64,000 bases of DNA, taken from positions 32,001 to 96,000 of the IMG/VR virus record IMGVR_UViG_3300025913_000025; one strand, written 5' to 3'. The stretch is from a virus. The translations under genes were made by a program, and so were the position numbers. Below the pieces are notes generated by a model, which was given only the letters and a program-made list of their open reading frames with translations, did not search any database and had not been told where the DNA came from. Shown here in pieces: positions 1 to 64,000 of this stretch (positions are counted from its first letter, which is position 1; every line of letters begins with the position of its first letter).

Positions 1-10
1 CGAGATCAAG

Positions 11-346
11 ATGATCAAGGACGCGGCACAGGCATGGACGCCACCGGCATCGATGGAAGCGAAGCGGATCGAGTGTGCTTGTTCAGAACACGTGAGGTTT
101 CTTACGAACCAGATCGTGTTGCGTATTCTCGTGCATCGGACACCGCTCGACCGGTCCAATTACGTCGTACCGCTGGCCGCGATCGTGAACATCCCGCGCA
201 CATGGATGGGACAGCCACCGGGTAAATTCGCCGAAGCCTTGCACAGTATCCTGAATAGCGAGGGGACTTTCTCGCCGCTGGCCGAAGCCGCGATCTTGAT
301 GAATCCGGTCACGATGATCGATCCGGTGGAAGGAGGATCGCTTTGA
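11..346 (+). CDS. hypothetical protein (may be 5'-truncated by window edge)
   Basis: ORF whose stop overlaps the next start (TTGA); GGAGG SD for next gene lies in its 3' end. Confidence 0.5.
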   Translation: MIKDAAQAWTPPASMEAKRIECACSEHVRFLTNQIVLRILVHRTPLDRSNYVVPLAAIVNIPRTWMGQPPGKFAEALHSILNSEGTFSPLAEAAILMNPVTMIDPVEGGSL

Positions 347-1071
347 CCGACCACAGCAAATACGACGTTGACTCCTGGACGAAGAAGCCGCCCGAACCGC
401 CGCCTCTCGAACTGCCGGCCGTATACACGACGATCGCATCTGCCGATTGCGACCCATTCCCGCGCCCGTTCACCGGCGACCCCTACGAAGCGGCGGCTCC
501 GCTCATCGCGCGATTGCGGGAGGTCCTCGGATGCTGGAAGGGCGACAACTTCGGAAGCAAGTCCAACCGTCTTCGCGCTGAACTATTCGCGCTCGCGGCG
601 AAGGTCCCCGACTGGCACAACGTCGTCTTCGCCGAGATCGTCGCGTCCGCCATGAGGCAGTTCGGCAATCGGCCGATCCATGCCGCGTTCCGAATTGAAT
701 CGGAAGATGACCGCAGTTTTGCGAACACGCACGGCGTTGCGTTCCATCGCCGCGGGACTTCGAACTACGGAGCGATCGACAAAATCGCCAAGTCGTTGGT
801 TGGACCGTTGATGGAGGAAATCGAACAGGTGACGAGGACGCACGGCGGTTCTCTTCCGACGCTTGTCGCCGCGAGGTTTCCCGACTACACACCTGTCAAC
901 GACGTGCTGATCGCGGATGTCATGTTCGACAACAAGCTCCCTGTTCGGTTCTACAGCAATCTGACCATGGGTTTATTGTGGAACGAATTCCGCGTGGCCG
1001 TCACGGTGCGGATCGACGGCATGAGGCACAGCGAAGCCTACGAGGTCGATTGGAAGCGGCTGGAGCTTTGA
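343..1071 (+). CDS. hypothetical protein
   Basis: 242-aa ORF, SD GGAGG, coupled to upstream ORF. Confidence 0.65.
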   Translation: MTDHSKYDVDSWTKKPPEPPPLELPAVYTTIASADCDPFPRPFTGDPYEAAAPLIARLREVLGCWKGDNFGSKSNRLRAELFALAAKVPDWHNVVFAEIVASAMRQFGNRPIHAAFRIESEDDRSFANTHGVAFHRRGTSNYGAIDKIAKSLVGPLMEEIEQVTRTHGGSLPTLVAARFPDYTPVNDVLIADVMFDNKLPVRFYSNLTMGLLWNEFRVAVTVRIDGMRHSEAYEVDWKRLEL

Positions 1072-1105
1072 GGCGGATCGGCGCACCCTCTTGCGTTAAG
1101 GCATC

Positions 1106-1134
1106 TTGCGATTTATCTTTGGCGGGTACATACT
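1106..1134 (+). promoter_or_regulatory. sigma70-like promoter for head operon
   Basis: TTGCGA-17-CATACT upstream of protease gene. Confidence 0.5.
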
Positions 1135-1191
1135 TAGACCTAGAAGGGATAACGCAAGGTCGAGCGGTTCCCGACACGAGGCAGGGCCCAG

Positions 1192-3255
1192 ATGCCACAA
1201 GTTGCGGAAGTGAAAGCGAACCGCTTCAAGGAATTCTCGGCCAAGGTGCGCGTCGTCGATGCCTCGGAAGAGGCGAACGTCGATGTCGTCGCCGTCGTCA
1301 CGTGTGACTCGGTGGATGCCGATGAAGAGGTCGTTCTCCCGGGCGGAGCCGACCTGAGCCGGTACATCAAGGCACCGCGGATCCAGCTCTGTCACGCCTA
1401 CGGAAAGCCAGGCGAATACTACCCGCTCCCGGTCGGCAAGGCGCTTTGGACCAAGCGCGAAGGCCGAACCCTGATGCAAGGGATCCGGTTCGCCAAGACG
1501 GAGATGGGCCAGGAAGTCGCGGAACTGTTCCGTGACGGCATGATGAACACGTTCTCGATCGGGTTCATCTCGCTCGAGGCTTCTCCGCCGACGAAGGCCG
1601 AGATCGTGGCAAGGCCGGAGTGGAAGGACGCGAAGCTCATCCATCGCAAGTGGCAGCTCCTCGAAGTCTCCGCCGTGCCGATCCCGAGTAACGAAAACGC
1701 GATCGGTGAATGGGTCCGCAAGGGCCACCGGATCCCGAAGTTCCTCATTGTCAAAGGAGGTCGATCCGTGGCCAAGAAAAGTGGCGACCCTGTTCCCGAG
1801 CCGCATGACACAGCGACCGACAAGCCCACCGATCACGACCCCGGGCGAGAGCCACACGATTTTACCCCCGGCGATCACGTCGAGGTCGACAAAGCCATGG
1901 GCGGCGGATGCGGGAGCGTGAAGTCGGTCCACGGCGAGGGGGAGGACCTGCCCGACGATGCCGAGGACATGACGGACGGCCACCGGCCCGCGGCAAAGGT
2001 CGAGATGCACGACGCCGAGCATAAGTGTACCGGCGTGATGAAGTGCTTCGGTCGAAAAAGCATGGCCATGGTCGCGACCGAGCACAAGGCCGTGACGGAT
2101 GCCACGCTCAAGATCGGCGACAAGATCATCGTTCACTCGATGGCCGGAGGTGGATTCGGAATCATCAAGTCGATCCACAAGGGAACCGTTACTAACGTCG
2201 ATGAAGACTTTACCGACGGTAGCGAGGACCCTGCGGCGAAGGTCGCGATCATCGATGCCGATGGTCGCGATACCGGGAAGACGATCGGCGCTCTGGCGAA
2301 GCATCTTGCCCTGATCAACGACAAGTCTTACTACGGTTCCCCGTGGATGGGCGAGGAAGCGGAGAAGGGCAACGCCTACCGGATCATGGCGCAAGGCCTG
2401 ATCGACCGGCACAAGAAGATCATGCGGACGCAGAAGGCCGGGCATCTGTACGCTCGGCAGGACAAGATGGAAGCCCATTACGTCCGGCACAAGTCGGACG
2501 ATGATGACACCAAGGGCTACCACACTGCCGAACAGTGCAAGGCCATGCTCGGCGAAGCTCCGGGCTGCAAGGCCGTCACGGTGGACGTCGATCATCCGCC
2601 CGATGAAGACGCCTGGGAAATGCTCCATCCCGCGCCCCCGTCCCACGATATGTGGTTCGCTCGCTCGATCAAGGCGATGAATGAGGCGAGCGGGACTGAG
2701 GGGGGATACACGCTCGCGCCGGAGACCCGGGTCGACCACTCCGGTGAGGACGACTTCCTTGAGGAAGAGACCCCGACCTACATGCCCAAGCCGCGCGAGG
2801 TCGTTCAGTGGGAGGACCACGAAGGGATGCACGCGGGTGCCGGCCGGGTCAAGTCGATCCACATGAGCGGCAAGGCCGTTCCGGATGTGATGAACGAGTG
2901 TATCGGGACCAAGGAAGTCCCGCATGCAAGAATCAACCTCTTCAAGAAGGGGGAGGACGGCGACTACACCGAGACCGAGCATCATGTCGGTGTGAAATGC
3001 AAAATGTGCAAACGGATGCCGATCCTGAGCGTCAGTGCCAAGACGGTACAGGCACCCGTGGTTGAGCGCAAGGAAGCGCCGGCGCGGACCGAGCCGGCTC
3101 CCGAGGGGCCGACGCTCAAGCGCATCCCCAAGGTTCAGACCGAGGAGCAGTTCCAGGCGGAGATGTACCAGACGTTGAAGTCGCGAGAATCCGCCCCCGA
3201 GTTCAAGCAGAAGGCGATTGACGAAGCGGTCAGACAATACATCGGCGGGGTGTAA
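1192..3255 (+). CDS. HK97-family prohead protease with long C-terminal extension (three SH3/Tudor-like repeats)
   Basis: Protease motifs VDADEEVV, LCH..LPVGK, TFSIGF, LLEVSAVPIPSNENA; directly upstream of capsid. Confidence 0.9.
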   Translation: MPQVAEVKANRFKEFSAKVRVVDASEEANVDVVAVVTCDSVDADEEVVLPGGADLSRYIKAPRIQLCHAYGKPGEYYPLPVGKALWTKREGRTLMQGIRFAKTEMGQEVAELFRDGMMNTFSIGFISLEASPPTKAEIVARPEWKDAKLIHRKWQLLEVSAVPIPSNENAIGEWVRKGHRIPKFLIVKGGRSVAKKSGDPVPEPHDTATDKPTDHDPGREPHDFTPGDHVEVDKAMGGGCGSVKSVHGEGEDLPDDAEDMTDGHRPAAKVEMHDAEHKCTGVMKCFGRKSMAMVATEHKAVTDATLKIGDKIIVHSMAGGGFGIIKSIHKGTVTNVDEDFTDGSEDPAAKVAIIDADGRDTGKTIGALAKHLALINDKSYYGSPWMGEEAEKGNAYRIMAQGLIDRHKKIMRTQKAGHLYARQDKMEAHYVRHKSDDDDTKGYHTAEQCKAMLGEAPGCKAVTVDVDHPPDEDAWEMLHPAPPSHDMWFARSIKAMNEASGTEGGYTLAPETRVDHSGEDDFLEEETPTYMPKPREVVQWEDHEGMHAGAGRVKSIHMSGKAVPDVMNECIGTKEVPHARINLFKKGEDGDYTETEHHVGVKCKMCKRMPILSVSAKTVQAPVVERKEAPARTEPAPEGPTLKRIPKVQTEEQFQAEMYQTLKSRESAPEFKQKAIDEAVRQYIGGV

Positions 3256-3398
3256 CCGCCGTTCACCGATAGCAGACCTACCGAGATTTGAGATATCAGG
3301 GCGTCACCCCCGGGGAAACCTTCGAGGTTTTAGGGCGGATCGACCCCGGGGATATGCCGCCTCTTGGTTGTCACCCCATCTTTCACAAGGGGCCAACC

Positions 3399-4862
3399 TT
3401 GAAACGCAAGTACAAGTGCCTGAAGGGCTTCAAAGCGCCCAACGGGACCGTGATCTTCGAGAAGGGGACCGACACCGAGCCGCGGTTCTACGTCCTTGAG
3501 GAAGAGGACGCTCAGGAATCGATCGCCGGTGGTTATCTCGAGGCCGTCGCCGTGAGCGAGATGGAGCTCATGATGACGCGCGCCATCGAGGCCTACGAGG
3601 AGAAGCGCGCGCCCTTGACGGCCGCCAACACCGCGTCGATCGTCTCGGCGGTGTTCGAGAAGCTCTATGACAACAAGGGCCCGCTCAACGTCCGCGTGAT
3701 CACGGATGAGGCCGACAAGACGAAGGGACTCGGTGAGTTCCTCCAGTGCGTCGGAATCTACGGCGACCCGCAGGCGCCGGCGAGCCAGAAGACCTGGGCG
3801 GGCAAGACGCTCGAGGAAGTGTACAGCAAGCGGGCGGATCCCAGCTTCGCGGACCGCTACCAGAAGTCGCAGGAAGCGATGGGCATCAACCGGAAGACGG
3901 CGTTGGCCGAGTCTTCGGGCATCACGGGCGGTTACACCGTGCCGACCGAATACTCCATGGCGCTGCTCGAGATCCGGCCGGAAGACAACCTCATGGTTGG
4001 CTTCACGGACGACTACCCGATGACGGGCCGCGAGCTGAAGATGCCGGTCCTCGACCAGACGACCCCGAGCGGCGTCGTCGGCCAGACGTCTTACTTCGGC
4101 GGCGTGGTTGCCACCTGGACGGCGGAAGCCGCCACCAGGCAGGAAACCGAGCCCAAGTTCCGCGAGGCGACTCTCGTTGCGAACGAGCTCTCCGGTTACG
4201 CGCTCGCGTCCCGGAACGTGCTCTACGACAACAAGGTCGCGCTCGAGATGCGGCTCACCAAGCTCTTTGGTGGTGCCGTGTCCTGGTTCCGCGATTACGC
4301 GTACCTGAACGGCGATGGCGTCGGCAAGCCTCGCGGCATCCTTGGTGCGCCGGCAACCCTGCACGTCGACCGCGCGGTCGCGAATCAGGTGAACTACGCC
4401 GACGTGACGGCGATGTATGGCCTGCTCATGCCGCAGTCCATCCCCACCGCGTTCTGGGCGATGCAGCAGAGCGTGTTGGCCAACTTCCTCCAGATGGCCG
4501 ACAGCCAGGGCCGGTATGTCGTTCAGCCCTACTACCCGACCTACCAGGCCGGCGTGGCAGGCGGTCCGGCAACCGTCCGGCCGATCATGACGATGCTCGG
4601 CCTGCCCATCAAGACGTCGGAAAAGCTCAACACCTTGGGCTCGACCGGCGACCTGATGCTGATCGACCCGAAGCAGTATTTCACTTCCTCGCGCCAGGAG
4701 CTCGAGATCGCTGCGTCCGAGCACTACCGCTTCATCAACAACCAGATCACCTACCGGTTCATCTGGAGAGGCGATGGCGAAGCGTGGATGAACTCCTACT
4801 TCACGCTCCAGGATCAGACGACCAAGATTTCTCCCTTCGTATGTTTGGATGTGCATTCGTGA
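3399..4862 (+). CDS. major capsid protein, HK97 fold
   Basis: GGYTVPTE, WTAEAA..QETEPKF, YLNGDGVGKPRGIL, LGLPI, SPFVCL; TTG start at 3399 after AAGGGG (ORF track starts 3288). Confidence 0.95.
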   Translation: MKRKYKCLKGFKAPNGTVIFEKGTDTEPRFYVLEEEDAQESIAGGYLEAVAVSEMELMMTRAIEAYEEKRAPLTAANTASIVSAVFEKLYDNKGPLNVRVITDEADKTKGLGEFLQCVGIYGDPQAPASQKTWAGKTLEEVYSKRADPSFADRYQKSQEAMGINRKTALAESSGITGGYTVPTEYSMALLEIRPEDNLMVGFTDDYPMTGRELKMPVLDQTTPSGVVGQTSYFGGVVATWTAEAATRQETEPKFREATLVANELSGYALASRNVLYDNKVALEMRLTKLFGGAVSWFRDYAYLNGDGVGKPRGILGAPATLHVDRAVANQVNYADVTAMYGLLMPQSIPTAFWAMQQSVLANFLQMADSQGRYVVQPYYPTYQAGVAGGPATVRPIMTMLGLPIKTSEKLNTLGSTGDLMLIDPKQYFTSSRQELEIAASEHYRFINNQITYRFIWRGDGEAWMNSYFTLQDQTTKISPFVCLDVHS

Positions 4863-4881
4863 TAAATGAGCGAAAGCTCAG

Positions 4882-4948
4882 TTGACACGTATGAGGCATC
4901 CTGAAATGATAGGCGCCCGAACGAACTTCGCCGGTTCGTTCGGGCACC
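4882..4948 (+). promoter_or_regulatory. promoter plus leader hairpin of HNH gene
   Basis: TTGACA-17-AATGAT; inverted repeat GGCGCCCGAACGAAC/GTTCGTTCGGGCACC at 4912-4948. Confidence 0.5.
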
Positions 4949-4979
4949 ATTTACACGCCAACCTGAATCGGAGGTCGGA

Positions 4980-5600
4980 ATGTCGGAAACAATCGTACCG
5001 CGCGAAACCATCTTTGACGACTCGCCCGGAGAAGAATGGCGTTGGATTCCGGGATGGCCGGCTTATCAGGTTTCGGATCGCGGCCGTGTCAAAAGTTTCT
5101 GGACTCGCGAAGGTTCTCCGCGAAACGGCACGCTTCGAATGGTCGTGGGATCAGTCGGAAAGATCCTGAAACCGGCGTGCGAGCCGAAAACTGGACACTG
5201 GCATGTCACGCTTGGGAAAGGCGCTTCAGGTGGGCAGAAAACGTTCAAGAACAGCCGGCTCGTCCTGATGGCATTCGACCGCCTGCCTATTGGAAAAGAG
5301 GATGCGAGGCACCTGCACGATCCGGATCCGCGAAACTGCAATCGATCGAATCTCGCGTGGGGTTCACGGCTTGATAATTTTAAAGACTTCGAACGGCACA
5401 CGGGGATGAGACTGAACGCAAAGCTCTCGATGCAACAAATCGAGGAAATCCGATCGCGGATCGACGGAGTGCGAGGAACCCAACGGCGACTGGCAAAAGA
5501 GTTCAACGTTTCGGTTCAATTGGTGACTTTGATCAAGCAAGGAAGAACAGGCTCAGATTCAAGGAAAACGCTCAATGACGACGGATCGTATTCTCTTTAA
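4980..5600 (+). CDS. NUMOD4-HNH homing endonuclease with C-terminal HTH
   Basis: EEWRWIPGWPAYQVSDRGRVKS (NUMOD4); RLVLMAF..ARHLHD...NRSNLAWG (HNH). Confidence 0.9.
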   Translation: MSETIVPRETIFDDSPGEEWRWIPGWPAYQVSDRGRVKSFWTREGSPRNGTLRMVVGSVGKILKPACEPKTGHWHVTLGKGASGGQKTFKNSRLVLMAFDRLPIGKEDARHLHDPDPRNCNRSNLAWGSRLDNFKDFERHTGMRLNAKLSMQQIEEIRSRIDGVRGTQRRLAKEFNVSVQLVTLIKQGRTGSDSRKTLNDDGSYSL

Positions 5601-5740
5601 TCGGCGAGCCGTCAAACCGGCGTGAAATGGGCGGTGCCACGGCACCGGTCAAACGCCAATTCGCACAAGCGTCCCGTGTCGAACTATTCCAGGGTCGAGA
5701 ACCCGTTCGGGTTCTCTCTGGTTCAATCGAAGGAAACAGC

Positions 5741-6184
5741 ATGTATACTGAACAACTCAGTCAGCAATTGGCCTTCATGGGCCAGGTCATCCCCGCGACG
5801 GCGGCGACCGGCTCGAGCATGGTCACGGAGGCCATCCCGCTCGGCAACCAGCGCCGCACGCTGTTCACGCTCCAGATGGGTGGGTTCGCGACCAGCGGTG
5901 CCGCGCAAATCTTGGTCCAGGGTGCCACGGCATCCGGTGCGACCTTCACCACGATCACGTCGCTCACTTCGCCGTTCCTCACGGCATCGGGAGCGGTGCA
6001 GTCGGAGGCGACGGAGGAAAACATCGTCGCGCTCAACCTTGGGTACCAATGGTTGAAAGGCGTGGTCTCAGTGACAGGAGCCAATGTCAGCGGTATCGCA
6101 CTCAGCGTCTACGGTGGAAATTTTCGCTGGGGTCCGGGATCGCAGTATAACCGGAGTTACGTACTCTCACCGACAATTTTCTGA
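5741..6184 (+). CDS. putative head decoration/cement protein
   Basis: Thr/Ala/Gly-rich beta protein downstream of capsid; ATG 5741 after AAGGA; function positional. Confidence 0.6.
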   Translation: MYTEQLSQQLAFMGQVIPATAATGSSMVTEAIPLGNQRRTLFTLQMGGFATSGAAQILVQGATASGATFTTITSLTSPFLTASGAVQSEATEENIVALNLGYQWLKGVVSVTGANVSGIALSVYGGNFRWGPGSQYNRSYVLSPTIF

Positions 6185-6218
6185 GGTGTTTATGTGAGTA
6201 ATCGTCGAACGATGACGG

Positions 6219-6283
6219 TTGCAAAGCAGAACACATCCGGGTAAAATGCGAGGCCATCGGAAGCGTCAACTTCCGATGGCCTC
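6219..6283 (+). promoter_or_regulatory. promoter plus leader hairpin of HNH gene
   Basis: TTGCAA-17-TAAAAT; perfect 14-bp stem 6250-6283. Confidence 0.6.
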
Positions 6284-6312
6284 TTTCACAAGCCCCTTGA
6301 CTGGAGGGACTC

Positions 6313-7122
6313 ATGTCGGAATCGATTATCACGAATCAAGCCGTTCCTGTCATCAGCCAAGGGGAATTCGCGTTCGGCGATCTTCCGGAAACGGAAGAAT
6401 GGCGAGGCATCGTCGGATTCGAGGGGTACGAAGTCTCGAATCTCGGGCGTGTGCGCAGTTGGAAAGTTATCGGCGGCCATCGAAAACGATCTAGTGAGCC
6501 ACGGATTAAAACGCTCACACCAGATCCCGAAGGCTATTTGAACGTAGGGCTTTGGAAAAACGGCAAAACGATTCTAAAAGGCGTGCATAGGCTCGTTTTG
6601 ATCGCATTCGTCGGAATCCGCAGTTCCAAGATTCAATCCCGTCATATCGACGGCAACCCCGCCAACAATTTGCTGTCCAATTTAGAGTGGGGCACGGCCA
6701 AGCAAAACGCAGACGACAGGACGAGGCATGGGAGAACTCCAATGGCCTCGGTTCACTATGCGACCGAGTTCACAGAAGAGACGATTATTGAGATTCGCCG
6801 AAGACGTGCTGCCGGTGAAAGACAAATCAGTCTTGCGGCTGAGTTCGGAATCACGAGGGCTGGAATTTCAGGGATTTGCGTGGGAAGAACATGGGCATCT
6901 GTGAAAGAAGGTCTTGAGGTATCAAGAAAATCGCATAGCGAAGCGCGAAAACTCCGTGGGGAAGGAACAAAATCGTCCAAAATCACAGCGCTTCAGGCAT
7001 CAGAAATCAAAGCGAGACTTCGCAACGGCGAGAGTCACGCCTCGATCGCGTCTCGGTTTGGGGTCAGTCCATCATACGTCACTCTGATGAACAGAGGTAA
7101 ACTCTGGTCCGAGGTCGATTAA
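6313..7122 (+). CDS. NUMOD4-HNH homing endonuclease with two C-terminal HTH repeats
   Basis: EEWRGIVGFEGYEVSNLGRVRS; VHRLVLIAF, RHIDGNPANNLLSNLEWG; lower GC than neighbours. Confidence 0.92.
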   Translation: MSESIITNQAVPVISQGEFAFGDLPETEEWRGIVGFEGYEVSNLGRVRSWKVIGGHRKRSSEPRIKTLTPDPEGYLNVGLWKNGKTILKGVHRLVLIAFVGIRSSKIQSRHIDGNPANNLLSNLEWGTAKQNADDRTRHGRTPMASVHYATEFTEETIIEIRRRRAAGERQISLAAEFGITRAGISGICVGRTWASVKEGLEVSRKSHSEARKLRGEGTKSSKITALQASEIKARLRNGESHASIASRFGVSPSYVTLMNRGKLWSEVD

Positions 7123-7134
7123 CCCGAAGGCACC

Positions 7135-8871
7135 ATGGCAAAGATACAACAGCGCGTAGTCTTCCGTGACCACGAACTCGCTCACCGCTATCTCGACGGT
7201 TTCAAAGGAATCGAGATCGGCGCAAGCGAGAACAATCCGCACAACATCGCCGGCACGATCAACGTCGACTACTCTGACGAACACACGCGATTCAAGGAGG
7301 TCGAGGTCGAAATCTGCGGGACCGCCTGCAAAGTGGATGTCGTTGCGGAAGCCGACGAGTTGCCATTTGACGATAGCAGCCAGGATTTCGTGCTTTCCAG
7401 TCACGTCTTCGAACATCTTCCCGACCCGATCAAGGCCGTCAAAGAATGGATTCGCGTGGTTCGTCCGGGCGGAATTATTTTCGCCGTCGTGGCGTTGAGC
7501 GAAGGTCCAGGGACTCACCCTGCGGATAACGGAAAGCCGATCACGGAACTCGACCATTACGCCGAAGACCATGAGCGGGGCGAGACGGTCGAGACGCATC
7601 CAATCCCCGAGGGTCACGAAAAGCGTGGACACTACCATCGCTTCAGTTACCAATCGATGAAAGCGTTCGTCAAACGATTCTTTCCGACCGAACTGAAGTA
7701 CATCGACGGAGAACCAACAGACTCCAAGGTTGGAGTTGGCCATACTCACGTCCTCCGAGTCACCAAGCCGACCCCCACCGGCTCGCCCAGGATCGACATC
7801 AAGCCCCAGCGCGTCCGCGTCTGGATCAACATGCCCGATGAAACGGGATGCACCTACTATCGGGCGGCCGCGCCGTTCCAGTTCTGCCACGAGGAGCTTT
7901 CCCAGAAAGGCATCGACCTGTACCGCGGTGGCGTCGACGGCGGCGCGATGCCGGACTCGAGCTACGACGTTTACGTTCAGCAACGGGCGCCCGATCCGAG
8001 CGCGTACACGTTCTTTCACTGGGTTCTCAAGAGCAATCGGCGCCTGATCTGGGAACTGGACGACGACTTCAACAGCATCCCGAAGTGGTCGCCGGCCTAC
8101 GAGGGGGTTCGCAAGGGCGGAAACTTCGCCGCACTGGGTTGCTACCTCGACTTCGCGCACGCGATCACGACGTCGACCCCGTTCCTCGCGGCGAAGATCG
8201 AGGCCGATTTCACGTTCACCAAGGGGAAGACGGTGGTTCTGCCCAACCTGGTGGACGTCTCGAAGTACCGGCGCGTCCTCCCGAGCCCGGGCCGGACGAA
8301 GCGGATCATCTGGACGGGGTCCGGATTCCATGCGGCCGATCTCGAGCTTCTGGTCCCGGTCGTTCAGAAGATCGTTGACGAGACGGATTGGGAATTCGTC
8401 TTCATGGGCGCGATCCCGCCCGACATCTTCAAGTTCCCCGAGCGGCGAGTCTGGAGTCTCGGAGGAGCGCAGATCAAATACTACCCGCGGCTCCTGTGCG
8501 AGCTGTCGGCCGACGTCGCGGTGATCCCGCTCACCCGCACTCTATTTGACCGGAGCAAATCCGCGATCAAATGGATGGAATGCAGCCTGGCGGGCGCGGC
8601 TGTCGTGGCGACCAAGTTCGGTCCCTACGAGGATGCGATCGAGGATGGTCAGACCGGGATTTTCATCGAGAACCCAAACGACCCCGACGAATGGATGGGC
8701 GGGATCCGGTACGCGCTCGAGCATCGGGAACGGCTCGTCGCCAACGCGATTCCCGAGGTGATGAACGGTCACTCGTGGCATTCGATGGTCAATCGGCAGC
8801 GTTGGGTGGACTTTTTCGTGGAGCAAGCGAGACTTTCCATCGAGTTTCAGAACGCGCACCCATTGCCTTGA
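7135..8871 (+). CDS. class I SAM methyltransferase fused to GT-B glycosyltransferase
   Basis: GIEIGA, LPFDDSSQDFVLSSHVFEH, EWIRVVRPGG; then WELDDD, IIWTGSGFH, KSAIKWMECSLAG. Confidence 0.85.
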   Translation: MAKIQQRVVFRDHELAHRYLDGFKGIEIGASENNPHNIAGTINVDYSDEHTRFKEVEVEICGTACKVDVVAEADELPFDDSSQDFVLSSHVFEHLPDPIKAVKEWIRVVRPGGIIFAVVALSEGPGTHPADNGKPITELDHYAEDHERGETVETHPIPEGHEKRGHYHRFSYQSMKAFVKRFFPTELKYIDGEPTDSKVGVGHTHVLRVTKPTPTGSPRIDIKPQRVRVWINMPDETGCTYYRAAAPFQFCHEELSQKGIDLYRGGVDGGAMPDSSYDVYVQQRAPDPSAYTFFHWVLKSNRRLIWELDDDFNSIPKWSPAYEGVRKGGNFAALGCYLDFAHAITTSTPFLAAKIEADFTFTKGKTVVLPNLVDVSKYRRVLPSPGRTKRIIWTGSGFHAADLELLVPVVQKIVDETDWEFVFMGAIPPDIFKFPERRVWSLGGAQIKYYPRLLCELSADVAVIPLTRTLFDRSKSAIKWMECSLAGAAVVATKFGPYEDAIEDGQTGIFIENPNDPDEWMGGIRYALEHRERLVANAIPEVMNGHSWHSMVNRQRWVDFFVEQARLSIEFQNAHPLP

Positions 8872-8877
8872 CGCGCG

Positions 8878-8888
8878 ATTGCGGCAAT
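8878..8888. promoter_or_regulatory. palindromic operator candidate within promoter
   Basis: ATTGCGGCAAT inside TTGCCT-17-AATAAT (8863-8891). Confidence 0.5.
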
Positions 8889-8935
8889 AATCCAGCGCAT
8901 GAGATTACTTCCTTTTCATCGATTGGAGAGTCACC

Positions 8936-9364
8936 GTGGATCCCGCGTTGGATTATGACGTGCTGCGCGTGTATGTCGGTGCGCTTCCGCCCGAGGATCG
9001 CCAGGTCTTCGAGCTGATGGCAGGCCTCGAAGGAAACGATCCCGTCTCGGACCGGAACGAGATCAAGGAAGCGCTGGAGCTCAAGAAGGGCAAGACAGCG
9101 GGCCGCATCGAGCGCGCGTTCCGTCGGCTCCGCGCGGCGGCTGAGATTGACGCGGACGTCGAGGACGACGACATCATCGAGAGCTTGATCATCGGCGAGA
9201 CGCGACGACGGGCGAGACTGGTGATCAAGATACACACCTGCCAGCGAGCCGAAGAGGAAGCGCCGGTAGCCGAACCCAAGAACGGGTTCCAGGGGCTTTT
9301 TTGCGATCAATCGCCTGCCGACGTCCCAGCGGATGCGAACGAAGACGACGACCTTCCGCTCTGA
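8936..9364 (+). CDS. stand-alone sigma70 region-4-like HTH protein with acidic tail
   Basis: LPPEDRQVFELMAGLEG..EIKEALEL...IERAFRRLR resembles sigma region 4; SD GGAGAG. Confidence 0.6.
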   Translation: MDPALDYDVLRVYVGALPPEDRQVFELMAGLEGNDPVSDRNEIKEALELKKGKTAGRIERAFRRLRAAAEIDADVEDDDIIESLIIGETRRRARLVIKIHTCQRAEEEAPVAEPKNGFQGLFCDQSPADVPADANEDDDLPL

Positions 9365-9373
9365 GGTGAATCG

Positions 9374-9739
9374 ATGGCGCTCCGCTCGAGGAGGTGGGTT
9401 GACCGGAAGACCGGCCAGAGAGTGACCCGCGCTGATTTGGCGCGGTTCCTCTTTGAAGATGATTCCTGCACGCTCGGCGGGATTACCGTGCCGTCTTTGC
9501 GCCCCATGATGCTTCTGTGCCCAAAATGCAAACTTCTCGCGTTCCGAAGCGGCGAGCACGCGTTTTTTGATTCCAACAACGTCGTCTACGACTGCTACGA
9601 ATGCGGATACTTTGCCTGGGACGAATCGACCCAATCCGAGCATCCGTTGCCCGCATATTGGATCGCGGACGCGAAGTCCTGGGGCGCATACGAGGATTCC
9701 GAGGTAGGAAAAGATCATGACCGATCCCAATCGCCGTGA
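9374..9739 (+). CDS. Zn-ribbon hypothetical protein
   Basis: CPKC...CYEC; SD GAGG. Confidence 0.55.
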   Translation: MALRSRRWVDRKTGQRVTRADLARFLFEDDSCTLGGITVPSLRPMMLLCPKCKLLAFRSGEHAFFDSNNVVYDCYECGYFAWDESTQSEHPLPAYWIADAKSWGAYEDSEVGKDHDRSQSP

Positions 9740-10274
9740 CTTCCTGAAGACGACGGTCGCGTTTGCGGGAATCCCTCTGATCGCTTCGCCGTCTGCGGCG
9801 GGACCGGTCATCGAACCGCCGAAGAGGCCGAATCGTTATCGACCGGCCGACGTCCAGGCGCTTCTTCCCAAGCCTGGCAAGACGAACGTCATGGCGAGGA
9901 TCCACACCGATTACCTCGATGATCAGGACCAAGTGGTCCTCATTGATGGACTGCGTCTCTGCGAATTCCACGAACTTGCAAGGGTGGTGACGCCTTCCCC
10001 GGAACTCGGCAATCATGGTTGGGAAATCCTTGGGAAATGCCTCTGGATTTCCCAGAGTGAAAAATCTCTGACGGTGGGACTCGTGCTCACAGAAGTCCCC
10101 TATTTTCTCGCATGCGAAAACCAACTTGATGTCGCGCTCGGCTTCAGATCGCACGAATCTTCACCACCGACCCCGGACGAATGCCGACGATTCGAGAACT
10201 ACGGCGTTCCCAAGGCAATTCACCGACGCTGGGAATTGCTCGAGTTGATCCTGGTCCCGATTGAGGAGGACTAG
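9717..10274 (+). CDS. hypothetical protein with twin-arginine (Tat) signal
   Basis: N-terminus NRRDFLK, hydrophobic stretch, SAA. Confidence 0.6.
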   Translation: MTDPNRRDFLKTTVAFAGIPLIASPSAAGPVIEPPKRPNRYRPADVQALLPKPGKTNVMARIHTDYLDDQDQVVLIDGLRLCEFHELARVVTPSPELGNHGWEILGKCLWISQSEKSLTVGLVLTEVPYFLACENQLDVALGFRSHESSPPTPDECRRFENYGVPKAIHRRWELLELILVPIEED

Positions 10275-10279
10275 AAGCG

Positions 10280-10678
10280 ATGGCGAGCTTCCTCTGTTTC
10301 ATCCTGTTCGTGGCCTTCGTGCTCACGTTCTACATCGCCTGCTGGCTGTTCGGCGAGCGCGGTCGTTTGATGACGAAGCTCGATGTCGAGCGAACATGGC
10401 CGACAGCACTTCAACAGGTCATCGATGTTCCGATGGCAGGCGGTCCCGCCGATGGCGCGACTCAAAAGATCAATCTCCTGGCGAGCGTCATAAACCTGCC
10501 GATTGTCAGGGTCCGCAGCATGATGGAGCAGCCGATCTGCACGATCTGGACAGCCGAATCCGCGCCGGCGGTTGAGATTCCGGAGGGCGTGCAGGTCGAG
10601 CATGGCCACGCGGTTTACGAGCGCCATGTCGAATACCGTTTCAAAGAACTGAAGGGAGCATCGATTGAAAGCAAGTGA
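10280..10678 (+). CDS. membrane-anchored hypothetical protein
   Basis: N-terminal TM helix; SD GAGGAGG. Confidence 0.65.
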   Translation: MASFLCFILFVAFVLTFYIACWLFGERGRLMTKLDVERTWPTALQQVIDVPMAGGPADGATQKINLLASVINLPIVRVRSMMEQPICTIWTAESAPAVEIPEGVQVEHGHAVYERHVEYRFKELKGASIESK

Positions 10679-10979
10679 ACTGCTTTGCCCGATCGAACCG
10701 TTGACGAACGTCGTGGTCGTCAAGCGGATGCAAGAAGAGACGATCACCGCAGGCGGGATCATCATCCCCGAGGTCTCCCGCGAGAAGCCCGCCAAGGGAG
10801 TCGTGATCGCGAGCGGCCCGGGCACGTTGCTCCCGACCGGTCACATCGAGCCGACCGGCGTTGAGTACGGCGATACCGTCCTCTTCGGCAAGTACAGCGG
10901 CACCGAGATCGAGGTCTTCGGCGAGCGCCTCCTCTTGATCCGCGCCGAGCACCTCCTTGCCACGGAATCGGAGGACTGA
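10665..10979 (+). CDS. groES: co-chaperonin GroES
   Basis: PLTNVVVVKR..EETITAGGIIIP..EKPAKGVVIASGPG, GDTVLFGKYSGTEI. Confidence 0.95.
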   Translation: MKASELLCPIEPLTNVVVVKRMQEETITAGGIIIPEVSREKPAKGVVIASGPGTLLPTGHIEPTGVEYGDTVLFGKYSGTEIEVFGERLLLIRAEHLLATESED

Positions 10980-11488
10980 TGGCGACCCGACTCAAACGGC
11001 TCGTGCGCAAGGTCGTTTCGACCCACGCCAAGGACGTGGCGAGACTCCGGGCCCTGCTCAACAAGAACGGTTACGATGCGGACGATCTCGAGATCGAGGC
11101 CGCCTATATCGCGTGGAGTCGATCGCTACCACGTCCGTCCGAGTGGCATTCCCTCTCGTACATGACTAACGAAGCAACGTTGTTGAAGGTCCTGCTCGAC
11201 GTGATGATCGTGGAACCCGAGCAGGAATTTGTTGAAACCCCGATCGCGCTCCACACGTCCAGTTCGGGCGCGGAGCTACCGAAGGAGAGCAACCGTGCAG
11301 AAGCCAGCCAAAAACAAGATGACCGGAGCCGCACCGAAGACCAAGGCCGCGGCCGCGCCGGCGCCCAAAGCGTCGCCCGCCTCCGGGAAGAAAAACGCCG
11401 CCGCGCCGGCAAAGGGAAAGAAAGCGAAGTGAAGGCGACCGAGTCGGCTCAGGTCGATGACTTCGAAGATGAAGATGAGGACGACTGA
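10979..11488 (+). CDS. hypothetical protein with acidic C-terminus
   Basis: TGATG coupling to groES, SD GGAGG. Confidence 0.65.
   Translation: MATRLKRLVRKVVSTHAKDVARLRALLNKNGYDADDLEIEAAYIAWSRSLPRPSEWHSLSYMTNEATLLKVLLDVMIVEPEQEFVETPIALHTSSSGAELPKESNRAEASQKQDDRSRTEDQGRGRAGAQSVARLREEKRRRAGKGKESEVKATESAQVDDFEDEDEDD
11295..11432 (+). CDS. nested Lys/Ala/Pro-rich histone-H1-like peptide (45 aa)
   Basis: AAGGAG SD then GTG in the +1 frame; KTKAAAAPAPKASPASGKKNAAAPAKGKKAK. Confidence 0.5.
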   Translation: MQKPAKNKMTGAAPKTKAAAAPAPKASPASGKKNAAAPAKGKKAK

Positions 11489-11502
11489 CCGGATCAAACC
11501 GG

Positions 11503-11982
11503 TCAGAACAACTCGCCTTGAGTGCGCCGCTCCGATTGCTTCGGGCGGCGTTTCTTTTTGGTCGCTTCCAGACCAGGTCCCGGCATCGACACGGGGACAA
11601 CATACTCACGCCATGCCTTGCGGAGCCGGTTCCGAAAGATCGCGCCCAGAATCGCCTTTGGCATCTTGTGGAGCTGGAGCTCGACCATTCGGTCGAAGAC
11701 TTCGACGATCGCCTCGGCGCTCTTGCCTTCGGTGATGACTCGCGTCACCTGCTGGATGTTCTTGAAGATCCAGTAGTCGTCGAGCAGCAGCAGCGAGAGT
11801 TCCACGCCGGCCGCATTCGCCGCGGCCTGCCGCGCGCCGCGCGCCAGGTTTATGTTCGCCACGGTCTCCAGCAACGAACAGAGCGTGCCGGTGTACGGCG
11901 ATTCATCCGTGGCTTCTTTGGCGAGGTAGAGGAAGTCCGGAATCGGACCCTGCGGTTTCCGCCGTGGCCGTTTCTTCGTCAT
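11503..11982 (-). CDS. hypothetical protein
   Basis: 159-aa ORF, SD GAGG. Confidence 0.6.
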   Translation of the reverse strand: MTKKRPRRKPQGPIPDFLYLAKEATDESPYTGTLCSLLETVANINLARGARQAAANAAGVELSLLLLDDYWIFKNIQQVTRVITEGKSAEAIVEVFDRMVELQLHKMPKAILGAIFRNRLRKAWREYVVPVSMPGPGLEATKKKRRPKQSERRTQGELF

Positions 11983-11994
11983 TGCGCCCTCGGC

Positions 11995-12054
11995 AAAAAG
12001 AAATCCCCGGGCCGACCGAACCCTTGGAGAAGAAGAGTTCGGCCAGCCCAGGGG
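11995..12054 (-). terminator. intrinsic terminator-like hairpin
   Basis: CCCCGGGCCGACCGAAC/GTTCGGCCAGCCCAGGGG followed by U-run on minus strand. Confidence 0.5.
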
Positions 12055-12072
12055 AAAGAATCCGCGTGAAGT

Positions 12073-12339
12073 TCAGTCTGGATCAACATGGTTCCCGTGT
12101 AGCATGAAGCAGGTTTGATCGCCCGGATTCAATTCAAGCGAATGTTCTTCTCCGCGTTCCAACCAGCCCATTTCTTGCTCAGTCACAAATACCTGCGATG
12201 CTTCGGTCGTCTTGGCCTTCATCAGCCAGAAGCCGATCGTGCCCCAACGGAAACCGGGGATTCCGACCAAATGCCAAGACTCATCGTCCACGTCGATCAT
12301 TGCGCCGAAGGTGTACTTTCGGAAGTTTGCGAGACGCAA
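12073..12339 (-). CDS. hypothetical protein
   Basis: 88-aa ORF with GAGGGG SD. Confidence 0.55.
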   Translation of the reverse strand: MRLANFRKYTFGAMIDVDDESWHLVGIPGFRWGTIGFWLMKAKTTEASQVFVTEQEMGWLERGEEHSLELNPGDQTCFMLHGNHVDPD

Positions 12340-12464
12340 CTCTCAACCCCCTCTTGGATTCGACGCAAGCCTATGGAACAATAGGCACATCGGGTTTCGG
12401 ATCAACGTAAGATAACGAAGGCCGAATTCGATGGAAATCATAAGCCAGTGAGACGAAGTAGTCA

Positions 12465-13792
12465 ATGGCAACTATCGATCTCATTACCCCCGATACTTTC
12501 GCGAGCGGATGGGCGACCGCCGACGTTGCGCTCAGCGATGCCGATCAGAACTACCTACCGCTTCTTATCACGGCCGCGTCCGAAGGGATTCAGCGCTGGC
12601 TCAATCGGTGGATCAACGTCCGCGACTACATCGAGATCCGGCAGCCGATCCCCGGACAATGGGACAAGCCGGACCCCGATTATATCGGTTTGAGCTGGTT
12701 CCCGCTCCGGCCCTCCGCGCTTAATCCGAGCTTGAGTTGCCGGACCAACCGCTCGTCCGCAGTGTTCATCTCGAACCAGGGGAACACGAACGTTCAGGAT
12801 GCCTGGTTCTCACTCTACACGATCGGCGAGCCGGACTTCGGCCTTCCTACGCCGGCAGGGATCACGGTCTCCTCTGTCTCGAGCGGCATCCAGACCGACA
12901 ACACGTTCCCCTTCTTTGGAGTCCCCCTCGCGACCGGGTTTTCAGTGGTCGCCTCTGGTACCGGGGGAACGATCCCGACCGGGACCTATCAGGTCGCCTA
13001 CTCGAATCTCAACGGTGCCGGGGAGTCGGTACCGTCTGCGACGAGAAGCGTTGCCGTGACGCTCGGTCAACAACTCATCGCCACGTTCCCGACCCTGATC
13101 CTCAGGCGCTCTCGAGGAACCTCTACGTTTCGACGACGAACGGCAGTTCGGCGACGATGACGGTCCAGAACTCGGCGCCGATCACCGATACCCGATACGC
13201 CGCGAACGCGCTAGTCTCAGGAGCCGCTCCGCAGACGGCGAACTATGCCACGCTCGGCCAGCTCGCGACCGCGATCAACAACTTGGGCAACGGCTGGACC
13301 GCGCAGATCCAGGGACCGACCACGACGTTCGGCGAGTGGTCAACCGCCGATGTCTGGGCTTCGTGCGGAACGCAGGTGGGTTGTCTTTCGACTGGATTCA
13401 CGCAGGGCCTCGATGTGTTCATGACCCGCATGGTCGGCGTTCAAACCGATGTCGCAGGCGGGGCCGTCTGGTTGCCAAAGGGCGCGACTCAGTATGGATC
13501 GGGACCGGGCAACGTGACTCAATGGCCGGGCAGTTGCGATATCGTGATGGGCGGTTCGAACTGGAACGGACCGGTCTTGCTGAAGTATGCAGCCGGATTC
13601 ACGACTGTCCCCGCAGCGATTCAGGATGCGTGCGTCGAACTCGTGAAGGCCATGTTCGAGCGCAAGGGGACCGACACCACGCTCAAGAGTGAGAACACGG
13701 ACCGGTACAGGCGCGAAGCGCTCGAGATGATTCCTTATCTTCCCGGACCGGTGAAGAAGGCGCTTTCGCTCTGGCGATACATCCCTGTCTGA
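12465..13792 (+). CDS. head-tail adaptor (gp6/gp15-like) with large beta-rich insertion; split by a -1 frameshift near 13093
   Basis: N-term LLITAASEGIQRWLNR in frame of 12465; C-term YAAGFTTVPAAIQDACVELVKAMF in frame of 12737. Confidence 0.75.
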
Positions 13793-13804
13793 GAAGAGGG
13801 TCCG

Positions 13805-16800
13805 ATGTCGACGCCGACAATTTGGCAAAGCCCGATCAATGGTGCGCAGGCCGCGCTCGCCGCGAAGTATACGGTCGGGCTCGGATCAATGGTGATCACG
13901 AAGGGATACGGCGACGTGATCCGGCAGAAGCTCCTCGATCTGGGCTTGCCGTCGATCTCGCCGTCAGCGCCGCTCGCGTACACGATCACGTCGAAGACTC
14001 AGCCCTCGACGCTTGCGACCTACGAAGCGATCTATCAGGCAACTGGACTCACTGATGATACTCTGAGCGGAGTCAGCACGATCGAGGGTTCGATCGACCA
14101 GGCGTTCTCGATCGGCAGCAAGTTCGCGGTGAATCTGACTGCCGGCCAGATCGCGTTGATACAGACAGCGATCAACGCCGTCGAGACAGGCAAAGCGCCC
14201 CTCATCGCGCCCACGTTCACTGGCCAGGTTTCTGTTCAAGCGCCGACCGCGTCGACCCTCCTTCAGAGGTGGTTGGACAGCAACGGTTCCATGGTCGCCA
14301 CGATTGACAACGCCGGGTCCAATCTCGGAACGGCAGAACTCACGATCCTCGGTATCGCCAACGCCGGGATTCAGGACCTGGGTGGCCAGGTCGTCAACGT
14401 CAAGAATCCCGCCTATGGCTGCACTGGCAATGGCACGACGGATGACGCGCCCGCGCTCCGGCTGGCAATCACCAAAGCGGCGGCAATCGGCGGGACCGTG
14501 TTTTTCCCGAATGGAACGTTTCTGCTCAAGAGCCAGATCACGATTCCCAGTAACGTGACATTTCAAGGCGCCGGTCCCGGCAGCGTGATTCAGGGCGATG
14601 GGACATTTCAGGTCCTATTCGACGTCACCGCAGTCAGTAACGTCCAGTTCGTTTCGCTGAAACTGAACGGCGGAGCCAGCGTCGGCATTTACATCGATAC
14701 CTCGTCACACATCAGCGTAACGAATTGCGAGATCGATAACTTCACCCGCGTTCGCGACACGCTCTACACGTCGGGAATCCTGCTCAACGCGGCAAGCAAC
14801 GTCCTGATTCGCGGCAATAAATTCTCGGGATGCGGGTACAACGCCGGACCGGGAACGGCCGCGAACGGGACCATCGTTTTCAAGGACAACGCAACGACTG
14901 ACTGCACGAACGTCACGGTTTCCGAGAACGCGATTTTCAACGCCGGACTCTTCGCGATTTGCGGATTCGATATCTCGGAATGCAAGATTCTCGATAACTA
15001 TATAGATCAAGGAAACATCGGCAATACAGACTACAATAACGGATATGGCATCCTTGCATACGACGCGCAACACGCATTGCCGGGTCGGAACTTCGTCAAG
15101 AACAACCTGATCCGAGGCAACTTCGTCACTACCTGTTATGGGACCGGGATTTACTGCGTCGTCGGAATCGACAACACGATCGCGCACAACATCGTTGTCA
15201 ACAGCGCTCTGACGATGGATTCGTCCAGCCTGCGGCAAGGCGGAATCGTCGCCAATGAGTCCGTGCGGACCATCATCGACGGCAACCACGCGATCAACAT
15301 CGGCGGCGCCCAGCTCAATCTCGTGTCGGGGATCGCGAGCCTCGTGGGCACGGGTGACATGGTGACGAATAACACGATCGATAATGTTCCCACATCTGGA
15401 GGCGACGGATTCTATTGCGGGGGCACCGGCGAGGTAGTCACCATTACGGTCGGCGGCACGGTGGCCGATAACACAATCACAAATTGCGGTCAACATGGCT
15501 TGCATTTTGATATCACTCCCGACAAGACCGGGCTCATCATCGAAGGGAACAGCGTCACGTCGGTCGCTGGAGTCGGGATGCGATGCGGCCAGTTGATCCG
15601 ATGCCTGATCAAAGGGAACTCGATCACCGACTTTGGCGACGGCCAACAAGGGTTTCTGAGTGCCGGCACAGGCAGCGGCACCAATCGATGTGTGTTCGAG
15701 GGTAACATCGTCGTCACGACCGTCTCGAATTCTGGCCGGGCGTTCTCGTTCGCGAACGCGCGAAACCAGTTTATCAACAACGTGGTCATCGGCGCGGGGA
15801 TCCTTGCGACCGGGTTCTACGACACCACCAACCTGTCCTCTGAGCCGAACATCTATTCCGGGAACCGGTGCATTGTCGGGGTGACGAATCCGTTCAGTTT
15901 TCTCGGTCAGGTGAGCTGCCTGAACGGAAACTACAACACGGGGGCCGGCGCGCCGGTCACGACTCCGTTCATTCTCGGCGAGGATTACTACGACTCCACC
16001 AACGAAGTCTGGTACACGTCCAAGGGCACGTCCTCAGCGGCGGACTGGGTTGCTTACGTTTCGGCGATCGCGCCCACGCTCACCGGGCAGGTCATCGTGC
16101 AGGCCGCGGCGGCATCGACCTTGCTCCAGCAATGGAACGACAATGCTGGAAACCCGATTGCGGCGATCAATAATTCCGGCGCGGTCGGAGTCGGCACCGC
16201 ACAGCTCGGCATCGGCACCGCGAACCCCTTGCGTCCGCTTCATATCATGGCGGCGGACATCGGCGCGGGAACGTACATCGCGCTCGACAACACCGATACG
16301 ACCCACAATAACAACGGATCGATTATCGCGTGGACAACGACCACAACCGGCGTTGGAGGAGCCGCGTTTAAAGGCTATGCGTCAATCACGGGAAAGATCC
16401 TCACGCACGATCAACCGACGCTGGCCAGCACTCTTACCTATCTCACGGCGAACGGTTCCGGTGCATTCAATACATACTTGATGGACCAGTTCGGCGCTTT
16501 CACGATTCCGGGGAACGTCTACGCGACGGTGCGCGACAATGGAGGCGCCGATTTCGACGTTAAGCATCCCACCTACGGATGCAAATGCGATGCGATGAGC
16601 GCCATTGCAACGGGCATCACGCTCAACTCACCTACGATCACGATGACCGTGCCGACCTCGGGAGATGTCGGCACGGCAATCTCGGTTCCCGGCGCGGGCA
16701 CTGCGGGCGCTACGCTGGCGACGACGATAAGTGCTGTAAATGGCACCCTGATTACGCTCGCGAGTCCCATCGTTACGACCGTCAGGACCGCGATCATTAC

Positions 16801-18781
16801 CTACGGCGCCAGCTCTTTGACAGCCGTGGCAACCAATGTAGTGGCCGGATCGACTCTGAGCGTGGTGGTGCCAACTTCGGCCGACGCCGGCAAGACGATT
16901 TCGATTCCCGGCGCTGGCACGGCGGGCGCCGCACTGGTCACCACGATCAGCACTGTATCGGGCACCACGATCACGCTTGCCGCGAATTGCCTTGCGACCA
17001 TCGCCTCGGCCACTGCGCTGTACGGCACCGACGACACGACGCACTTCCGCAACGCGATCACGGCGGCGGCGGCGGTAAGCGGAACCGTGCTCGTGCCAAC
17101 CGGCAACATGCTCATCGCGTCTCTGATCACCTTGCCGTCCAACATCGCGGTCATGGGCACCGGGCCGGGATCAATGATCACGGGAACCAGCGGACTCGAG
17201 GTGCTGATCTCGCTGAACGGCTCGACAGGCGTACGGATACGCAACCTCACGCTCAACGGCGGTGCCAGCGTGGGAATCTTCGCGACGGCGTGCAGCAACT
17301 TCCTGATCGATAACTGCGTCATCAATAATTTCAACCGCGTCCGCGATACGCTCTATACCTCGGGAATCCTGCTCAACGCAGCAACGATCGGCTGGATCCA
17401 GAAGTGCCAGTTCGCGAACAATGGCTACGGCGGCGCTGGCGCGATCACCAATGGCGCGATCGTCTTCAAGGACAACCCGACGACCGATTGCACATTCATC
17501 AATGTAGTGTTCAATGAAATCGTCGGAGCGGGCCTCTACGGAATCTGCGGCTTCGACGTGTCCGACTGCAAGTTCATTTCAAACACGATCAATCAGGGCA
17601 ACGTTGGGACCACCGACTACAACAACGGTTACGGAATCCTGGTCTACGACGCGCAGCACGCTTCAGGACGCAATTATGTGTTTCGGAACGTCGTCGCGTT
17701 CAACAACGTCTCGAACTGCTACGGGACGGGCATCTATCTCGTCGTCGGTATCGACAACATCATCGCCCACAACATCGTGAAGAGCGTCGCCTTGACGATG
17801 GATTCGTCGAGCCTGCGGCAAGGCGGAATCATCGCCAACGAATCCGTCAATACGATTATCGATGCGAATGAAGTCGATACCGTGGGCGGCGCACAGGTTA
17901 ACCAGGTTGCCGGGATCGCGTCACTGATCGGCACGAATGACGAGATCACCAATAACCGGATCGCAAACGTCACGGCAACAGCCGGAGACGGAATCAACGT
18001 GGGCGGATCGGGTGAAGTCGTCACGTCCACCGTGGGCGGCAGGTACAGCGGAAACTCGATCAAGACCGTTGGCCGATACGGAATGAACTTCGACACGTCC
18101 ACGGCTAAGGTCGATCTCGTCGTCGAATCAAACTACGTGCAGAGTTGCGGCTCGATCGGCTACTTTATCAACAACGTTCAATACAGTCAGTTCAACCACA
18201 ACAAGGTACGTGACTTCGGTGCTGGGTCTCAGGGCTTCTTGATCGGGTCGTCCTCCTCGACGACCAACGTCTCGCTAAACGGCTGCGAGGCCGAGATTAC
18301 GAGCACGAACTCGGGACGTGGGTTTCAGATCGCAACCGGTCCCAACACGGTCAATAGTTGCGTTGCGTCCGGCATCGGCGCGGCGCTCAGCGTGGGCTTC
18401 CTCGACCAATCGAACACGACACCGCCTGTCGTTTGGACGGGCTATAGCTACACGCGCGGAACGGTCACGACGCCGTTCAGTCGATCCGGTCAGCAATCAT
18501 GCCTAGACAGCATGTACAATTCGGGCGCCGGCGCGCCCGCGACCACTCCCAGAGTCGTCGGCGAGAAGTATCTCGACACAACCAATAAGCAATTCTACAT
18601 TGCCGTTGGCACGAGCGCCGCGACGGACTGGGCACCGTCCGACACTCCGCTTCTCACGGGTACCGCGGCTCCGGCAACGACGCCGTTCCGGCTCAACCTG
18701 ATGTTTCTCGACACGACCAACAAGAAGGCCTACGTGTCCATGGGAGTGGCCTCGTCGGCAGACTGGGTGTTACTCAATTGA
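13805..18781 (+). CDS. virion spike/depolymerase with two tandem pectate-lyase-like parallel beta-helix modules
   Basis: VNVKNPAYGCTGNGTTDDAPAL..GGTVFFPNG and a second copy; Asn/Ile/Gly ladder repeats. Confidence 0.85.
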   Translation: MSTPTIWQSPINGAQAALAAKYTVGLGSMVITKGYGDVIRQKLLDLGLPSISPSAPLAYTITSKTQPSTLATYEAIYQATGLTDDTLSGVSTIEGSIDQAFSIGSKFAVNLTAGQIALIQTAINAVETGKAPLIAPTFTGQVSVQAPTASTLLQRWLDSNGSMVATIDNAGSNLGTAELTILGIANAGIQDLGGQVVNVKNPAYGCTGNGTTDDAPALRLAITKAAAIGGTVFFPNGTFLLKSQITIPSNVTFQGAGPGSVIQGDGTFQVLFDVTAVSNVQFVSLKLNGGASVGIYIDTSSHISVTNCEIDNFTRVRDTLYTSGILLNAASNVLIRGNKFSGCGYNAGPGTAANGTIVFKDNATTDCTNVTVSENAIFNAGLFAICGFDISECKILDNYIDQGNIGNTDYNNGYGILAYDAQHALPGRNFVKNNLIRGNFVTTCYGTGIYCVVGIDNTIAHNIVVNSALTMDSSSLRQGGIVANESVRTIIDGNHAINIGGAQLNLVSGIASLVGTGDMVTNNTIDNVPTSGGDGFYCGGTGEVVTITVGGTVADNTITNCGQHGLHFDITPDKTGLIIEGNSVTSVAGVGMRCGQLIRCLIKGNSITDFGDGQQGFLSAGTGSGTNRCVFEGNIVVTTVSNSGRAFSFANARNQFINNVVIGAGILATGFYDTTNLSSEPNIYSGNRCIVGVTNPFSFLGQVSCLNGNYNTGAGAPVTTPFILGEDYYDSTNEVWYTSKGTSSAADWVAYVSAIAPTLTGQVIVQAAAASTLLQQWNDNAGNPIAAINNSGAVGVGTAQLGIGTANPLRPLHIMAADIGAGTYIALDNTDTTHNNNGSIIAWTTTTTGVGGAAFKGYASITGKILTHDQPTLASTLTYLTANGSGAFNTYLMDQFGAFTIPGNVYATVRDNGGADFDVKHPTYGCKCDAMSAIATGITLNSPTITMTVPTSGDVGTAISVPGAGTAGATLATTISAVNGTLITLASPIVTTVRTAIITYGASSLTAVATNVVAGSTLSVVVPTSADAGKTISIPGAGTAGAALVTTISTVSGTTITLAANCLATIASATALYGTDDTTHFRNAITAAAAVSGTVLVPTGNMLIASLITLPSNIAVMGTGPGSMITGTSGLEVLISLNGSTGVRIRNLTLNGGASVGIFATACSNFLIDNCVINNFNRVRDTLYTSGILLNAATIGWIQKCQFANNGYGGAGAITNGAIVFKDNPTTDCTFINVVFNEIVGAGLYGICGFDVSDCKFISNTINQGNVGTTDYNNGYGILVYDAQHASGRNYVFRNVVAFNNVSNCYGTGIYLVVGIDNIIAHNIVKSVALTMDSSSLRQGGIIANESVNTIIDANEVDTVGGAQVNQVAGIASLIGTNDEITNNRIANVTATAGDGINVGGSGEVVTSTVGGRYSGNSIKTVGRYGMNFDTSTAKVDLVVESNYVQSCGSIGYFINNVQYSQFNHNKVRDFGAGSQGFLIGSSSSTTNVSLNGCEAEITSTNSGRGFQIATGPNTVNSCVASGIGAALSVGFLDQSNTTPPVVWTGYSYTRGTVTTPFSRSGQQSCLDSMYNSGAGAPATTPRVVGEKYLDTTNKQFYIAVGTSAATDWAPSDTPLLTGTAAPATTPFRLNLMFLDTTNKKAYVSMGVASSADWVLLN

Positions 18782-19209
18782 GCTACGGCGATCCCTACAA
18801 CACGACGGTCTACAACGCGCCGCAGCCGGGATCGACGCTCACCCCGAGCGGTCGGTATGGCTATGGTCCGAGCCGGTACATCTATCGGAACCAGGTCGAT
18901 CTCTACGCCCGGATTGCGGCGAAGGATCGCGAGAAGGCGACGATCGGTGCGCTCTACGAACTGGTGGCGTCTTCCGTGCCATGCTCGGTCCAGCCCGGGG
19001 ATATCATGACCAGGTACACCCCCGATGAAAAGATCGAGCAGTTCATCCCCTACGAGATTTACTTCCGGACGAACCCGGCGCAGGGTCAATACAACATGGT
19101 CAACTGGATCGACGACTCGGGCGCTTCTCACGATATCGCCGTGATCGGTACGCGATCGTTGGCAGGCCGCGGCAACGTCTGGGCGATCACGGGAGAGGAG
19201 CGGATCTGA
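18778..19209 (+). CDS. putative head-closure protein
   Basis: Size, position, VPCSVQPG and terminal ITGEE pattern. Confidence 0.55.
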   Translation: MSYGDPYNTTVYNAPQPGSTLTPSGRYGYGPSRYIYRNQVDLYARIAAKDREKATIGALYELVASSVPCSVQPGDIMTRYTPDEKIEQFIPYEIYFRTNPAQGQYNMVNWIDDSGASHDIAVIGTRSLAGRGNVWAITGEERI

Positions 19210-19787
19210 TGTCGACTGCCGGACCTAATGGAGTCGGATCGGTCGGAACGAGTAATGTGATCGGAACGATCGATTGGACCGGCGCACTCAATGTTTTCGC
19301 ACCAGACGGAGTCTATGCGACGGCAGTTCTGAATTCGAGCGAGGTGAGTTACTACCTGCATGGGGCCTCGTTTGGTTTCTCGATTCCTCCGGGCGCGACG
19401 ATCAACGGGATACAACTGGACATTCTTTGCCAGGGAACAGGTACCGCACTCATTCAGGATCACTCAATTCGCCTTTATCAAGGCGGAGTTCTCACGGGAA
19501 CCGATAAGGCCGTGGGGACCACATGGCCAGTTTTTGGGGCCGAGGCATACAGGTCCTACGGAGGACCGGCCGATCTGTGGGGTGCATCATGGGGACCTTC
19601 GGACATAAACGACGTAACTTTTGGCGCGGCGATTTGCGCGATCAACAATGCGCCATCGGGCGGAATAGCTTATGTCGATTACTTTCGAATAACTGTCACA
19701 TTCACGAGCACGAACCAGGTCTCTCAGCAAGTGACCGTTGCAAGACCTCCTCAAGCCGCTTATGATTGGACGCAGAAGCCCGACTAA
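19209..19787 (+). CDS. putative virion structural protein
   Basis: FGFSIPPGATINGI...YGGPADLWG beta-sandwich pattern; TGATG coupling. Confidence 0.6.
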   Translation: MSTAGPNGVGSVGTSNVIGTIDWTGALNVFAPDGVYATAVLNSSEVSYYLHGASFGFSIPPGATINGIQLDILCQGTGTALIQDHSIRLYQGGVLTGTDKAVGTTWPVFGAEAYRSYGGPADLWGASWGPSDINDVTFGAAICAINNAPSGGIAYVDYFRITVTFTSTNQVSQQVTVARPPQAAYDWTQKPD

Positions 19788-19846
19788 TCTTACGGCGAAC
19801 CGCGAGAGCGGAACGTCTTTACCTGATAAGAGTTGAGGTTGCCCTC

Positions 19847-20314
19847 ATGGCCAGACTTCTCGGATCCTGCTTTGTGGCTCCCACGTCGGTTGTGGGAGGC
19901 ACTCCGCAAACCCTCATTCAGATGGTCGCGCCGACGAACCAGCGCGGGGCCGTTTATCAGTTCGCGTGGTCGTTCGACGGCACGAACTCGGCCAATACCC
20001 CGGGTACCCAGATCATCTTGCGCCAGACGACGGCCGGCACGGCGACCAACACGGCTGTTGCTCCCAAGAAGATCAACGATCCCAGTGGCGTCGGCGAGAC
20101 GCTTCAATTCACCTATCAGACGGCCTATACCGTCGAGCCGACCGCGAGCGACGTGATGATGGAATTCACGCAACCGGTCTTCGGCGGCCTTCTGAGCCAG
20201 GCGTTCGCGCCCTGGAGCTCGGAAATCATGATCCCGGGCGGCACGCGGCTCGGCTTCAAGTCGTCGTGCGCGCAGACGGTCAACGCGGGTCTGACGGTCT
20301 GGTACGAAGAGTGA
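19847..20314 (+). CDS. putative virion structural protein
   Basis: Thr-rich beta protein; ATG after GAGG; highly biased codons. Confidence 0.6.
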   Translation: MARLLGSCFVAPTSVVGGTPQTLIQMVAPTNQRGAVYQFAWSFDGTNSANTPGTQIILRQTTAGTATNTAVAPKKINDPSGVGETLQFTYQTAYTVEPTASDVMMEFTQPVFGGLLSQAFAPWSSEIMIPGGTRLGFKSSCAQTVNAGLTVWYEE

Positions 20315-20390
20315 TCGATCCGGCCATTGGGCTTCCAGGTGGGCGCGCTGGGTTCCGGTGCGCCTGCCTTGCACTCAGGGAGAGAACGCC

Positions 20391-20573
20391 ATGGCGGACG
20401 AAAACGAAAAGGTCGAGGCGCCCGAGCCGAAGCACGAAGATACGCCGCTCGGGTTCAAGCGCGAAGAGATCCGATGCGGGAACTGTGGCCAGCCGGCCAC
20501 GCTCTTGACGCCGCTCAATCCCAAGGATGGGCAGGTCGAGCGCGTGCTCCCGCATTACGGTTGCCGCGATTAG
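20391..20573 (+). CDS. small Zn-finger-like protein
   Basis: CGNC...HYGC; SD GGGAGAG. Confidence 0.5.
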   Translation: MADENEKVEAPEPKHEDTPLGFKREEIRCGNCGQPATLLTPLNPKDGQVERVLPHYGCRD

Positions 20574-21037
20574 GCATTAGCCGCGACGTGTGGCTTGCGG
20601 AAATAGTCCTCGAGCGCGATCACGGCACGGCGGATCAGGTCCCGTTGCTCGGCGCTGATGTCGAGCACAAGCCCTGCATAGTGATCGACGTTGTAGCGGT
20701 CGTCGAGGCTGACGCCGAGCCGACGAATCCGGGTCTGGCAATCGTTGATGAGATGAAAGTAGATTGTGCGGATGATTCGCGCGTGCATGTGCAAGGATTT
20801 GGGAAGGAAGAACTTGGCATCGTAGATGAAGGGTCCGTTCAGGTTCACGCGGATCTTGTCCTCGTGGGGAACCATGTAGACGAACATGACGCCCCCGGGA
20901 TGAAACTGGCGATCGAGAGCAAAGAGCTTCTCCAAGAATCCTTCGCCAGCCGGTTGATTCGCTAGATCAAGTGCGGCACTGGCGATCCCCATGAAGAGGT
21001 GGCGTGACGGCTCGTGATACCTGATTGACGTTCCCAT
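20570..21037 (-). CDS. hypothetical moron on opposite strand
   Basis: ATG 21037 after GGAGGGG; 155 aa. Confidence 0.6.
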   Translation of the reverse strand: MGTSIRYHEPSRHLFMGIASAALDLANQPAGEGFLEKLFALDRQFHPGGVMFVYMVPHEDKIRVNLNGPFIYDAKFFLPKSLHMHARIIRTIYFHLINDCQTRIRRLGVSLDDRYNVDHYAGLVLDISAEQRDLIRRAVIALEDYFRKPHVAANA

Positions 21038-21088
21038 CCGCGTTCCCCCTCCTGAAAGAAAGATCGACATCATCGCGATCAACCACCC

Positions 21089-22798
21089 GTGAACATTACA
21101 GTTCGGCGCGGAAAACGGCAACGCTCGTCGATACAATCGACGCCATTCACGGTTGAAGTGTCCGTGGAGGTTCCGGGCCGGACCATCATCACCGGGGTCC
21201 CTCCGGCGCCGGTGCGAAGGCACGGCTCGACCAGGTCGTTGCGGAACAAGATCGGGCCCCTCGTCACCCCGACGACTCCGCCGAGAATCATTCTCAATCC
21301 AGCTCGCAAGCAAAAGCCGGCCGCGCCGATCGCGCGGATCGTCAGAACTCCGTGGCCAAACGTCACGCCGATTCCCGCCAGCGCCAAGCCAATCCCGCTA
21401 TTCGTTCGGGCGATCGCGCGACCGCTTCGCCCGGGACGGACGGCGACCACGCTGATCACGCGGCGGGATCACGGCAACGGATGGCCGAGTCCGCAACCGA
21501 TCATCGCCAGGCGTCACACGGCTCGACGGCGTGTCGGCAAAGCAACGGTCGTCTCGAGTCCGGGGACGCCCTATCCGTTCACGCGCGCGGTTATCGGGAG
21601 GCTAGCCAAGCACAAGCCGTTCAGGCGAACGATCCAGGTCCTCAAATCGACGTTCTTCCCGACAACCCAGCTCCCGAAGATCACGATCGGCAGCCGGCCA
21701 GCGCGACCGCGGAAGCATGGCAGGATCGCAAACGTCGTCAATCCCCGCGTCTTCTACGCCGCGATTAGCCGGCCGACAGTCATTGTCGGTACCCGGGCGA
21801 TCGGCAAACGCCGCGTCGGTGCGGCGAGCTTCCATCGCTCGCGCGGAGTGCCGACGTTCCGGCCGAACCTATCTGTGTTCAAGGCGCAGCCCCACGGCAA
21901 GCCAGCCAAGCCTCCGGTTGTGCTCAAGACCAAGCGACATAGCGAGTATCCCGTGAAGCCCAAGAGCTTCTCGGTTGCACCTCGACCAGCCAGGAAGCCG
22001 ATCGGCTCGAGCCTGCTCCAGTCCGCGAAGGGCGGCCAGGTTGGACCTTTGACCAGGCCGACGCCAATCGTGCGAGCGCGACCGGCGCCGCTCCCGCTCC
22101 GCGGCCGAGCACGGATCCTCAAGGGTGGCCAGAATATCGCGGCCCAGACTCCAATCCCGTCCAGGCTCAGCTTTCATCGAGCGAAGCCGAAGCTCCGGCG
22201 CGGTAGCGCGCTCTCGACGTTCACCCGCGGTCCTTCTCCGCTCGGGATGAACCCGCGACCGCGCCACGTGATCGGAGTTCGTCCGGCTGAGAAGCGCAAG
22301 GTCGGCAAGGCCACAGTTCCCGTCTCGACACCCCTCGGAGCGGCGGGAATGGCGATCAGTCTTCCCAACGCGATGGCGGTCTGGTTACTCCAGCAACCGG
22401 CGTTCGTGAACGCGTTCGCCTGGGATGCGCTGACACACGACTGCGTTTCAGCGGATTGGGACGATCCGGGAGACGCGTATCCCTACTTCGTCTACCGCGA
22501 ACCGCTCGGCCATCGAGATTACATTTCGGACGGAAGCTTCGAAGAAGACGGACAGATTGAAATCGCTGTCTTGCATCCGGAGAAGGAGACGGCGCGGGTG
22601 CTGGGTACGATCGTGGGAAGCATTTTGAAGGACGCTCCGTTAGAATTTCTGGGGGGATCCGTCTTCTACTTTCGTTGGGTCAACCCCGGATTCCCTCCAG
22701 TCGCAGAGCCAGGAACCCAGCAAAACACGTGGGTTTGGCGACGGGTTCTCATCTTTGAGTACAAGATTGACGGGTATGATTTGCCCGTTCTCACATAA
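21089..22798 (+). CDS. Arg/Lys/Pro-rich repeat region fused to tail terminator/completion-like domain
   Basis: C-terminal ~150 aa (AYPYFVY, GQIEIAV, RRVLIFEYKI) directly before tail tube gene. Confidence 0.65.
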   Translation: MNITVRRGKRQRSSIQSTPFTVEVSVEVPGRTIITGVPPAPVRRHGSTRSLRNKIGPLVTPTTPPRIILNPARKQKPAAPIARIVRTPWPNVTPIPASAKPIPLFVRAIARPLRPGRTATTLITRRDHGNGWPSPQPIIARRHTARRRVGKATVVSSPGTPYPFTRAVIGRLAKHKPFRRTIQVLKSTFFPTTQLPKITIGSRPARPRKHGRIANVVNPRVFYAAISRPTVIVGTRAIGKRRVGAASFHRSRGVPTFRPNLSVFKAQPHGKPAKPPVVLKTKRHSEYPVKPKSFSVAPRPARKPIGSSLLQSAKGGQVGPLTRPTPIVRARPAPLPLRGRARILKGGQNIAAQTPIPSRLSFHRAKPKLRRGSALSTFTRGPSPLGMNPRPRHVIGVRPAEKRKVGKATVPVSTPLGAAGMAISLPNAMAVWLLQQPAFVNAFAWDALTHDCVSADWDDPGDAYPYFVYREPLGHRDYISDGSFEEDGQIEIAVLHPEKETARVLGTIVGSILKDAPLEFLGGSVFYFRWVNPGFPPVAEPGTQQNTWVWRRVLIFEYKIDGYDLPVLT

Positions 22799-22809
22799 AG
22801 GGGCGGTCG

Positions 22810-23217
22810 ATGGCTAACAAGCTTACCGGCAAGGCGTCTTACGTCTTGCTCAACAACACCCAGATCCCGATCACGAAATACTCGCCGAAGGTGACGCGGA
22901 CCCTCGCCGACTCCACCGACTCGACGGATTATGACGCCACCATCGACATGATCAATATGTCCCAGCTCCCGGTCACGTTGAGCCAGGAGCTCTCCGTCGA
23001 AGGGAAATGGAACCTCGCGAACACGAATCAGGCGCTCTTGACGATGTGCTACAGCGGCATCACTGCCGTCCCCGTCGTCCTCGGATTGAACGCTGGTGCG
23101 CTGTTCGGCAGCGGTCTCTTCGATATGTCGGACTTCAGCGCCGACTCGCCGATCAACGATACGATCACGTTTACATGTACGTTGCGCAGCAACGGGAAAT
23201 TCACTCCGGGAAGCTAA
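22810..23217 (+). CDS. tail tube protein
   Basis: KLTGKASYV..DSTDS..TFTCTLRSNGKFT; upstream of chaperones and tape measure. Confidence 0.8.
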   Translation: MANKLTGKASYVLLNNTQIPITKYSPKVTRTLADSTDSTDYDATIDMINMSQLPVTLSQELSVEGKWNLANTNQALLTMCYSGITAVPVVLGLNAGALFGSGLFDMSDFSADSPINDTITFTCTLRSNGKFTPGS

Positions 23218-24134
23218 TCCTGTTGGCGCGAGTTTACTCGAAGGAACTCGCGCCGCCCTTCTTGATCCAACTCATGAAGGTACTTTCGTTGTTCCGAAGG
23301 ATAGCCCCATTTGAGGTTGTTAGCGCGGTTGTTGAGCGGACTCGGATCAGGGCAATGTCTCGCTTCCATGCCCTCGGGGCACGGGCCGACAAAAGCCGTC
23401 AAAATGACGTGAGACAACTGAAGCCGACGTTTATATCCATCATCGCGGCGAAGTCTCACCGCAACGTGACCGTTGGTCATCACGGTCAGTTTCACAGGTT
23501 TGTGCGTTCCACCAAGAACGATACCCGGTTTACGACCGCGCCCTGAACCTTTTTCGCCATAGATCGGATTCCAGTAGGAACGGACTCGGCCGTGTGATGA
23601 TGCTTCGAATCCTGGCCATTCGGGAATCTCAACCCAGCGTTCCTCACTGGCATCGACGTTCTGGAGGAACTGAGTTGCGATAATCGAACGGCCGCCGAGA
23701 ACGGCCGCCGACTTCTTTCTTAACGGAGTAACGATCGCTTCTTCAGGAGTCCAGCCGAGTTCGATTCTCTGACGCAAGCTAAGCGCTTTCACCACGCATC
23801 GAGGATCTCTCGACCATGCCTGAAGATGTTTGGTCTCACCGAAGGCCGTAACCAGTCTTAGCTGAGTGTAGTTCGCATACTGTTGAACGCGAGGAATCCA
23901 GGTGCAGTTATCTGGCGAGTATCCCTTCGAGTTGTCTTTTCGCTCGATCGTCAGATCGTCGGCGTACCCGTTTGCTCTGGCCCAATCCAAAAAAGCTTGG
24001 CGGCTATTCCGCCATTCATCACAGATCGTGAGTCCCTTAGATCCGTACCACCGAAACGATTTGCAGTTTCGATTGCCGCAACGCTGTTTCATTCCATAGT
24101 AAATTCCTATGAGTCGATCGCGAGCGATGGTCAT
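23214..24134 (-). CDS. double-HNH homing endonuclease
   Basis: YGMKQRC..YGSKGLTICDEW..TIERKDNSKGYSPDNCTW plus NUMOD4-HNH (ERWVEIP..ARHCPD..NNLKWG). Confidence 0.85.
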   Translation of the reverse strand: MTIARDRLIGIYYGMKQRCGNRNCKSFRWYGSKGLTICDEWRNSRQAFLDWARANGYADDLTIERKDNSKGYSPDNCTWIPRVQQYANYTQLRLVTAFGETKHLQAWSRDPRCVVKALSLRQRIELGWTPEEAIVTPLRKKSAAVLGGRSIIATQFLQNVDASEERWVEIPEWPGFEASSHGRVRSYWNPIYGEKGSGRGRKPGIVLGGTHKPVKLTVMTNGHVAVRLRRDDGYKRRLQLSHVILTAFVGPCPEGMEARHCPDPSPLNNRANNLKWGYPSEQRKYLHELDQEGRREFLRVNSRQQD

Positions 24135-24238
24135 TCGCGTCCCCTTTTGCTTTGAATCAGGATGAGTTTCGAGTATCGTGATACGAACGCCTGGGATCTT
24201 AGCACACTGACTACTCTGTTTGCTACCTTTATTCGGGG

Positions 24239-24802
24239 TTGCCCGTGAACAACGATCTTCCGACGATGAACAGCCAGCCCAAGCCGATCGTGTGCGGGGG
24301 TAAGACCTACATGGCCTACCCGCTCACGTTCGAGGACATGGGCGAGGTTCAGAACTGGCTCGATGAACAGCAAGAGATTCGCGTTCAGAGCATGCTCGAG
24401 CGCGCGGTCGAGCGTGGCGTCCTCCCTACTGAGATTCTCAAGTACATGGCGCGGAGCGCGATGGACGTTGCCGCGCGGAACCGGTTGATGCTCGGGAGCC
24501 AGGAAGCTTCCGAGGCGCTCGCGAGCCTGGATGGCTCGGTGTTCGTGATGTGGTATTCGATCCACAAGGGCGATCCCACGTTTACGATCGAGGACGCGAA
24601 GGCGATCATCAAGGACAAGCTCGGCCACGAGTTCGCTCAGAAGGTTCAGGAAGTCGCCGATATCGTAGGACCCCAAGACCCAAAATCGACAGCGCCGGAG
24701 AGTGGATCACCGACGCCCGGCGCTGCACCGATATCCCCGTCGACTGGTGGCGACTCTATTCCAAGCTCATCCGCGAGGGCGAGAAGACCCGCCAGCAGAT
24801 AA
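24239..24802 (+). CDS. tail assembly chaperone (gpG-like)
   Basis: Between tube and tape measure; slippery C CCA AAA at 24679-24685. Confidence 0.75.
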   Translation: MPVNNDLPTMNSQPKPIVCGGKTYMAYPLTFEDMGEVQNWLDEQQEIRVQSMLERAVERGVLPTEILKYMARSAMDVAARNRLMLGSQEASEALASLDGSVFVMWYSIHKGDPTFTIEDAKAIIKDKLGHEFAQKVQEVADIVGPQDPKSTAPESGSPTPGAAPISPSTGGDSIPSSSARARRPASR

Positions 24803-24945
24803 GCCAGATGACCATGCAGGATCTGCGGCTCTTGACGCACGAGACGCCACCGACGGGCATGGGCGGGAAGATTGAGTCTGCGGCTGAACTGTTCGCGGCC
24901 TGGGAAAAGAGCAAGGCGGAGGCGAATTCGTGGCATTCGATCTAG
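24679..24945 (+). CDS. gpT-like extension reached by -1 programmed frameshift
   Basis: -1 frame after CCCAAAA reads ..WWRLYSKLIREG..QISQMTMQDL, typical of gpGT. Confidence 0.75.
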   Translation, partial: PKIDSAGEWITDARRCTDIPVDWWRLYSKLIREGEKTRQQISQMTMQDLRLLTHETPPTGMGGKIESAAELFAAWEKSKAEANSWHSI

Positions 24946-26564
24946 GCTCGGGAGTGATCCGCATCGCGGCGGATATGAAGCCGCTCCTGGCCACGCTCGG
25001 CGCGGCCCGCTACCAGCTCGCGCGGTTCGTCGCTGGCACGCGGACGCTTGCTGAACTCTCGGGGTTCGTTGGCGCCTTCGGGACCGTGGGCGCTGTCTAT
25101 GCGCTCACCAAAGGGTTCATTGACGCCAATCAGGCGGCGGCCCATCTCGAAGAGACAATGAACCGGATCGAGGTTGTATTCGGAAGTTCGGCGCGAGTGA
25201 TCCTCGAATTCGCGGATCAAATGGCGGCGAAGTTCGGTTATCTCAAAAAACCGATCCTTGAAGCGGCATCCGCATTCGGTGAGTTCGGCCTAGCGGCCGG
25301 AATGACCAAGAAGGAGGCCGCGCAGTTCTCTCAGGCCATGGCGCGAGCCGCCATCGATGCTCAGAGCTTTTTCGACGTGCCGATTGCGACGGCGACTCAG
25401 AAGATTCTTGCGGGTCTGGCCGGCATGCCGCGCCCGCTCCGCGAATGGGGATCGTTGCTCAACGCGACCCAGGTCAAGCAAGAAGCCCTTCGGCTCGGCC
25501 TTGCGAAGACGACAGGTACGATCAGCGAACAGGACAAGGTTCTCGCGCGGTCGATCCTGATCCTCAAGGATCTCCAGATCGTCGAGGGAGACGCGGCCCG
25601 GACTATCAACAGTACGCAGCGACTCACCGATTCAGCGATCGGGCGGATTGGGAACGCGTTCACGAATCTTGGAATGGCGCTCAAACCGCTCTGGCACGGG
25701 ATCATGAAGGGACTTGATAACAGCGCACAGGGATTCCAGGCGTTCATCAACCGGAACATGAGTGCCATCACGTCCTGGTCCGAATGGGTCGTGAGTACCG
25801 TCTCGAAATTCGTGAGGTTCTTCCAGCCGGTTTGGAATGCACTCTCGGACGGCTGGAACCGATTCTGGGCAGCGCTAGTTGCTGAGACAAACAAGACGAT
25901 GGGCGCGATATCTCGAGCATTCGGTAAGGAAGGCGAGACTAGCGCGGACATGGTTCACTCCTTAGCCGATGGAGTTACCTATCTCGCCGATGCGGTTATC
26001 GGCCTGATCGGAGTCTGGGGCCAGTTCCGGGAAATGTTCGCCGATACGCTCGTCGTCGGTTTGGACCTTCTTTACGGAATCGCGATTGCCGTCGAAGGAA
26101 TTGCCTACGCATTCAAGGGGATAGCCCAATTTATCTCTGATACGATCGAGTTGATCGCGGTCCTCAACAATTCGATCATGGACGTCGTCGAGGCAGTAGG
26201 CGAAAAGCTCGTCGGAGTCGCTCCCAACCTCGATCAATTCCGGATGCAAGAGCGCGACGCAGGGAAGGGCAACAAGAAGGCGAAGCGCCGAGGTATCGGC
26301 GAGATTGCAGCCGATGTGAAGGCGGCTGACTTTGCAAAGGACAACGACGCGCGCCGCGAACTCAATGAGCCGGAGGAAGGCAAGAAGAAGGGTTCGGTCT
26401 TCTCCTCCTTCGAGGAGTTCTACAAGAAGCTCCAGGCGGGATCAGGTGAAAAAATCGCCAAGGAGCAACTCGGTGAACTCAAGGGAGCAAACGAGAACCT
26501 CATGGCGATCGTCAATGCCATGAAGAATGCCAAGAACCCGATCGCCGTTGCAGGGGGACGTTGA
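24930..26564 (+). CDS. tape measure protein (short, 544 aa)
   Basis: Helical Ala-rich protein; IEVVFGSSA, AGLAGMPRPLREWG, GDAART; W-periodic segment. Confidence 0.88.
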   Translation: MAFDLGSGVIRIAADMKPLLATLGAARYQLARFVAGTRTLAELSGFVGAFGTVGAVYALTKGFIDANQAAAHLEETMNRIEVVFGSSARVILEFADQMAAKFGYLKKPILEAASAFGEFGLAAGMTKKEAAQFSQAMARAAIDAQSFFDVPIATATQKILAGLAGMPRPLREWGSLLNATQVKQEALRLGLAKTTGTISEQDKVLARSILILKDLQIVEGDAARTINSTQRLTDSAIGRIGNAFTNLGMALKPLWHGIMKGLDNSAQGFQAFINRNMSAITSWSEWVVSTVSKFVRFFQPVWNALSDGWNRFWAALVAETNKTMGAISRAFGKEGETSADMVHSLADGVTYLADAVIGLIGVWGQFREMFADTLVVGLDLLYGIAIAVEGIAYAFKGIAQFISDTIELIAVLNNSIMDVVEAVGEKLVGVAPNLDQFRMQERDAGKGNKKAKRRGIGEIAADVKAADFAKDNDARRELNEPEEGKKKGSVFSSFEEFYKKLQAGSGEKIAKEQLGELKGANENLMAIVNAMKNAKNPIAVAGGR

Positions 26565-27556
26565 TGCCGCTCCGACTGAACTCCACGACCAGCAAGCCAG
26601 CCGGTCCCACGAGCAGCGAGAATGAGGACTTCAGCCTCGACATCAATGGCGTCACATGCGCAATGGATCTTCGCGGTGGTGGCGACAGCGTCATCACGGA
26701 ACAGGTCACTCCGGACGGCCCGCAGGCGCAAGTTATCCTGAAATGCTTTTGGGAGGATCGGTGGAAGCTCATCAAGGCCCTGATGGGATCCAACACACTC
26801 GACAACTCGAACACGATCCAGCGCAAGATTCCATTCGCCTATCCCTCGCGCGAAGGTCTATTCTGCACGGCGATTCCCGAGATCCGCGGGTTGAAGCCTT
26901 ACCGTGACGACATGGGCGATGTCACGGGGATGCCCGGATGGATGGCCTACGAGTTCGCCTATCTCACGGCGATTTTCTCGAAGCCGAGTTACCAGGTCGT
27001 CGAGGATGACAGCCCGCAGGACAACGATCTTTCAGGGAAGACGTTCATCACGACCCGCATTCAGGAATCCGGAGAGACTCTGAGTCCCCAGGGAGGGACT
27101 TACTTCTTCACCGAGGGATCCCAGTCCGGCCAGCCGGTCAAAGACACGAACATCGGCCTGATCTACACCCGGTTCGAAATCACAATGACCCGGCACTTCA
27201 TGCCCGTCGTGCCGATTTGGGACACCCTTGCCTGTCTCGGACGCACGAATCTGAATGGCTTCGATCTCACGATCGGGACATTCTTGCCGGGAACGGTGTT
27301 GTTCGCGGGACTGCACATCGAACCGCGCGCGGAGCCTTCGACCGGCATTGTGCTCTGGGACGTCGATTACAAGTTCCTCGCGAATGCCGCGAACACCTGG
27401 AACACGATCCTTGACCGCGACGGGAAGTTCTCGAAGATCAACACCGACGTCTCGGGAAATGGAGCGGTCCCGTTCCCGCAGGTCGATTTCACCCGGCTCT
27501 TGAGCGATACGATCGCGACCGGACCAGATCCCGCTCCGGGACCGGAGCCAGCCTGA
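26561..27556 (+). CDS. tail tip/baseplate protein
   Basis: Follows tape measure; FLPGTVLFAG..WDVDYKF. Confidence 0.65.
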   Translation: MMPLRLNSTTSKPAGPTSSENEDFSLDINGVTCAMDLRGGGDSVITEQVTPDGPQAQVILKCFWEDRWKLIKALMGSNTLDNSNTIQRKIPFAYPSREGLFCTAIPEIRGLKPYRDDMGDVTGMPGWMAYEFAYLTAIFSKPSYQVVEDDSPQDNDLSGKTFITTRIQESGETLSPQGGTYFFTEGSQSGQPVKDTNIGLIYTRFEITMTRHFMPVVPIWDTLACLGRTNLNGFDLTIGTFLPGTVLFAGLHIEPRAEPSTGIVLWDVDYKFLANAANTWNTILDRDGKFSKINTDVSGNGAVPFPQVDFTRLLSDTIATGPDPAPGPEPA

Positions 27557-27557
27557 A

Positions 27558-28001
27558 ATGCTGGGACGCAACTTCTCACCGATCCGTCCAGGTCAGCAAA
27601 GCGGTTCGCCGTCATTCAACCGCGCGCTCACGGCCGGCATGCTCAACGCTCCCCGCGCGGAGCTCGAGCGTCTTGGCCGGCTCCGCGGTGGATCGGGCGT
27701 TTCGATCCTCGACACGCCAGGCGGTCCGCAGGTCAACATCGTCACTCCCGGCCAGCTCTACATTCAGCTCACCGGACCGGCGGCGGGCGACGGCGGGTAC
27801 CCGTGGGCGGAGTTCGTCCGGGTCTACCAGCAAGGCTATGTCGCGACCGGGCGCACCGGGGGTAACGATCCCGGAGCGGACGGCTATGATCCGGCCTACG
27901 AATCTCAGACCGGGGACACGACGTTGACGGCGGACGGGACCACCTATCTGGCGAACTACTCCGTAACCTCGGGAAATTGGTTGTTCGACGGCAAGAACTG
28001 A
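27558..28001 (+). CDS. tail tip protein
   Basis: Position; paralogous to N-terminus of next ORF. Confidence 0.6.
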   Translation: MLGRNFSPIRPGQQSGSPSFNRALTAGMLNAPRAELERLGRLRGGSGVSILDTPGGPQVNIVTPGQLYIQLTGPAAGDGGYPWAEFVRVYQQGYVATGRTGGNDPGADGYDPAYESQTGDTTLTADGTTYLANYSVTSGNWLFDGKN

Positions 28002-28018
28002 AGCGACGGGAGCTCGCC

Positions 28019-29218
28019 TTGTTCCGTTCCCTGATCCCGCGCCAGCGACCCGGCTATCCGATCAGTTCTGGCGATCTCAACCGGACCGCGCGCCAGGTCG
28101 AGTGGCTCTCACGGCTGCGCGGGACCGGGAACATTCGGACGATGGACACCCCGCAAGGGCCGTTACTCCAGCAGGTCCTTCCGGCGACCATTTACGCCGT
28201 GCTTACCGGTCCGGCCAACGGGATTGGCGGATATCCTTGGAAGGAAGAGGTACGGCTTCCGGATGGGACATGGATGGAAACGGGGGTCACAGGTACGAAC
28301 GTGGCCGGCGCGGACTTCTTCGATCCGACCTACGAGCGACGGACCGGAAGCCTCACCGTTCCCCAGGATGGGCGGCGTTACCTGATGGGGCGCACGCCGT
28401 CGAGTGGGGAATGGATGTTTGCCTACCGGGTGGTGTGCAAGAGTCAAGACACGCTTTGTTTCATCGCTCCCGGATGCGGTCTCGATTCTCAAGCGTCACG
28501 GAACATCGTTACAGTTATCGACGCCGATGGAAATGTAGTTGGTGAGGGAGGTGCGTCGTTTGGAGTATTCGGAGGGCAAGGTGGCTGGCATACCTGCATC
28601 GACGGCATTCCGCCCGGAACCTACACTGCGACCATTACCTCGAATCAAGGCCCAATTGCAAGCCAAGGATTCGAGTACAAGGCACCGTGTAGCCCACTCA
28701 CAGTCACGATCCCTGGCTATGGTTGCATGTTTGTTCCGTCGTTCCTTACATACACTGGATTCATTGGCGGTGTTCCTGGATTCCTTCCGCCGACCAACGG
28801 AACAACTTTCAGTTACCAGGACACGCCGGCCGACCTTCAAGGATTCGGGATATTCAACGACCTAATCAGTCCGTTCTGCGCGAAATTCCCTGATAAGGTT
28901 TGGTGTAGCCCGGTTTATCCGCCACTCGATCCTACGACATCGCCATGGAGATTCGCGGTCGGTTTTACCGGATGCTTGGCGACTGCGTACCAAGTGTTTA
29001 CGCGGCGTGTGAACGGGATATTCTGGGTACTCAATACGCCGCAACCACTTGGCGCGTTAGGCGGCGGCGGAAATTCCGTGAATACATGCTTCCCGTTTAG
29101 TATCACGGTTCCAATTTCTGTTCAGCCGTTTGCGTTTTCGTTGACCGGAACTCAAAACAACGACTCGATTCCGTTCGATGGAACGCTGGGCGGAGTCGAA
29201 ATAGTGGACTGCCCATGA
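28019..29218 (+). CDS. putative receptor-binding tail protein with Cys-rich variable C-terminus
   Basis: TTG after GGGAG; N-term paralogue of previous ORF; lower-GC C-terminal part. Confidence 0.6.
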   Translation: MFRSLIPRQRPGYPISSGDLNRTARQVEWLSRLRGTGNIRTMDTPQGPLLQQVLPATIYAVLTGPANGIGGYPWKEEVRLPDGTWMETGVTGTNVAGADFFDPTYERRTGSLTVPQDGRRYLMGRTPSSGEWMFAYRVVCKSQDTLCFIAPGCGLDSQASRNIVTVIDADGNVVGEGGASFGVFGGQGGWHTCIDGIPPGTYTATITSNQGPIASQGFEYKAPCSPLTVTIPGYGCMFVPSFLTYTGFIGGVPGFLPPTNGTTFSYQDTPADLQGFGIFNDLISPFCAKFPDKVWCSPVYPPLDPTTSPWRFAVGFTGCLATAYQVFTRRVNGIFWVLNTPQPLGALGGGGNSVNTCFPFSITVPISVQPFAFSLTGTQNNDSIPFDGTLGGVEIVDCP

Positions 29219-29409
29219 CTCCTCGATGCTCGCATTGCCCGATCGCTACGAATGCGTTCTGCCCTGGAATGACGGATAAGGCGGTTTGCGGACATTTTGC
29301 ATCGTTGCCAATACGAGCACCACTAACGATGGCAGAGGCCATCGCGATTTGGTGGAAGCAGTCCGAGGCAATATGGCGTGGAGAGCAACCGCGAGGATGT
29401 TGCGGTTGA
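29215..29409 (+). CDS. small Cys-rich protein
   Basis: ATGA coupling; CSHC..C..C..GCCG. Confidence 0.5.
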   Translation: MTPRCSHCPIATNAFCPGMTDKAVCGHFASLPIRAPLTMAEAIAIWWKQSEAIWRGEQPRGCCG

Positions 29410-29413
29410 TCCG

Positions 29414-30883
29414 TCACTTTTGGATGCGTGCCCCCAACTGCGCCGTGTAGAACGGCGCGCTCGTGTCCCGCCCGTTGAAGTCCTCGAGACTATTCGTCGC
29501 GACCTGCCCAGTGCGGCCGAACAGGGTCAAAAGCAACCGCTCCCCCCGGAGCTGACGCCCAGACTGATCACCGTTGACCGGATAGCTCGACGCTGAACCG
29601 GGCATCGGCAGCGCGTAGCCAACTCCGGACTGAACGACCGGCTCGAAGACGTCCGTTCGCTCCGTGATCCAGAAATGCCAGAAGACCCCGCGCTCGCCGA
29701 AGCTCGTCGGCGATGAGTAGACCGTCGAGACGATCGCCTGCCCGTTCGGGTTGAGCATCAGATCGACCGTGTGCGCGATCGGATCCACCGGCAGCCGGGA
29801 TCGCTCCAAGCTCGAGTCCCAGGTCGTCGCGTCGATCACGATGTTGGTCGGAAGCGACGTCTCAGGCGTGTTGGCCGAGATGACCGGCCGGCGAGTGATC
29901 GTATAGAGGATCGGCGGCTCGATAAGCTTCGGCGTGGCGATGGGACCGTTTGTGTAGAAGGCGTCCGAGGCCGGCACGTTCCAACGCGACAGTGACGAGA
30001 GCCATGTCTCGATCTCCCATTCCGCCACGTTGTCCACAGTGCCGTCGAGGCCTGCAAACCCCCCGCCCGCGACGTCGATGCCCTCGTCGATCCCGTCGAA
30101 TCCCTGGTCGACATACCCGTCGCGGTTATCATCGAGACCATTCACTATGAATAGGTATTCCGGGTTGACCGTGATCGGCGTCGAGCCCTGCGCGTCGGTG
30201 TAGGTCCGCGTGAGATGCGAAGCCGCACCGGGCACATCGTCATTGACGAACAATTCGGGGTTCGCCACGGTCATCGGCCCGACCACGGTGTACGACTGCC
30301 CGGCCTGCCCGAGCTTGATCTTGTCGCCGATTCGGACATTCCAGAACCAGCCGGTTGGATTGTCGAATCCGGCGTGCGTGTCGTTATCGAGGAACGGCGA
30401 TTGCTCGATCATGAGCACTTGACCGTAGCTTGGGTTGTTCGGAGAAACCTGACCGCTTGTCGGGATAGTCGGTGGGTAGTAGGGGTAAACCGCGCTCGTC
30501 CCGTCCGGGTTGCGCACGGGATACGGAGGAACTCCGCCGTTGAAGACCATGACGGTCTGCGGCACTGGCCAGACGGTGACGTGACCGCTCGAGTAAGGAG
30601 GGCCCGGCTCAATCTGGACCCAGCGATTGAACGCCAGGACGGTCGGCGAGTTGGCGTAAGTCGGATCAGGAAGCAAGCGAATTCCTCGTGGAGCGTTGGC
30701 CTTGGTGGCGGCGGCTCTAGCCTGGATCAGTCCGCCTTGCAAGAGCCGTGCCGCTTCCGTGACCTGTCGGTGACGAATCGCCGGGATGATCGACGGCAGC
30801 AGCGCGGCCGAGACCAAGAGAATGATCAGGACCACGACCATCAGTTCAACCAGGGTGAATCCGCTTCGTCTCATCGGCAGCAT
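29414..30883 (-). CDS. prepilin-type N-terminal cleavage/methylation protein (GspH/FimT-like pseudopilin)
   Basis: RRSG|FTLVELMVVVLIILL; EAARLLQGGLIQARAAA; DDNRDGYVD Ca-binding-like motif. Confidence 0.9.
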   Translation of the reverse strand: MLPMRRSGFTLVELMVVVLIILLVSAALLPSIIPAIRHRQVTEAARLLQGGLIQARAAATKANAPRGIRLLPDPTYANSPTVLAFNRWVQIEPGPPYSSGHVTVWPVPQTVMVFNGGVPPYPVRNPDGTSAVYPYYPPTIPTSGQVSPNNPSYGQVLMIEQSPFLDNDTHAGFDNPTGWFWNVRIGDKIKLGQAGQSYTVVGPMTVANPELFVNDDVPGAASHLTRTYTDAQGSTPITVNPEYLFIVNGLDDNRDGYVDQGFDGIDEGIDVAGGGFAGLDGTVDNVAEWEIETWLSSLSRWNVPASDAFYTNGPIATPKLIEPPILYTITRRPVISANTPETSLPTNIVIDATTWDSSLERSRLPVDPIAHTVDLMLNPNGQAIVSTVYSSPTSFGERGVFWHFWITERTDVFEPVVQSGVGYALPMPGSASSYPVNGDQSGRQLRGERLLLTLFGRTGQVATNSLEDFNGRDTSAPFYTAQLGARIQK

Positions 30884-31092
30884 GGGGTTTTCCTTTCTCC
30901 GAGGTGGCTGTTGTGAATGAACACGCGCTCGCGTTCCGGGCCGTCGATAAAGACGTCCTGGAGGACTGCGGCAAGCGCACCGGGGAACCGGCGCGCTTGA
31001 TCGATCAGAGCAGGGTTCGCGATCACGTCCGAGATCAGAGCCGCGAGCAGGACAATGATCAGCAGGTGCCAGATCGCGAATTGACGGACCAT
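30871..31092 (-). CDS. small membrane protein
   Basis: RQFAIWHLLIIVLLAALI; SD AGGAG. Confidence 0.55.
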   Translation of the reverse strand: MVRQFAIWHLLIIVLLAALISDVIANPALIDQARRFPGALAAVLQDVFIDGPERERVFIHNSHLGERKTPCCR

Positions 31093-31104
31093 CGATGGTG
31101 ACTC

Positions 31105-31728
31105 CTATTTCCAGTGACGTTTGAGGAACTCAAGGACGCGCAACCCTTCTGCGGTCACACGGTAAGCGGTTCCGGCACAATAATTACACGCATGCTCATA
31201 ACCAAATTCGGACGGAAGACCGCAACCGTTGCACGCCGGACACGGAACTTCCAGCGCCGGAAAGAAAGGAGCTGGTTGCGGTTGCGCCTCGGTCGGCTTG
31301 TCGCGGTCCGCCCACAGAACGACGGTCGACTCTGGTTCGGAAGCTGGGGAAACGATTTCAGCGCATGCCGAGTCTTTCCGATACCGTTCGAGCGCGGCCT
31401 CCTGGTGTTGAATGAACGTGATGATGTCTGCGGTCATCATCGGTGGGCGACCCGTGATCTTCGCTACCTCATCAACAACGAGCTTCCATGCCTCCGCGTG
31501 ACGCTTGTCCGTTTTTTCCCTCTCCGCGAATGCCATCACAGCCTTGATGTAGCCGATGACTTCGTTGGCCTGGTCGTCGGCGTCGATCAGCGCTGAGTGC
31601 GCCACCGCGAACTGCCAAACCTTGATCCAGAGTCGCTCGATCGTCTGGAGTTCCTCGTAACGCTCGGCGGGAATCGTACACGTTCTGGCTTCTTCCACAG
31701 TCATTCTCCCTTGAGGATCTGAAGGCAT
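31105..31728 (-). CDS. hypothetical protein with DnaJ-like CxxCxGxG Zn finger
   Basis: CPACNGCG..CNYCAGT. Confidence 0.6.
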   Translation of the reverse strand: MPSDPQGRMTVEEARTCTIPAERYEELQTIERLWIKVWQFAVAHSALIDADDQANEVIGYIKAVMAFAEREKTDKRHAEAWKLVVDEVAKITGRPPMMTADIITFIQHQEAALERYRKDSACAEIVSPASEPESTVVLWADRDKPTEAQPQPAPFFPALEVPCPACNGCGLPSEFGYEHACNYCAGTAYRVTAEGLRVLEFLKRHWK

Positions 31729-32003
31729 TCAAGCAACTTCTGACCGAGTGGCTCGATCCGGTAGTAGGTCTCCCGCTTGCGATGCGACGAGATCGCGCCC
31801 GCCGTGCGGAGCAGGAGCAGATGATGATTCACCGAGCCGCGCGGCATGTCGGCCAGCGAGTGAATCGTTTTCAGCGAGCATAGCCCACCCGCCAACATGA
31901 TCAGGATTCGGGCTCGGGCCGGCACCGCAAGAAGCGAGAGCCGTTCCGCCGAGACGATCAAATCGCGATCGGTGATTTCGGACATATTCTCATTCACGGA
32001 CAT
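31701..32003 (-). CDS. ArsR-family winged-HTH regulator
   Basis: LAVPARARILIML..SVNHHLLLLRTAGAI..YYRI. Confidence 0.85.
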   Translation of the reverse strand: MSVNENMSEITDRDLIVSAERLSLLAVPARARILIMLAGGLCSLKTIHSLADMPRGSVNHHLLLLRTAGAISSHRKRETYYRIEPLGQKLLECLQILKGE

Positions 32004-32319
32004 AGTATAGAGTCCTGAGTAACAGGAAAGAAAGCATTAGAATCATAGAAGTTTTATGAGTTTCGTGAAAAAAGTCAATGGTCATGTTTGACTTCGCTGG
32101 ACGTCCGGGCAAGAATGGTGACGGCGACAGCAAGCAGACTCGAAAGACTGAATCACGCTTCTGCGGTTGGATCGAGAGACTTTTTACGGCGGAGGTGGGC
32201 CATGAACTGCCCGGCAAAAACCGGGCGAACCTGGAGGGTTCTCGAGGATGTCTGATTTGATACCAGGGTCCGGTGACGGTTAAAACCGGTCTCCTTCAAC
32301 TTGCCTGCAAGGGCCGAAC

Positions 32320-32466
32320 ATGGTCGTCGGGTTTCTCGTTTTGACTGTACTGATCCATGTCGTCAACTTCCTCAAATCAATGCAGTCGATCGAGTCCGAA
32401 AGCCGCGCCATCAACCATAAACTCGATGCGATCTGCAAGAAGCTCGAAATCAAGGAGGGCCCCTGA
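32320..32466 (+). CDS. small membrane protein (48 aa)
   Basis: MVVGFLVLTVLIHVVNFLK..; TGATG coupling to next gene; below ORF-track cutoff. Confidence 0.45.
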   Translation: MVVGFLVLTVLIHVVNFLKSMQSIESESRAINHKLDAICKKLEIKEGP

Positions 32467-32957
32467 TGGCAAATCCCGTCCACGATCCCGAAGTCTGTCC
32501 AAGCGAGCTCGTGTCCTGGCATCTGGACGCCTGCAACGAGGCCGGCTGGCATTGCGCCGACTGCGGTCTGAAGATGCCGGGAGAACCTCCAGGATATCGA
32601 CCGGACCTGGACCGATCAGCGATCGGAGCGAAGGTCGATTCGGTCGTCAACTGGCTTCACGAGTCCGAACTGATCTACGTCTCGAACAGTTCTGAAGGCG
32701 AGTCACTGACCGGCAAGGTCGCCGAGGAATGCAAGCGGACGAGCACCTACGATCAAATGTCGATCATCATCATGATCGCCATGAACAAGGAGAACGCCGA
32801 CTACTGGAAGAAGCTCGGCGAGGACGTGCTGGCCGGCAAGGATCCGCGCCGTCGATGCCATTGCGGCAAGCTCGCTAACACGTTCGTCGGCGAGGAGGCA
32901 TTCTGTTCCTGGGCCTGCCAGGACAATAACTCCAAGCAGGGCCGGCTTCCCTGGTAG
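32466..32957 (+). CDS. Cys-rich Zn-binding hypothetical protein
   Basis: CADC, CHCG..FCSWAC; SD AAGGAGG. Confidence 0.65.
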   Translation: MANPVHDPEVCPSELVSWHLDACNEAGWHCADCGLKMPGEPPGYRPDLDRSAIGAKVDSVVNWLHESELIYVSNSSEGESLTGKVAEECKRTSTYDQMSIIIMIAMNKENADYWKKLGEDVLAGKDPRRRCHCGKLANTFVGEEAFCSWACQDNNSKQGRLPW

Positions 32958-32965
32958 GAACGAGC

Positions 32966-33358
32966 ATGCCGCGAAAGCCGAAGTTTCCCGTCGAGATAGG
33001 GGGGAAGTTCCACACTGTTCGGATTCCCAACTGGCATCCCGCCAGGCTGAACGAGCTAATCGGTCGGCATCGGATGGCAATATCAAGGCGTAAGCGTTCA
33101 GATCGCGAGATCGTGGCCGCTTATGTCTTAATGGCTGGTGCGATTGAAGCTACCGGAAAACGTCGCGTCAACCTGCACATCACCCTTAGCCCACGACAAC
33201 GGGCTGCTGACCCAGACGCGTACTGGAAGAGTCTTCTCGACGCCCTGGTTCATTGCAAGGCATTGCGAAACGACAATCGCCAATGGGTCGAATTGATGCC
33301 GGTGGAATTCGATCGCGCTTCGACCAAGGCGACCACTATCGTCTTAACGGACGTCTGA
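32966..33358 (+). CDS. rusA: RusA-like Holliday junction resolvase
   Basis: DPDAYWKSLLDALV...LRNDNRQWV. Confidence 0.75.
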   Translation: MPRKPKFPVEIGGKFHTVRIPNWHPARLNELIGRHRMAISRRKRSDREIVAAYVLMAGAIEATGKRRVNLHITLSPRQRAADPDAYWKSLLDALVHCKALRNDNRQWVELMPVEFDRASTKATTIVLTDV

Positions 33359-33409
33359 CGCGCAATACCGGGGGACTGCGTGCTGGTCCCGGCCTGAAGG
33401 AGTAACGTT

Positions 33410-33766
33410 ATGAGCGACCCGAGCTTCTCCGAAGCATTCAAGGCAGCAGCAGACATCGAAGCCGCCTGTCCCATCACGGCCGGCTCTGCACTCGCACACC
33501 ATGCCGGATGGACAACTGAGTGGCCGACTGAGCCGGGACACTACTGGCTCTATGGAGTCTGGTATATCGCCAGTTCTCCGCGCCCGTCGCTTTGGCTGAT
33601 CAAGGCGGAAATGTTGTACGGATACCTATACCTAAGCGGTGACTGCGGTAACGTGTATGAGGGCCAGGTCGGTCCCCATCGCTGGGCTCGGGCCACGCTT
33701 CCCGAGGTGCCGGCCGCCGAGGTCGAGAGGGAGATCAAGGAGACCGATGGCGATGACCGAAAGTGA
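33410..33766 (+). CDS. hypothetical protein
   Basis: WTTEWPTEPGHYW phage motif; SD AAGGAG. Confidence 0.65.
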   Translation: MSDPSFSEAFKAAADIEAACPITAGSALAHHAGWTTEWPTEPGHYWLYGVWYIASSPRPSLWLIKAEMLYGYLYLSGDCGNVYEGQVGPHRWARATLPEVPAAEVEREIKETDGDDRK

Positions 33767-34019
33767 ATTCTGGCGAACCGTGAATTGCGTTCCAGTCGGG
33801 GAACTGGTCGCCGTAGAGGCAAAGTACGGTGGCATCGGTTCGGCGGTCGTATCAGTTGCGACTCAGGAGAGTTTCGAGGGATGCCGAGTCATGCTTTCGG
33901 TCGGCTCCGGTCAGCACGAGCGAATCTTACTGCCGGCTGGCCATGCTCGGGCGCTGGCCTACCTCCTACTCGCTGCGGCTGAACGCACGGAGAAGTCGGC
34001 ACTACCTCCGAGTCGTTGA
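33747..34019 (+). CDS. hypothetical protein
   Basis: SD AAGGAG; ARALAYLLLAAAE. Confidence 0.55.
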   Translation: MAMTESEFWRTVNCVPVGELVAVEAKYGGIGSAVVSVATQESFEGCRVMLSVGSGQHERILLPAGHARALAYLLLAAAERTEKSALPPSR

Positions 34020-34292
34020 CTCCGCGATCTTCAACGGTCCAGTTCAGCATCAAACACCGCGGCCCGGACGCACCTTGCGATGCGCCCGGGCCGAATGCGT
34101 TGGATGACGGAAGTATCTGACGCGACCGCTTCTCCAACAATCTCGTGGGGCATAACTCCCGATTGATCACCCCGCACTTGAGGGCGGGGCCTCTTTCGTG
34201 GACCGTCGAGCCGATCAGTTAAGCTCACGGCGTTGGCTCGGAGCGCCGGGAGCGACGATGCTTCCAAGGCGACTTAATGATGCCGATCGCCG

Positions 34293-34580
34293 TCAGATCA
34301 CCTCATCCCCGAATGGCTCGGGATACTCGTTGAGGATTTCCCCCACGCGGTCAAAGAATTTCGAGTCCTTCTCATACCGCTCCAGCAGTTCCTCATCGAG
34401 CCGCTCGGCTTCCGCGGACGTAGGATCACGGCCATCGATGTCCGTTATGACGAACCGAAGTCCATCGACGCCCGGGGCTTCATCGCACCCCGTAAATCCC
34501 GGCGCGCCGGAATAGCCTTCGCTGATCGAATCCCATTCCACGTCCACGCAGAGCTTCTGGCCGTTGTGTTCCACGATCAT
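34293..34580 (-). CDS. acidic hypothetical protein
   Basis: ORF in coupled leftward operon. Confidence 0.6.
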   Translation of the reverse strand: MIVEHNGQKLCVDVEWDSISEGYSGAPGFTGCDEAPGVDGLRFVITDIDGRDPTSAEAERLDEELLERYEKDSKFFDRVGEILNEYPEPFGDEVI

Positions 34581-34789
34581 CGCCGTGCCTTCTTCCTGGC
34601 GTCTCGTTGCCGCTTACGCCGTTTCGCCAGGTCGTCGTGATCCCGAACGCACGCCTTGGTTCTTCCGCCGTGGGAGCGACTTCGCCGTTTCCAGTCTAAG
34701 CCGGTAATGAGATTCTCGGCGCTCGCGTGTGGCATCAGGGCCGGAATTGCGAGTGCGATTGCCGCGAGCGCGGCCGTGTTCTTGTTCAT
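34577..34789 (-). CDS. small basic hypothetical protein
   Basis: ATGA coupling at both ends. Confidence 0.55.
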   Translation of the reverse strand: MNKNTAALAAIALAIPALMPHASAENLITGLDWKRRSRSHGGRTKACVRDHDDLAKRRKRQRDARKKARR

Positions 34790-35217
34790 TTCTTGGCCTC
34801 AGAGAGAAAGAACTTTCGACGGCAATGCGGACATACGACCGCTTCGCCGACCACAATGTCGCGACGAACAGCCTTGCCATCCTCGATGACGAGCTTCCAG
34901 CGATCGGAAATGTCGTCTCCCTGCGCGAGCACTTCGCCGGTAAATCCGAAGTCGGGGAACTCCTCACGCATGAAGGCGAGAATCAAGTTGACGGACTCAA
35001 CGATTCCGTAGAACTTCTCGCCGCCGTCCCACTGGATTCCCGAGAAGTCCTTCGTGAGCTCCCACTGGATGTAGGACGTATCCTTGATTCCGTACTGACG
35101 CCATTCGCCATGATCGTCTGAGTCCTCACCGAGCATCTCGTTCAGACGTTTGATCTGCGCGATGCTCGGTTCATTCACGAACTTCAGAATGCCATCGAGT
35201 TGCGTCGAATAGCCCAT
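34786..35217 (-). CDS. hypothetical protein with C-terminal Zn ribbon
   Basis: MGYSTQ..QWE..WDGGEKFY; CPHC. Confidence 0.7.
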   Translation of the reverse strand: MGYSTQLDGILKFVNEPSIAQIKRLNEMLGEDSDDHGEWRQYGIKDTSYIQWELTKDFSGIQWDGGEKFYGIVESVNLILAFMREEFPDFGFTGEVLAQGDDISDRWKLVIEDGKAVRRDIVVGEAVVCPHCRRKFFLSEAKK

Positions 35218-35221
35218 CTGA

Positions 35222-35653
35222 TCATCTCCTTTGAGGTTCATTCGGTTCGATCGTCAAATCGTCCTCAGTCAGTCGCCTCGGTCGATCACCACCGTCGATC
35301 AGCCAGACCGTGATCCCAGCTCCCAGGCACTTCCGCACGCAGTCCCGAGTTCCCCGCGACCTGGCGAGAGTCCGATGCACGGCAATCGCGTAGGCGGCTC
35401 CCAGCCGGACCATTTCCGAGTTCCTGATCGGACCCCCTTTCTTCCCAAGGTGCCAGTCCGCAGGATGGGGCTCATGCGGGATCCCCATCGCCTCACAGGC
35501 GTAACGGAAGGAGCGATCCACCCCGGTTGGACAGTCACCGTGGACGATCACGACGTCGGTCCCGAGCTTGGCGCGGATGCCGGCGAGTACGTGCGCGGCG
35601 ATGTCGGCACAGGTCCAATGGCGATCGCCGGTGATGATGATGCGGGTGGGCAC
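35222..35653 (-). CDS. SLOG-family (YspA/DUF2493-like) protein
   Basis: RIIITGDRHW, IVHGDCPTGVD, HPADW, GPIRNSEMV, SRGTRDC. Confidence 0.85.
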   Translation of the reverse strand: MPTRIIITGDRHWTCADIAAHVLAGIRAKLGTDVVIVHGDCPTGVDRSFRYACEAMGIPHEPHPADWHLGKKGGPIRNSEMVRLGAAYAIAVHRTLARSRGTRDCVRKCLGAGITVWLIDGGDRPRRLTEDDLTIEPNEPQRR

Positions 35654-35658
35654 GAAGA

Positions 35659-35898
35659 TTACTTCCGTGGAATAGGGGTCAGACTGACGGCGTGCTTCAT
35701 GCCCGCATCGAAGACATCTGCCTGCACGTAACGCACGCTCACACCGCGATCACTCCAGATAAAGATTGGCTGATTCACGGCAAAGTCATAGGATGGATCG
35801 CCACCGCGCACCTTGAGATTGTCGCGGATCATCGTTTCGACCTCAGTCATCGATAGGTTGATGATGCAAATCTGGGTTTGCGCGTATTGTTTTTCCAT
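35659..35898 (-). CDS. hypothetical protein
   Basis: ATG 35898 after GGAG. Confidence 0.5.
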   Translation of the reverse strand: MEKQYAQTQICIINLSMTEVETMIRDNLKVRGGDPSYDFAVNQPIFIWSDRGVSVRYVQADVFDAGMKHAVSLTPIPRK

Positions 35899-36218
35899 CA
35901 ATCTGGCTCCTGGATTGGCTTGGCAGCGAACATCGCCTTGAACTCTTCCAGCGTCACCACCAGATCGGTAGTGGGATACAGGCCGATGTTTTTCAGTTCC
36001 CATCCAGTTGTATTGCCGTCGTTGTCGAGTTGTTCGATCCGCGCCATAAGCGACCCGTCAAAGTCTTGGTCATAGCCTGTCACGCGGAACGCCATCAGGA
36101 CGATTGTCCCGACGGGCTCTGGTTCCACCGGGTTCCGCTTGATGATGGACGATTCGACGCGAAAATTCTCTTCCTCCACCGTGATCTCGCGAACAGGCCT
36201 CATCGAAATTTCCTCCAT
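35898..36218 (-). CDS. hypothetical protein
   Basis: ORF in coupled operon. Confidence 0.55.
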   Translation of the reverse strand: MEEISMRPVREITVEEENFRVESSIIKRNPVEPEPVGTIVLMAFRVTGYDQDFDGSLMARIEQLDNDGNTTGWELKNIGLYPTTDLVVTLEEFKAMFAAKPIQEPD

Positions 36219-36475
36219 TGCCCAGGCTTGGTAATGAAACAGGAATCAACTCCGTTGTGCGGATTCTCGAACTTGATGAGCGGGTATTCGCCAAACATCG
36301 TCAACTCGAAACCGACGAACACTCCAACAGCCCCGGAGTGAGGGTGATCCCCGCAAACAATGACGCGGTCACCTGCTTTGATTGAATCGGCGTTGACGAA
36401 CAGAGGCGTGAAGCCGTCGTAGAACGCTTTCTCCGCAGCAGTCAGAGGGCCGCGAGATGATCGTTTGCGTTTCAA
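36200..36475 (-). CDS. KOW/SH3-like hypothetical protein
   Basis: IKAGDRVIVCGDHPHSGAVG. Confidence 0.5.
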   Translation of the reverse strand: MKRKRSSRGPLTAAEKAFYDGFTPLFVNADSIKAGDRVIVCGDHPHSGAVGVFVGFELTMFGEYPLIKFENPHNGVDSCFITKPGQWRKFR

Positions 36476-36843
36476 TGTGTTGAATCTCCAGCAGCAACCG
36501 GCACCTCGATCGCCGTTGCCTTGCAGAAGTAGCAACTGAGCTTCAGGAGGCCAGAACCCGCGCGATAAGAAGCCCACACGGTCTGCGTGTCCCAGCCGTC
36601 GTTGCAACACGTCAGACGAACATCAGGCTTCGCCCCGGCATACTTGACTACCAGCGCGGGAGTTGAACATTCGACACAGGATAGGACCAGCGATCCAGGC
36701 TCGCGATCGGAGTCAACGAACATTGGTGCCCGAACGTGGCACCGTGAATGGAGAAACATTTCGTGCGCGTTCGGCTCGTGATCGCAGCCGGCCGCGCAGC
36801 CCGCAGGCACGAAGCGGTCGAGAGACTCTTTGGTCAGTTCCAT
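36472..36843 (-). CDS. Cys-rich Zn-binding hypothetical protein
   Basis: Two LxLSCxxC repeats. Confidence 0.6.
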   Translation of the reverse strand: MELTKESLDRFVPAGCAAGCDHEPNAHEMFLHSRCHVRAPMFVDSDREPGSLVLSCVECSTPALVVKYAGAKPDVRLTCCNDGWDTQTVWASYRAGSGLLKLSCYFCKATAIEVPVAAGDSTH

Positions 36844-36849
36844 TGATCG

Positions 36850-37209
36850 TTACGCTCCCCATGAAACACCGAGACGATCCAATTCCGCCTCCGACCGCTT
36901 CGGTTCGGTTGTCTCGCCGTGAATGAACTCGACGTCGATCACCGAGCCGGATTCCAGGGAATCGAAGTGTTCGAGGATGTACTCGTGGGCTCGCTGCATC
37001 GTGACATCCGTCCAGTCCCGTGAATTGTAGTTTGCCTTGGTGCTCGTCAACGACACCATGATGAGGACCGTCGCTTGGATCGAGGGGTCGCTACCGTAGC
37101 CCGCGCGGCTGATCAAGTAGCGGTCCTGTTCGTTGCCCGGTTTCAACTTGGTAGCTAGAACGGAGGTGAATGTGTGCTTATCGCGAATCTCGAACGTCTT
37201 ACTGATCAC
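36850..37209 (-). CDS. hypothetical protein
   Basis: KTFEIRDKHTF..AHEYILEHFDSLESGSVIDVEFI. Confidence 0.7.
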   Translation of the reverse strand: MISKTFEIRDKHTFTSVLATKLKPGNEQDRYLISRAGYGSDPSIQATVLIMVSLTSTKANYNSRDWTDVTMQRAHEYILEHFDSLESGSVIDVEFIHGETTEPKRSEAELDRLGVSWGA

Positions 37210-37568
37210 GGCCTCCCCCTTTCCGCAATCGCCGTCTCCATCCGCCCCTCTTCATGCTCCGCGATGGCTGTGTCAATGCGGTCCTGATCCCAATGAGCGT
37301 TGAGATACAGGCTCTCCATCCGTGATTCCAGTTCGGCCCGGATGTCGGCATCGATCGACTTGGCTTCAATCCAGGAGCCGTACTCAGCCGACACTTCAGG
37401 ATCGATCCCGCGAATCCGCGCGACCTTGAATCGAACGTCCTCGAACCCGCCCGGGAAGCGCGGCCATTGCGCCGCGCCGCCTTCGGGCGGGAGCGTCTCG
37501 TAGCTCACTTCGAACTCGATCTCGAGTCCCTCGTCTTCATCAGTGTGGGTGTACTCGATGTTCGGCAT
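37206..37568 (-). CDS. acidic hypothetical protein
   Basis: ATG after GGAG. Confidence 0.6.
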   Translation of the reverse strand: MPNIEYTHTDEDEGLEIEFEVSYETLPPEGGAAQWPRFPGGFEDVRFKVARIRGIDPEVSAEYGSWIEAKSIDADIRAELESRMESLYLNAHWDQDRIDTAIAEHEEGRMETAIAERGRP

Positions 37569-37621
37569 GGAAAGCTCCAGAAGGAAGGAAGGAAGCAAAG
37601 GATTCACCTGGACGGCGCAGG

Positions 37622-37882
37622 CTACGATTCGACTCCCGAGCCGACCGGCTCGGCGACCTTCTTCGACTTCCTCGATACCGACGGCGCGGGAACGGCGCTC
37701 GACTGGCAGTTCCGCTTGTGAAAGTCATTGATCAGGTGCGAGAAGATTTGAGTCACCGAGAGCGGCGTTTCGAGGTTCGGCGCGAGAAATTTGCTGATGT
37801 CCGTCAACTTCTGGATGTTGTCGGGATTGGCGCGGAGGTTGAAAAACTCGTGATCTGCAAGGGACTTTCTGGAAACACCCAT
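37622..37882 (-). CDS. ribbon-helix-helix (Arc/CopG-like) regulator candidate
   Basis: FFNLR strand plus two helices; first gene left of the divergent promoters. Confidence 0.5.
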   Translation of the reverse strand: MGVSRKSLADHEFFNLRANPDNIQKLTDISKFLAPNLETPLSVTQIFSHLINDFHKRNCQSSAVPAPSVSRKSKKVAEPVGSGVES

Positions 37883-37948
37883 CTTCTGAATCTCCAAAGA
37901 CTTGGATTGTTCCGCGACCACGCATTGACCGCGATGTAGAACATACTC

Positions 37949-37977
37949 AGTTTAACCGCGTGTGTGACACAACGCAA
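37949..37977 (-). promoter_or_regulatory. leftward sigma70-like promoter
   Basis: TTGCGT-17-TAAACT on minus strand. Confidence 0.6.
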
Positions 37978-38000
37978 TCAGAAAGAAAAATTTCCAGTCC

Positions 38001-38033
38001 CCGATTGCCGCAAACGAAGTTCTCGGATAGAAT
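38001..38033 (+). promoter_or_regulatory. rightward promoter with overlapping operator
   Basis: TTGCCG-17-TAGAAT; -35 lies in CGATTGCCGCAAACG. Confidence 0.65.
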
Positions 38034-38038
38034 CCGAA

Positions 38039-38236
38039 CCGCAGTCGACGTGAGACTCGGTACGCTGTTCCCAAGATGCAGGCGGAGTCATCGGGAATGG
38101 TGGGGTCTGGTGGTGCAAGCTACGCCAGGCTTCAGGGTTTCATACTGCCCCGTAAACCACGCCGGCCCGAGGCTCGCATGGGAGCTGATCGGGTAGGGGG
38201 GACTTGAATGCCATCGGTCCCCCTTTTTTCTTTCTT
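38039..38236 (+). ncRNA. multi-hairpin leader/sRNA candidate ending in intrinsic terminator
   Basis: About five consecutive stems, then GGGGGAC/GTCCCCC plus U-run. Confidence 0.45.
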
Positions 38237-38265
38237 TGTTCCTTGTCTCGGAGATTGGCAAACGG

Positions 38266-38853
38266 ATGGACGATCGCGCCGAAAGCATTAGGGTGATGTA
38301 TCCACTCTTCCAGGTGGAGGAAGGCGGTCCAACTCCGACCTCGGCGCTTACGGCAAAGTCTCTTCGGATCGAAGGTATCCCGTTCACCTTGGCGAAGGAA
38401 CTGAACCGGAAATGGCATTCGCGACTTCCTCGCATGGGTACGGGCTTTATCAAAACACAACCATTTCCCTGCTTTGCGGCAACAGACAAAGGGGGAAGGA
38501 TTTACGCAGTAGCAATCTGGTCGAATCCCGTTGCGAGGAATCTTCCGCAAGACAACTGGCTCGAACTGAGACGGCTGGCGGCTTCTCCCGAGGCACCAAA
38601 GAATACATGCAGCCGAATGCTTCGCGTGATGGCAATCCTCTTGAAAAAGCAACGCCCCTGGCTTGTGCGTTTGGTCAGCTACCAAGATGTCGACGTTCAT
38701 TCAGGATCGATCTATCGCGCGGCGGGATGGGAGCGGACGACGATCAGTCAACCGGGCGACGAGTGGGACAGGCCGGGACGAGCGCGCCCCAAGGCTCAAT
38801 CGGCGAGTTCTAAACAACGATGGGAGAAGGACATTCAGAGCGGAGCGAACTAG
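38266..38853 (+). CDS. Mom-like GNAT DNA-modification protein (XF1762-like)
   Basis: WHSRLP, AVAIWSNPVAR, LELRRLA..APKNTCS, LVSYQD..HSGSIYRAAGW. Confidence 0.8.
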   Translation: MDDRAESIRVMYPLFQVEEGGPTPTSALTAKSLRIEGIPFTLAKELNRKWHSRLPRMGTGFIKTQPFPCFAATDKGGRIYAVAIWSNPVARNLPQDNWLELRRLAASPEAPKNTCSRMLRVMAILLKKQRPWLVRLVSYQDVDVHSGSIYRAAGWERTTISQPGDEWDRPGRARPKAQSASSKQRWEKDIQSGAN

Positions 38854-39231
38854 ATGACCGAGACGGTCGGATTCATCGATTCCGTTTGCAAGAAGTGCGG
38901 GAAGCGGATCGGCTGGCATGGTCGTGTGGTCGACATGCCTTGCTGTCCCCGTTGCGGAGCGAAGCCGGACGCGGCGGCGCTCGAGCACGACCAGGCCGAA
39001 GTGGACAGTTTTCGCGAACTGCTCCGGGAGATGAAGGAGCGAGTTCCGGGCTGGAGTCAATGGCGGCGGGCGCGCGTCGCGGCGGGACTCACGCTTCGCC
39101 AGGCGGCGAGGATCCTCGACGTGACTCCGACGTTGCTTTCGCTGATCGAACAGGCTGAGGCGAGCCCGTTGCCATCGCTGGTTGGCCGAATGGGAGCGTG
39201 CTACAGCGGGGAAAAGATGGAGCGGACATGA
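38854..39231 (+). CDS. Zn-ribbon plus XRE HTH regulator
   Basis: CKKC..CPRC; RRARVAAGLTLRQAARILDVTPTLLSLIE. Confidence 0.8.
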   Translation: MTETVGFIDSVCKKCGKRIGWHGRVVDMPCCPRCGAKPDAAALEHDQAEVDSFRELLREMKERVPGWSQWRRARVAAGLTLRQAARILDVTPTLLSLIEQAEASPLPSLVGRMGACYSGEKMERT

Positions 39232-39282
39232 GTGGGATTGCGGCGAGCGTGGCAACGTTTTAACTGAATAAAGGAGCGATCG

Positions 39283-39549
39283 ATGATTGATTACGAAAGC
39301 GTTCAAAGAGGGGATATTCTCCGCATCGTCGGTGCGGGCGCGCCTGGTTACGCGGAGAAGGGCGATCTTGTTCGCGTCATCGAGGTCTCGCGCAACTCCG
39401 TAACAATCGAGGACAAGCACGGAAAGCCGTGCGATTTTCTCTACAACTGTGGGGCGGCGAGGCTTGAGCCGACCGAGTGGAAGAACGATTTTCCCGCCCC
39501 TGACCCCGCCACCGTCCCCGTCACCGACGACGATGGGGAGGCCGACTGA
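39283..39549 (+). CDS. SH3-like hypothetical protein
   Basis: SD AAAGGAG; ends in TDDDGEAD repeat. Confidence 0.65.
   Translation: MIDYESVQRGDILRIVGAGAPGYAEKGDLVRVIEVSRNSVTIEDKHGKPCDFLYNCGAARLEPTEWKNDFPAPDPATVPVTDDDGEAD
39502..39549 (+). repeat. 48-bp direct repeat, copy 1
   Basis: 42/48 identical to 42361-42408. Confidence 0.85.
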
Positions 39550-39836
39550 TGCTCCGCGCATTCTGGCGAGCCGTGGCTCTGTTCGCCTATCGCCGGTGGG
39601 CTAAGGGCGAACCATGTAAGCCGTGGGGCGTCCCGGGCAATCGTGATCCCGATAATCCCTGCCTTGTCTACGCGCCCCGCAAGCGGCAATGGAACGATTT
39701 CGTGGACTGCCAGGGAGATGGTCATGCGCTCTGCAAGGAATGTTGCCACCTGGATCGTAGGCCCGAGCCGGATGGTCCACCGAGTCACGAAGAGATTCGC
39801 AAATTCGTTCGCGGTGTTGGAGGGCGGCCGTTATGA
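39549..39836 (+). CDS. Cys-rich hypothetical protein
   Basis: Coupled at both ends. Confidence 0.6.
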   Translation: MLRAFWRAVALFAYRRWAKGEPCKPWGVPGNRDPDNPCLVYAPRKRQWNDFVDCQGDGHALCKECCHLDRRPEPDGPPSHEEIRKFVRGVGGRPL

Positions 39837-40645
39837 CGACTGAACTGAGCATCCTCGGGCGCGCCGGTGATATCAAGCTAACCTGGGACAAGGATGATCC
39901 TGAGTCGGTCGCGAAGGCACGCGCGGAAATCGCGCGACTCAAGCAAGCCGGCTATATGTTCTACATCGTGGACGGTTCGCCGGCCGATGAGATTGCTGCT
40001 GGCAACGGCGAACTCACGGCGCGATTTGCGAGTGAGGCCGAACTGGTCGCCGCCAGATCTGAGCTTGCGAAGCTTAGGCAGTCCTACGAAGCGGCCAATA
40101 TTCGCGCCGCCAACCTTCAGGACCCAGACATCGACGCGATCGACCAGCAGCTCGCCGAACTCGAGACGGTCAACCGTCGGGTGCGAGCAAAGAGCGACCG
40201 GGCCGCTTTGGTGGCCAAGATCCGCGCCGACCGCAAAACGGCCGATTCACTCACGACTCAGCTCGACGTTATCGACGCCGACCGAACACGCCGGCTCGAG
40301 GAAGCTTCGGCCAAGCTTCCCGTCCCCGGCCTGAGCCTCGACGGCGACACGGTGACGCTCAACGGCGTTCCGCTCGTGCAAGCCTCAACCGCCGAGCAGA
40401 TCCGGACCGGCCTGGCAATCAGCGCGGCGCTCAACCCCAAGCTCCGTGTGGCCCTGATCCGCGACGGCTCCCTCATCGACGAGCAAGGACTCAAGGCCAT
40501 TCAGGCATGGGCCGAGGCTAACGACACCCAGGTTTTCCTCGAGCGAGTCTCGGCCGGCGCTCCCGTCGGCGTCGTCATCGAGGACGGCGAGGTCAGCGAG
40601 ATCGCCGCGCCGGCCAAGCCGGAATTGGCAGCGGCGGGGCGATGA
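39833..40645 (+). CDS. chimeric protein carrying only the C-terminal half of an SMC/Rad50-like ATPase
   Basis: Coiled coil, QASTAEQ signature, VALIRDGSLID Walker B/D-loop; no Walker A. Confidence 0.7.
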   Translation: MTTELSILGRAGDIKLTWDKDDPESVAKARAEIARLKQAGYMFYIVDGSPADEIAAGNGELTARFASEAELVAARSELAKLRQSYEAANIRAANLQDPDIDAIDQQLAELETVNRRVRAKSDRAALVAKIRADRKTADSLTTQLDVIDADRTRRLEEASAKLPVPGLSLDGDTVTLNGVPLVQASTAEQIRTGLAISAALNPKLRVALIRDGSLIDEQGLKAIQAWAEANDTQVFLERVSAGAPVGVVIEDGEVSEIAAPAKPELAAAGR

Positions 40646-40830
40646 GCCCCACGCAAACGGAGGGTCGTATGTCTCTGACACCCCAGATCGACACCGCCCA
40701 CACCGGCCGCTTTGACCACCTTCGCTGCGGGACCTGCGGACGGCCCTGGGACGAGCACACGGCGGATTGCACGCGGCATCAGTTCAGGCCGACGGAGAAG
40801 GCACCAGAGAAGGAGACACCCAAATCATGA
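40642..40830 (+). CDS. small Zn-finger protein
   Basis: CGTC..H..C. Confidence 0.5.
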   Translation: MSPTQTEGRMSLTPQIDTAHTGRFDHLRCGTCGRPWDEHTADCTRHQFRPTEKAPEKETPKS

Positions 40831-41081
40831 GCACCTGGCGAGACAAGGCCCGGCCAGTCATCACTCAGGCAATCGCCGATGGTCGGGCTCTGGGCCTCGA
40901 TGGGCCGGCGCTAAATCGATTCATCTCGGGTCGTTACCCGTTCGGTAAGCACGAGTGCCACCCGTACAAAATATGGCTCGACGAAGTGCGGGCCCAGCTC
41001 AAGGAGGAAGCCAGACGCGCAGCCTGGGATAAGGCGATCAAAGAGTCGCAGGCAATCAGTATGGAGACCGCCACATCATGA
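40827..41081 (+). CDS. hypothetical protein
   Basis: YPFG...HPYKIWLDEV. Confidence 0.65.
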   Translation: MSTWRDKARPVITQAIADGRALGLDGPALNRFISGRYPFGKHECHPYKIWLDEVRAQLKEEARRAAWDKAIKESQAISMETATS

Positions 41082-41584
41082 GCGCCGTTACCAAGCCGGA
41101 CTTGATCCGCTCCGAGTGCGGGCGGTATCTCACCGAGCGGAGCGTGGCCATCAACGAGTGGCGAGCGATCTACGCCGCCGATGGGACGCTCTTGGGCAAG
41201 ACGACGTATTGGAGCAGCCGCTACACCGACTCCCGGATCGGCTTCGAATGCGGATTCGGGAAGCTCTCTGTCAATTTCTCCTATCCGCGATACCCGAAAT
41301 GGTTCCGGCGCCGATGGGTCTTGTGTTTCGACCTGTCAATCGAGGATCTTTCCGCGCTGGTCGAGAGATTGGGCTGCAAGGTGATCGTCGGGTTCAAGGT
41401 CGGGATGACAGTGTGGTCGTCCATCGGATTTCGCGCGACATCGAAGCAGCTCCGCGCGGTCGATGCCGAACTGAATCGGCTGGGCGTGAAATGGAACGGA
41501 CCACCAGCTAGGGGCGGTCAATGGGAGATCGAGTGTCCGCGAAATGCCAAGAGTAAAGGGGCGATGGAGACCGAGGCATCATGA
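41078..41584 (+). CDS. hypothetical protein
   Basis: ATGA coupling; flanked by 21-bp imperfect direct repeats. Confidence 0.6.
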   Translation: MSAVTKPDLIRSECGRYLTERSVAINEWRAIYAADGTLLGKTTYWSSRYTDSRIGFECGFGKLSVNFSYPRYPKWFRRRWVLCFDLSIEDLSALVERLGCKVIVGFKVGMTVWSSIGFRATSKQLRAVDAELNRLGVKWNGPPARGGQWEIECPRNAKSKGAMETEAS

Positions 41585-42072
41585 ACATCGCCTCCCGCGA
41601 GCACGCCGTCGCCCTGGGCCTCGCCGACGTGTGGGACCGCGAGATGAGTGGGCGCGGCCAAATTCCGGAATTTCGGAATTTCGGAATTTCGAGCGGCGCG
41701 GCCCAGCGCGGGGGGCGGCGCCCAACCGTCAAGAACGAGCTTGGGCAGAACAAGACCGAGGCTCGCTACGACGGCCACCTGGCGGAGCTGAAGGCGCAAG
41801 GGCGGATCTCTGACTATGGGTTCGAGGCGTTTAACTGGCGACTCGCGGGGCGGACCTGGCTGCGGATCGACTTTGCGGTCTGGTTGCCGGATGGCAAGCT
41901 GATCGCAATAGATGTCAAAGGTTTTATGGAAGAAGATGCTGCGGTCAAGGTCAAGATCTTGGCCGAGATCCGCCCCCGGCTGCCGGTCTATCTCGTGAGC
42001 TACCAGCGTGGCGCCTGGACGTACCGCGTGTGCGGTCGGGGCGGGATCGTGGCGAGCGTGGCACCGTTTTAA
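41581..42072 (+). CDS. PD-(D/E)xK nuclease (DUF1064-like)
   Basis: NKTEARY..IDFAVWLPDG..IDVKGF..AAVKVK. Confidence 0.75.
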   Translation: MNIASREHAVALGLADVWDREMSGRGQIPEFRNFGISSGAAQRGGRRPTVKNELGQNKTEARYDGHLAELKAQGRISDYGFEAFNWRLAGRTWLRIDFAVWLPDGKLIAIDVKGFMEEDAAVKVKILAEIRPRLPVYLVSYQRGAWTYRVCGRGGIVASVAPF

Positions 42073-42087
42073 AGGGAGGGGGAGAAC

Positions 42088-42408
42088 GTGGAAGAGATTC
42101 ACGAAGGCCATTCATTGCTGGTTGTTGTTTCCGCAAACGAGTGGATCGGTTGCGAGATTATCGGATCCACACTGGATAGCTCCGGCGATATCCCATTGAG
42201 CGTCTCTGACCTGGCTGAAGACGTGTTGCCTTCCGGCATGGATCCGGGACTCTATGTCTGGACTGGACGAATCAGCATTTTTCCTCTCGCCCAGCGTTTC
42301 GACGGCAAGCTGCGCCCCGCCAGAATCGACGACCTCGCCTACTTCGGGATGCGCGGCTTGGACCCCGTCCCCGCCACCGTCACCGACGACGACGGGGAGG
42401 CGGACTGA
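42088..42408 (+). CDS. hypothetical protein
   Basis: PGLYVWTG; ends in TDDDGEAD repeat. Confidence 0.6.
   Translation: MEEIHEGHSLLVVVSANEWIGCEIIGSTLDSSGDIPLSVSDLAEDVLPSGMDPGLYVWTGRISIFPLAQRFDGKLRPARIDDLAYFGMRGLDPVPATVTDDDGEAD
42361..42408 (+). repeat. 48-bp direct repeat, copy 2
   Basis: 42/48 identical to 39502-39549. Confidence 0.85.
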
Positions 42409-42524
42409 GGACGGCTGCGAGGGCGAAGGCCAGGCCGGCTCACCACCGGTCCTCAGGGTCAGTTCCGGGGCGCTCTCCTGGAGATTTCTGCGCAAGGATT
42501 CCACAACGGAAAGGATGTGCAACA

Positions 42525-42719
42525 GTGCTGGTCCTGAGCCGAAAACTGAACGAACGCATCATCATCAACGGCAACATCGCCGTCGCCGTGGTCGAGATCC
42601 GGGGCGACAAAGTGCGTCTGGGGATCGAGGCGGACAAGGCAATTTCCATTCATAGAGAGGAGGTGTTCAACAGGATTAACGCAGCCAAAACCGGGGAATC
42701 CCAAGGAGAAAACAGTTGA
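42525..42719 (+). CDS. csrA: carbon storage regulator CsrA/RsmA
   Basis: MLVLSRKLNERIIIN..VVEIRGDKVRLGIEA..ISIHREEV. Confidence 0.96.
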   Translation: MLVLSRKLNERIIINGNIAVAVVEIRGDKVRLGIEADKAISIHREEVFNRINAAKTGESQGENS

Positions 42720-42820
42720 TTGGCGACATTCATCCGAATACGGTAAGACGAGTCGAAGGCGTGCTGGAAACACAGCCTCCGACCCTAACCACAATCGACA
42801 CCTGTTGCGAGGTGCAAGTC

Positions 42821-43477
42821 ATGGCTGCGCGGAATCGTACCGCTTCCACGTTCTACGTCAACCCGAACGATCCAGCCACCTGGTTGAAGCCAGGCGAGCC
42901 ACTGTTTGCTGGAGGGTTTGACTGGTCGTGGTGTTACGTCGTCTATCGCGCGGTGCCCGGTCATCCGGGTTATTGCATTGGCACGAATGGTTCGCTTTGG
43001 ACGTGTCGGGCATACAGGGGGCTGGGCTACGGCAAGGGAACCGAATCCTACCTGTCTGCGAACTGGAAGAGGAAACATCCATTTATTGACAGGGACGGAT
43101 ACGAGGTCGCCAGTCTCTCGGATGGACCGCGCTCACAAAGCATGAGAATTCACGCTCTCGTTTTGAGCGTTTTTGTCGGGCCGCGAAAGCCCGGCCAAGT
43201 GTGCCGGCATCTGAACGGAGTCAGATCGTGCAATCGCCTTAGTAATCTTGCGTGGGGGACACCATTGGAAAACTGCCAAGATCGAGAATCCCACCAACAT
43301 ACAGCACGAGGCGAAAAGTCCGGCCAAGCCAAACTTACTCGACAAGACGTGATCGAGATTCGGCGGCTCAGGACCGAATCAAAGTGGACGTTTATGAGGA
43401 TCGCGAAATTCAAAGGTATCAGCAAGCGGCAAGCTATGAGGGTTTATTACAGGCAATCGTGGAATCACGTTGCATGA
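42821..43477 (+). CDS. HNH homing endonuclease (NUMOD4-like N-terminus)
   Basis: IHALVLSVFVGP..CRHLNGVRSCNRLSNLAWGT..AKLT. Confidence 0.88.
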   Translation: MAARNRTASTFYVNPNDPATWLKPGEPLFAGGFDWSWCYVVYRAVPGHPGYCIGTNGSLWTCRAYRGLGYGKGTESYLSANWKRKHPFIDRDGYEVASLSDGPRSQSMRIHALVLSVFVGPRKPGQVCRHLNGVRSCNRLSNLAWGTPLENCQDRESHQHTARGEKSGQAKLTRQDVIEIRRLRTESKWTFMRIAKFKGISKRQAMRVYYRQSWNHVA

Positions 43478-43526
43478 TCACCATCAACCGCGAGCAGCGG
43501 GCCCAGGACGCGAAAGGGGGTGGGGC

Positions 43527-43865
43527 TTGAGCGAGCATACACCGGGACCTTGGGTCGTTGATGCAACCAAGGCAACCGGACCCTACAGCGTCCTGACCCA
43601 ATCCGAAGCGATTCCGCAAAAGGATTGCATTGTCTGTTCATTCGGCGAATCCCGACGACGCGGAGACCGGGCGCGACTCGAAGCGGACGCTCGTCTGATC
43701 GCCGCCGCGCCGGACTTGCTGACGGCTGCAATCAAGGTGCTTACTTCCGATCTCGGATCGGTTTTACATCTGGATTCATGTGGTCGAGCGATCGGCATTG
43801 AATGCGACTGCGGAATCGAAGACTTGGAACGAGCGGTCTTCAAGGCCACCGGCAATCCCAAATAG
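43527..43865 (+). CDS. phage hypothetical protein (TPGPW...ARLIAAAPDLL family)
   Basis: Both motifs present. Confidence 0.75.
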   Translation: MSEHTPGPWVVDATKATGPYSVLTQSEAIPQKDCIVCSFGESRRRGDRARLEADARLIAAAPDLLTAAIKVLTSDLGSVLHLDSCGRAIGIECDCGIEDLERAVFKATGNPK

Positions 43866-43879
43866 CGGAGACTGTTGAC

Positions 43880-44185
43880 ATGCGCGGCGTGAACACCAGG
43901 CCCCATCCGAAGCGGTACGATCGGCGTCGGCACGGCTTCCGGCTGACGTGTCGGCATTGCTTCGCGGACAACGTGGATTCGATCCCTGAAGCCAAAGCTC
44001 AAGGATGGGACGTTCACGGTCTGATCAGCGATTTCCGCGATGCGCCGTGGACACACATTGGTATCTGCCCGGATGCTGGATGCCGCGCAGAAGAAGACGG
44101 GACGGCAGCGGATACGAGGCGTGAAGTGAGCGCGCGGGAACGGGCGAAAACGCTGAGCTTTGCTCGGATTGACCAGGCAGATTAA
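43880..44185 (+). CDS. Zn-binding hypothetical protein
   Basis: CRHC..AKAQGW..CPD..C. Confidence 0.5.
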   Translation: MRGVNTRPHPKRYDRRRHGFRLTCRHCFADNVDSIPEAKAQGWDVHGLISDFRDAPWTHIGICPDAGCRAEEDGTAADTRREVSARERAKTLSFARIDQAD

Positions 44186-44212
44186 CCACACAGAACGAAC
44201 AAAGGAGAAGCC

Positions 44213-45133
44213 TTGACCATCCTTGCCGACTTCATTACTTCCGTCACAGCGACCGCGTTTCGCGGATCCAACACCGAGCAGTCCGACGCGGTGAAGGCGA
44301 CCGAGAAAGCCTTTCGCGTTCATCTCGACCGCTCGTTCTGGGACCGCTACCTCGGCGCGCGTCCCCAGGTCGATCGACCCCCGGTCGGCTCGTTCGCAAT
44401 GCCGCGCGAGGCCGCCGATGAGTTCCGGGCGATCGTCCACGCGAATTCGTTCCTGGCCTGCCGGACCACGCAAGTTAACATTCGCGGCCCGCGGGATGCC
44501 GTCGAGACGATCATTGACGTGACAGGAGCACGCCGGCTGCACATGAAGCCAACGCCATTCATGGGCTTCGCACGGGCGCCGATCGCGGACTTCAAAAAGG
44601 AACCGGGCGAGGCACCGCTCCGGCTCGTGAGGAATGTCGCACGGGCGTTCGGTCAGTTTCTCGATCAGGGCTTTATCGCGGGCACCGGCGACAGGCAGCC
44701 GCTCGGAATCATCAACTCCGCGGCGGCGATCACGGTTCCCCGCGCCTTGAAACATCAGGATGCGGTCGGCACGATCCGGGATGCGTTCTCGCTCTACAAG
44801 GAGCCAGACAATTCGTGTCTCTGGCTGGCGTCGAGCTCGATCAAGTTCTGGGATCTGCTGTTACTCTTCGGCGACATCCCGTACGCCTTTACGGATCTGA
44901 TGCCGACACTCCTGGCCGCGAACTGCCTGATGCTCGTCGATCCGCGCGAGTACCTCTCCGCCGTGCGATGGGACCTGGTTGACGTTGCGGCGGCCGTCTC
45001 GAATGGCATCGATGTCTCGCTGATGTTTTCGTTCTACGCCACGGGTGCGCCGCGCTGGGCTGCGCCGAAGGTTCATGAGAATGGCGAACTGTACGTGTCG
45101 CCGTTCGTCGGGCTGGCGGCGGAGGCGATGTGA
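44213..45133 (+). CDS. second, shortened HK97-fold capsid paralogue
   Basis: FLDQGFIAGTGDRQPLGIIN, LMLVDPREY, VSPFVGL align with the major capsid; SD AAAGGAG. Confidence 0.8.
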   Translation: MTILADFITSVTATAFRGSNTEQSDAVKATEKAFRVHLDRSFWDRYLGARPQVDRPPVGSFAMPREAADEFRAIVHANSFLACRTTQVNIRGPRDAVETIIDVTGARRLHMKPTPFMGFARAPIADFKKEPGEAPLRLVRNVARAFGQFLDQGFIAGTGDRQPLGIINSAAAITVPRALKHQDAVGTIRDAFSLYKEPDNSCLWLASSSIKFWDLLLLFGDIPYAFTDLMPTLLAANCLMLVDPREYLSAVRWDLVDVAAAVSNGIDVSLMFSFYATGAPRWAAPKVHENGELYVSPFVGLAAEAM

Positions 45134-45894
45134 AAGACCTGGCTGATCAAAGCTTCCTGTTTGCCGGCCGCCTACTTGTCTGGTTCTCATGCGGGGCCGC
45201 ATCGGCGGTTGCTGCGAAACTAGCCGTCGAGCAATACGCCGATCAGTATCCTATCGAGGTCTGCTATTGCGACACGCTCGCGCACGAGCATCCCGACAAC
45301 AGGCGATTCCTCAAGGACGTAAGCGATTGGATTGGCCAGGAGATCAAGATCCTCAAGAGCCATCGGTACGACACAATTTACGATGTCTTCCGCGGCGAGC
45401 GGTATCTGAATGGCCCGAACGGCGCCCCCTGTACCCGAGCGCTCAAGCGAGTGCCTCGGGAACGATATCAAGATCCGTGGGATTACCACGTCTTCGGCTA
45501 CACGATGGAAGAGGCAAAGAGGATCAACGACTTCGAGTCGGACAATCCTAGCCTCCAAACGATCTGGATTCTCCGCGACAACAAGATCGGCAAATCGGAA
45601 TGTTACCGAAGGCTTCGTCAGGCAGGAATTGAACTGCCGACGATGTATAAGCTTGGTTACAAGAACAACAATTGCATCGGTTGCGTGAAGGGGGGGGCTG
45701 GATACTGGAACAAAATCCGCCGCGATTTCCCTGAGTATTTCTGGCGAATGGCGGCACTGGAGCGCGAGTTAGGATTCTGTTTGTTGCGGATCAAAGGCGA
45801 ACCGGTTTACCTGGACGAACTCGATCCCGAGGCCGGGCATTTTGACGAAGAACCCGATATTGAATGCGGCCCGCAATGCGTAAGCCGGGTTTAA
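45130..45894 (+). CDS. PAPS-reductase-family (PP-loop) protein
   Basis: WFSCGAASA, CTRALK, GYKNNNCIGCVKGG. Confidence 0.8.
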   Translation: MKDLADQSFLFAGRLLVWFSCGAASAVAAKLAVEQYADQYPIEVCYCDTLAHEHPDNRRFLKDVSDWIGQEIKILKSHRYDTIYDVFRGERYLNGPNGAPCTRALKRVPRERYQDPWDYHVFGYTMEEAKRINDFESDNPSLQTIWILRDNKIGKSECYRRLRQAGIELPTMYKLGYKNNNCIGCVKGGAGYWNKIRRDFPEYFWRMAALERELGFCLLRIKGEPVYLDELDPEAGHFDEEPDIECGPQCVSRV

Positions 45895-45910
45895 ATCAAG
45901 AGGTCTGAGT

Positions 45911-46918
45911 ATGGCCGAGAATCTCGATGATGAACTATCCCGACTGATTGCAAACGTCGATATTTCGACGCCCGAACGACTCGCGAGATTCGAGAAGTGG
46001 CGAAACGAAGACGGATCGCGGCAAGGTTTGCAAGGCTTGCGCAAACGGTCTTCTCAGTCGGCCCCGCGATCGGTTGTCGAAGCCATCGACCAGGCGAAGC
46101 GAATCCTCGACGACGCAATCGCCGAGTTCGAGCCCGTTGCGATCTACGCTGGATTTAGCGGAGGATTCGATTCGCTCGTCTCGACGCACTTCGCGATCCA
46201 GCACAGTCCATCGATCCGGCCACTCCACATAAACACGGGCATTGGAATCGAACGGACGCGCGAGTATGTGCGTTCGACATGCGGGGAATTCGGATGGTCG
46301 CTGCGGGAAGAAAGAACGACGGAGAACTATGAGAAGCTCGTCCTCGAGCAAGGATTCCCGGGACCGCCGCATCACGGGAAGATGTACAACCGGCTCAAGG
46401 AACGACCGATTCGACGCGTGGTCGCTGAAGCCAAAACTGGTTGCTCGCGCACCGATACCGTGATGATCATCACCGGGATTCGGGCGGACGAATCGAAAAT
46501 CAGGACTGGATACAAGCGGACAACCTCGAAGGTCGGCTCGCAAGTCTGGGTGAATCCGCTCTACTGGTCGAGTATCGACGTGTTCCGCGAGTACCGGGAA
46601 ACCCACAAGCTCCAGGCAAACCCGGTCTCCGCGAAACTGGGATTCTCCGGCGAATGCCTTTGCGGTGCGAATGCAGAGATCGGGGAACTCGATCGCATCG
46701 AGTTCGTGTGTCCCCAAACCGGGGCGTATCTCAGAGACCTGGAACGTCGTGTACGTGAAGCCGGGTTTCCGTGGGGATACGAAGGACGGCCACCGGAATG
46801 GTGGCTCGATAAGAAGCGAGGACAAGGATTGCTTGGGGACTGGTTTGAAGACGAGGAAGACAAGGCGTGCGTCCCTGGCCCGATGTGTAACTCTTGCGAG
46901 AAAATCAGGTCCGAATGA
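45911..46918 (+). CDS. PAPS-reductase-family (PP-loop) protein
   Basis: FSGGFDS, HINTGIG, RLKERP, GIRADES, NPLYW, SGECLCGA. Confidence 0.88.
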   Translation: MAENLDDELSRLIANVDISTPERLARFEKWRNEDGSRQGLQGLRKRSSQSAPRSVVEAIDQAKRILDDAIAEFEPVAIYAGFSGGFDSLVSTHFAIQHSPSIRPLHINTGIGIERTREYVRSTCGEFGWSLREERTTENYEKLVLEQGFPGPPHHGKMYNRLKERPIRRVVAEAKTGCSRTDTVMIITGIRADESKIRTGYKRTTSKVGSQVWVNPLYWSSIDVFREYRETHKLQANPVSAKLGFSGECLCGANAEIGELDRIEFVCPQTGAYLRDLERRVREAGFPWGYEGRPPEWWLDKKRGQGLLGDWFEDEEDKACVPGPMCNSCEKIRSE

Positions 46919-47133
46919 GCAACGAGATCACCCCGCTCGATCCCGAGCTGTTTCCCGAATCCCGACCGACCGCAGGCACTTCCTACAAGGTGCTCGCCGA
47001 TCCCTCGAAGGGCCGCGTGTTCGTCCAGTTCTCTGACCCGATCCCAGGCATGGTTTTGACTTACGAACAGGCGATGGCCATGTCCGACGCGCTCACGAAG
47101 CAGGCATTTGCGCTCCGTGGAATCAGTTCTTAG
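46915..47133 (+). CDS. hypothetical protein
   Basis: ATGA coupling. Confidence 0.55.
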   Translation: MSNEITPLDPELFPESRPTAGTSYKVLADPSKGRVFVQFSDPIPGMVLTYEQAMAMSDALTKQAFALRGISS

Positions 47134-47152
47134 AAATTTCCTCGCGTGCATC

Positions 47153-47197
47153 TTGTCACACCGCGAGAACTTGTTAGTATTCGTTTGCGGCAAACGA
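47153..47197 (+). promoter_or_regulatory. promoter with perfect 17-bp palindromic operator
   Basis: TTGTCA-16-TAGTAT followed by TCGTTTGC-G-GCAAACGA. Confidence 0.65.
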
Positions 47198-47214
47198 GAA
47201 AGCGGAACAGAACG

Positions 47215-47436
47215 ATGAAGCTTTACACTCTTCGGGAAGCGGCCGATAAGCTCAAGATCCACCGGAACACGGTCGCGGATCTGGTGCGATGCTGGCGAAT
47301 TCCGACACACTCCATCGAGGAACACTATCGGGGCCGAGCACGCGGGCTGACGAGTGCCGCGGTTAACCTGATGGCGGAACGGCTGAAACCCAGAAAGCGA
47401 GAAACGGATGGAGCAAGAACAGACACCGACGGCTGA
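47215..47436 (+). CDS. MerR/excisionase-like HTH protein
   Basis: LYTLREAADKLKIHRNTV. Confidence 0.7.
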   Translation: MKLYTLREAADKLKIHRNTVADLVRCWRIPTHSIEEHYRGRARGLTSAAVNLMAERLKPRKRETDGARTDTDG

Positions 47437-48088
47437 CGCAGGCGAAGCGCTCACGCCTGAGATCGTCGAGGAGATCATCAATGTTCCGCAGACGCGGACC
47501 GAGATGATCGACGAAGACGGGTTCATCTGGGTCCTCGAGACCGGCGAAGTCATTGGCCACGTGAAGGAACGCGAGGTCGTTGAGGACCGATTCAAGATCG
47601 AGTCCACCGAGGCCGCCGAATGGGTTCTTCAACTCCGCTCCGAAGCGGAGGGGAAGGTTCTCGGCCTGGTGGCGAGGAAGGCCGCGCTGATCGAGCAGAT
47701 GGACAAGGTGATCGCGAAGTCCATGCGGAGGATCAGTTATTGGGACTTCCGGTTCCGTGATGAACTGATCGCCTGGGCCCGCACTCAACTGAAAGGCAAG
47801 GAGAAGACGCTTCAACTCGCGTGGGCGTCGATCTCGTTCCGAGAATCGCGGGGATCGAACGTCATTGTCTCGGACGAAGAGGCCTTGCGATACGTCGAGA
47901 CCTACGCGCCCCAACTGGTCAAGGTCAAGCGGTCGGTCGGGATCAAGGAAGTTCTTGAAGCGAAGAAAATCGCCGAGTCGATCACCGATGAGAAGCAAGG
48001 CGAGCTTGGGTTCATGAAGCACACGGGACCGTCTGAGACGGTCAAAATCTCCACCGGAATCTCAATCGAAAGGGACAACAGGTCATGA
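47408..48088 (+). CDS. Gam-like host-nuclease inhibitor
   Basis: FKIESTEAAEWVL, coiled coil, KTLQLAWASISFRES. Confidence 0.65.
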   Translation: MEQEQTPTADAGEALTPEIVEEIINVPQTRTEMIDEDGFIWVLETGEVIGHVKEREVVEDRFKIESTEAAEWVLQLRSEAEGKVLGLVARKAALIEQMDKVIAKSMRRISYWDFRFRDELIAWARTQLKGKEKTLQLAWASISFRESRGSNVIVSDEEALRYVETYAPQLVKVKRSVGIKEVLEAKKIAESITDEKQGELGFMKHTGPSETVKISTGISIERDNRS

Positions 48089-49218
48089 CAGAGTTAGCCG
48101 TTCAAGCGACTCCGGCAGCGCCGCCGATGCAGTTGCGGCAACTGAACGCCATCGAGACGGCGGCAATGACACTCGATTCGTTGTGGTGGCTCGCACAGCG
48201 GGTTGCCGACGGAAAGTTGTTCCCGGGACTCACAAACGACGCGGCCGTCTTCACGCTTATGTGTATCTGTCAGAGCGAGGGGCTTCATCCGATCGAGGCC
48301 CTCCGGCAGTACGACATTGTTGAAGGTCGGCCGGCGATGAAGGCCGCGGCAATTCAGGCCAAGTTCCTCAGTCGCGGCGGCCGGATCAAGATCCTGGTTC
48401 GCACGAACGAAGAGGCGCGGGCCGTCTTCACTCATCCCCAGCTCTGTCCCGATGGATGGGAGAACAGCGTCTCGTTCGCCGACCTTCAGAAGCGAGGGAT
48501 CACGAACGGCCGCGATGGGGTGAAGACCAATTACAAACGTTCACCGGCTGAAATGCTCTGGGCACGCTTGGTCTCCAATTCGATCCGAACAATCGACCCC
48601 GGAATCGTCGTGGGGATCACGAGTTCCGAGGAACTCCGCGACGAGCTCGACAATGATCGCGATGTCCGGTTCGCCCTGCCGATGCAGACGGCGCCGGTTG
48701 AAATTTCGGCAACCTCGGAAGCGGTCACTTCACAGACGCTCGAGGCTCGACTCCCCGGGCAAGACGCGCCGGGCCCGGATTCGCGGACCTATGCGGATGC
48801 CGTGAATTCAGCGATCGTCGCGACCAACCGGCAGATCGAGGAACTGGCGCAGGTCAACGGCGTGGAGGTTCCGCTCAAGATCGCCAAGCCGTCGCCGCAT
48901 AAATTCCTCTTCAACCAACTCATCCAAAACGCCCTGCATCCCGGACCGATGCCGACGAAGCTCGGCGATGCGATCGTCCAACTCGACCAGGCTTACAAGG
49001 CGCGCCGGGACTGGGTGCGGATCACGCTCGGGGCGTTCTTCGCGGAGCAAATGGAAGAGGCGCAGGCGATCGTGGCGAAGCAGGTTCGCGAGCGAGGCGA
49101 GAAGGAGGCGCCGAAGACCGCGGAACCGAAGACGGAGGCAGCGGACGCGGCACCGAATCAGGGATCGCTTCTCGATCTAAATGACGACGTGCGGGGCGAG
49201 GGGCCGGACGACGTTTAA
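48085..49218 (+). CDS. RecT/Redbeta-like ssDNA annealing protein
   Basis: GLHPIEAL..IVEGRPAM, NYKRSPAEMLWAR, GITSSEE. Confidence 0.8.
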   Translation: MTELAVQATPAAPPMQLRQLNAIETAAMTLDSLWWLAQRVADGKLFPGLTNDAAVFTLMCICQSEGLHPIEALRQYDIVEGRPAMKAAAIQAKFLSRGGRIKILVRTNEEARAVFTHPQLCPDGWENSVSFADLQKRGITNGRDGVKTNYKRSPAEMLWARLVSNSIRTIDPGIVVGITSSEELRDELDNDRDVRFALPMQTAPVEISATSEAVTSQTLEARLPGQDAPGPDSRTYADAVNSAIVATNRQIEELAQVNGVEVPLKIAKPSPHKFLFNQLIQNALHPGPMPTKLGDAIVQLDQAYKARRDWVRITLGAFFAEQMEEAQAIVAKQVRERGEKEAPKTAEPKTEAADAAPNQGSLLDLNDDVRGEGPDDV

Positions 49219-49235
49219 CCGGAGACCGATAGCTC

Positions 49236-49772
49236 GTGAATCTTGTGACGTTGAAAGAATTAGCCGAAGAATTCGGCGTCGAGCGGTCGAGTCTCAGAAA
49301 ATGGATCGTCAAGAACGAATTCGCTTCATGCTCCGTTCGCTCCAACGATTCACGCGGTCAACTCTCTCTGGCATTCACGGAAGACATTGCTGAACAGATC
49401 CGCGAAAAGAGACATGCGCAGGGCTTTTGTTTCGAGAAACAATTCCCTGCGGCTGTTTCTAATATTGGCATGTTCTACGCAATCCAGGTCGCGCCCGACC
49501 TGCGTCCTGAGCGCATCAAGCTTGGGTTCGCTACAAATCTCGTTGAGCGTTTGGCGGCCCATCGAACCGCATCGCCGACCGCTTCGGTTCTTCTGGTCTT
49601 TCCTTGCCGTAGAACGTGGGAGTTCGCGGCCATTGACGCAATCACAGATTGCGACTGTATCCCGCTCTCGAATGAGGTGTTCGATTTTCAATCCTTAGAA
49701 GAATTGGCAGTCAGAGCGACTCGGTTCTTCAGCCTCCTGCCCGATCCAAACCGAAAGACTGAACCATCATGA
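49236..49772 (+). CDS. HTH plus GIY-YIG-like (MUG113/T5orf172-like) protein
   Basis: TLKELAEEFGV; FYAIQ..RIKLGFATNLVERL..SP. Confidence 0.65.
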   Translation: MNLVTLKELAEEFGVERSSLRKWIVKNEFASCSVRSNDSRGQLSLAFTEDIAEQIREKRHAQGFCFEKQFPAAVSNIGMFYAIQVAPDLRPERIKLGFATNLVERLAAHRTASPTASVLLVFPCRRTWEFAAIDAITDCDCIPLSNEVFDFQSLEELAVRATRFFSLLPDPNRKTEPS

Positions 49773-49951
49773 ACCGCAAACCCGGCACGTTGTATCACCG
49801 ATTCTGGCGCGCGTTCCAACGCGAGCAAATGAACGCGCGACATCAGCGCCGCGCCAATCGTCGCAAGCTCAAGAGGAGTGCGATCGACAGCGAGAGATTG
49901 CTCCAACGCCTCCTTGCGGACGTCCGCGCTAATCCCGCGACACACCGTTGA
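49769..49951 (+). CDS. small basic protein
   Basis: ATGA coupling. Confidence 0.4.
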   Translation: MNRKPGTLYHRFWRAFQREQMNARHQRRANRRKLKRSAIDSERLLQRLLADVRANPATHR

Positions 49952-49954
49952 TCC

Positions 49955-50087
49955 AAGCCGCCGTCGGAACGATGAGCGGGCCCTAGGCCGGCGACGACTC
50001 GGGCCGTCCGGTTCGCAAACCTGATTCGCCACAGGTACATGACGCAAGATGGCAACTTGCCGAACCCAACGGCACCGACGGCGGTTT
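49955..50087 (+). ncRNA. multibranch structured RNA candidate
   Basis: 13-bp closing stem enclosing about four hairpins. Confidence 0.45.
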
Positions 50088-50131
50088 GCGTTTTCCAAGT
50101 TCCGTCCCTTCTGAAACGAAAGGTCCAGCCG

Positions 50132-50944
50132 ATGAGCCAGGTTGATGAACTGCGCCAGTGCGTGACCGCGTTGCGAGGACTCGCCCAGGGACAATCAGCC
50201 AAGGACATTCTGGACCGCCTGGAGAAGTACCAGGCCGTTCAGGTCGCCGCTTACGACGTGGCCTTACTCAAGCAGCAGCGCGACGCGGCGATCGAGGACA
50301 ACCGGCATCTGGCAAAGCGGGTTCAGCATTACACGGACGCCGAAAAGCTCTGTCCGATGACGACAAGCAAGGAGCAGGTCATCGGCGCCATCAAGAGGTT
50401 CGACCCGTTCACGAAGACTCCGAGCGACACGGCGGCGTTCCTGAACTCGATCGTGCCGATGGTCGAGCGGATCGAGATCGTTTCTGCCGAGACATTGTCC
50501 GAGGAGCACGCGAGAATCGCGGAGCTCGAAGCGGTCCGGGAGAATTTGCTCGAAGCCATCGGGAACATGGAGCGTGAGCTTGCCGAAGCGCGCGGAGTGG
50601 AGATTTCGGACTGGGCAATCCAGGACATCAAGAATCAGCGCCGGGGAAGCGCCAAGGAGATTGACGACGCGGCCGAGATTCCGGTCGCGAAGACCAGCGA
50701 ATTCCCTCCGTCGCTTCTGCGGGATCAATCGTCGGTTCAAGACACGACTCCTGCGCACAGGGATGAACCCTCGCCGGCCGCCGCTCCCAAAGAACTCCAG
50801 AAGTCACCGGCCCGGATGCAGCTCTGGGAACTGGCGATGCTCCGGATACTCGATCCCGGACTTCTCAGTGAGAAGGGTTGGTCCGAACTCGCCGGCTTCC
50901 TGCACGAGCTTTTGATCCGGCAGGAGCACGCCGATGGGATCTGA
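50132..50944 (+). CDS. coiled-coil hypothetical protein
   Basis: ATG after AAAGG. Confidence 0.6.
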   Translation: MSQVDELRQCVTALRGLAQGQSAKDILDRLEKYQAVQVAAYDVALLKQQRDAAIEDNRHLAKRVQHYTDAEKLCPMTTSKEQVIGAIKRFDPFTKTPSDTAAFLNSIVPMVERIEIVSAETLSEEHARIAELEAVRENLLEAIGNMERELAEARGVEISDWAIQDIKNQRRGSAKEIDDAAEIPVAKTSEFPPSLLRDQSSVQDTTPAHRDEPSPAAAPKELQKSPARMQLWELAMLRILDPGLLSEKGWSELAGFLHELLIRQEHADGI

Positions 50945-51425
50945 TCCCAAGCGGACGCCGATCATTTTCTTGGACATCGACGGCGTCTTGAATTCCGGGT
51001 TCCTGCATCCCAAGCTTCATTACGCGACGATTGATCCAGTGCTCGCGCGGCGACTTGGAATGATCCTGGAGGAGACTGATGCGCGGATCGTTCTGATATC
51101 GGCCTGGCGCTACCTGGTCCACGGAGGATCAATGACGCTCAGCGGACTCCGGGCTCTTTTCCTCTCACATTGGATCGATGGTACGAAGATCATCGACATC
51201 ACGCGCAAGGACGCGACTAAGACCCGCTCTGACCGCGGACCGCAGATCAGCGAATGGCTCTCGGCAAATCCTGAGCGCGTTTCCCGCTACCTTGTGATCG
51301 ACAACATGGATCTCGAGGTCACGGCCTGCGGGCATCCGCTCATACTGGTCGATGGAAGTATCGGACTCACCGACAGCAATGTCGCGCAGGCGATTTTCTT
51401 TCTGAAAGAAGGGGTTCATCCATGA
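50934..51425 (+). CDS. HAD-superfamily phosphatase (HAD_SAK-like)
   Basis: IFLDIDGVLN, IVLISAWR, RGPQISEWL, YLVID. Confidence 0.88.
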   Translation: MGSDPKRTPIIFLDIDGVLNSGFLHPKLHYATIDPVLARRLGMILEETDARIVLISAWRYLVHGGSMTLSGLRALFLSHWIDGTKIIDITRKDATKTRSDRGPQISEWLSANPERVSRYLVIDNMDLEVTACGHPLILVDGSIGLTDSNVAQAIFFLKEGVHP

Positions 51426-51685
51426 AGACGCTTGAGGAGTTCTGGAAGGAATGGCGCGACGACGTTCTCGAGGACAAACTGTCTCCCGAGATGATCGAGA
51501 TCGCAAAGGGCGCGTTCTTCGGCGGGGCCATGGCAATGCTTGCGAGAGCCTCTGAGCTTCAGCCTGGAGATACGTTACCCTCCAGATACATCACGGAGTC
51601 CTATGGAGAAATCTCGGCCTACACGGTCGTTTTGGCGCGACGAATCGCGGATGATAAATTCCGTGACCAGCTCGAGACGATCTGA
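51422..51685 (+). CDS. hypothetical protein
   Basis: AFFGGA motif; coupled. Confidence 0.6.
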   Translation: MKTLEEFWKEWRDDVLEDKLSPEMIEIAKGAFFGGAMAMLARASELQPGDTLPSRYITESYGEISAYTVVLARRIADDKFRDQLETI

Positions 51686-51749
51686 CTGACGACACGCCAG
51701 GCCGTCCCCCTCGACTCCGATGCCCTGTCCCGAACGAGCGCGTTCCCCA

Positions 51750-52760
51750 ATGCGATGGTTCCGGTTTTACCACGACTGGCCGTTCGATCCGAGGATCCGC
51801 GGACTGCGCCCCGAATTGTTTCGGGCCTGGGTCGAGATCCTCTGTCTGGCGAGTAAGCAAGAGCCCCGGGGAACCCTCCCTCCGGTGCCCGAAATCGCGC
51901 TTGCTTTGAGGATGAGAAAGGATCATGTGGAGCGTTACATCGGCGACTTAGTCGCTCTTGATCTCCTTCAAAGAAGCGACTCAGGAGCGATTGAAGACCC
52001 TCACTGGTCCTCTTTACAAGCCGATAGCGATACCTCTACCAAACGTGTAAAACGCCACAGGGAAAGGACTTCGGGCGACTACAAAACTAGCCGTGAAACG
52101 GTCTCACGAAACGGCCATTCGCGCGCGCCCGCGTCTGAGATTAGAGATAGAGAAAGAGGAGAGGAGAGAGAATCCCCCCTCCCCCTTCACGTTTCGACGC
52201 CAGCGGAAAAACCAGACCGGGAGCCGTTCGATCCGGGAGACGACGGGGACGAAATCGCGACGGTTCCCGAGCCTCCCAAGCGCAATCCGATCGATCAGGC
52301 TGATCTCGACAAGGCAATCGCGCTGCTCAAGGCCGATCACCGGACCTTCGACGTCGCCGCGCATCTGTCCAGGTACCACGCATTGCCGATCAACATGCGG
52401 ATCGAGGGCTGGCAATGGCTTCTGGCCGCCGAAGTGATGACCGGCCCGGGCCTCGACGATAGCAAGCGCGGGAGCTTCCCCTACCTGATCGGGGTCGCCA
52501 AGACCAAAACGCCGAGAGACCGGGTTCCGGCGATCCGCAGCATGGCGAACCGCGGGCCCCTGCCGCGCGGCGCGCAGCCATTCCCCGAACCCGCGCAGGA
52601 TTTCCACACGGCATCTGCAGAGGATCGAGAGCGGCTGAACCGGCTCTATGAGAGCTCTCGGAGGATCAACCAGAAGAAAAACGAGGAGTTTCAAAGGCAA
52701 CGGGCTGAAGCTCTGAGATCTCACGACCGTCTCGGCGCTCCGTCGGGGGACGCGGAATGA
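51750..52760 (+). CDS. replication initiator-like protein
   Basis: WFRFYHD..DP..LCLAS..G; STKRVKRHRER; directly upstream of DnaB. Confidence 0.75.
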   Translation: MRWFRFYHDWPFDPRIRGLRPELFRAWVEILCLASKQEPRGTLPPVPEIALALRMRKDHVERYIGDLVALDLLQRSDSGAIEDPHWSSLQADSDTSTKRVKRHRERTSGDYKTSRETVSRNGHSRAPASEIRDRERGEERESPLPLHVSTPAEKPDREPFDPGDDGDEIATVPEPPKRNPIDQADLDKAIALLKADHRTFDVAAHLSRYHALPINMRIEGWQWLLAAEVMTGPGLDDSKRGSFPYLIGVAKTKTPRDRVPAIRSMANRGPLPRGAQPFPEPAQDFHTASAEDRERLNRLYESSRRINQKKNEEFQRQRAEALRSHDRLGAPSGDAE

Positions 52761-54148
52761 GCTCCCGCGAGGCGCTCCCGGCAGAGAACGGCAAGGCCGA
52801 CTTCAAGTTCCGGATGCCGCCCCATAGCATACCGCTCGAGCAAGGAGTTCTCGGCGCACTCATGATCGATAACTCCCTGATGCACGTAATCGCGCAAGTG
52901 CTTACTGTCACGGACTTTTATCGTGATTCGCATCAGGTGATTTACGGCACGATCAAACGTCGCTACGAGGCGAACAAGGGATTCGATCTCCATCTTGTCT
53001 GCGAGGACCTGGAACGATCGGGGGAGCTCGCCGGGATCGGCGGAAGCCACTACCTCTACGAAATCGTTAGCGGGGAAGGTGCGTTGACCTGGCATGCTCT
53101 GGAGTATGCGGCGATCGTCAAGGATAAATCGATCAAGCGGCAACTGATCGTTGCGGCAAACCGGCTACTTCATGAGTCTTACGCCGAAGCTCATGACAGC
53201 CAGGTCGTTCTTGGGATGACTGGTCGGGATCTTCTCGAAATTCAGCATCAGATGACCGGCTCAAGCCTGAAGACAGGCGAGCAAGTCACGGAAGAGGCGA
53301 TCAAGTACATCGATCGCCGGCTTGCGGGCGAGGTCACGGGGATCATGACGGGATTCACCGACATCGACGATGCGACGGATGGCTTCCAGGACGGGGAGAT
53401 GATCGTTCTCGCGGCTCGGCCGTCACAAGGGAAGAGCGCGCTCGGGATGAACATTGCCGAGAACGTGGCGCTTCAGGGCGGAGTGACGACGCTCTTTATC
53501 TCGCTCGAAATGAAGTCGCGATCCCTGGGGCTCCGGCTTCTGGCTTCGAACTCTCAGATCGATTCCAAACTGTTCCGGAAGCCGGACAGTCTCAGCGCCG
53601 ATCAATTTTCGGCGATCGACCAGGCCCACGCGTTCGTCAGCAGCGGTCGGCTCTGGATCGATGACAAGGGAGGTCGCACGGTCGATCAAATTGCGGCCCA
53701 GTGCCGTTCGCTGAAGATGACCGAGAACCTGGGATTCGTGGTGCTCGATTACCTCGGGCGCGTCCAGCCGTCCTACCGGCGCGATGAGAACCGGACGGCC
53801 GAGGTCGGCAGGATCTCGACGGCAATCTCGGACCTGGCTAAAGAGCTCAATATCCCATTCCTGATTCTCCACCAGCTCAACCGTGCGAGTGAGAACCGCG
53901 ACGACCGACGCCCGCGGATCTCCGACCTGCGTGATAGCGGAGTCATCGAGCAAGATGCGGACGTCGTGATGCTCCTTCACCGAGCTTGTGTCTACAACCC
54001 GGAAGACCGCCCGGGTGAGGCCGATGTCAACATCGTCAAGAACCGCAACGGCGAGCCAAGACCGGTTCGTCTGGCCTTCCTGAAACACCTCACCAAGTTC
54101 GGCAACCTGGCCTATTCCGGGACCGATTATTCTGGGGACTGGAGTTAG
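52757..54148 (+). CDS. dnaB: replicative DNA helicase
   Basis: PPHSIPLEQGVLG, AARPSQGKS, SLEM, LDYL, QLNR, DLRDSGVIEQDAD, KNRNG. Confidence 0.97.
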   Translation: MSSREALPAENGKADFKFRMPPHSIPLEQGVLGALMIDNSLMHVIAQVLTVTDFYRDSHQVIYGTIKRRYEANKGFDLHLVCEDLERSGELAGIGGSHYLYEIVSGEGALTWHALEYAAIVKDKSIKRQLIVAANRLLHESYAEAHDSQVVLGMTGRDLLEIQHQMTGSSLKTGEQVTEEAIKYIDRRLAGEVTGIMTGFTDIDDATDGFQDGEMIVLAARPSQGKSALGMNIAENVALQGGVTTLFISLEMKSRSLGLRLLASNSQIDSKLFRKPDSLSADQFSAIDQAHAFVSSGRLWIDDKGGRTVDQIAAQCRSLKMTENLGFVVLDYLGRVQPSYRRDENRTAEVGRISTAISDLAKELNIPFLILHQLNRASENRDDRRPRISDLRDSGVIEQDADVVMLLHRACVYNPEDRPGEADVNIVKNRNGEPRPVRLAFLKHLTKFGNLAYSGTDYSGDWS

Positions 54149-54172
54149 CTTTTTTCCTGGGAGGAGGCATCG

Positions 54173-54616
54173 ATGATTCGCGATCCGGTTGGTTTCATGA
54201 AGCGGATGGCCAAGCATCTTCTCGAGTGCAAGCCGGGCCGCGAGGCACAGACGATGCGAATGGTTGCCTTGCATCTGAGCAGCTACGCGGAGGCGCTCAA
54301 TGCGGAGGCTATCGCGCGGATCGAGACGTCGATCATGGATGCACACGTCAAAGAGATGCGTAAATCGCTCAGCAGCAAAGACTTGATACTCGAGGGAATC
54401 ATCCTGTCACCTCAGATCGGCGACCCGCGGATTGCCACGATTCCCCCGCGCACCGAGCTTGGTAACTGCATGGATTGTGGGCAGGCAGTATGGATTGTTG
54501 AGATCGATGATGATATTCGGGAGAAATACAACCCAAAACCGGTTTGTCCGGCTTGCATAAGACAGAGGTTCCCCGGTATAGTCCTGCTCGGCGGCGACGT
54601 TGAGCCGCGCGGTTGA
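54173..54616 (+). CDS. Zn-binding hypothetical protein
   Basis: CMDC..CPAC; SD GGAGGAGG. Confidence 0.6.
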   Translation: MIRDPVGFMKRMAKHLLECKPGREAQTMRMVALHLSSYAEALNAEAIARIETSIMDAHVKEMRKSLSSKDLILEGIILSPQIGDPRIATIPPRTELGNCMDCGQAVWIVEIDDDIREKYNPKPVCPACIRQRFPGIVLLGGDVEPRG

Positions 54617-54649
54617 CGCACGATACGTTTGCACGCGAGTCAGACTGGT

Positions 54650-54964
54650 ATGTCTCAATACGTAGGTCCATGCGCTGAAACGTACCTCAACTTCCGTCCC
54701 AAGGAGGTCTACACCTCGACTGAAATTGCTGCGCTCTTGGGAATGAGTCCCGGCGCGACAGTGCGGGCGATGGACTCGGGAGCGATTCCTTCACGGAGGA
54801 TCCCTGGTTCGCGACACAGGAGGACTGACCACGCGGATCTTGTAAAATGGCTCCGCAACTCGCCCGCTCGGCAAAAGACCCTGGAGCGCCTGGAGTGGGC
54901 GGAAAAATTGATGTCGCGCGCGAATTCCGCAGTCACCTTGGAGACGACCGATGGGCAATCGTGA
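54650..54964 (+). CDS. excisionase-like HTH protein
   Basis: YTSTEIAALLGMSPGATVRAMDSG..RIPGSRHRR. Confidence 0.75.
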   Translation: MSQYVGPCAETYLNFRPKEVYTSTEIAALLGMSPGATVRAMDSGAIPSRRIPGSRHRRTDHADLVKWLRNSPARQKTLERLEWAEKLMSRANSAVTLETTDGQS

Positions 54965-55307
54965 GACCGTCGAATTGAGCCTGGAGACGCTGGCCGAACT
55001 CGACGGCGGCATCGTCAACGCGATCGTCGCGGACCTGCAGACCAAGGCCGCGATCGATTGCATGAACCGGCCCGAGGAAAGCAAGCCTCGGACCATCAAC
55101 GTTCAGCTCGAATACACTCCCGTCTTCGAGCGCGGCGAGTGTGTCGACGTCAACGTTCAGGTGCTCGTGAAGGCGGCACAACCCGTCAGCCGGACCCGGG
55201 TGTACCGGGTTGGAGTCAAGCGGAACGGCCGGCTGTTCTTCGCGCCCGAGAACCCCGACGACATCGGCCAGCGGGGACTCGACTTCGACGACAAGAAGGA
55301 CAAATGA
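54951..55307 (+). CDS. YfdP-like phage protein
   Basis: LAELDGG..KPRTINVQL; paired with next gene. Confidence 0.55.
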   Translation: MGNRETVELSLETLAELDGGIVNAIVADLQTKAAIDCMNRPEESKPRTINVQLEYTPVFERGECVDVNVQVLVKAAQPVSRTRVYRVGVKRNGRLFFAPENPDDIGQRGLDFDDKKDK

Positions 55308-56065
55308 TGGACCTGAAAGCCGCGATCGAATACGTGGTGGGGCTGGCTATATCGAAGCCGATCGAGATTCACTCATCGGCCACCGAGAAAATCTTCCTTC
55401 ACGACGGCGAGTCAGTGACCGTCGAACTTCCGATCACGCCGCGGCGACACGTCGCGCGAACGCTCGACGACATCATCGCGCTTGCCAACCTGTTCAAGGC
55501 GGACGGGTACACGCCGGTCGTCTGGTACGACGAAGGCAAGGTCTGCGTGGTGTTCGACGACGTTGAGTCGCGCCAGAATTTTGCCGCGATGCCGCTTCAT
55601 AGGTCGGCGGTCTTTGATACGGTCAACTCGCTGGCCTCGGGAACATGGTTGAACCAGGTCCATTTTATCCGTCTGCTCCGCGTCGAGCTTCACGGCGCGC
55701 AGACGCCGGTGCAACTCCTGAACCTGGTCCGCGACGTTGTGTTCGAGAATGGCACGATGACCAGCCAGAAGATCGGTCGGCAGGATGAGTCGGTCAGCCG
55801 CGCGATCAAGGCCTCGGTCACGACGCAGGCCGGTGACATCCCCGAGGAGATCACGCTTCAACTGCCGATCTACTCCAACCCGAACGAGACGGATTCTTAC
55901 CCGGTCCTCTGCGCGATCGACATCAAGCCGAAGGAGGGACTGTTCCAGTTGATCCCGCTTCCGGATCGGATTCAGGCCGCGGTCAACGCGAAGATGAACC
56001 AGATCCGCGGGCGGCTGGCCGAGGGCCTCCAGGAAGGAATTCCATTCTATTACGGTGCCCCGTGA
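55304..56065 (+). CDS. YfdQ/DUF2303-like phage protein
   Basis: TLDDII, WLNQVHFIRLL, IPEEITLQLPIY, PFYYGAP. Confidence 0.65.
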   Translation: MMDLKAAIEYVVGLAISKPIEIHSSATEKIFLHDGESVTVELPITPRRHVARTLDDIIALANLFKADGYTPVVWYDEGKVCVVFDDVESRQNFAAMPLHRSAVFDTVNSLASGTWLNQVHFIRLLRVELHGAQTPVQLLNLVRDVVFENGTMTSQKIGRQDESVSRAIKASVTTQAGDIPEEITLQLPIYSNPNETDSYPVLCAIDIKPKEGLFQLIPLPDRIQAAVNAKMNQIRGRLAEGLQEGIPFYYGAP

Positions 56066-56433
56066 CGACCGTCGTGAAGGTCACACGCGCGAACCGGGAT
56101 GAGCTCCGAGCGAATCCCCTCTTCACCTGGGTCGGCCGCCCATGCGGTCGTCTCGGGATGAAAGGTTCGCTGTTCGGGAATCCCTGGGTCGTCGGCATGA
56201 TGTGGAACGGGCAGATTATCACGGCGGGCGAGGCCGTGAGGAAATTCGACCGCTTGCTCGAACCCGGAAATCCCGACATGAAGGCCGCGGCGATCCGCGC
56301 GAACCTGTATAAGCTCCGGGGCCGCGTGCTAGGATGTGTGTGCTGTGACTATGATGGCCATGGTGAGCCGTCCAAACCTTGTCACGCGGTCAGCCTGGCA
56401 AGGGCAGTCGATGCGATGGAGCTCGAAGACTAA
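56062..56433 (+). CDS. DUF4326-family protein
   Basis: VGRP..SLFGNPW, LRGRVLGCVC..PCHAVSL. Confidence 0.85.
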   Translation: MTTVVKVTRANRDELRANPLFTWVGRPCGRLGMKGSLFGNPWVVGMMWNGQIITAGEAVRKFDRLLEPGNPDMKAAAIRANLYKLRGRVLGCVCCDYDGHGEPSKPCHAVSLARAVDAMELED

Positions 56434-56454
56434 CAGAACACGGGAGGAACTCCG

Positions 56455-56805
56455 GTGCATCTCAACGTCGAGATCAGCGCGATCGCCGAATCGATTCGCG
56501 AAGCCGCCCGTCCCGATCGGGACAAATCCATCCCCTCCGAACAACTCTATGGACCCATCATCCGCGCGATGGCGCGGCTTGCAGACAAGTTGATGCGATT
56601 GAACATGATCGGCAAGTCCGAGCGGACGATGCGTCTTATCCAGAACCTCCGCGCGGGCATTTACCAGGACAGTGTTCATCCGCGGCTGATCTCTTGCTAC
56701 GCAGAAGCCACGATTGCTGAACTCTCCTGGATCGCCAGTGAGATCCGCACTCGCGAAGAGGCGATGTCGCCGACGCTCGGCGGCGCTGAGCTGGCCATCG
56801 GATAA
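56455..56805 (+). CDS. hypothetical protein
   Basis: SD GGAGG. Confidence 0.55.
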   Translation: MHLNVEISAIAESIREAARPDRDKSIPSEQLYGPIIRAMARLADKLMRLNMIGKSERTMRLIQNLRAGIYQDSVHPRLISCYAEATIAELSWIASEIRTREEAMSPTLGGAELAIG

Positions 56806-56966
56806 CCGGGATTCCGACCAATGATTCATGGCCTCACGGCCACGAATCATTGGATGCTCGAAACGTGAACCGGTCGCTTTCCGAGACCGGTGAGCATGGC
56901 TTCTCGGGGACAAGAGACGACCCCCGGGGCGAGGAAGGCCATTCAGCCGGCCGACCTTGGTTTGTG

Positions 56967-57007
56967 ATGGGGCGCCTGGCCTGCAACCGGGCGCCCCATT
57001 TCTTTCT
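56967..57007 (+). terminator. intrinsic terminator immediately before MTase RBS
   Basis: ATGGGGCGCCTGG/CCGGGCGCCCCAT plus TTCTTTCT. Confidence 0.6.
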
Positions 57008-57016
57008 GGAGGCAAG

Positions 57017-58333
57017 ATGTGGATCAATCTCCCGCCGACGTCATCAACGCCATCTCGGTCTGCTCCGGAGGAGCCGGCCTCGAGCTTGGAGTTGCGCTCG
57101 CTCTGGGACAACTGCGCACTCGATGCTACGTCGAACGGGAAGCCCATGCGATTTCGTACCTTCTTCGGCTTATGGACGCGGACATCCTGGCTCAAGCTCC
57201 TGTATGGACGAATCTCCGAACCTTCGACGGCAAGCCGTGGCGTGGAAGCGTGGATTGCCTCATGGGCGGTTATCCCTGCCAACCGTTCTCGCTCGCTGGC
57301 AGAAGACTTGGACGAGACGATCCAAGACATTTGTGGCCGTCGATCCATCGAATCCTTGGCGAAGTCGAACCGGCACTCTGTTTTTTCGAGAACGTGTCCG
57401 CCCATCTCAGCCTCGGATTCGACGAGGTCGCCCGAGACCTTGAAGGATTGGGCTATCAGGTTGCGGCTGGCCTCTGGACGGCGGCGGAAGTTGGCGCGAG
57501 CCACAAGCGAGAGCGCCTGTTCATCCTGGGCTACGCCGATCGCTTCGATTGCCACAGGCGCAGGGCTTCATGGCTCTCAGTCGCCAAATCTACAGACGCA
57601 GGTGTCGCTCTGGCCGACGCCAATAGTCCACGGGAACGCCAACAAGCCGTCAGAGGGAACCGAGAGCGGAACTGGACTGCGAACGGCGGCGGTTCTTTGG
57701 ACAACGCCGATGGCGCAGGACGGAGAATCACCCGAGACGTGGTTGGCCAGGCGGGAGATGCTGAAAGCGGCCGGCCAAAACGGGAACGGCTGCGGCACGC
57801 CTCTGGCGATCGCTGCGATGATGTGGCCGACACCGACGACAAGCCGCAATCACAACAAGCCCGGCGAGCGAACGCACGGAGGAGCGGGATTACCGGGAGC
57901 GGCAACCAACTGGCCGACACTAATGGCAAGGGACGGCAAATCCAGTCAGGTGAGCGATGCCACTCTGAACAAGGGTGGTCGCCCGTTGAACGAGATTGCG
58001 GTCAATTGGTCTACACCTCGCGCAACGGACGGCGAGAAGGGCGGACCGAATCAGAGCTTCGGAGCGGGCGGGACACCGTTGCCGACTCAAGCTTGCCAAT
58101 TTTCCCGCCAGGTCCCGGAGAGTTCGACCGATGGCGTGACATCCTTGGCGAAGACGAAACGCTCGCTCCGGCTGTCTCCAAGATTTACCTGTTGGCTAAT
58201 GGGCTGGCCATTGATCGGGCGAGATTACTCCGTCTGTTCGGAAACGGAGTGGTCCCTTTACAGGCTGCGGTTGCGTTCTGCTCTCTCTGGTCTGCTCTCC
58301 GGCAACCCGCCGAGCAACCAAAGACCCAGTTAG
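57017..58333 (+). CDS. C5-MTase beta polypeptide (WPTP repeats plus motif IX) in overlapping frame
   Basis: Six WxTP/L repeats; LRLSPRFTCWLMGWP. Confidence 0.8.
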   Translation: MWINLPPTSSTPSRSAPEEPASSLELRSLWDNCALDATSNGKPMRFRTFFGLWTRTSWLKLLYGRISEPSTASRGVEAWIASWAVIPANRSRSLAEDLDETIQDICGRRSIESLAKSNRHSVFSRTCPPISASDSTRSPETLKDWAIRLRLASGRRRKLARATSESACSSWATPIASIATGAGLHGSQSPNLQTQVSLWPTPIVHGNANKPSEGTESGTGLRTAAVLWTTPMAQDGESPETWLARREMLKAAGQNGNGCGTPLAIAAMMWPTPTTSRNHNKPGERTHGGAGLPGAATNWPTLMARDGKSSQVSDATLNKGGRPLNEIAVNWSTPRATDGEKGGPNQSFGAGGTPLPTQACQFSRQVPESSTDGVTSLAKTKRSLRLSPRFTCWLMGWPLIGRDYSVCSETEWSLYRLRLRSALSGLLSGNPPSNQRPS

Positions 58334-58350
58334 GGTTCTGCTTCGACTGA
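57019..58350 (+). CDS. DNA cytosine-C5 methyltransferase, alpha polypeptide (motifs I-VIII and X)
   Basis: CSGGAG, GGYPCQPFS, FFENV, HKRERLFI, LRLFGNGVVP. Confidence 0.9.
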   Translation: MDQSPADVINAISVCSGGAGLELGVALALGQLRTRCYVEREAHAISYLLRLMDADILAQAPVWTNLRTFDGKPWRGSVDCLMGGYPCQPFSLAGRRLGRDDPRHLWPSIHRILGEVEPALCFFENVSAHLSLGFDEVARDLEGLGYQVAAGLWTAAEVGASHKRERLFILGYADRFDCHRRRASWLSVAKSTDAGVALADANSPRERQQAVRGNRERNWTANGGGSLDNADGAGRRITRDVVGQAGDAESGRPKRERLRHASGDRCDDVADTDDKPQSQQARRANARRSGITGSGNQLADTNGKGRQIQSGERCHSEQGWSPVERDCGQLVYTSRNGRREGRTESELRSGRDTVADSSLPIFPPGPGEFDRWRDILGEDETLAPAVSKIYLLANGLAIDRARLLRLFGNGVVPLQAAVAFCSLWSALRQPAEQPKTQLGFCFD

Positions 58351-58445
58351 CCCACGCAACGAATGGGGTAGCATCATCGATGTTCGTTGGCTACCATCGG
58401 CCAAACGTCAACCGTGATTCTCTCAAACGACAACGGAGTCAACGA

Positions 58446-59150
58446 ATGCGACGTGTCTTTCTTCTCGCCGCGGTGATCCTCGGAATGGCCGCCCCGGCGC
58501 AAGCGCAATGCGGACTGCTTGGCCGGATCTTCCATCGCCGTTCGCAGGCGCAGGTATCCGCTTGCTACAGCACACGAGCGACGGCTTGCTACAGTTCCGC
58601 CCAGGTCCAACCGACCTACGCCGCGCCGGCAGTCTACGAGCAGACGTTCCAGGTCGTCACACCGACACCTCAGGCGCTGGCCGTCCCCCAGAAATCGCTT
58701 CCCTTACCGACCGCTCCAGCCAAGAGCACACCGCAGGCTTCGCCCCAGGCCTCCCCGCAGGCGCCGCCGAAGGTTCCCCCGAATTCGCGCCATCGCGGGC
58801 ATACGGAGCTAGCTCCCCCTATTGCACCTGCGCCGGTTCCGGTCGTGGTCGTGACGGATCCTTACGGCTTTCACGTCTATCTGAATGACTACCGCGCGCG
58901 AGCAGGCCTTCGGCCGCTTCGTTACTCGGCGCACCTCGCCGGCTGGGCTTATCAGAATAGCCTTCGAGGATTCGGTCATTTCATTCGCGTGGGCCGGCGT
59001 CAGAACGCTGCGGCGGGACAGGCGAACGCGCAGGCTGTCGCCGCCCAATGGATGAACTCCCCGGCGCATCGAGACGCGATGCTCGACCCGACGGTCACAA
59101 CCTACGGGATCGCGGTCGCGAACAATGCCTGGACACTAAATCTTGATTAG
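58446..59150 (+). CDS. secreted CAP/SCP-domain protein
   Basis: Signal peptide (AQA), Pro-rich linker, LNDYRARAGLRPL..WMNSPAHRDAML. Confidence 0.88.
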   Translation: MRRVFLLAAVILGMAAPAQAQCGLLGRIFHRRSQAQVSACYSTRATACYSSAQVQPTYAAPAVYEQTFQVVTPTPQALAVPQKSLPLPTAPAKSTPQASPQASPQAPPKVPPNSRHRGHTELAPPIAPAPVPVVVVTDPYGFHVYLNDYRARAGLRPLRYSAHLAGWAYQNSLRGFGHFIRVGRRQNAAAGQANAQAVAAQWMNSPAHRDAMLDPTVTTYGIAVANNAWTLNLD

Positions 59151-59177
59151 GACATCAAGACATCATGATAACACAAC

Positions 59178-59212
59178 GAGGGACGTGACGACCGACAATC
59201 GTCACGTCCCTC
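59178..59212 (+). promoter_or_regulatory. leader hairpin of HNH-AP2 gene
   Basis: Perfect 14-bp stem GAGGGACGTGACGA/TCGTCACGTCCCTC. Confidence 0.55.
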
Positions 59213-59235
59213 TAACCCTACCCTCTTGAAAGGAG

Positions 59236-59790
59236 ATGGGCATGGTTCGGAAGCATTATCCAGATTTGAACTTCGTTAGGGAATGCTTTGAGGAAAAAGA
59301 CGGGAGATTGTTTTGGAGAACACGGCCGCTTAATCACTTCAAAAGGGAACGGCTTCATCGATCATTCAACACGCGGTGGGCAGGCAAAGAGGCTGGAAGT
59401 TGTGGCGTTGATTTTGGAAAATACGAACGTGTGTCTGCGCACGTTTTGGGTGTTTTTATTTTGCGGTCGACAATTGTTTGGGCTTTCCACAACAACCGCT
59501 GGCCAGACGGTGAAATCGATCACAAAGACAGCAACACGTTGAACGACAACATCAGCAATCTTCGCCAGGCAACGAAATCACAGAACCAAGCAAATCGTCG
59601 TCTTGGACGCAATAGCACTACGGGATCCAAGGGCGTTTACAGAGCAGCGACTCCAGGCAAGTGGATTGCCAAAATCGGATTCTCCGGCAGAAAGCGTCAC
59701 CTCGGAACTTTTGCAACCAAGGAACTTGCAGAGACGGCGTACATTGAAGCCGCAAAAACCTTCTTTGGCGAGTTTGCAAACCCAGGCTGA
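59236..59790 (+). CDS. HNH-AP2 homing endonuclease
   Basis: IDHKDSNTLNDNISNLRQAT..QN; GSKGV..KWIAKI..HLGTF. Confidence 0.92.
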   Translation: MGMVRKHYPDLNFVRECFEEKDGRLFWRTRPLNHFKRERLHRSFNTRWAGKEAGSCGVDFGKYERVSAHVLGVFILRSTIVWAFHNNRWPDGEIDHKDSNTLNDNISNLRQATKSQNQANRRLGRNSTTGSKGVYRAATPGKWIAKIGFSGRKRHLGTFATKELAETAYIEAAKTFFGEFANPG

Positions 59791-59974
59791 TCACTCATCT
59801 CGTGATCGATCCTTGAACCAACTCCCCCGATTCGCTCCGGCGAGCGGACTGTTTGGACGGAACGCCGTGGCTCCGGTCACGGCGTTTTCGTTGGTTGTGA
59901 AATCGACGGAAACAGCGTAGCATGGAACACCACAAGCTATGTTTCCGACACGACATGCGTTGAGGAGGTCGCAC

Positions 59975-60445
59975 TTGGGCACCAACGATGTAAGGTTCTA
60001 TCTCACCGCGATCGTGAGTGTCACGACTCTGGCCGTGGTCTCGGCGAGCGTGCTCACCCTGGCCGGCGTGAACGAGAGCGTCACAGCGTCGATCGTGGCC
60101 CCGGTGGCAGGCTTCTCGGCGATGATCGTGATCCAGTTTCGGTCGGCCGCCGCGACCAACGCCAAGGTGGAAAACGTTGCCGAGAAAGCGGATCTTGCCG
60201 CCGACAATGCGCGCAAGCTCGCTGCGACGGTGGCGGTTAAAACCCAGGAGCATTCCGACCAGCTCGCCGAGATCAAGCAGACGGCCCAAGAAGTCAAGGC
60301 GACGACCGAGGATTTGAAGGTCAAGGCGGAGCAGATCCAGGCCTCGGCGGACTCCCATGGCGCGGGACTCAACAACCTGGCAGTCGTGCTGCAGGTTACA
60401 CCGCCGCCGATTTCCGAGAAATCAGAAAATAGCGGAACAGCCTAG
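59975..60445 (+). CDS. two-TM membrane protein with coiled coil (holin-like candidate)
   Basis: TTG after GAGGAGG; two hydrophobic helices. Confidence 0.55.
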   Translation: MGTNDVRFYLTAIVSVTTLAVVSASVLTLAGVNESVTASIVAPVAGFSAMIVIQFRSAAATNAKVENVAEKADLAADNARKLAATVAVKTQEHSDQLAEIKQTAQEVKATTEDLKVKAEQIQASADSHGAGLNNLAVVLQVTPPPISEKSENSGTA

Positions 60446-60447
60446 TC

Positions 60448-60476
60448 TTGTTTGCGGCAATCGAATCGGGTAGTCT
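60448..60476 (+). promoter_or_regulatory. promoter with operator
   Basis: TTGTTT-17-TAGTCT containing TTTGCGGCAATCG. Confidence 0.5.
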
Positions 60477-60482
60477 GAGCTT

Positions 60483-60680
60483 ACTTCAATCGCCCTCGAC
60501 CCCGCAAAATACCTCGCCCCTGGGTTTCTGGGGCAATACGACGAGAAGCGCCGGGACTCTCGGAGAGATCGGCCGGTCAACTAAGAAACGATCTCATCCC
60601 GGCAATTCCTTATTCCCCGCAGAAAGGGGAACATGATGCGAGACGCCCGGTTCCGAAAGGTGCCGGGCGTTCTCGTTTGG
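60483..60680 (+). ncRNA. multi-hairpin sRNA candidate
   Basis: Four stems, the last terminator-like; separate promoter downstream. Confidence 0.45.
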
Positions 60681-60687
60681 TGATAAG

Positions 60688-60716
60688 TTGACCGATCGGT
60701 TCCCCTGTCGTACTCT
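60688..60716 (+). promoter_or_regulatory. sigma70-like promoter
   Basis: TTGACC-17-TACTCT. Confidence 0.6.
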
Positions 60717-60751
60717 GAGGTTGCGATTCTATTCAACCGAAAGGGACCATC

Positions 60752-61600
60752 ATGCGATTCACGATTCGCGAATTTGCATGTTCGCGCCGCTGGTTCGTAT
60801 ACCTGCTGGCACTCGCGCTACTCGGAGCATCGGGACACGCGGGAGCTGTCGAGCCAAAGGCCGGCATCAGAGGACCGGCCAAAGCGGGAGCGGGCGAACA
60901 GATCACGCTTCAGTTCACCGCCGTTGCCAGCGACGGCGCGGTCTACCTGAAGTATAAAGGCCCAGGCCTAGTTACTCCCCAGGTGCTTTATACGCAGAAT
61001 GCGGACGGCACTTACACTCCGGCTGGAGCGGTCGCCAGCGCTCTTGTGCCCGGGACCTATCAGTTTGCCTTGATCACGAGCGGGACTCCCGACGGAGCGA
61101 AGAAGCCGGACGTTGCATACGACTCCTGGAACGTGGTGGTGTCGGCTCCAGGTCCTCCGACGCCTCCCGATCCGGTACCGACGCCGACCCCGACCCCGAC
61201 GCCCACCCCGACTCCAGGCCCTCCGACGCCAACGCCGACCCCGGCACCAACTCCGATCCCCGCGACGACCGAGCTCTACGCGATTGCTTTGTACACCGGT
61301 GACAACACCGATGCGAACGAGCTCAAGTTCGCGCAGGTGCGCGACGATCCGAGCCTGAAAGCGACGCTTACGGCGCTCAAGGTCGAATGGCGCGCGTGGG
61401 ACAACGGCAACGCAATGATCGACACTCTTAACCTCCGGCCCTACTTCTCGCGGCTCGGAAAGACGCCGGCAATCCTGATCTATGACGCGAACGGGAACGT
61501 CTATGACGCGAGCGGACACAACACGTCCTCGGCGATTTCGGCACCGATGACAACAAGCGAAATCGTGTCAGTCTTCAAGAAGATTCGAGGTGTTCAATGA
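60752..61600 (+). CDS. exported protein: Ig-like domain, (PT)n linker, thioredoxin-like domain
   Basis: Signal peptide, PTPTPT linker, TPAILIYDANG. Confidence 0.7.
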   Translation: MRFTIREFACSRRWFVYLLALALLGASGHAGAVEPKAGIRGPAKAGAGEQITLQFTAVASDGAVYLKYKGPGLVTPQVLYTQNADGTYTPAGAVASALVPGTYQFALITSGTPDGAKKPDVAYDSWNVVVSAPGPPTPPDPVPTPTPTPTPTPTPGPPTPTPTPAPTPIPATTELYAIALYTGDNTDANELKFAQVRDDPSLKATLTALKVEWRAWDNGNAMIDTLNLRPYFSRLGKTPAILIYDANGNVYDASGHNTSSAISAPMTTSEIVSVFKKIRGVQ

Positions 61601-62469
61601 GCCTGATTTTTGAAGGACATGACCAATCGCTCGACCTTCCGTTTGTCGATCAGAAAATGCCTGACGGCACAATCGAACGGCGATTCCTGGCGAGACTTCC
61701 GACGCCACGGGACCATCCAATGATGGCACTTCCGGGTATCGAAGCGGATCCCGCGCTTGTTCCGTTGCCAAAGAGCCAATGGCCGAGCCTCGCCTTCAAT
61801 CGGGTCCATGAGGAAGTGCCCATTCTGGACCAGGATGGCAAAGGAGCGTGCGAGGCATTCGACTGGACGTCCTCCTTCATGCTTCTCCGGGCCCGCGCCG
61901 GCGCGCCCTACGTTGCGCTTTCGCCGTGGTTTCTTTACTCCTTGATCAACGGCGGTTTTGACGGCGGATCGAATGCAGGCGATGCCCTCCAAGCTCTTTT
62001 GACCACAGGAATTTGCGCCGACGCGCTCGTGCCAGGCCAACCGATTCGTCCGGCTGGAATCAGTGCCGCCGCAAGAGCCGGTGCGGCGCGGTTCAAACTC
62101 AAGGAGGCGATTCAACTTACGGCTGGCAACGGCGACGACACGATCGGCCAGGTTCTCGTTGCAGCCGCGATGGGATGGAATATCTCGTGCGACGTTCAGG
62201 CAGGTGGCGCGTACAACACGAGTTCGGACGGCACGACGGCCTTTCTCGGAGGTAGGACGAACCACGCTCAAACGATCGGGGAAGGAATCCGTTTCGATTC
62301 CCAGGGAAATCCCCAGTTCCGCCACAGAAACTCATGGGGAACGTCGTGGGGACAGGGCGGATTCGGCTGGTTGACGACGCGGCACATTCTGGCATCGCAG
62401 GAACTTTACGCGATCCGCTCGACCATCGAGGATCCCCAAGACCCGGACATGCCGCCACGGCTCGCGTGA
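61597..62469 (+). CDS. papain-family (C1) cysteine peptidase
   Basis: DQDGKGACEAF (Gln/Cys), NHAQ (His), RNSWGTSWGQGG (Asn). Confidence 0.92.
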   Translation: MSLIFEGHDQSLDLPFVDQKMPDGTIERRFLARLPTPRDHPMMALPGIEADPALVPLPKSQWPSLAFNRVHEEVPILDQDGKGACEAFDWTSSFMLLRARAGAPYVALSPWFLYSLINGGFDGGSNAGDALQALLTTGICADALVPGQPIRPAGISAAARAGAARFKLKEAIQLTAGNGDDTIGQVLVAAAMGWNISCDVQAGGAYNTSSDGTTAFLGGRTNHAQTIGEGIRFDSQGNPQFRHRNSWGTSWGQGGFGWLTTRHILASQELYAIRSTIEDPQDPDMPPRLA

Positions 62470-62550
62470 TCCGGTACAATTCCCCTGTCGCGCCGGGTTG
62501 TTCTCGGCGCGATGGCATGCTTCTGGGCTTACCGCAGAATGGAGCTATGA

Positions 62551-63120
62551 ATGCTGTCCGCCTTCCCCCAAGAATTTCCGACATCCGCAGTTCAGGACAT
62601 CATCGCGACGATCGAGGCCGGCAACTTCACGACGTCACACGGCGCGCTGATCGAGGATCTCTATGAGATCATCGGATACTTCCTCGGCCAGATCGGCGTG
62701 AACCAAAAGAAAACGTTCGGCCAGGCCGTCACCGGGCCGGCACCGCAATTGATGCGGGACAAGGACGCTATCCCACACCTGAAGGCCTTGCTCGCCTCCG
62801 AGGACAATACGCCGGCCAAGCGGGTGACGGCCTTCCCGCCCGAACTGTATGCACAGCTCGTCACGTGGGCGGTTAAGCTCCTGCTCCAGTTGATCAGCCA
62901 TGGATCGGGATCGGTGATCCCCGGTCCGGCCGATCCGAACGCGCCCGCACTTGTTCCTGGCCAGCTCCCTCCGGAGATCAAAGAGGCCAACGAGAATCAG
63001 ACGCACATCGCGCCGGGGGCTGTCTACGGTCAACCGACCGCCCAAGAGCAATCCGTACCGCTTCCGGCCGCGGAAGAGGACAAACCACCGGCCAATCCCA
63101 ACCAGCCGGTCACGGAGTAA
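62551..63120 (+). CDS. hypothetical protein
   Basis: SD GGAG; Pro-rich tail. Confidence 0.65.
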   Translation: MLSAFPQEFPTSAVQDIIATIEAGNFTTSHGALIEDLYEIIGYFLGQIGVNQKKTFGQAVTGPAPQLMRDKDAIPHLKALLASEDNTPAKRVTAFPPELYAQLVTWAVKLLLQLISHGSGSVIPGPADPNAPALVPGQLPPEIKEANENQTHIAPGAVYGQPTAQEQSVPLPAAEEDKPPANPNQPVTE

Positions 63121-63188
63121 GTTCCTTTCGACAAAGAGATTCCGGCCGCGTGTCGCCGGGACAAGAGGCACCGAAGAGGGTCCCCACG

Positions 63189-63410
63189 ATGACGACGCTG
63201 ATTCTTTGCCTGGCGCTCACCGGCCAGTGTTCCGCGGCGGGTTGCTCTGCTCCCCAGGCGGCTTACTACGTCGCCGCTCCGGCCGTGACGTTCTATCAGG
63301 CTCCAACCGCCTACACGGTCGCCGTGACGACGAGGACGACCGTCTTCGCCGCTCCCGGTCGCCCCGTGCGCCGGGTGATCGGGCGATTACTCCACCCCTT
63401 CAGGCGTTGA
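63189..63410 (+). CDS. small secreted peptide
   Basis: Signal-like N-term, GQC..C, C-term RPVRRVIGRLL amphipathic helix. Confidence 0.6.
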   Translation: MTTLILCLALTGQCSAAGCSAPQAAYYVAAPAVTFYQAPTAYTVAVTTRTTVFAAPGRPVRRVIGRLLHPFRR

Positions 63411-63569
63411 AATCGCGACCGCCAGTCCTCGCCTGGTGGTCGCTTTCCTGGTTCTCTCCTCCGTCGTGCTTTGTACCTTTCGGCGGCGGAGGGGAGGACT
63501 AAGGGCCCTCCTCGGATAGTGAAAGGTGCGCAGACGTTCGATCAGTTCCTTCTCTTGGAAAGGTTCAAC

Positions 63570-63866
63570 ATGGACAAGCTCAAGCTCGTGATGTCGGCCA
63601 GTCTCGACGAAGCCGGCCCGCAGACCAACGTGCAGACGATCATCAGCCAGATTACGAGCTTCCTCGAGTCGCTCGGTGGCCGGGTGATCGCCTCAATCAA
63701 CGTGCAGGCCCTCGAGACGATTGCCGAGGGGGCGTTCGTGTCCGGAGGACCGGCCGCCGTGATCCCGGCGCTGGTCAACGGTGTCAGTCAATGGTGCTCG
63801 AGCCCCGTCGAGTGCTGGGCCATCGTCTTCGCGCTCAAGTTCGCCGAGACGTTGCTTCCCGTCTAA
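63570..63866 (+). CDS. hypothetical hydrophobic protein
   Basis: ATG after AAAGG; hairpin downstream at 63875-63907. Confidence 0.6.
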   Translation: MDKLKLVMSASLDEAGPQTNVQTIISQITSFLESLGGRVIASINVQALETIAEGAFVSGGPAAVIPALVNGVSQWCSSPVECWAIVFALKFAETLLPV

Positions 63867-64000
63867 CAGCCTTTCCCCGGCGCGTTGTCCAGATCATCGC
63901 GCCGGGGTGTTCACCCACGGAATAGTCAAAGGCGGCGCGGTCAATTATATTGTCCCGAAGGAAACTCTTATGTGGTTCACGGTCCGAAGGGTTTTCGGCC

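Follow-up and report, generated by a model that had tools for sequence, protein, structure and literature searches.

What does a trimmed capsid-fold protein do in a non-structural gene block of a phage that encodes its own major capsid protein (MCP)? To our knowledge, nearly every known protein with the HK97 fold builds a shell, be it in the capsids of phages and herpesviruses, in gene transfer agents, in satellites or in encapsulins. A conserved, trimmed copy outside the head module suggests that the fold has been reused beyond building the phage's own head. The copy described here lies in a window of 64,000 nucleotides (bases 32001-96000) of a 107,419-bp IMG/VR virus record from an uncultured phage, rated complete by CheckV. 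Coordinates are those of the window unless a contig is named.

The preliminary description had reported a 306-aa open reading frame with a strong Shine-Dalgarno sequence, and direct reading of the DNA confirmed this element together with a TTG start codon. The protein is referred to as P0001.

44202..44207, + strand: Shine-Dalgarno sequence AAGGAG, from direct reading, with a spacing of 5 nt to the TTG
44213..45133, + strand: trimmed HK97-fold protein P0001 (306 aa), supported by PF05065, hhalign, AlphaFold and structure matches

The TGA stop codon of the gene overlaps the GTG start of the ORF at 45130 (GTGA). The codon-position GC of the gene (GC3 0.79, GC2 0.48) fits what is typical of coding DNA in this frame, and the GC3 is similar to that of the resident phage genes. 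The scan for promoters and terminators around the gene gave a background level only, with none above background upstream. The protein had no match in PADLOC and was rejected as a component of a known defence system on this basis. An ORF of 390 aa was noted on the strand opposite the capsid-like gene.

The assignment of P0001 to the HK97 fold was addressed by profile searches, pairwise alignment and structure prediction. The protein scored 26.2 bits with PF05065 (E 6.5e-6), for which the cut-off is 24.2, and the match was confined to residues 138-199. The TIGR01554 score of 21.4 bits was under the 27.5 cut-off of that model, which was matched by three of the five family members, and a match to PHROG family phrog_10 (major head protein) was found at E 5e-4. 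BLASTP aligned residues 136-274 of P0001 with residues 321-491 of the phage's own MCP (E 9e-7, 19% identity). The hhalign comparison of the short family with 28 full-length capsids gave a probability of 99.8% and an E value of 1.7e-29 over 242 columns, corresponding to residues 56-299 of P0001.

The AlphaFold2 model of P0001, obtained with an input alignment of 40 rows, had a pLDDT of 90 and a pTM of 0.88. Foldseek matched this model to encapsulins, the gene transfer agent (GTA) and phage capsids in the PDB, with E values down to 4e-10 and with encapsulins as the top matches, and to major capsid proteins in BFVD, with E values down to 2e-12. On VIA-align analysis, the model was superposed on the RcGTA capsid 6tb9 with a Z score of 16.0 (rmsd 3.6 over 216 residues), on the cf-PICI capsid 9gyi with a Z score of 15.6, on HK97 prohead I with a Z score of 14.8, and on encapsulins with Z scores of 14-15. 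Structure prediction with superposition had been proposed in the preliminary description as a check of its capsid assignment, and it recovered the HK97 fold (pLDDT 90; Z 16.0 to 6tb9), as did PF05065, hhalign, Foldseek and VIA-align, which are of the kinds of profile and structure search considered there as a possible source of refutation. We regard it as established, on the predicted structure, that P0001 is an HK97-fold protein in which the P-domain, the spine helix and the A-domain are present.

Comparison with the phage's own MCP showed which parts have been trimmed. In the 107,419-bp genome, PF05065 was matched by two genes only, the MCP gene and the gene of P0001, which lie approximately 39.4 kb apart; this agrees with the distance of approximately 39 kb from the head genes that was first reported. 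All four collinear motifs of the preliminary description, together with its E-loop segment, are present in the MCP in the order given there, and the claimed collinearity was borne out by the BLASTP and hhalign alignments (E 9e-7 and 1.7e-29, respectively). The MCP and the parts of P0001 are as follows.

3288..4862, + strand: MCP (PF05065 E 6e-35; TIGR01554 E 2e-50), with a scaffold-like N-terminal region of ~208 residues
44213..44377, + strand: family-specific helical N-terminal extension of P0001, residues 1-55 (helices 3-13, 20-34 and 42-45), absent from the MCP
44378..44443, + strand: GSFxxP motif and N-arm helix, residues 56-77, aligned to the GGYTVPTE region of the MCP
44489..44551, + strand: E-loop stub, residues 93-113, predicted coil (pLDDT ~66), with 13% pairwise identity in the family
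44609..44680, + strand: P-domain spine helix, residues 133-156, from the model and hhalign
44681..44962, + strand: A-domain, residues 157-250, ~30 residues below the MCP length and the best-conserved part (41%)

The N-terminal ~208 residues of the MCP, including a long helix at 83-113 in its model, have no homologous part in P0001. With this helix, the region is typical of a delta or scaffold-like domain, as judged from the model, and the earlier statement that most of the N-terminal domain is missing thus holds. The statement that the E-loop is lacking was upheld in the main, with one qualification. The capsid-family columns that carry the GGxxAxWxxE motif, including the segment beginning VVATW that had been singled out, have no partner in P0001 on hhalign analysis, and the deletion in the family relative to capsids amounts to about 26-34 residues. 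The model of P0001 nevertheless retains a stub of 36 residues (78-113) between the N-arm helix and the pre-spine strand, modelled as coil with no strand and with a pLDDT of ~66, compared to 70 residues in the model of the MCP, where the hairpin strands are at 249-254 and 292-297. The E-loop of P0001 is thus shortened to a degenerate stub and not cleanly absent, and at such a length it could still form a short, encapsulin-like loop. The A-domain is ~30 residues shorter than that of the MCP by BLASTP, hhalign and the models.

Similarly, when set against HK97-type MCPs in general (PF05065, TIGR01554; RcGTA Rcc01687, 6TB9; HK97 gp5, 8FQK/1OHG), P0001 is homologous over residues 56-299 and has the same P-domain, spine helix and A-domain, with Z scores of 13-16. 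Unlike these proteins, it has no delta/scaffold domain, its E-loop is reduced by ~30 residues with the GGxxAxWxxE motif gone, its A-domain is ~30 residues shorter, it has an N-terminus of 55 residues of its own, and it falls below the TIGR01554 cut-off. The gene also differs in its position: it is outside the head module and not beside a portal or protease gene, and is flanked instead by HNH, PP-loop, Gam-like and RecT-like genes. As P0001 is without three features that define a working MCP, namely the full E-loop, the scaffold and a position within the head module, it is classed here as a variant derived from capsid proteins rather than as one of them.

To place P0001 among other proteins, 1.84 billion cluster representatives were searched exhaustively with HMMER. 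Three full-length relatives were found (P0002, P0003 and P0004), of 285-301 aa (E 1e-31 to 1e-36; 33-36% identity), with P0002 encoded on a JGI contig of 10,243 bp and P0003 on a Logan contig of 15,031 bp, and the next matches were ordinary capsids of ~420-480 aa at an E value of ~1e-6, with no encapsulins among them. The fifth member of the family is encoded on a soil-metagenome contig (Ga0247664_1001186, locus L002) and is 34% identical to P0001 and 48% identical to P0002. The family thus consists of P0001 and four intact relatives at 33-48% identity, five members in total from ~15 billion proteins, with 43 columns invariant in all five. The mean pairwise identity within the family was 40% for the N-terminal extension and 41% for the A-domain, and was lowest, at 13%, for the E-loop stub. 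The proteins are mildly acidic (pI 5.7-6.5). No relatives of P0001 were found in IMG/VR viral contigs, in GTDB genome contigs, in INPHARED phages by tblastn, in the PDB by sequence search, or in a word-index protein search of 5.8-billion clusters with both the single sequence and the family profile. An ESM-Atlas search with the N-terminal 58 residues yielded nothing meaningful.

In a maximum-likelihood tree, the five short proteins formed one clade with 100% support and a long stem, and the phage's own MCP was placed elsewhere, in a clade with two full-length capsids (99% support). This topology led us to reject a recent duplication of the MCP. Given the separate, long-stemmed clade, the capsid-like gene is an old, diverged MCP derivative. 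The term paralogue, used in the preliminary description, is accordingly true in the loose sense of a homologous capsid fold, but P0001 is not the sister of the phage's own MCP. Neutral decay with no intact homologues had also been put forward as a possible outcome; the four intact relatives and the 43 invariant columns are the opposite of this pattern, and they point to a very small, undescribed family of ~300-residue proteins that is selectively maintained.

The gene neighbourhood was then compared with that of L002. The capsid-like gene lies in a non-structural, rightward gene block, and is preceded, in order, by genes for a Holliday-junction resolvase, a CsrA-like protein, an HNH endonuclease, a phrog_1273 protein and a small Cys-rich ORF. 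We infer its 'early' timing from the neighbouring genes only. The genes that follow are listed below.

45130..45894, + strand: accessory PAPS-reductase-family PP-loop protein 1 (phrog_424 E 2.3e-44; PADLOC SspD E 5.7e-14), absent from L002
45911..46918, + strand: accessory PAPS-reductase-family protein 2 (PF01507 E 1.7e-10), absent from L002
46915..47133, + strand: 72-aa protein, with an ATGA overlap with the preceding stop codon
47153..47196, + strand: promoter-like TTGTCA-16-TAGTAT followed by the perfect palindrome CGTTTGCGGCAAACG
47215..47436, + strand: small HTH protein (HTH_17 E 1.9e-5, below cut-off), conserved in L002
47408..48088, + strand: 226-aa Gam-like protein, 57% identical to L002:4290-5132
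48085..49218, + strand: RecT-like annealing protein (phrog_4171 E 1.8e-8), 51% identical to its L002 homologue

The synteny analysis is based on two loci, the window and L002, with all L002 ORFs compared to the phage genome. Both share the order capsid-like gene, homologue of the 72-aa protein, HTH, Gam-like and RecT-like gene, at identities of 34%, 46%, 46%, 57% and 51%, respectively, so that the synteny check proposed at the outset found a conserved order in one other locus. In L002, the homologue of the 72-aa protein directly follows the capsid-like gene; the lengths of these small proteins are 72-109 aa, and the C-terminus LRGISS is identical in the window and in L002. An HNH gene and small ORFs are scattered among the conserved genes of L002. 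The L002 Gam-like protein is itself a weak match to Mu Gam (phrog_2205 E 9e-6; PF07352 below cut-off). The promoter-like site with its palindrome probably marks the start of the next transcription unit, judging by its sequence.

No PP-loop or PAPS-reductase gene is present among the L002 ORFs. The GC3 of the PP-loop pair is 0.66, compared to 0.75-0.79 for the surrounding conserved genes. The absence of the pair from L002 and its lower GC3 are best explained by a later insertion between the capsid-like and 72-aa genes, and the pair is accordingly not regarded as an obligate partner. The translational coupling to the first PAPS-reductase-like gene noted in the preliminary description is indeed present in this genome, as the GTGA overlap. 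The further suggestion made there, that P0001 might be a shell or partner for the enzyme pair, loses its main argument if the pair is an insertion, and as a function of the family it was rejected on account of the missing pair in L002 and the foreign-looking GC3.

The explanation that we tentatively prefer, as a possible one and with considerable reserve, is that P0001 is a soluble, non-shell mimic of a capsid protein, expressed alongside the early and accessory genes and working through the protein contacts that are normally made by the capsid fold. Its target might be a host factor that it keeps occupied, for example an abortive-infection sensor for freshly synthesised capsid protein, or else the capsomers of a competing phage or satellite, which it would cap. 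Without the scaffold domain and the full E-loop, P0001 is unlikely, on the evidence of its model, to be a regular subunit of a virion lattice. Self-assembly could still occur, since the A-domain, which makes intra-capsomer contacts, is the best-conserved part and the protein is of encapsulin size. The trimmed loop may still be compatible with some assembly, as Family 1 encapsulins also have short E-loops (PMC8346489).

Capsid proteins are known to be immune triggers, as CapRel-SJ46 is directly activated by an HK97-fold capsid protein (bioRxiv 10.1101/2022.05.30.493996). A mimic that binds such a sensor might trigger and not block a CapRel-like protein, and a decoy mechanism thus needs an extra assumption. 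No phage capsid mimic acting against defence, no capsid decoy and no early-region capsid paralogue was found in the literature. A trimmed HK97 fold in a non-capsid role does have a parallel in the Family 4 'A-domain' encapsulins (PF08967), which comprise ~100 A-domain residues and are encoded beside enzymes in archaea (PMC8346489); P0001 differs from these in that both the P- and the A-domain are retained. The broader proposal, that the lineage makes a soluble or ring-forming capsid-fold protein that blinds capsid sensors or caps competitors' shells, and that P0001 is an instance of a general, undescribed class, is doubtful. An exclusion role for P0001 expressed from a prophage finds no backing in the lifestyle genes, as the genome gave no match to a tyrosine integrase, a serine recombinase or an rve transposase.

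Other explanations were weighed against a capsid mimic. P0001 might form an encapsulin-like cage, ring or capsomer, in which the N-terminal helices bind a cargo in the way of the Family 1 encapsulin N-helix. This cargo would be the conserved 72-aa neighbour or, for this phage, the pair of PP-loop enzymes. Family 1 encapsulins (7BCV, 7P1T, 7S2T) and the putative Family 3 'natural product encapsulins' have a compact HK97 fold like that of P0001, and share with it a length of ~270-300 residues, the absence of a scaffold domain and a helical N-terminus. Family 3 encapsulins in particular are ~300 residues long with an N-terminal extension of ~50 residues (PMC11664910). The encapsulin-like size and compactness of P0001, the encapsulins at the top of the Foldseek PDB matches with their Z scores of 14-15, the N-terminal helices lying within the range aligned to encapsulin N-termini by VIA-align, the well-conserved A-domain, and a small gene with an identical LRGISS C-terminus accompanying the capsid-like gene in both loci are all consistent with such a cage. 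In the ESM-Atlas, the feature clusters closest to P0001 carry the name 'family 3 encapsulin' (score 0.97), which is a lead only, since these matches share only 159-162 features, under the 170 typical of true family members. None of the five members matched an encapsulin model (PF04454 Linocin_M18, NCBIfam) at E values up to 10, the capsid models PF05065 and TIGR01554 being the only ones matched, and membership of the encapsulin families was rejected for this reason. The next relatives in the exhaustive sequence search were likewise full-length phage capsids and not encapsulins. In contrast to encapsulins, P0001 is accompanied neither by a conserved cargo enzyme nor by a targeting peptide that could be recognised, the 72-109-aa protein being the only conserved type of direct neighbour, and its E-loop stub is variable, unconserved and poorly modelled. 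The phage setting also argues against a cage, which we consider quite unlikely; encapsulins are cellular, and we know of none reported from phages. Equally improbable in our view is a role as a minor head component or assembly modifier of the phage's own capsid, either as a vertex subunit in the manner of T4 gp24 or as a determinant of size or shape in the manner of SaPIbov5 Ccm. T4 gp24 is a vertex protein and a paralogue of gp23, a virion component whose gene adjoins that of gp23 in the late head cluster. Both gp24 and P0001 would be specialised relatives of a capsid protein, and the gene of P0001 is found instead amid recombination and DNA-metabolism genes, 39 kb from the head module. A precedent for capsid homologues in penton positions is available in Ccm (PMC8569155), and the fold core and A-domain of P0001 are conserved. 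Ccm, a satellite-encoded capsid-protein homologue, forms the pentamers of redirected capsids and changes the helper capsid shape (PMC8569155), which demonstrates that the assembly of capsids can be influenced by homologues of their proteins; like P0001, it is a second capsid-fold protein and not the main shell builder. Ccm is satellite-borne and keeps its N-arm, E-loop and delta domain (PMC8569155), whereas P0001 belongs to a complete 107-kb phage, equipped with an MCP, a protease-like gene and tail genes of its own, and has no delta domain and little of its E-loop. P0001 is furthermore only 19% identical to the MCP against which it would pack, and is not its sister in the tree.

The synteny raises a different option, in which the capsid fold was exapted for DNA metabolism and provides a ring or platform for joint work with the Gam-like and RecT-like recombination module or with enzymes that modify DNA. 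The only conserved association of the capsid-like gene, despite an identity of just 34% between the two capsid-like proteins, is with the block of small protein, HTH, Gam-like and RecT-like genes, and in this phage it is also coupled translationally to an SspD-like PP-loop enzyme. This option is nonetheless unlikely, as the synteny is drawn from two loci, a promoter-like site and an operator palindrome divide the capsid-like gene from the HTH-Gam-RecT unit, and the mildly acidic family has no obvious DNA-binding character. We know of no HK97-fold protein with a role in DNA metabolism. Finally, the gene could be functionless, either as what is left of an old capsid gene in decay or as an ORF that is spurious and owed to the GC-rich DNA. 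The extreme rarity of the family and the 390-aa ORF on the opposite strand would be compatible with this, but five intact, full-length members with 43 invariant columns at 33-48% identity, a confident fold prediction, a strong Shine-Dalgarno sequence with coupled stop and start codons, and the coding-like GC3 and GC2 values in frame make it extremely improbable.

On the sequence evidence, P0001 represents a well-documented orphan family with candidate roles only. Should it prove to mimic a capsid protein, it would represent a novel type of counter-defence in phages, or of weapon between viruses, and would provide a handle on the bacterial sensing of capsid proteins. Should it self-assemble, it would be an encapsulin-like cage carried by a phage.

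Two minor observations concern the surrounding genes. The Gam-like and RecT-like neighbours had no relatives in the viral and genome contigs, nor in phages by blastn, and the only matches to the RecT-like protein were remote, in Manatee Spring phages and in Verrucomicrobia phage P8625. The ORF at 39833-40645 showed a weak match to Phage_scaffold, below the cut-off, which is probably coiled-coil noise.

Downstream of the capsid-like gene, window 45130-46918 was comprised of a tandem of two differing PP-loop (PAPS-reductase-family) genes. The first matched SspD in PADLOC (E 5.7e-14), and the second gave a weak match to BrxP (E 4e-4). The GC3 of both genes was 0.66, versus ~0.77 in their neighbours, and neither gene was present in L002, a syntenic soil-metagenome locus (Ga0247664_1001186) with a capsid-like homologue. 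Because of this deviation in GC3 and the absence of both genes from L002, the pair looks like a cassette of recent insertion. The two genes may have a role in DNA modification.

A small-protein gene was identified downstream of the capsid-like gene in both loci:

Window 46915-47133: 72-aa small protein, family unknown
L002:2167-2496: its homologue, 109 aa

The final six residues, LRGISS, are the same in both copies. In the window, the ATG of this gene overlaps the stop codon of the second PP-loop gene. Two palindromes perfectly matched CGWTTGCSGCAAWCG:

Window 38002-38016: CGATTGCCGCAAACG
Window 47182-47196: CGTTTGCGGCAAACG

At ≤2 mismatches, CGWTTGCSGCAAWCG had 7 matches within the window, compared to 1.0 expected. 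The palindrome at 47182 adjoins a promoter-like TTGTCA-16-TAGTAT.

Two further ORFs were present upstream of the capsid-like gene:

Window 39833-40645: 270-aa protein, phrog_1499 (E 2e-39), unknown function
Window 43880-44185: Cys-rich ORF, ~100 aa, CxxC ... CxxxxC pattern

The middle part of the 270-aa protein is a coiled-coil, and its match to Pfam Phage_scaffold was weak (E 0.0018, below the cut-off) and is probably coiled-coil noise. Judged by eye, the C-terminal stretch of this protein looks like the half of an SMC/ABC-type ATPase that carries the signature and Walker-B motifs. The Cys-rich ORF lies directly 5′ of the capsid-like gene; it matched no family and had no conserved counterpart in L002.

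The ORF of the major capsid protein encodes 524 aa, of which the N-terminal ~208 residues are scaffold-like. It is preceded by a 687-aa ORF (the pair spans window 1192-4862) that matches Peptidase_S78 only weakly, short of the cut-off (E 7e-4). Several HNH/NUMOD4 homing-endonuclease-like genes were observed at window 4980-7122 and 42716-43477, with two directly 3′ of the major capsid gene and one in the early region. Just past the head genes lies a fusion gene:

Window 7135-8871: SAM-methyltransferase domain fused to a group-1 glycosyltransferase domain, 578 aa

Although the Phage_integrase, Resolvase and rve domains were all undetected in the whole 107-kb virus record, it does encode repressor-like and Gam-like genes.

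Follow-up and report, generated by a model that had tools for sequence, protein, structure and literature searches.

Can two proteins of almost the same length be encoded end to end on one strand of a single piece of DNA, and what would the second contribute to the first? This question is raised by a gene in a 64,000-nucleotide stretch of DNA (the window), which belongs to a complete 107-kb virus recorded in IMG/VR. A first-pass annotation, made from the letters of the sequence, had described it as a C5 methyltransferase written in two overlapping frames, here called A and B, and had preferred the reading that two chains are started from one ribosome-binding site.

A twin start and two open reading frames

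The elements that delimit the two frames are the following:

57008-57012, plus strand: Shine-Dalgarno sequence GGAGG, read directly, 4 nt before the frame A ATG and 6 nt before the frame B GTG
57017-57022, plus strand: twin start ATGTGG, with the ATG of frame A at 57017 and the GTG of frame B at 57019
57017-58333, plus strand: open reading frame A, proposed beta chain, 438 aa, stop TAG at 58331-58333
57019-58350, plus strand: open reading frame B, proposed alpha chain, 443 aa, stop TGA at 58348-58350

The coordinates which the annotation had assigned to GGAGG, to the ATG of the 438-residue frame and to the GTG of the 443-residue frame are borne out by the sequence. The TG of the second start is taken from a Trp codon of frame A (ATGTGG), frame A is stop-free already from 56957, and the GC content of the gene is 61%. 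Among the located loci of the family, the ends of the two frames lie about 25 nt or less apart. The surroundings contain these genes:

52757-54148: DnaB-like helicase (phrog_19, E 7e-94)
56062-56433: DUF4326 protein
58380-59150: CAP/SCP-domain protein (PF00188, E 2.5e-13)
59236-59790: HNH endonuclease (phrog_99, E 1e-48)

Given these neighbours, the methyltransferase gene sits in a replication and early module of the phage. A terminator-like hairpin at 56966-57000, with a 14-bp stem that includes 10 G-C pairs and is followed by TCTTTCT, ends 8 nt upstream of the methyltransferase Shine-Dalgarno sequence; it may be the end of the upstream unit or a gate on the methyltransferase gene. On the minus strand, an antisense ORF of 408 codons (56329-57555) lies over the catalytic half.

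Residues 11-179 of frame B match the Pfam family PF00145 (E 4e-24), the match covering only positions 3-168 of the 324 in the profile, and the TIGR00675 score of 69.9 is below the cut-off of 100.65. Among 38 homologues, C15, G17, G20, P86-C87-Q88, E124-N125-V126, R164/R166 and G408-N409-V411 show no or almost no variation, and P364, P366 and W372 are invariant too. The motifs I, IV (Pro-Cys), VI (ENV), VIII (R-x-R) and X (GN-V; GNGVVP at 58240-58257, FGNGVVP at 58237-58257) of C5 methyltransferases are therefore present in the frame opened by GTG, as the annotation had read them. The recognition domain and motif IX, which a full-length C5 methyltransferase carries in the same chain, are missing from it. 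In the AlphaFold2 model, built on an alignment of the 38 sequences, residues 8-177 have a pLDDT above 90, residues 178-357 are below 50 (about 35 over the region of the modules), and the C-terminus, residues 358-431, is structured, with the motif X helix at 94; the best Foldseek matches of the model are M.HaeIII and M.HhaI. The alpha chain is thus predicted to consist of a C5-methyltransferase catalytic domain, a disordered spacer of about 180 residues and a structured C-terminus. What had been called low-information filler at the position of the recognition domain matches this picture, that position being without selected sequence in the phase map described below and predicted to be disordered.

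Frame A is composed of a conserved MW...P start, a spacer of about 165 unselected residues, six W-x-T-[P/L] modules, a block of the type LNPxFVEWLMGWP (LRLSPRFTCWLMGWP at 58166-58210) and a tail. The module Trp residues are found at positions 171, 199, 228, 270, 299 and 331, with their codons at 57527, 57611, 57698, 57824, 57911 and 58007, and so the annotation had counted correctly; the variable copy number which it had foreseen is seen across the family, where there are 2 to 7 modules. Residues W2, L386, P388, F390, W393-G396 and P398 are invariant. Trp2 is invariant in 52 loci and Pro6 is conserved at 0.94 with its third base free, which indicates that the first nine codons of frame A are selected as protein, and the conserved Trp is accounted for by the TG that it supplies to the second start codon.

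Profile searches of the two frames, which had been suggested from the start, gave a clear answer for frame B, as described above, and none for frame A, for which no match was found in Pfam and NCBIfam. Frame A does match phrog_1008 and phrog_27243; a profile search of the beta chain against PDB sequences, with hits allowed up to an E value of 1, came back empty, and its AlphaFold2 model as a single chain (mean pLDDT 53.7) has no confident globular fold and is uninformative. The label PF25192 (diatom pyrenoid shell) on one beta homologue was below its cut-off and was rejected as spurious. The names recognition domain and motif IX for parts of beta are consequently to be taken as putative, given by motif resemblance and position: the motif-IX-like block described by the annotation is there, and in the right place, whereas its identity as motif IX finds no profile match and stands on resemblance. 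The motif-IX-like block and GN-V were found in the same frame in none of the 120 homologues searched. At 57515-57535, the first frame A module (SSWATP) shares its DNA with the end of frame B motif VIII (FILGYA), as SSSWPTP does with LFILAxA in the family consensus, so that a single DNA stretch carries one motif in each frame.

Open frames and alternating selection across relatives

A search with the middle and C-terminus of frame A returned 631 proteins. Most of them have the complete frame A layout, and many also share the frame A N-terminus, though it overlies the catalytic motifs of frame B. For a viral set, 80 loci were fetched, ranked by a full-length frame A query, and pieces of both window frames were located in them. 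The frame relation of the window (frame A = frame B + 1) was found in 72 of the 73 loci that could be scored. Homologues that keep both frames open, for which the first-pass annotation had proposed to look, are common: frame A is stop-free over the catalytic N region in 70/72 viral loci and frame B over the middle in 66/72. The third frame of these loci has on average 4.8 stops in the N region and 5.2 in the middle.

As a null model, synonymous codons were shuffled within each region. The shuffles lead to an expectation of 1.9 stops per locus for frame A over the N region and 3.9 for frame B over the middle, or 10.0 and 4.4 open loci out of 72, respectively, and the stop counts of the third frame agree with the shuffle prediction. 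In the window alone, shuffling frame B gives 1.9 expected frame A stops over the N region, which is open in 5% of the shuffles, and shuffling frame A gives 4.8 expected frame B stops over the middle, which is open in 0/300; the third frame of the window has 1 stop in the N region and 8 in the middle.

Because loci whose N region is open may rank higher with a full-length frame A query, a second set of 74 loci was drawn from bacterial genomes with only the middle and C-terminus of beta. In this set the N region is free of frame A stops in 74/74 loci and the middle is free of frame B stops in 71/74, and the third frame is open in 0/74; across the sets, the third frame has 3-5 stops per segment. 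The hosts are mostly Alphaproteobacteria, and also include Nitrospirales, Hydrogenedentota, Phycisphaerae, Bryobacterales and Burkholderiaceae. The same double-open pattern is found in genes of 47-51% GC (three loci). The proteins of the approximately 146 loci, which come from many independent assemblies, are about 30-50% identical, and many of the loci are related, so that there are fewer independent events than the locus counts suggest. The two-frame layout with alternating motifs is conserved in about 150 related loci.

The twin start is conserved as well. The frame B start lies within 5 nt of the frame A ATG in 86 of 88 distinct start contexts, and within 13 nt in all 88. Three layouts occur: ATGTGG, the form of the window, in which the ATG of A comes first and the GTG of B follows at +2; RTG-A-ATG-TGG, where B starts at -4 and frame A is closed by a TGA immediately ahead of its own ATG; and ATG-xxA-TGG, in which the third base of codon 2 joins the TG of the Trp codon to form an ATG for B at +5.

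Which frame is selected as protein was assessed by the nucleotide entropy at each codon position in codon alignments of 52-67 non-redundant loci. Along the gene, the frame whose third position is the most variable is B, A, B, A, B, meaning at least four switches:

57044-57510, plus strand: frame B-selected, motifs I-VIII (entropy 1.00, 0.82 and 1.41 at B positions 1, 2 and 3)
57512-58080, plus strand: frame A-selected, W-x-T-P modules (phase map)
58085-58135, plus strand: frame B-selected, FPPGPxDxxxW, Pro at 58108 and Trp at 58132 (phase map)
58157-58220, plus strand: frame A-selected, motif-IX-like block LRLSPRFTCWLMGWP (conservation, A third positions variable)
58223-58265, plus strand: frame B-selected, motif X (G, N, G and V 0.97 conserved)

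Over the first segment, frame A (roughly 165 codons) is most variable at the second codon position, and it is therefore kept stop-free without being selected as protein. Over the second, it is frame B that is stop-free, unselected and predicted to be disordered. The third segment, FPPGPGEFDRW of frame B in the window (58102-58134), has its Trp conserved at 0.96 and its Pro at 0.79 with free B third positions, and it lies upstream of the motif-IX-like block of frame A; the frames are in this way more interleaved than first described. In the motif-IX-like block, L, N, P, F, V, W, L, M, G, W and P are conserved at 0.94-1.0, and the EPAVRRMADGLA-type stretch of frame B that overlies the block is conserved too. 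Within 58172-58210, three fourfold sites of frame A have 0.63-0.90 bits, versus 1.66 and 1.96 at two others, which is what one would expect if frame B imposed a constraint of its own, and both frames look constrained there. In the motif X segment, the most variable position is the third of B, which is the second of A.

Readings of the two frames

The stop-free frames, the twin starts and the alternating selection support the main reading of the first-pass annotation, namely two co-initiated chains, and the gene probably encodes chains that assemble as in M.EcoHK31I of E. coli HK31 (Lee, Kam and Shaw 1995). The beta chain of M.EcoHK31I is encoded in another frame inside alpha, activity requires the association of the two, and alpha is made up of motifs I-VIII, motif X and the recognition domain, while beta contains the motif-IX region (PMC2836561). 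The phage gene is similar in placing a second chain in another frame, here kept open and with protein-level selection of its own. It differs in that the M.EcoHK31I beta chain is short, nested and begins at an internal start, whereas the frames studied here are co-extensive (438 and 443 codons) with starts 2 nt apart; the recognition domain is on alpha in M.EcoHK31I, and the recognition-like modules are on beta here; and the M.EcoHK31I beta chain carries only motif IX, while the selected frame of the phage gene switches at least four times.

In the proposed mechanism, ribosomes recruited by the one Shine-Dalgarno site would begin either at ATG 57017, giving beta, or at GTG 57019, giving alpha. 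Alpha would provide the AdoMet-binding and catalytic motifs I-VIII, followed by its disordered spacer of about 180 residues and a C-terminal module (FPPGPxDxxxW ... GNGVVP, motif X), and beta would provide a short conserved N-terminus, a spacer of about 165 residues, the six W-x-T-P modules and the LNPxFVEWLMGWP-type block. The modules may stand in for the target-recognition domain and the block for motif IX, and the two chains would assemble into one enzyme, like alpha and beta of M.EcoHK31I. Alpha has no selected recognition-domain sequence, and beta is the sole candidate supplier of one. The functional segments of each chain face the spacer of the other, and each DNA stretch therefore mostly serves one protein; the frame that is not serving would need only to avoid stop codons. 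Unselected spacers of about 165 residues in beta and 180 in alpha would be costly, which counts against two assembling chains, as do the missing profile matches of beta, its low-confidence model as a single chain and the sub-clade, described below, with stops in the middle of frame B.

Several other systems are related to this arrangement. In the Cluster O mycobacteriophages (Corndog gp7/gp6), a HaeIII-like N-half and C-terminal helices are found in different overlapping frames; coding potential is present in the overlap, and two products, a frameshift or a hop were left undecided (PMC4351075, 2015). Similar arrangements were remarked in other phages (PMC4351075). Compared by description, gp7 and gp6 are adjacent and partly overlapping genes without a family-wide test, and none of the twin start, end-to-end double frame and alternating selection described here is reported for Corndog (PMC4351075). 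A literature search for a family-level description of the two-frame layout found nothing beyond M.EcoHK31I and the Cluster O remark, and the accessible part of a review on ribosomal frameshifting mentions no DNA methyltransferase case (PMC5009743). The single-chain enzymes M.HhaI and M.HaeIII (PF00145) resemble the N-half of alpha in sequence and predicted fold, with PCQ, ENV and GN-V invariant; unlike them, frame B lacks the recognition domain and motif IX, and its Pfam match ends at 168/324. The multispecific C5 methyltransferases of Bacillus phages SPR and phi3T carry tandem short recognition modules between motifs VIII and IX, and the number of modules in enzymes of this type, which are single-chain and use one frame, differs between relatives. 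The phage gene is like them in its tandem putative modules of variable number (2-7) and unlike them in using two frames.

It is unlikely, though not far-fetched, that frame B encodes a self-sufficient methyltransferase with a disordered insert and frame A an independent overprinted protein, such as a regulator, a DNA-binding accessory or an anti-defence factor. Protein-level selection on frame A is clear, yet no methyltransferase model matches it, and in phage phi1026b it continues into a ParB-like gene, which hints at other partnerships. Against this, a frame B without a selected recognition domain would have nothing to read DNA with, the conserved blocks of frame A resemble, by motif and order, the core of a recognition domain and motif IX, and natural frame-fused variants join the N-half of alpha to the modules of beta. 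A beta chain made from an internal start, with frame A kept open across the catalytic half for some other reason, is distinctly unlikely. Such a start is used by the M.EcoHK31I beta chain (PMC2836561), and it would agree with the first 165 residues of frame A being unselected as protein and with the atlas neighbours, which are viral ORFs of 166-212 aa; on the other hand, frame A runs stop-free from the twin start onwards in all 74 loci that were chosen independently of this feature, and Trp2 and Pro6 are conserved at the protein level. The only further ATG of frame A that precedes the modules in the window, Met44, lies inside the unselected spacer, and the later Met codons, from Met233, come after the first modules.

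Programmed ribosomal frameshifts or hops, which would join the frames into a single polypeptide, have been raised as options for the split methylases of Corndog (PMC4351075), and here the selected segments, if joined, would follow the canonical order I-VIII, recognition domain, IX, X. This is nevertheless highly improbable: at least four shifts would be required, no homopolymer or X-XXY-YYZ heptamer is found at any junction in the window, and frames that are stop-free from the twin start to a nearly common end would be left unexplained. The single chain made by two frameshifts, which the first-pass annotation had kept as its alternative, does not fit, given at least four changes of the frame under selection. 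As for an artefact, be it compensating indel errors, a decaying pseudogene or chance ORFs in a GC-rich genome, its probability is vanishingly small. The GC content of 61% and the 408-codon antisense ORF do show that long chance ORFs occur here, but about 146 loci, cultured phages among them and drawn from many separate assemblies, share the frame relation, the third frame is never open, and the shuffles reject chance. The conservation across loci makes an indel error untenable; chance ORFs driven by GC were ruled out by the third-frame control and the synonymous shuffles; and neither sequencing error nor pseudogene decay nor GC content can account for the two locus sets, which include the genes of 47-51% GC.

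Variants, annotation and significance

The layout varies within the family. In one sub-clade (L015, L034 and L041/L049/L054), the middle of frame B contains 4-14 stops, showing that an unbroken alpha is not universal. Its C-terminal frame B module begins with an ATG, built as xxA-TGG over a W-x-T-P module, at these coordinates of the respective loci:

L054, 3547-3819: C-terminal frame B module
L015, 1551-1997: C-terminal frame B module
L034, from 3838: C-terminal frame B module
L041, 3547-3819: C-terminal frame B module

GAAGG or GAGGG is found 7-8 nt upstream of this ATG in 3/4 loci (not in L015), and the sequence suggests that the sub-clade may make a third small chain, a possible three-chain form. 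In another locus (L118, 3-1271) and in the proteins P0025 and P0070, a 1-nt frame change near the junction of motif VIII and the first module fuses the catalytic half to the W-x-T-P modules and leaves the motif X module as a separate ORF. The change may be genuine or may stem from misassembly at a C-rich run; as fusions of the alpha N-half to beta modules, these cases point to a functional link between the two.

In Burkholderia phage phi1026b (L082, NC_005284; 1396-3516), frame A runs in frame into a ParB-like partition protein to give an ORF of 706 codons, and in related Burkholderia phage records the stretch matching frame A is annotated as 'chromosome partitioning protein'. In Acidovorax phage Alfacinha3 (L083, OP131587; 1399-2565), it is frame A that is annotated as 'cytosine-specific methyltransferase', and the frame with the catalytic motifs, 395 codons long and open, is unannotated; in phi1026b the situation is reversed, with frame B annotated. 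As databases record only one of the frames, half of the putative enzyme is missing or mislabelled in hundreds of genomes, where frame A products are listed as 'hypothetical protein' or 'chromosome partitioning protein'.

To our knowledge, bacteria and phages very rarely have genes on the same strand that overlap fully over more than 1 kb, and evolutionary support is missing for most of the claimed cases. Such support is strong here: about 146 loci avoid stops in two frames, and the frame under selection alternates along the gene. The general principle would be a low-cost sharing of DNA, in which the structured parts of one protein are written over the spacer of the other. It is conceivable, and put forward tentatively, that the gene represents an interlaced double-coding unit with assembling chains throughout a large family of phages and prophages, in which the W-x-T-P modules are exchangeable and set, or perhaps multiply, the targets. 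M.EcoHK31I has been the basis of the engineered split methyltransferases made to date (PMC2836561). If alpha and beta do assemble, the family would be a natural and widespread split methyltransferase, with a bearing on the escape of phages from restriction as well as on engineered split methyltransferases.
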